A stretch of DNA of 12,194 bases from positions 1-12,194 of the forward strand of contig JBHLPW010000100.1 of NCBI GenBank assembly GCA_048939015.1, read 5' to 3'. The notes under the pieces are model-generated. The model did not search any database and had not been told where the DNA came from. It saw nothing but the letters and a program-made list of their open reading frames with translations. The stretch comes from Promethearchaeota archaeon (lineage in GTDB: Archaea > Asgardarchaeota > Lokiarchaeia > Sigyniarchaeales > SOKP01). A program made the translations under genes and the position numbers. Positions 1-12,194 of the stretch are shown in pieces (within the stretch, counting starts at the first letter, position 1; each line of letters opens with the position of its first letter).

Positions 1-996
1 TGAGGCACTTATGCCTTCTAATGAACTAGATGTTGACTGAATATTAGCTAAGATCTCACCAATCTTATTACTACTATGATCAACAGCATTTTTTGATTCC
101 TCTGCTAATTTCCTTACTTCATCAGCTACAACCGCAAAACCACGTCCATATTCTCCAGCCCTACCAGCTTCTATACTTGCATTTAATGCTAACAAATTTG
201 TTTGTTCAGATATACTTGAGATGATATTCAATATTTGTTTTATGTCCTGAGAATAATTCGAAATTTGAGCACCTTCGTCTGCTACCTTTTTAGTTGAAAC
301 AGATATTTCTTCAGAAGATGCATTAATTTCATTAGTATTAGCAGCTAATTCTGTGGCGATATTAGCAACATTTGTACTAACATCTGATGCGGTGTTTAAG
401 ACTTTTTGTAGAGTCTTATTAATGTTTAATATTCGAGTTTCTACAATTGCTACTAATGCTGTTACTAAAAAGATCATTTCAATAATACAATCAAGAAGGT
501 TCTGAAATTCATGTAAATCATAAGGGTCAAATAACGAAGTAATCAAATATTGGATTATTGTAAAAATCCCAAAACACAAGAAAGCGTGAGTTGGAGTTTT
601 TTTTACTTTATATACTCTAATTAATAAATAAGCAGCAAAAAGCATTATAAAAATCATGAATACTTCTATACCTATTATGGCGGGATTTATTACTATAATC
701 GAGCTCATTAGTGGAATTATTTTATTCTTAGACATCTTCAGTTTATTTTTTAAGAACGTTTGATAATATTCTAAAAATGCACTAGCACAGATTAAAATAC
801 CACCTAAAGATGAAAAAATTGGAGCCCCAATCATGATCTCACTATTGAAGAGTGCTAAAAATGATCCTAATTGAGCAACTGTAAAACAATATTGACCAGG
901 AAGCCATTTCCTCAACTCCTGTCTTTTGATGCTAACATAAGTGAATACCGTAATTCCCATTATTGCTAAAATCAACAAAAATTCTTCTGCAGCCAT
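1..996 (-). CDS. Methyl-accepting chemotaxis (MCP)-domain protein with a polytopic (about 6-7 TM) N-terminal sensor; 3' end runs off the window
   Basis: Not in the ORF track (truncated). My translation from ATG 996 is open to base 1: [23 protein letters not shown]..., several hydrophobic segments, then the MCP hairpin-tip motif [40 protein letters not shown]-like AGAGGTTA ends 6 nt before the ATG. Confidence 0.93.
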
Positions 997-1021
997 TGTC
1001 TATAACCTCTTTCTAAATTTT

Positions 1022-1717
1022 TTATTTCTCTTCTGTTCTTTTAGGTTTTATACCCTCAGCCACCCATTCAAACACTAATTCAAAAATATCATCAATATTT
1101 ATTCCTATAGATTCATAAAGAGTATGAAAATTTCTAAGAATATCAATTAACCCCCCTGTTAAAGATGTTAGTGTGAATGTCAAGAAACGAGGATCTAAGT
1201 CATCTCTAATGATTTTTTTATTAATCGCTTCTTTTATTGGTTTAAATACAAGTTGTTGATATCGCTGTATCTCAACATTCATTTCTGTTTCATTTCGGTT
1301 TAAAGGCTTTCTCTCTATTACTTTTTTATACATGTTTAGATAAACAGGTTCTTTTCGGATCTCACTTGCAATCATATATAGTTTTGGATATTTTTTTGAA
1401 AATTCATAAGTAGTATACCCTTTCGATAGAATACATTGGAATTCTGATTTTGATGTCAGGTCAGTAGTTTCGTAAGAATCGTTTAGTCTTCTGGTCGCCC
1501 TTGTTGCTACAGCCAAGTAAAGATCATCTTTCGAATCAAAATAATTATATAAGGTACCTTTACTTAATGATGCCTTAAGAGCAATATCTCCCATAGTAGT
1601 TTCATTGAATCCTTTAGAAATAAAAAAATCCATAGCTGTCGTTATGATTTCACGGCGTCTTTGTTCTTTTTCTCTTTCTTTTCTTTGTTGGATACGTTTT
1701 TTACGTTCGTTATTCAT
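1022..1717 (-). CDS. TetR/AcrR family transcriptional regulator
   Basis: N-terminal HTH RREIITTAMDFFISKGFNETTMGDIALKASLSKGTLYNYFDSKDDLY. Start placed at the second ATG (1717, MNNERKK); the ATG at 1735 is an alternative. Confidence 0.95.
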   Translation of the reverse strand: MNNERKKRIQQRKEREKEQRRREIITTAMDFFISKGFNETTMGDIALKASLSKGTLYNYFDSKDDLYLAVATRATRRLNDSYETTDLTSKSEFQCILSKGYTTYEFSKKYPKLYMIASEIRKEPVYLNMYKKVIERKPLNRNETEMNVEIQRYQQLVFKPIKEAINKKIIRDDLDPRFLTFTLTSLTGGLIDILRNFHTLYESIGINIDDIFELVFEWVAEGIKPKRTEEK

Positions 1718-1746
1718 CTTAATAAAATTGAACATGGGTAATTTTC

Positions 1747-1820
1747 TGACCGAGGGTCATTAAATATAATAGTGACATTTTTAATATTTAAACTTTTGGT
1801 CATTAATTGACCGCCAGTCA
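1747..1820. promoter_or_regulatory. tetR promoter with two palindromic TetR-type operators flanking a BRE/TATA box
   Basis: TGACC-GAG-GGTCA (1747-1759) and TGAC-CGCCA-GTCA (1808-1820), plus an extra half-site GGTCA (1798-1802). Between them the minus strand reads CAAAAG-TTTAAATA (TATA 1785-1792), oriented toward tetR. Confidence 0.75.
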
Positions 1821-1973
1821 GAAAGTAAAAAATAAATCTAGAACCTTTTTTTTGTAGATAGTGGCAAATGATGAGTGCTAGCATGAAGGTCATCTTTAAA
1901 AAGAAGATTATTAAAAATTGGAAATTTATCAAAAAGCTGTTTAGTTAGAATAAAAAAAAGAATTTGAGAAGAT

Positions 1974-2471
1974 TTAATATACCATGGCAGAAAGAATACA
2001 TTCTTTAATATAACTGCTGCTAGTAGCATGAGCCCATGTAACAACTTTTACTACATGAGTATCTGCTGTATTAGATTGGATGTCGGCTTTCATTATACAA
2101 GAACTATGAAAGAAAAGAGTTGACCCGTCTCCTATTACGGTCATTTCTGTATATGGCGATGGAGGCGAACCATTAATCTCAAAATAAAAGTCAATAGTAA
2201 GTGATCCACCACTACAATCTATATGTATTTCACAACTAAATTCAAGTAAAACAGAATCACCCGCATTGACGTTATACGTGACATTTAGATTAGGTATAAC
2301 TTCAATAACGTCTAAATTTAAATCAACTACATTATAATTTGTTGCGACGTAGATTCTCGGTTTTTCTGTGGGTGATTGTGCAGGAAGAATAAATTGATAT
2401 ATTCCCAAACCCAATGCTCCCATTGCCAATAATAGAGCAAATATTCCGAGCCCCTTACCAGAGCTTCCCAT
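1974..2471 (-). CDS. Hypothetical protein with an N-terminal membrane anchor/signal helix and a beta-rich extracellular domain
   Basis: 165 aa ORF. MGSSGKGLGIFALLLAMGALGLGIYQFILP hydrophobic helix, then a Pro/Ser/Thr linker and alternating beta-strand patterns. Confidence 0.8.
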   Translation of the reverse strand: MGSSGKGLGIFALLLAMGALGLGIYQFILPAQSPTEKPRIYVATNYNVVDLNLDVIEVIPNLNVTYNVNAGDSVLLEFSCEIHIDCSGGSLTIDFYFEINGSPPSPYTEMTVIGDGSTLFFHSSCIMKADIQSNTADTHVVKVVTWAHATSSSYIKECILSAMVY

Positions 2472-2644
2472 AATTAATCAACATTTTTATTTTCATTGAA
2501 ATTTTTATAAGTTATGATTTTAATTAGATTTCAGTTGTTAGAAACTAAATGAATTTTTATGAATTTAAATTTAAGTAGATATTCTGGGCAAAAAACTAAT
2601 AATAAGAGAATAAAATTACTAATGAAAAGTATATACATGAGAAG

Positions 2645-2761
2645 TGGGAAAGGGGGGCTTCGAACCCCCGACCTCACGGTTATCAGCCGTGCGCTATACC
2701 AGGCTAAGCCATTGAAGAGAAGCTTCGAATTAAAGAATCCACTCTCCCAAGGTGCTTTCCC
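2645..2761 (-). tRNA. tRNA-Ile(GAU) interrupted between positions 7 and 8 (5' end at 2748 with a 30-nt insert, or at 2761 with a 43-nt insert); CCA not encoded
   Basis: The minus strand from 2711 to 2645 folds as positions 8-73: TG, D-arm GCTT-AGCCTGGTA-TAGC, G26, anticodon arm CACGG-CTGATAA-CCGTG (GAT at 2684-2682), AGGTC, T-arm GGGGG-TTCGAAG-CCCCC, acceptor 3' strand CTTTCCC, discriminator A. Complementary 5' strands occur only upstream: GGGAGAG (2748-2742) and GGGAAAG (2761-2755). Confidence 0.92.
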
Positions 2762-3088
2762 ATTCAAATATTAGTACTAAATTCTATAATACTCTAAAAT
2801 ATAAAAATTAAATTAGTATTTATCATAGTACGATTTGATTGAATAATTTAAATAAAATATAGCTAAAAAATTTTTTGACAATTTAAAAGATAAAAATCAG
2901 ACTTTTACAGAATGCCCCACTACCAATTGTGTAATCAATTTAAATCCCTATACGTTATAATAGTAAAAATTTCTGTATTTGTAAGAACAGATTCATTATT
3001 TAAATCTATGGAGAAGCAATAAAACCTTATAATATTCTAAAAATTTCAAAAATAAAAATAGAAAAATAATTGATTTTTTGAAGATCAA

Positions 3089-3817
3089 TTAAGGTAGAGT
3101 TACCTTTCCACTATTTTCGTCAAGATTAAGAATTCCCTTAACAGCTAGTTGTTTAATTGTTCTAACTGCCATTATTGGTGGAACATCAAGAAGTTTCTTT
3201 AGGTCATCTAACTTTGCTTCTCCCTTGTCCATGATAGTTGCAATTATATCAACTTCATGGATCTCTTCATCAGAATTTTCAATCAGAAAGGAAGTAAAGA
3301 AATTCTGCTGTCTCATTTGATTAATTTTAGATTCAAGTTCATCCATTTTTTTCTGATAAGTGTTTGTTAATTCTACTTCTCGGTTTTCGTTTTCAACTGT
3401 TTTCTGATCTAATGTAGTTTTTTCTTCTTCTTTAACAGTGATTTTTTCATTTACAGCACTAAGCTTATCCTCAAGTTGTGTGAGTTCGAATGCAGGTTTT
3501 TTCAAATCATTGATGCTGGTTTCCAAAGTATTTGTTAGCTCAGATATTTTTGCTGCTAACTCATCTTTTTTTGTTTTTAGTCCCTCAATCGTACGGTCTA
3601 GTTCTTCTGATTTTGTTCTTAATTCTGTTAACTCTGAATTTTGAGCAGTTAATTTTTCTTTTATACTTTCTTCTTCTTTTTGCTCAACTTGCATAAATCT
3701 CCATGCTTCTCTTAATTGTGAAAGTACTTCTTCATTGTGTTTCTGGAGGACTTGCCAATAAGTATCATAAGCGGTCTCAAATTGCTCGATTAATGCCAAA
3801 ATATCTTGTGAACTCAT
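3089..3817 (-). CDS. Coiled-coil protein with C-terminal winged-helix domain (hypothetical)
   Basis: 242 aa with a long heptad-rich region. The C-terminus IIATIMDKGEAKLDDLKKLLDVPPIMAVRTIKQLAVKGILNLDENSGKVTLP has HTH + beta-wing character. The start overlaps the upstream stop (TGATG), with a GGAGGT SD inside the upstream gene. Confidence 0.85.
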   Translation of the reverse strand: MSSQDILALIEQFETAYDTYWQVLQKHNEEVLSQLREAWRFMQVEQKEEESIKEKLTAQNSELTELRTKSEELDRTIEGLKTKKDELAAKISELTNTLETSINDLKKPAFELTQLEDKLSAVNEKITVKEEEKTTLDQKTVENENREVELTNTYQKKMDELESKINQMRQQNFFTSFLIENSDEEIHEVDIIATIMDKGEAKLDDLKKLLDVPPIMAVRTIKQLAVKGILNLDENSGKVTLP

Positions 3818-4563
3818 CAGAAATCAACCTCCCCTTTTAAAGTTACTGTTCCACTTCCTTGATCATACTCGATGGGACCATTTTTTTGAACCATTTTTGT
3901 TAGTATACTCTTTGCTACATCTTCTCTTAAACCCATTGCTTGAACAATAGCTTTTAGATCGAGAGTTGTATTTGGTTGTAAAGCTTGTATAAGTTTTAAT
4001 TGAGCAGATTGAATATAACCCGCCTTGATTAAAGATTTCATTGCAGCTGCTCGCATAGCATATGAATTACTAAATTTCTCCTTTTTATCATATTCAGCTT
4101 GAAGTTGTGTTTCAAGTTCTTTCATTTTGTTATCGAATTTCTCTTGTAGATCTTTTAGTTCTACTATTCTGTTTTCTAATTCATCTAACCGAGCGCTACG
4201 AGTTGCTAATTCTTCTCTTCGTGCGGAAATTTTTGTTTGAGTTTCATTAAGTTCATTCTGCGCTTCTTGGATCTTATCAAGAAGACCTTGTCTTTGAGTA
4301 TTAAGTTCAGCATTATGTTCTTCTAATGAGGAAATATCCCGTTGATTCTGAGATATCTTATTCTTTAATGAGTTGATCTCATCATCGTTAGATTCAATAG
4401 TTTTTAAATCATTGGTTTTAGATTCTTCAAGTATTCCAATTTGTTCAAGTAAGGTGTTTGGTTGAGTTTGTAATTTAGGAATCGAATCTGAATTCAAACC
4501 ATTAAGTTCTTCAATAATAGAAAGTATCTTTTTGAGGGAGCTTTTTGTATCAGTTATGCTCAT
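3817..4563 (-). CDS. Coiled-coil protein with C-terminal winged-helix domain (hypothetical; probable paralogue of the downstream gene)
   Basis: 248 aa with a long heptad-rich region. C-terminus LIQALQPNTTLDLKAIVQAMGLREDVAKSILTKMVQKNGPIEYDQGSGTVTL. AAGTGA ends 7 nt before the ATG. Confidence 0.85.
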   Translation of the reverse strand: MSITDTKSSLKKILSIIEELNGLNSDSIPKLQTQPNTLLEQIGILEESKTNDLKTIESNDDEINSLKNKISQNQRDISSLEEHNAELNTQRQGLLDKIQEAQNELNETQTKISARREELATRSARLDELENRIVELKDLQEKFDNKMKELETQLQAEYDKKEKFSNSYAMRAAAMKSLIKAGYIQSAQLKLIQALQPNTTLDLKAIVQAMGLREDVAKSILTKMVQKNGPIEYDQGSGTVTLKGEVDF

Positions 4564-4653
4564 AGAAATTTCACTTTTTTTATATTCAAAATTTTGTAAA
4601 AATAATAGTGTAATTATTATTAAATTTTAATTTTTAGAAAGGTAAGAAAAAGA

Positions 4654-5490
4654 TCAAATTTCTTTAGATAAATCTTTTATTAACTTTTCTTTACTCACTA
4701 CACCATACGGGAGATTTCTTCTTTCTATAACAATATTTAAATTCTCTATTATTCTTTCTGCGAGATAATTAAATTCAAAGGGAAAGTTTGAGTTAATTCG
4801 GTAATATTTTCGCAGGAAAATATTTATTAAATCAACCTTATGCTTTGGTTCTTCCATTTCAAAAATCCCTGGATCCGTATCAAGAAGGGAAGTACAGATC
4901 CAAGCCAAATCATCGTAAAAATATCCTTCATATGCATCCTCAAAATCAACAGCATAGAGATTATCTAGCTTTGAATCATAAATGAAATCCCTAAGCCTTG
5001 TATCTCCTTTACAAAGAACATATTTCCTTTTTTTTTCATGCACTTTTCTAACAAAATTTTTTTCATGAAATTGGGCGAGAAATTCGGCAAGTCTTTCTAT
5101 ACTTTTTACAATTTGACTTCTAGTTTCTGAATCCAAATCATCTAATTGTTCGGTTCCTTTTAATCTTTCATTAATGAAATCACATAAGTTTGTACCATCA
5201 ATCTTTTCGAGGATTAAATAAGGAGTATGAAAAAATAAAATACTTGGAACATGTAATTTTTGATTTTTTAATCTATTAAGGATGTTAATCTCATTAGCGA
5301 TATTTTCAGTTTTAAAAATTTTAACAACGACTTCCTGTGGTAATTTAGAAGGTTTCCTATCAAATTTTAATTGAATAACAGAATTTTTTTTGCTAGGAAG
5401 TTCAGAAATTTGAATTTTATCATTTGTAATCTCAGGAATTTGTTTATGTAATTCTTGGACCATTTTATTTTTTATCTTTTGAATATCCAT
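4654..5490 (-). CDS. Protein-kinase-like superfamily phosphotransferase (APH/choline-kinase-like)
   Basis: Motifs SKKNSV, VVVKIF, NEINIL (alphaC Glu), LILEKIDG hinge, LAQFH, catalytic loop KGDTRLRDF, metal-binding AVDFEDA and DDLAW. Confidence 0.85.
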   Translation of the reverse strand: MDIQKIKNKMVQELHKQIPEITNDKIQISELPSKKNSVIQLKFDRKPSKLPQEVVVKIFKTENIANEINILNRLKNQKLHVPSILFFHTPYLILEKIDGTNLCDFINERLKGTEQLDDLDSETRSQIVKSIERLAEFLAQFHEKNFVRKVHEKKRKYVLCKGDTRLRDFIYDSKLDNLYAVDFEDAYEGYFYDDLAWICTSLLDTDPGIFEMEEPKHKVDLINIFLRKYYRINSNFPFEFNYLAERIIENLNIVIERRNLPYGVVSKEKLIKDLSKEI

Positions 5491-5595
5491 TTTTTAGGAA
5501 CATGGTTATAATTTGAACTCTTATAAAGCACATAATTATGGCTATATTTATAACTATTTATAAATACGTAAATAATGAATATTAATAAAAAGGTT

Positions 5596-6273
5596 TTAAC
5601 TTTCTAATTTTCTTATTTTTTTTACCAAATCATTGAGATATAAATTTCCCATCCCCAGTTTGACGATTTGAGAGAAAAATAACACTAAAGCAAATCTTAA
5701 GCTGTTAATTTCGATATAACTAGAACAAATTTTCTGATCATTTTCCAATTCTAGATACATTTTCTTTAAACGTCTTAATTTCTTCTCGCTCCTCACTTCG
5801 AATTCTTTTATTATTGAGAATAGTGTGTTGCTAGGAAGTGACGAGTAAATTACGTGTCCGTCTTCAGTAAACATCCCGCTTCCTAATATCTCTTTATCGT
5901 CTACGTAGCTTCGTAATAAACTGATAATATCTTGGAATAATTGTTGTGAGGTTAGTATAGATTTAGAATCCTCTGCTTCTGCTGAATCTTCATCACTTCT
6001 CTCGAAAAACTCCATATGAGAAAATTCAAAATCGACTTTTTGATAACCACGTACTTTAAAATTTTTATCAACAAACGATTGAAAACCATGTTCGCATACA
6101 GCTCCTGAAGGAATAGAAACAGTTGTGAGTTGTTTTGCTTGATTAATAATTTTTGAGGGGATTTTTAATTCCTTTTTAGTCCCACAAGTAGGACAGACAA
6201 CAATTATATTCTTTTCTTCTTCTTCTAATTTTACTTCTTCACTATCAATCATATGATTTGATATTATTTCCAT
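5596..6273 (-). CDS. Zinc-ribbon (CxxC...CxH) protein with a C-terminal roadblock/profilin-like domain (hypothetical)
   Basis: CPTC...CEHGFQSFVDKNFKVRGYQKVD, an acidic linker, then helix-ILGSGMFTEDGHVIYSSL-helix-beta3-helix. The fold is inferred from this pattern only. Confidence 0.8.
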   Translation of the reverse strand: MEIISNHMIDSEEVKLEEEEKNIIVVCPTCGTKKELKIPSKIINQAKQLTTVSIPSGAVCEHGFQSFVDKNFKVRGYQKVDFEFSHMEFFERSDEDSAEAEDSKSILTSQQLFQDIISLLRSYVDDKEILGSGMFTEDGHVIYSSLPSNTLFSIIKEFEVRSEKKLRRLKKMYLELENDQKICSSYIEINSLRFALVLFFSQIVKLGMGNLYLNDLVKKIRKLES

Positions 6274-6276
6274 TAT

Positions 6277-6343
6277 TGAAAATCTATAATTATATGATAT
6301 TTATTTTGTTTTTAATAAGTTTTCTTCAAAAATCAAAAGAATT
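6277..6343 (-). promoter_or_regulatory. Duplicated promoter copy 1 (upstream of 5596..6273)
   Basis: Core aligns without gaps to 7060-7127 (TGAAAATCT-N5-TATATGATAT...TTTT(A/T)ATAA(G/A)TTT). Minus-strand TATA-like CTTATTAA at 6312-6319. Confidence 0.6.
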
Positions 6344-6406
6344 CATGTTATGGAAAATTAAATTTATTTTGCTCTTATCAATATTAAATCAAGAGTATAT
6401 ATTAAT

Positions 6407-7036
6407 TCAAATGCCAAGTTTTCTCAATTCTTTTATATAGTCGTTTACAAAATAGTTCGCCTTACCAACTCTGACCTCGTCAGAAAAAAATAGGACAGAC
6501 ACGAATTTCATACCTTCTATTTCGTGATAAATCAAATGAATTTTTTGTTTATTTTCTAATTCTAAGTATAATTTCTTTAATCTGGTTAATTTTTTCTTAC
6601 TTCTCACTTCAAGTTCTTTTATTATTAAAAACATTGTGTTATCGTAGATTGAAGAGAAAAGTATATGTCCCTCCAGAGTAAATATACCACTTCCTAAGAT
6701 TTCTTTACCATCTACGTAACTTCTTAAAATGGTAATTAATTCTTGGAACAACGGTCTTGAACTAAAAATTGCTATTGGGTCATATTCTGCATACTCCACT
6801 TGAGTGATTTCATAATCTACTTTTTGGTATCCACGTACCTTATAATTTTTGTCTACAAAAGATTGAAAGCTGTGTTCGCAACATAATTTTGAAGGTATTG
6901 AGATTGTAGTTAGTTGTTTACTGTGTTTAATTACTTCTACAGGAATTTGCAACTTTTTACTAGTAGAACATACCGGACATACTACTAGAATTTCTTGATA
7001 CGGTCCCATTACTGATAATTCATTCATTTCATTCAT
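6407..7036 (-). CDS. Zinc-ribbon + roadblock/profilin-like protein, tandem paralogue of 5596..6273
   Basis: CPVC...CEHSFQSFVDKNYKVRGYQKVD, LRSYVDGKEILGSGIFTLEGH and EVRSKKKLTRLKKLYLELEN align block by block with the neighbouring gene. Confidence 0.8.
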   Translation of the reverse strand: MNEMNELSVMGPYQEILVVCPVCSTSKKLQIPVEVIKHSKQLTTISIPSKLCCEHSFQSFVDKNYKVRGYQKVDYEITQVEYAEYDPIAIFSSRPLFQELITILRSYVDGKEILGSGIFTLEGHILFSSIYDNTMFLIIKELEVRSKKKLTRLKKLYLELENKQKIHLIYHEIEGMKFVSVLFFSDEVRVGKANYFVNDYIKELRKLGI

Positions 7037-7059
7037 AGGATTTACGTGTCTTAATTCGA

Positions 7060-7127
7060 TGAAAATCTGTATGTATATGATATGATCTAAGCTTTTTATA
7101 AATTTATCTCCAAATAAAAAATGAATT
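7060..7127 (-). promoter_or_regulatory. Duplicated promoter copy 2 (upstream of 6407..7036)
   Basis: Homologous to 6277-6343. TATA TTTATAAA at 7095-7102, at the same 35-nt offset from the start of the conserved block. Confidence 0.6.
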
Positions 7128-7146
7128 AATTATAAAAAAGTGGGGA

Positions 7147-8715
7147 TTATGTAGAAAATTTTTGATCAGAAAAATTTAATTTTGAGAAAGCTTCATTTCT
7201 TTTTCGACAAGATGTACAGCTACCACATGGTTGATCTCCATCACTGTAACAGCTCCAAGTCCATTTTAAAGGAACCTTCAATTTTTTCGCTAATTTTACT
7301 ACATCAATTTTAGACATTTTAGCTAAAGGAAATAATAATTTTAATGTGGTCTTATCCTTAAAGTGCTTTCCTTTATTAATAAGATCCTCAAAAGAATTGA
7401 AAAAGAGTGGAGCAGCATCAGGAAAATATTGTGGATCAACAGATATATGACCCCCTATTATGAATTTACATCCAAAAGCTTCAGCATAATAAGATGCTAT
7501 TGAATAAAAAACTAAATTCCTAGAGGGGATAAATCCTTCAGGAGCATGAACAGCACTTGGTATAGGAAATCCTTCTATTCGTAAGTCTATTGATTCCTTC
7601 AGAAATGGTAATGGAATTTCAATAATTTTAATATTGAGACTTTCTGCTAGTTTTTTAGCTGCTTTTTTTTCATTTTTAGGTCTGAGATGATAATTAATTG
7701 AAAGAGCTATTAATTCAAAACCTTCTTGATGTGCCTTGTAAAGTGCAACAGCAGAATCTATCCCACCTGATAATAAAATTATTGCTTTCTTTCCCCTTAC
7801 TTTGGATTTAGGAGTCATTTTCGCTTTAACTGCTTCTTTTATAGCTTCATTTATATCTGATAATTTATATCCAAGTGTTTCAGCTGCGATATTACCATCT
7901 GAGGTTATATCACATCTCATTATATCAATCATTTCTTTACATAGCCCGAGGAGTTCTGGAGCTTGTTCATAACTTATATGGTTAATTCGTGGTTGAGGGA
8001 TATTGAAACCTGATGTTTTCATATTCTGAAAGACTAATTCAACCAATTCAAGCATATTTATAACTTTTGGACCAACAAGATCATAGATTTGATTATTATC
8101 TCCTTTTCCATCGGCAACTGCTAGAAATGCATGAACTGCATCCTTAACAAAAATAGGTTGCATAGGAATTTTACCATTGCCAGCAACATGAACAATCCCA
8201 CTAGCAATTTGGTTTATGATCTCCGGAATTAGTTCATCATCTGGACCTAAAATATAGGATGGTCTAAAAATTATATAGGGAACGGTTCCATTTTTTAATA
8301 ATATTTCTGCTTCTTGTTTTGAATAAAAATAAGCATTAGTAGCCCATTCTTCTGTTCCATATCTATCAACGCCTAAACCTGATGGAAAAATAATTCTAGA
8401 TACATTTGCTTCCTGAGCAGCTTCGATTAATACACGCATCCCATTAATATTGATCTTCTCAAAGAGTTCTTCAGAACCACATACAACACCACGAAAATGA
8501 ATTAATGCTTTGCATCCCTCCAATACTTTACTAAGCTCACTAAAACTAAAATTTCTGATAATAACCGCTTTTGCTCCCAAAGACTCTATATCTTTTGCAG
8601 CATCTTCTCGTCGCACAATACCAATAACATCCCAACCATTTTTGACAGCTTGTATTATCGTTTGTTGTCCTAAATATCCATTAGCTCCGGTTATTACTAA
8701 TTTCTTATATTCCAT
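7147..8715 (-). CDS. queC: Fusion of an NAD(P)-binding SDR/epimerase-like domain (N-terminal) and 7-cyano-7-deazaguanine synthase QueC (C-terminal)
   Basis: N-domain: VITGANGYLG, YFYSK (YxxxK), FRPSYILG, QPIFVKD. C-domain (about 7147-7800): LLSGGIDS PP-loop, IPSRNLVF, FPDAAP, and the Zn site TWSCY...PCGSCTSCRKR. One continuous frame. Start taken as ATG 8715 (MEYKK, preceded by GAGG); 8757 is an alternative. Confidence 0.9.
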   Translation of the reverse strand: MEYKKLVITGANGYLGQQTIIQAVKNGWDVIGIVRREDAAKDIESLGAKAVIIRNFSFSELSKVLEGCKALIHFRGVVCGSEELFEKININGMRVLIEAAQEANVSRIIFPSGLGVDRYGTEEWATNAYFYSKQEAEILLKNGTVPYIIFRPSYILGPDDELIPEIINQIASGIVHVAGNGKIPMQPIFVKDAVHAFLAVADGKGDNNQIYDLVGPKVINMLELVELVFQNMKTSGFNIPQPRINHISYEQAPELLGLCKEMIDIMRCDITSDGNIAAETLGYKLSDINEAIKEAVKAKMTPKSKVRGKKAIILLSGGIDSAVALYKAHQEGFELIALSINYHLRPKNEKKAAKKLAESLNIKIIEIPLPFLKESIDLRIEGFPIPSAVHAPEGFIPSRNLVFYSIASYYAEAFGCKFIIGGHISVDPQYFPDAAPLFFNSFEDLINKGKHFKDKTTLKLLFPLAKMSKIDVVKLAKKLKVPLKWTWSCYSDGDQPCGSCTSCRKRNEAFSKLNFSDQKFST

Positions 8716-8927
8716 TTTGTGAGCATCCTCAAATTTATTATGAAAAGTAAAACTCATATTTATTTTAACTTATAAATAATTATTTTATAGAATTCAATTA
8801 AGTGATGTAAAATGTCTTATTCTAAAGAAAAAATCTTTCATATTTATTATTTTTAAACTTAAAATATAAGATTAAAATTCAAGTATTCAAATAAAATTAC
8901 AGAATATGTAAAAGTAGGTGAAACAAA

Positions 8928-9461
8928 ATAGGAAATATTATCTTCTTACAAGGAGAGAACATTGATTTATTAGTAAAAAATAAGGAACATATTGATATCT
9001 ATGTGAAATGGATAAATGATCCAAGGGTAGGGAAGTTTTTATCAGTATATCTTCCCGAGACTACCGAAGTTATAGAAAAAGAGTGGTTTCCAGAATATCA
9101 GGATGAAAAAAATATATGGTTTGAAATTTGGTATAAAGAAGATCAAAAACCAGTAGGAATGGTTGGTTTATCCAAGATTATCCATCCATATCGTAGAGGA
9201 GAGATCGGAATTTTTATAGGAGAAATAGATTATTGGGGAAAAGGGATCGGTACAGAAGCTGTGAAAATGATACTCGATTATGCGTTCAATGTTTTAAATT
9301 TACATAAAATAGTAGCTGAGGTTAGTGTTACTAATTCTCGTTCGATAGCTATGTTTAACAAACTTGGTTTTAGTGAAGAAGGGACTCTAAAAGATCATGA
9401 GTTTATTAATGGAGACTGGATAGATAATAAGATATTTGGTTTGATTAATAAAAAAAATTGA
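8928..9461 (+). CDS. GNAT N-acetyltransferase, RimJ/RimL family; probable ATA start
   Basis: Motifs GEIGIFIGEIDYWGKGIGTEAV and NSRSIAMFNKLGFSEEG. The frame extends upstream of GTG 9003 through the family-typical IFLQGENIDLL to an in-frame TGA (8919-8921). SD AGGTGA (8916-8921) is followed 6 nt later by ATA. Confidence 0.88.
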   Translation: MGNIIFLQGENIDLLVKNKEHIDIYVKWINDPRVGKFLSVYLPETTEVIEKEWFPEYQDEKNIWFEIWYKEDQKPVGMVGLSKIIHPYRRGEIGIFIGEIDYWGKGIGTEAVKMILDYAFNVLNLHKIVAEVSVTNSRSIAMFNKLGFSEEGTLKDHEFINGDWIDNKIFGLINKKN

Positions 9462-9600
9462 AAAAAGTATTATAAAATAGTATTTCTCTTACCTAAGAAA
9501 CATATACGATTTTATAAACATAAAATATAAAAATGTCAAAGGGCTTGTTGCATACAAAAATGATTATAGTAAATAAAATATTAATGGAGGCAATTTTACT

Positions 9601-10056
9601 ATCGGTTTTAAAATAAGATTAGAGTCCACGAGTATTAAATTTAGTGCATCTCACTTCTTAAAAGAACCAAGCCAATGTTCACGATTACATGGTCATAATT
9701 ACTATGTTTCTGTTGAGATTAGCGATAAATTAGATGATAAGCATTTTGTTGTTAATTTCATTGAATTGAAAGAAAATTTAGAGTCGATAGTGAAGCCTAT
9801 GAACCATTATGTTTTAATCCCAACTGAATCGGACGAGATAAAGATTCGAGAAGAGGAAGATTCTGTTGAGATCACTACTTACAATAAAAGATATGTTTTC
9901 CCCCGATCTGATGTATTTTACATACCTTTACCAGCAACTACAAGTGAGCTTTTAGCAAAATATATTCATGGTAAATTGAAAGAAATATATGAAAACAAAA
10001 AAATCTCAGTTAGAGTGGGCGAAAGTAAAAGTAATATGGCTGAATACTATGATTGA
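9601..10056 (+). CDS. queD: 6-carboxy-5,6,7,8-tetrahydropterin synthase QueD / PTPS family; probable ATC start
   Basis: The in-frame region upstream of the listed TTG (9766) encodes FSASHF and the catalytic CSRLHGHNY; TTSELLA and VGES follow. In-frame stop at 9574-9576. GGAGG at 9586-9590, then ATC at 9601. Confidence 0.9.
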   Translation: MGFKIRLESTSIKFSASHFLKEPSQCSRLHGHNYYVSVEISDKLDDKHFVVNFIELKENLESIVKPMNHYVLIPTESDEIKIREEEDSVEITTYNKRYVFPRSDVFYIPLPATTSELLAKYIHGKLKEIYENKKISVRVGESKSNMAEYYD

Positions 10057-10134
10057 GAACATGTTCAGCCAAATTAATATATTTTTTATAAAGTATTAAA
10101 AATACAAATAAAAAGATATTATTATTCCATTTTA

Positions 10135-11028
10135 ATGGTGACTGAGAAAACCTATAGACTTGGTGTACTTTACGGTATTGGCCCTGAGACAGAGATGTTG
10201 ACTCAGAAGTTTGTAGGTAATCTCATTAATAACGAAGATTTCTGTAAAGCGTGCGAAGTTTTAGAACAAAATGTAAAATGTGATAAGTGTCGAGAGCATT
10301 TAATAAATTTTGCAAATTTTATCTACTTTTATGAAAAGGTAGGAGAAAATATACCTGAGTTTGTTGAAGAACCAGATGAATTTCTCCCAAAAAATCTCCC
10401 TCCTGTTGACTTTTTAATGGTTGTAGGAATCCATCAAGATTTGCTATCTGGACTTCCTTACTATTTAAAAGATAATGGGATTAAAGCGGTCATTGTACCA
10501 ATTGAAGATCCCAAATGGGTTCCTGCCGGACTTCAAGTTCAGGTTCTAAAAGAATTCGAAAAATACGGAATTCAGGCTGCTTTTCCAAAGCCTTTCTGCT
10601 CTTTAAGTAAAGAATTAAATGAATATAATAAAATTGGATTTCATTTAACAAATAAACATAATTTTATTGATGAATTTATTGATTATTTTAAAATTGGGGA
10701 ACCAATAGTTTCATTTTTATTAAGTAAAGATGGGGAATCTATTGAGGATGTTTGTGTTATTCAAAGTGCTCCTTGTGGAAGTACTTATTACATTTGTCAA
10801 CAATTAAAAGCAAAGTATTTCAAGAATGGAAAGAGTGGGAATCTCTCTTTAAATGAAAGAATAAGTAAAGCTCATCATGCCTATCCTTGTAATGCCTCAA
10901 TGGACCAGGATTCAATCCTAAAAGATTCTATACTCCATATAGGAGGATACATAATCCGAAATGCAATTAGAAATGAGTTAAAGCTTGAAACAGAGGAAAA
11001 TCAAAAAATAGTTTACGTTATAAAATGA
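10135..11028 (+). CDS. DUF166 family protein
   Basis: Motifs IPEFVEEPDEFLP, GIHQDL, FPKPFCSL, SAPCGST and YPCNASM recognised as DUF166 from memory; N-terminal CxxC-x8-CxxC. Confidence 0.8.
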   Translation: MVTEKTYRLGVLYGIGPETEMLTQKFVGNLINNEDFCKACEVLEQNVKCDKCREHLINFANFIYFYEKVGENIPEFVEEPDEFLPKNLPPVDFLMVVGIHQDLLSGLPYYLKDNGIKAVIVPIEDPKWVPAGLQVQVLKEFEKYGIQAAFPKPFCSLSKELNEYNKIGFHLTNKHNFIDEFIDYFKIGEPIVSFLLSKDGESIEDVCVIQSAPCGSTYYICQQLKAKYFKNGKSGNLSLNERISKAHHAYPCNASMDQDSILKDSILHIGGYIIRNAIRNELKLETEENQKIVYVIK

Positions 11029-11043
11029 TTTATAAATTCTTTA

Positions 11044-11067
11044 TCTTATTTTTTATAAATAATAAGA
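11044..11067 (+). terminator. Possible terminator/hairpin after DUF166
   Basis: Inverted repeat TCTTATT...AATAAGA enclosing a T-tract, 15 nt after the stop. The AT-rich context weakens the signal. Confidence 0.3.
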
Positions 11068-11178
11068 AAAAAACTGGAAAAGCTATTAATTAAGGCTATT
11101 GATAATCTCAAAGCTTTATACAACATAAATGTTAAGTTCTAATTGAAGTGTAGCCAATCATTATATAGGTGAAAAATT

Positions 11179-12194
11179 ATTACTACTATCGCATGTTCAT
11201 CATCTATCTGTGAAATAGAAGAGGAGGAAAAAGAATCCTTTTTTGAAGAACATTTCTGGTATTTTATCATTCCTGCGGCAACTTTACTTGGAATTTCCAT
11301 ATTTTTAGAATTTGCATTCGGAATAACTTTAGTTGCTCAGATTCTGGCAATTGGTTCAATTATCCTTTCAAGTTCAGGAGTGGTTAAAGAGGCAATAGAG
11401 GATCTTAGTCATAAGAAAATAACGGCAAATTTACTAATGGTAATAGCTGGTGTTGCTTCATTTTTTATTCTTCATGGTCAAGAGGGGGCCACTGCACTAT
11501 TATTATATGCAATAGCTGAAAAACTAGAAGAAATAACAACTGAAAAGTCGAGAAACGCAATCAAAGAATTACTTGAACTTGCTCCTGATGATGCTTTATT
11601 AAAAACTGAAGATGGATATATAAATATCCCCTCGAGGGATGTGAAAATTGGAGATATTGTTGGTATAAAGCCAGGTATGAAAGTTCCTTTAGATGGTGTT
11701 ATTATTAAAGGGAGTTCCTATCTCGATGAAAGCGCAATTACTGGTGAATCTGTTCCTGTTTTTAAAGAGAAAGGTGAAGAAGTTTTTGCTGCTAGTTTAA
11801 ATTCTGAAAGCTTTATTGATATTGAAGTGGTGAGAGAAAGTACAGATACTATTGTAGCTCAAATCGCAGAAAGCGTAAAAATTGCTCAACAAAATAAGAG
11901 TGATCATGAAAAATTTATTGAGAAGTTTGCCAAATATTATACACCAATGATTCTTTTATCATCTATTTTAGTTATGACTATTCCATCAGTATTGGGACTT
12001 AACTTTTATGAGTGGTTCTATCGAGGGTTAGTATTATTAGTGGTTTCATGTCCCTGTGCTTTAACTTTATCTACTCCCTTGGCAAATATCGCATCCTTAA
12101 CAAAGCAGGCGAGAGAGGGAATTTTAGTAAAAGGAAATAAATTTATTGAAAAGCTTCAAGATATCGAAGTGTTCGCGTTTGACAAGACAGGAAC
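11179..12194 (+). CDS. Heavy-metal-translocating P1B-type ATPase (Zn/Cd-like, ZntA/CadA group); runs off the window; probable ATT start
   Basis: My translation gives DESAITGESVPV (A-domain), VVSCPCAL (TM metal site) and FDKTG at the window edge. The frame is open back to TGA 11170-11172, which lies inside SD AGGTGA (11167-11172). ATT 6 nt later gives MTTIACSSSICEIEEEE. Confidence 0.92.
   Translation, partial: MTTIACSSSICEIEEEEKESFFEEHFWYFIIPAATLLGISIFLEFAFGITLVAQILAIGSIILSSSGVVKEAIEDLSHKKITANLLMVIAGVASFFILHGQEGATALLLYAIAEKLEEITTEKSRNAIKELLELAPDDALLKTEDGYINIPSRDVKIGDIVGIKPGMKVPLDGVIIKGSSYLDESAITGESVPVFKEKGEEVFAASLNSESFIDIEVVRESTDTIVAQIAESVKIAQQNKSDHEKFIEKFAKYYTPMILLSSILVMTIPSVLGLNFYEWFYRGLVLLVVSCPCALTLSTPLANIASLTKQAREGILVKGNKFIEKLQDIEVFAFDKTG

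Follow-up and report, generated by a model that had tools for sequence, protein, structure and literature searches.

The 12,194-nt window analysed here (the whole stretch, contig JBHLPW010000100.1 of a Promethearchaeota archaeon) carries on its minus strand what our computational evidence supports as a functional, single-copy gene for tRNA-Ile(GAU) with a putatively protein-spliced intron between tRNA positions 7 and 8. On sequence comparison and folding models, the gene most likely combines this non-canonical intron with a stand-in 5′ acceptor strand in its leader; the splicing itself, the order of the steps and the exchange of strands are deduced from these computations. The tRNA body from U8 to the discriminator base is complete (2711-2645), the 7 nt preceding U8 offer the 3′ acceptor strand no pairing partner, and excision of 2741-2712 gives a tRNA of 74 nt, all as proposed in the first-pass annotation of this DNA. 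Two 7-mers located 5′ of the body are able to pair with the 3′ acceptor strand, GGGAGAG (2748-2742) with one G-U pair and GGGAAAG (2761-2755) with seven Watson-Crick pairs. In the minimum free energy (MFE) and consensus folds it is the second, the leader 7-mer, that pairs with 2652-2646, and the intron forms an inner hairpin, its 3′ part pairing with exon 1. The features are as follows.

2755 to 2761, minus strand: spare acceptor strand (leader 7-mer GGGAAAG), a perfect Watson-Crick complement of the 3′ acceptor strand.
2749 to 2754, minus strand: spacer of 6 nt, part of which is predicted to pair with G9-U12 of exon 2 and close the 3′-splice-site loop.
2742 to 2748, minus strand: exon 1 (GGGAGAG), tRNA positions 1-7, the 5′ acceptor strand with a G5-U68 wobble; it equals the 5′ strand of uninterrupted orthologues.
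2712 to 2741, minus strand: predicted intron of 30 nt between tRNA positions 7 and 8, absent from about 60 orthologues.
2714 to 2717, minus strand: intron side of the predicted central helix (4 bp, partner exon 1 nt 2-5), 95.4% paired in 27 species.
2718 to 2720, minus strand: intron 3′ arm of the predicted inner helix h2 (partner intron nt 2-4, 2740-2738), with compensatory changes in two of three pairs.
2645 to 2711, minus strand: exon 2, tRNA positions 8-73, with the D arm, the anticodon GAU, the T arm, the 3′ acceptor strand and discriminator A; it matches the Rfam tRNA model and is 100% identical in dozens of species.

The identity of the gene is clear from its body. Cloverleaf, anticodon GAU, U8, T-loop and discriminator are all recognized in the Rfam alignment and by ARAGORN on an identical orthologue. 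The exons are collinear within 117 nt of one strand, and the gene is thus neither split nor permuted. ARAGORN with default settings made no call; with introns allowed, it miscalled 2644-2761 as tRNA-Ala. The Rfam tRNA model aligned to the interrupted gene over model positions 6-65 only (41.9 bits). The genome is a 4.86-Mb draft of 30% G+C in 125 contigs, 94.9% complete, in which the Rfam tRNA model has 22 matches at E ≤ 0.01, 20 of them above the Rfam cut-off. Many of its tRNA genes contain non-canonical introns, and further genes with long or multiple ones lie at C43:35380-35480, C77:17769-17951, C105:22412-22613 and C61:8515-8647 (T-loop and D-arm sites, genes of up to 202 nt). About 31 tRNA loci were located in this 94.9%-complete assembly, and many tRNAs of the genome thus stay hidden; a genome-wide hunt for the missing ones in G+C-rich islands returned 680 islands, a result too noisy to be of use. 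Heavily interrupted tRNA genes have been published for Asgard archaea (PMC11291895; bioRxiv 10.64898/2026.10.13.758758).

The boundaries of the intron are defined by orthologues. A DNA search of relatives and 135 genomes of the family traced the tRNA body to 99 genomes, with an identity of 97-100% in most cases, and the upstream sequence was compared at 100 loci. In about 60 species of the family the gene is uninterrupted at this position, exon 1 being joined directly to U8, an arrangement also seen at 16 congeneric loci; exon 1 then reads GGGAGAG, or GCGAGAG where the 3′ strand has G71. One uninterrupted orthologue is the exact predicted mature sequence; the full Rfam model matches it at 64.3 bits, and ARAGORN recognizes it as tRNA-Ile(GAU). 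Removal of 2741-2712 from the window accordingly yields the sequence of an uninterrupted orthologue and a canonical tRNA. The insert is common to 30 species from five genera; 28 of these have the 30-nt length and the other two an insert of 31-32 nt, and exon 1 is invariant except for a change of G2 to C2 paired with a change of C71 to G71. Because the orthologues join exon 1 to U8, GGGAGAG is exon 1 and the 30-nt extent of the insert is right. The ruler logic of the splicing endonuclease EndA points the same way: a 3′ cut fixed beside the 4-bp helix sets the symmetric 5′ cut after G7 of the downstream copy. Together, these two lines of evidence uphold the exon 1 and the 30-nt intron at 7/8 that had been proposed from the window's letters, and we consider it very probable that the intron is real.

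None of the homologues of the protein genes that flank the tRNA in the window (1-2640 and 2900-4563) was found beside the tRNA in relatives (L002-L072), even at 96% identity of the tRNA unit, and orthology is therefore carried by the tRNA unit and an upstream block of about 130 nt. By this comparison of neighbourhoods, the tRNA unit is seen to sit at a rearrangement breakpoint. The downstream ORF of 165 aa has no Pfam match. About 100 nt upstream of the tRNA unit, the window contains a palindromic A6T6 element (2864-2877, minus strand). Almost all genera of the family have this element, and after it a conserved AT-rich block, in front of tRNA-Ile(GAU), in interrupted and uninterrupted genes alike (L002-L020 and most of L087-L166), and A6T6 occurs only four times in this genome; it may be a promoter-distal or terminator-like element. 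In other genera, the same tRNA-Ile gene has other introns (L151, L158, L160, L162, L163, L166): several genera have a T-loop intron and one a D-loop intron, and L162 has the 7/8 intron and a T-loop intron together.

The precursor can form a splice motif of the bulge-helix-bulge (BHB) family. A relaxed BHB with a central helix, a bulge, an inner stem and a 3′ loop had been described in the first-pass annotation, and this geometry is reproduced. In the predicted structure, a central helix of 4 bp with one G-U links exon nt 2-5 to intron nt -6 to -3. The 5′ bulge consists of A6, G7 and the first intron base U, with the cut after G7, and an inner stem of 3 bp joins intron nt 2-4 to nt -9 to -7. 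The 3′ site, made up of two intron bases and U8, is part of a small internal loop; pairs between the leader and exon 2 close this loop. A pairing of leader CC with GG had also been claimed; here it is CC (2752-2751) with G9 G10, a closure of 2 bp, but this holds for the present genome only, since most relatives use a 4-bp leader-exon 2 helix that is 92.6% paired. By the strict hBHBh′ definition the motif does not qualify, as the internal loop with the 3′ site is 2x3 (here 3x3) and there are 0 bp in the strict outer helix h. It does belong to the relaxed class (HBh′, or bulge-helix-loop), with H of 4 bp and h′ of 3 bp in the window and covariation in two h′ pairs. H has 4 bp in 21 of the 29 interrupted species that were scored and 3 bp at the strict register in seven of the 29 (for one of the 30 species the upstream sequence was too short); several lineages fit the motif only in shifted registers.

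Comparison of 27 aligned species adds support of two kinds. The central helix is 95.4% paired, with changes confined to the intron side, and two of the three pairs of the inner helix h2 show compensatory changes. An exhaustive scan of the precursor found 47 of about 6000 boundary pairs that combine a 4-bp helix with a flanking helix, the orthologue-defined pair among them. Since so many pairs arise in a chance-like manner, the motif alone is only modest evidence, and its value is to corroborate the boundaries that the orthologues define. An alternative register with a 6-bp central helix is equally compatible, and the 4-bp and 6-bp registers probably interconvert. The junctions 8/9 to 10/11, which a TGG repeat makes equivalent in sequence to 7/8, were rejected: none of them gives a 4-bp helix, by hand or in the exhaustive scan, just as had been argued when 7/8 was singled out. 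In one relative the intron starts differently, and therefore only 7/8 and 8/9 remain equivalent.

The second element of the gene is the leader strand. A 7-mer complementary to the 3′ acceptor strand precedes exon 1 in all 30 interrupted genes from five genera, a co-occurrence drawn from related genomes that may reflect few independent events. A gap of 6 nt separates it from exon 1 (7 nt in two species). All seven of its bases are complementary in 26 species, six in three species and five in one. Among about 60 uninterrupted genes, no 7/7 complement was found within 45 nt; matches of 6/7 occur in five of them, at scattered positions. In this genome, only one of the 28 tRNA genes with a defined 5′ end has a 7/7 leader, namely tRNA-Ile(GAU), and the other 27 have neither an early intron nor such a complement. 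A separate feature was noticed in uninterrupted congeneric genes (L005-L020), whose leaders contain a conserved UUCCC-like pentamer, 5-10 nt upstream, that complements the 5′ acceptor strand, the mirror image of the spare strand of interrupted genes. Leaders of a similar kind occur at two further genes of this genome, C40 and C90.

The energetics of the precursor were modelled with constrained folds in ViennaRNA for 27 species. With the 7-mer present, the splice-competent conformer, in which the 7-mer occupies the 3′ strand and exon 1 builds the central helix, is predicted to outcompete the closed true acceptor stem in 26 of 27 species, with a mean advantage of 4.6 kcal/mol. When the 7-mer is absent from the transcript, the balance tips the other way in 25 of 27 species, with a mean penalty of 5.2 kcal/mol on the splice-competent conformer. 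The predicted shift of the conformer balance towards the relaxed-BHB conformer is thus about 10 kcal/mol. In two-dimensional models of the spliced product, the spare-strand helix is still preferred over the true acceptor stem by about 3 kcal/mol, and exchange would therefore need tertiary folding or the irreversible cleavage by RNase P.

These results suggest a scheme for maturation. In the precursor, the leader 7-mer 2761-2755 would replace exon 1 as the partner of the 3′ acceptor strand, and exon 1, displaced in this way, would form the central helix of the splice signal. Bases of the spacer would pair with G9-U12 and close the loop around the 3′ splice site. After a strand exchange, RNase P would then cut off the 13-nt leader and leave a normal tRNA of 74 nt. 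The enzymes that such a scheme calls for are encoded in the genome: a splicing endonuclease, represented by two EndA paralogues, both about 200 aa long and possessing N-terminal as well as C-terminal domains, an RNA ligase, RtcB (570 bits), and RNase P RNA. Asgard EndA is reported to be an (alpha-beta)2 enzyme with a loop that confers broad specificity (PMC5829648). That the spare strand holds the 3′ end of the tRNA as a helper in splicing is the reading that we favour, with a degree of confidence clearly lower than that in the intron itself.

The main competitor accepts a real intron, spliced at 7/8, and sees in the 7-mer no more than a relic of duplication or insertion with no role in folding or splicing. 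There are grounds for it. The 7-mer and spacer match tRNA nt 1-13 at 11 of 13 positions in most species, at 12 in L117 (relative G107) and exactly in L104 (relative G089), where one deletion of 43 nt, between direct repeats, would be enough to restore the uninterrupted form. This likeness in L104 and L117 suggests that the intron was born by duplication and has a one-step route to loss; more broadly, the sequences suggest that the intron and its helper arose together by duplication of the tRNA 5′ end. One shared ancestral event could explain the co-occurrence of intron and 7-mer without any function, and since the spare strand and spacer resemble tRNA nt 1-13, part of their conservation could reflect duplication or gene conversion. 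However, a mere relic would hardly be kept in five genera whose intron loops have strongly diverged, nor would it be expected to change as this one has. The 7-mer occurs in at least nine variants. Its substitutions, at positions 4-6 only and all facing U, are A/G toggles that preserve pairing with the 3′ strand, together with one pair-breaking A-to-U variant, and the positions facing C have never changed although the genome is AT-rich. It also carries C2 instead of G2 (GCG...) exactly where the 3′ strand has changed from C71 to G71. Pairing in the spare-strand helix reaches 98.9%, as compared with 32-68% in slid controls, and one of its columns is compensatory; the bases just upstream of the 7-mer and the first bases of the spacer vary freely. 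Exon 1, unlike the 7-mer, shows no A/G toggling. Such a pattern is expected if the 7-mer is selected only to pair and exon 1 is additionally constrained as a part of the mature tRNA. The predicted effect of the 7-mer on the conformer balance also speaks against a relic, which we therefore hold to be unlikely, though the most credible of the competing explanations.

A second alternative reverses the roles of the two copies: the 7-mer 2761-2755 would be the true 5′ acceptor strand, followed by a 43-nt intron (2754-2712) in which GGGAGAG is intronic. The seven Watson-Crick pairs are in its favour, MFE folding and the intron mode of ARAGORN both take the 7-mer as the 5′ end of the gene, and conservation begins sharply there. 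In the two species in which the two copies are identical, both readings even give the same mature tRNA. Against this, all uninterrupted orthologues use GGGAGAG with its G5-U68 wobble. The downstream copy is invariant and its partner in the intron changes one-sidedly, which is the pattern of an exon; the 7-mer varies among close relatives and forms a U-U mismatch in three species. Furthermore, no bulge-helix geometry exists at the junction of 7-mer and spacer, and the symmetric 5′ cut falls after the downstream copy. The 43-nt intron is improbable for these reasons. Finally, where default scanners make no call in a draft of 125 contigs that is 94.9% complete, one might suspect a pseudogene, an artefact of assembly, or a tRNA that is not spliced and has an extra arm, but all of these are very improbable here, because neither a second tRNA-Ile(GAU) body nor a second anticodon arm was found in the assembly, the body is 100% identical across dozens of species rather than decaying, the tolerated changes preserve the helices, and the insert and the whole architecture recur in 30 independent assemblies from different studies; the search for another copy and the look at conservation of the insert, both put forward at the outset as ways to expose a pseudogene or an artefact, thus came out in favour of a functional gene.

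The sites of archaeal tRNA introns are thought to be limited by the ability of the exon to build a BHB motif. In the present gene, the motif needs the acceptor strand itself, and the leader strand appears to resolve this conflict by a programmed alternative pairing, which would widen the range of sites at which tRNA introns persist. The architecture of the intron explains the invisibility of an essential single-copy tRNA to standard annotation in these genomes, and the likeness of leader and tRNA 5′ end offers a hint about the birth of introns by duplication. Among the closest prokaryotic relatives of eukaryotes, the gene would also provide a clean and testable example of RNA folding assisted by a leader. 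A wider proposal is that the stand-in is a dedicated cis-acting folding helper that lets protein-spliced introns live beside the acceptor stem, that intron and helper are gained by 5′-end duplication and lost together, and that pre-tRNA maturation in intron-rich archaea generally includes this so far undescribed step; we regard the chances of this proposal as evenly balanced. No description of a spare or decoy acceptor strand was found in the literature searched.

Among known systems, the intron resembles the non-canonical BHB/HBh′ introns of archaeal tRNAs, typified by the Thermoproteales, which are short, protein-spliced and located outside 37/38, have a 4-bp helix and splice-site bulges built in part from the exon, and are processed by a broad-specificity (alpha-beta)2 EndA (PMC4090602). 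It differs from them in position: the extreme acceptor-stem site given in that review is 3/4, and in the parts of the reviewed lists that were available 7/8 does not appear (PMC4090602). It also differs in that the motif has to take over the entire 5′ acceptor strand, and the review describes no conserved leader strand as a replacement (PMC4090602). As in published studies of Asgard tRNAs, most tRNA genes are interrupted, the introns are often missed by standard annotators, and the sites are BHB-compatible. Those studies concern other classes (Atabeya-, Freya- and Jordiarchaeia) and other sites (D-arm, T-arm and anticodon), and a 2026 census of Asgard archaea lumps acceptor-stem and junction cases as 'other' and leaves leaders unmentioned (bioRxiv 10.64898/2026.10.13.758758). 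A further likeness is to the split and permuted tRNAs of Nanoarchaeum equitans, Caldivirga and Thermofilum, in which leaders or trailers outside the mature tRNA build or stabilize the BHB and are then discarded (PMC3218864, PMC3978253). Unlike those genes, the one described here is contiguous, and its extra strand would occupy the 3′ acceptor strand as a competing helix rather than form the BHB itself.

Follow-up and report, generated by a model that had tools for sequence, protein, structure and literature searches.

Likely initiation at AUA, AUC, and AUU codons behind Shine–Dalgarno sites in a Lokiarchaeial genome

The window analyzed here, a stretch of DNA of 12,194 nucleotides, belongs to a Lokiarchaeia genome (G000) from a sediment Asgard archaeon (Loki-type), available as a bin from metagenome data (125 contigs; contamination 6.5%). 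Four genes on its plus strand are considered. The first encodes a GNAT acetyltransferase (8928..9461, +; 177 amino acids plus stop) and opens with ATA at 8928; its Shine–Dalgarno (SD) site, AGGTGA (8916..8921, +), matches over 6 nt with an aligned spacer of 6, and the in-frame stop codon that opens the frame, TGA 8919-8921, lies inside it. The second, a gene of the QueD/6-pyruvoyl-tetrahydropterin synthase family (9601..10056, +; 151 amino acids plus stop), starts with ATC at 9601 behind the SD site GGAGG (9586..9590, +; 5-nt match, aligned spacer 7), and its frame is opened by an in-frame TAA at 9574-9576. A DUF166 gene (10135..11028, +), which begins at a regular ATG and lacks an SD site, serves as a comparison. 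The last gene encodes a P-type (P1B-like) ATPase (11179..12194, +) and is cut off by the contig end; it starts with ATT at 11179 behind AGGTGA (11167..11172, +), again with an in-frame TGA (11170-11172) inside the SD site, and a second ATT at 11176 lies too close to this site.

In all three genes, the ATA, ATC, or ATT codon (ATH; AUH in the mRNA) is located 6-7 nt (aligned) after the SD site, and the first ATG, GTG, or TTG follows 25-67 codons further on. These canonical codons are GTG 9003 (codon 26) in the GNAT gene, TTG 9766 (codon 56) in the QueD gene, downstream of its C-x-R-L-H-G-H motif, and GTG 11380 (codon 68) in the ATPase gene. All three Pfam matches begin 5′ of the respective canonical codon: Acetyltransf_3 at open-frame residue 22 of GNAT, PTPS at open-frame residue 19 of QueD (profile position 5), and E1-E2_ATPase in the ATPase. 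The three genes thus meet one criterion for an AUH start, namely that no canonical codon occurs between the upstream in-frame stop codon and conserved N-terminal sequence. The preliminary description, made without database searches, had reported these positions, motifs, and upstream stops, a spacing of 6-7 nt equal to that of ATG genes in the window (996, AGGTTA+6; 3817, AGGTTG+7; 4563, AAGTGA+7), and the loss of the QueD motif, the first GNAT strand, and the first ATPase helices if canonical starts were used; all of these claims held. Two further readings of the locus were rejected. One was that translation begins at the out-of-frame ATG 9584 and shifts into the QueD frame; this ATG, however, lies within the stretch aligned to the SD region of the orthologues. 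The other was that the TGA within the SD site is read through, but no in-frame ATG occurs upstream before the next stop codon.

The simplest objection is that ATG was misread as ATA, ATC, or ATT through sequencing or assembly errors, and the status of the genome as a contaminated, fragmented bin lends it some weight. However, independently built Logan contigs of three runs are base-for-base identical to the window, with 0 differences over 8800-9017, 8925-9077, 9423-10114, 9487-9655, 10591-11400, and 11101-11400; for the GNAT and ATPase start bases, the contigs of runs X1 and X3 agree. Furthermore, the same ATH codons are present in other assemblies (for GNAT in G020; for the ATPase in approximately 19 genomes of the genus, including a closed one), and one systematic error would be ill-matched to three different third bases. 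As far as contigs, rather than raw reads, can show, errors are all but excluded.

A second criterion for an AUH start is that the homologous position in relatives retains ATH or exchanges it with ATG, and this is met. The GNAT orthologue in G020, 94% identical, retains TGA-N6-ATA. About 19 of the 21 ATPase orthologues in the genus have GGTGA followed by 6 nt and ATT (16) or ATA (3), and one has ATG 3 nt further along. Aligned with the QueD ATC, the 18 orthologues from the genus have ATG (15) or TTG (3), and the 11 at order level likewise have canonical starts; ATC was found in this genome alone, against canonical starts in 29/29 orthologues. Among orthologous pairs of the closed genome G006 (same genus) and G000, the start positions read ATT-ATT in four, ATA-ATA, ATT-ATA, and ATC-ATA in one each, and ATH-ATG in three. 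The interchange of AUH and ATG that the preliminary description had proposed to look for was therefore found, both in QueD and in these last three pairs. The reading frames have stayed open, with 77-94% identity over the conserved N-terminal parts.

For QueD, ATC 9601 could alternatively be a recent damaging mutation, leading to weak expression or to a start at ATA 9613 or ATT 9634. Of the three codons, ATC has the least genome-wide support (5/197); the orthologues uniformly have canonical starts, and the public gene call begins at ATT 9634. Against this, ATC lies exactly at the position of the orthologues' ATG, and GGAGG aligns with their GGGGG(C) at an equal distance from the start codon. 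Moreover, in run X4 this codon is ATT in a related strain (9603 C>T), ATT 9634 has no SD site and would lose 11 conserved residues from a family whose length is nearly always 151 amino acids, and four ATC codons with SD sites are candidates in the 800 kb of G006. The mutation reading is accordingly considered unlikely, although ATC remains the weak point, and poor translation of QueD is possible.

Genome-wide, a strict tally was restricted to codons 1-12 of open frames at least 100 codons long with no canonical codon nearby, an SD site being scored as a match of ≥5 nt at an aligned spacer of 5-7. This tally replaced a broader 40-codon tally that was too noisy, and frame-blind counts of GGTGA-Nk-ATH were dropped, being swamped by 4910 GGTGA sites, mostly intragenic. 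Because no 16S rRNA 3′ end was located in the G000 bin, the anti-SD sequence was taken to be the one implied by the consensus preceding ATG genes. In G000, SD sites precede 38/920 ATT, 32/751 ATA, and 5/197 ATC codons, as compared with 44/9830 of all other codons; the corresponding values for ATG, TTG, and GTG are 150/2230, 50/613, and 10/315. The frequency of SD sites before ATH near frame openings is thus about ninefold that before other codons (75/1868 vs. 44/9830; odds ratio 9.3, p=2.9e-31), and ATH constitutes 26% of SD-led starts. The enrichment of ATC is weak (p=0.003), and the signal is carried by ATA and ATT. The tally covers SD-led genes only, approximately 7% of ATG starts, and does not give the total share of ATH genes.

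The excess is confined to one spacing, and the criterion that ATH should lie where ATG does is met: ATH shows a sharp peak at aligned spacer 6 (48, against 26 for other codons), within the range of 4-9 observed for ATG, whereas at the in-phase spacers 0, 3, 9, and 12 the counts are 8-13 against 55-60. Where a frame opens at the TGA of GGTGA (n=38), ATH occupies offset 6 in 29/38 cases and offsets 5 and 7 in 0-1. The residue after the start is small (S/T/A/G/P) in 49% of ATH codons with an SD site and in 51% of ATG codons with one, as compared with 27.6% for internal ATH.

These data bear on two rival explanations. In the first, the start codons were lost and the genes are dead or are shortened, beginning at the first downstream ATG, GTG, or TTG. 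Public calls do use downstream starts, and the ATC of QueD is a change from ATG in a single genome. However, such starts would cost QueD its zinc-binding motif, GNAT its first strand, and the ATPase its Cys motif and first helices, in frames that are open and conserved; the first canonical codon of the ATPase varies from codon 19 to 78 among orthologues; the second-residue bias is the same as that for ATG starts; and the ATH excess is specific to frame and spacing. This explanation is very unlikely. In the second, GGTGA-N6-ATW serves a purpose other than starting translation, for instance as a promoter or regulatory sequence, as A+T-rich motifs are plentiful upstream of genes. It is all but excluded, since ATH shares the phase of a long conserved reading frame and is missing one base to either side, and since its spacing equals that of ATG and TTG starts and it aligns with the orthologues' ATG.

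The excess is also found in the closed genome G006 (16/318 vs. 8/1780, p=1.3e-8). By contrast, four other Asgard classes exhibit no ATH excess in the strict tally (p=0.17 to 1). Outside the genus, part of the genome G032 provides thin evidence (4/178 vs. 4/960, p=0.024). AUH initiation is therefore inferred to be, in all likelihood, a genus-wide habit; its presence across the order at a lower frequency is probable, on thin evidence. The preliminary description had suggested routine use of AUH starts in this lineage. For SD-led genes this is supported by the genome-wide excess at SD-optimal spacing, by G006, by the orthologues, and by the short public calls, with the reservation that ATC is rare. 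Its observation that three of four plus-strand genes carry such starts denotes no special cluster and is the local face of the genome-wide habit.

Such starts could also be explained by an altered genetic code, in which every ATA and ATT is read as methionine, or by an initiator-like tRNA carrying an isoleucine anticodon; mitochondria read AUA as methionine and start at AUA and AUU. Internal ATA, ATT, and ATC codons, however, align with isoleucine (37-39%), valine (18-20%), and leucine (15-16%) in distant Asgard archaea, like each other and unlike ATG, which aligns with methionine in 30%; methionine is outside the six residues most commonly aligned with ATH. It is thus very likely that elongation still reads ATH as isoleucine, with no code change. 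A pattern search yielded a single, ordinary initiator tRNA gene (CAU anticodon, GGG/CCC anticodon stem) and no initiator-like anticodon arm with GAU, UAU, or AAU, within a tRNA set that was incompletely detected: ARAGORN and the Rfam tRNA model recovered only 13-20 tRNA genes because of the many introns in these genes. The altered-code explanation is all but excluded.

The gene for aIF1, the start-codon proofreading factor, itself lacks a canonical codon before its zinc knuckle. Its ATT, at an aligned spacer of 9 behind an imperfect SD site, is conserved in 22/22 genomes of the genus, and the same codon stands in g12 and g14, two other genera of this family; a further four Asgard genera have ATA. 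A conserved near-cognate start on the fidelity factor's own gene, as known for infC, is thereby present. The aIF1 alignment contains order-wide substitutions, e.g., E-G to T-F and C-A-C-G-G to C-A-S-G-G, the effect of which is unknown; compared with other Asgard archaea, it contains no genus-specific substitution, and it remains a lead only. Hence, the cause proposed in the preliminary description, an altered aIF1/aIF2 or initiator tRNA, is not shown, as the tRNA is ordinary and aIF1 differs only order-wide.

The data above establish the anatomy of the sites, the statistics across the genome, and the conservation and exchange of start codons among orthologues. From these, it is inferred that the GNAT, QueD, and ATPase genes are intact and translated from AUA, AUC, and AUU, respectively; we consider this likely (probability approximately 0.85), from sequence alone and without protein or ribosome data. 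In the proposed mechanism, a strong SD site (GGAGGTGA-like) would pair with the 3′ end of 16S rRNA and position the small ribosomal subunit, thereby placing the codon 6 (5-7) nt past the SD site in the P site. The ordinary initiator tRNA (CAU) would pair with its first two bases, and the third-base mismatch would be tolerated; therefore, the protein would most likely begin with methionine, which is likewise an inference. The enabling factor would most likely be a low third-position stringency of the check controlled by aIF1, a role that is also inferred. A+T mutation pressure (30% G+C) may sustain the habit by converting ATG to ATA or ATT, and the ATT start of aIF1 suggests a putative infC-like feedback that sets the stringency. 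A bolder reading, that a whole family within the Lokiarchaeia has a lowered third-base check, with about one quarter of SD-led genes dependent on AUA or AUU and the set-point held by an AUU-start aIF1, could as well prove wrong as right.

Near-cognate initiation is already known, although this frequency was not found described for any archaeon. In Escherichia coli, infC and pcnB use the near-cognate starts AUU, AUA, or AUC behind SD sites, and NCBI table 11 lists ATT, ATC, and ATA as starts. Bacterial near-cognate starts are generally weak and need a good SD site and spacing (see also PMC5499595). The present starts resemble them in SD-positioned initiation and in the third-base mismatch to the initiator anticodon; unlike the isolated bacterial genes under an IF3 check, they constitute approximately 26% of SD-led starts under an eukaryotic-type aIF1/aIF2 check. 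In both infC, with its AUU, and eukaryotic eIF1, with its poor context, a weak start lies on the gene of a fidelity factor, and when the factor becomes scarce, more of it is made (PMC4705826). The gene for aIF1, the eIF1 homologue, is similar in its ATT start, whereas its feedback is inferred from sequence alone. No mention of an archaeal aIF1 starting at AUU or AUA was found in the literature searched, and Sulfolobus aIF1 was reported to reject AUU complexes (PMC4705826, review). Isoleucine-family codons are also common starts in A+T-rich mitochondrial genomes; by contrast with mitochondria, where AUA is methionine in elongation and SD sites are absent, ATH is isoleucine in elongation here and the starts are SD-dependent. 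SD sites have been stated to be rare in Loki archaea (reviews PMC12993045, PMC7531240); those that exist in this genome appear, by a likely inference, to license weak start codons.

Eukaryote-like proteins of Asgard archaea have been mined almost entirely from automatic gene calls. About one quarter of SD-led genes most likely begin with ATA, ATT, or ATC, and standard gene finders would therefore shorten their proteins. If one quarter of SD-led genes start with ATA or ATT, many deposited proteins lack their N-termini (median 21 residues, maximum 96), and such loss has consequences for folds, signal peptides, metal sites, and domain calls. If true, these archaea would also provide a natural system of eukaryote-type factors (aIF1, aIF2) at relaxed stringency, with the fidelity factor gene on a weak start, and it would become possible to test how start-codon fidelity and eIF1-type autoregulation evolved. 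For AtubA, from a bin of Kariarchaeaceae (Heimdall-type Asgard), a "rare ATT start codon" was proposed (bioRxiv 10.64898/2026.02.15.705738); there too, an Asgard protein was deposited too short, and its first strand is recovered when translation is taken from an upstream ATT that follows a ribosome-binding site. That case differs in concerning a single gene of a different Asgard class, described in a methods section, called rare, and presented without genome-wide or comparative analysis. In the present genus, the claim of the preliminary description that gene callers truncate such proteins is supported by two public calls: the QueD of the window is deposited as 140 amino acids from ATT 9634, and the G006 ATPase as 675 amino acids from its first canonical codon, approximately 41 codons short.

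On the plus strand of the window, which carries genes for a GNAT protein, QueD, a DUF166 protein and a P-type ATPase cut by the contig end, the Pfam domain matches of GNAT, QueD and the ATPase start 5′ of the first canonical codon (ATG, GTG or TTG) of each gene. In GNAT, a Shine-Dalgarno (SD) site AGGTGA (8916–8921), within which lies the in-frame stop TGA (8919–8921), is followed by ATA at 8928, and the first canonical codon is GTG 9003 (codon 26). The ATPase has the SD AGGTGA (11167–11172), likewise containing the stop TGA (11170–11172), ATT at 11179 and a first canonical GTG at 11380 (codon 68), and QueD has the stop TAA (9574–9576), the SD GGAGG (9586–9590), ATC at 9601 and a first canonical TTG at 9766 (codon 56). 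These stops, SD sites and positions of ATA, ATT or ATC (ATH), as well as the SD spacings of the ATG genes used for comparison in the preliminary description, held on sequence inspection, and its observation at the three sites is confirmed. ATH starts are found in 3/6 SD-led genes of the window; all seven SD-less genes start with ATG. Base errors, a worry raised at that stage, were not borne out: in three runs of a single sediment study, the Logan contigs, assembled per sequencing run, together span the three sites without a difference, showing at contig level that the ATH codons are not artefacts. In a run of a different study, a relative approximately 93% identical carries ATT at the QueD codon via 9603 C>T. 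A frameshift into QueD from the out-of-frame ATG 9584 was also considered and rejected, as this ATG lies within the stretch aligning with the SD region of orthologues.

Orthologues support all three sites. The QueD ATC 9601 aligns with ATG (15) or TTG (3) in 18 genus orthologues, which carry a GGGGG(C) SD at the same distance from the start as in the window; in 11 order-level orthologues a canonical start lies at the equivalent place or at most one codon away, and a length of 151 amino acids, as obtained from ATC 9601, is shared by almost all of the top 120 database homologues. Among 21 genus orthologues of the ATPase, GGTGA and six bases are followed by ATT in 16 and ATA in 3, the remainder comprising one genome with ATG three bases further and one with a shifted layout. 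The ATPase has no conserved downstream start, since its first canonical codon falls anywhere from codon 19 to 78; the codon directly before its ATH is freely variable. The GNAT orthologue in another assembly, G020 (94% identical), retains the order TGA, two codons, ATA. The anticipated interchange of AUH and ATG at the same position is seen in QueD, with ATC against ATG or TTG; in the ATPase, ATT alternates with ATA. The predicted truncation by gene callers also held: the public record of the window's QueD (140 amino acids from ATT 9634) already uses a non-canonical start, very likely 11 codons too far in, and the ATPase of G006 (bin108, a closed Lokiarchaeota genome of the same genus, CP070831.1) is annotated at 675 amino acids from its first canonical codon, approximately 41 codons short. 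Several genus relatives carry tandem GNAT arrays, each with four to eight paralogues that are approximately 170 amino acids long and have ATG or TTG starts nearly throughout.

The window is one complete contig (12,194 bases), and its genome (G000) is a 4.86-Mb metagenome bin of 125 contigs with 29.9% G+C. After resolution of overlaps, stop-to-stop frames no shorter than 100 codons were examined over the first 12 codons after opening, excluding non-canonical codons with ATG, GTG or TTG at most five codons downstream; an SD was scored as a match of at least 5 nt to GGAGGTGAT at an aligned spacer of 5–7. SD sites precede 150/2230 ATG, 50/613 TTG and 10/315 GTG codons, as well as 38/920 ATT, 32/751 ATA and 5/197 ATC codons, compared with 44/9830 for all other codons except CTG (ATH versus other codons, odds ratio 9.3, p = 2.9e-31). 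ATH accounts for 26% of SD-led starts (75/285). Taken by itself, ATC is also in excess (p = 0.003) and is the weakest of the three ATH start codons. The excess resides at spacer 6 (48 ATH versus 26 other codons), with 8–13 ATH versus 55–60 others at spacers 0, 3, 9 and 12 of the same frames. Where the TGA of GGTGA opens a frame and a canonical codon is lacking (38 frames), offset 6 is occupied by ATA, ATT or ATC in 29 cases, and offsets 5 and 7 in at most one each. ATH starts are more tightly spaced than ATG starts and have slightly longer SD matches; starting these genes at their first canonical codon would shorten them by 21 codons at the median and by 96 at most. Furthermore, a small second residue (S, T, A, G or P) follows 49% of SD-led ATH, 51% of SD-led ATG and 27.6% of internal ATH codons, Ser alone constituting 29% after SD-led ATH; this bias is as expected for proteins beginning with a removable methionine and, albeit indirectly and by inference, provides an independent mark of true N-termini. 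CTG is likewise SD-enriched in this genome (3/48, p = 0.0015).

The same test was positive in 800 kb of G006 (SD on 16/318 ATH versus 8/1780 other codons, p = 1.3e-8) and, more weakly, in 400 kb of G032, from a different family of the order (4/178 versus 4/960, p = 0.024). No ATH-SD excess was detected in four genomes of other Asgard classes (p = 0.17 to 1), which shows that the method is not what produces the signal. When orthologues of G006 and G000 are paired, their starts comprise ATT-ATT (4), ATA-ATA (1), ATT-ATA (1), ATC-ATA (1), ATH-ATG (3) and ATG-ATG (14); therefore, weak starts are inherited and interchangeable with ATG. The proposed genome-wide excess of AUH at SD-optimal spacing thus held for G000, with its peak at spacer 6, and the reading that the lineage routinely uses AUH starts on SD-led genes is supported and very likely (approximately 0.85), although inferred from sequence alone, with ATC as its weakest case and the molecular cause unproven. 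Reviews describe SD sites as rare in Loki archaea (PMC12993045, PMC7531240). In the open literature searched, the sole gene-level remark found was a "rare ATT start codon" of an Asgard tubulin (bioRxiv 10.64898/2026.02.15.705738), and no genome-wide account of ATH starts in Asgard or other archaea was found.

Unlike ATG, internal ATA, ATT and ATC align with I, V and L when compared with distant Asgard proteins, indicating an unchanged genetic code. The sole initiator tRNA detected (G000 contig C27, minus strand, approximately 31,200–31,400) has anticodon CAU, an A1-U72 end and an anticodon stem with three G-C pairs; introns interrupt its gene at two places, after position 37/38 and in the T arm. 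No initiator-like anticodon arm with an Ile anticodon was found in G000, where most tRNA genes escape both ARAGORN and the Rfam tRNA model. An altered initiator tRNA, as had been suggested, was not borne out. Because the code is unchanged and a single CAU initiator was found without an Ile-anticodon arm, the likely mechanism is one in which the SD would anchor initiation and a third-base codon mismatch would be tolerated, the logic known from bacterial AUU starts. A+T mutation pressure would turn ATG into ATA and ATT, consistent with both being far commoner than ATC.

The archaeal check on the start codon is aIF1, and Sulfolobus aIF1 is reported to reject AUU complexes (as cited in PMC4705826). 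An altered aIF1 had also been suggested; what is observed is that the aIF1/SUI1 gene itself, outside the window (C27:8581–8895, plus strand), appears to start at ATT. Its frame opens two codons 5′ of ATT, and no ATG, GTG or TTG precedes the CPIC...CIC zinc knuckle. The layout is identical in 22/22 genus genomes and two further genera of the family, and four other Asgard genera have ATA at this position. In bacterial infC and eukaryotic eIF1, the gene of the fidelity factor likewise has a weak start, and self-regulation of aIF1 by the same logic is conceivable, as inferred from sequence alone; no report of aIF1 with an ATH start was found in the open literature searched. In G042 and G053, of another Asgard family, aIF1 has an apparent CTG start behind AGGTG.

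The minus strand of the window encodes an MCP signalling-domain protein, a TetR regulator, a kinase-like protein and two adjacent paralogues of approximately 245 amino acids each (3089–3817 and 3817–4563), base 3817 being common to stop and start, for which Pfam gives weak coiled-coil matches only. Two tandem paralogues (5596–6273 and 6407–7036, minus strand) have a zinc-ribbon-like CxxC motif at the N-terminus and match no Pfam family. Divergent from QueD lies a gene (7147–8757, minus strand) whose 536-amino-acid product joins an NAD-dependent epimerase/NmrA-like domain to QueC; G006 has a 522-amino-acid call of the same fusion. At 2650–2713 (minus strand), the Rfam tRNA model matches in part (positions 6–65 of the model, 41.9 bits); ARAGORN makes no call there, and the match might represent a tRNA fragment or a tRNA with an unusual intron.
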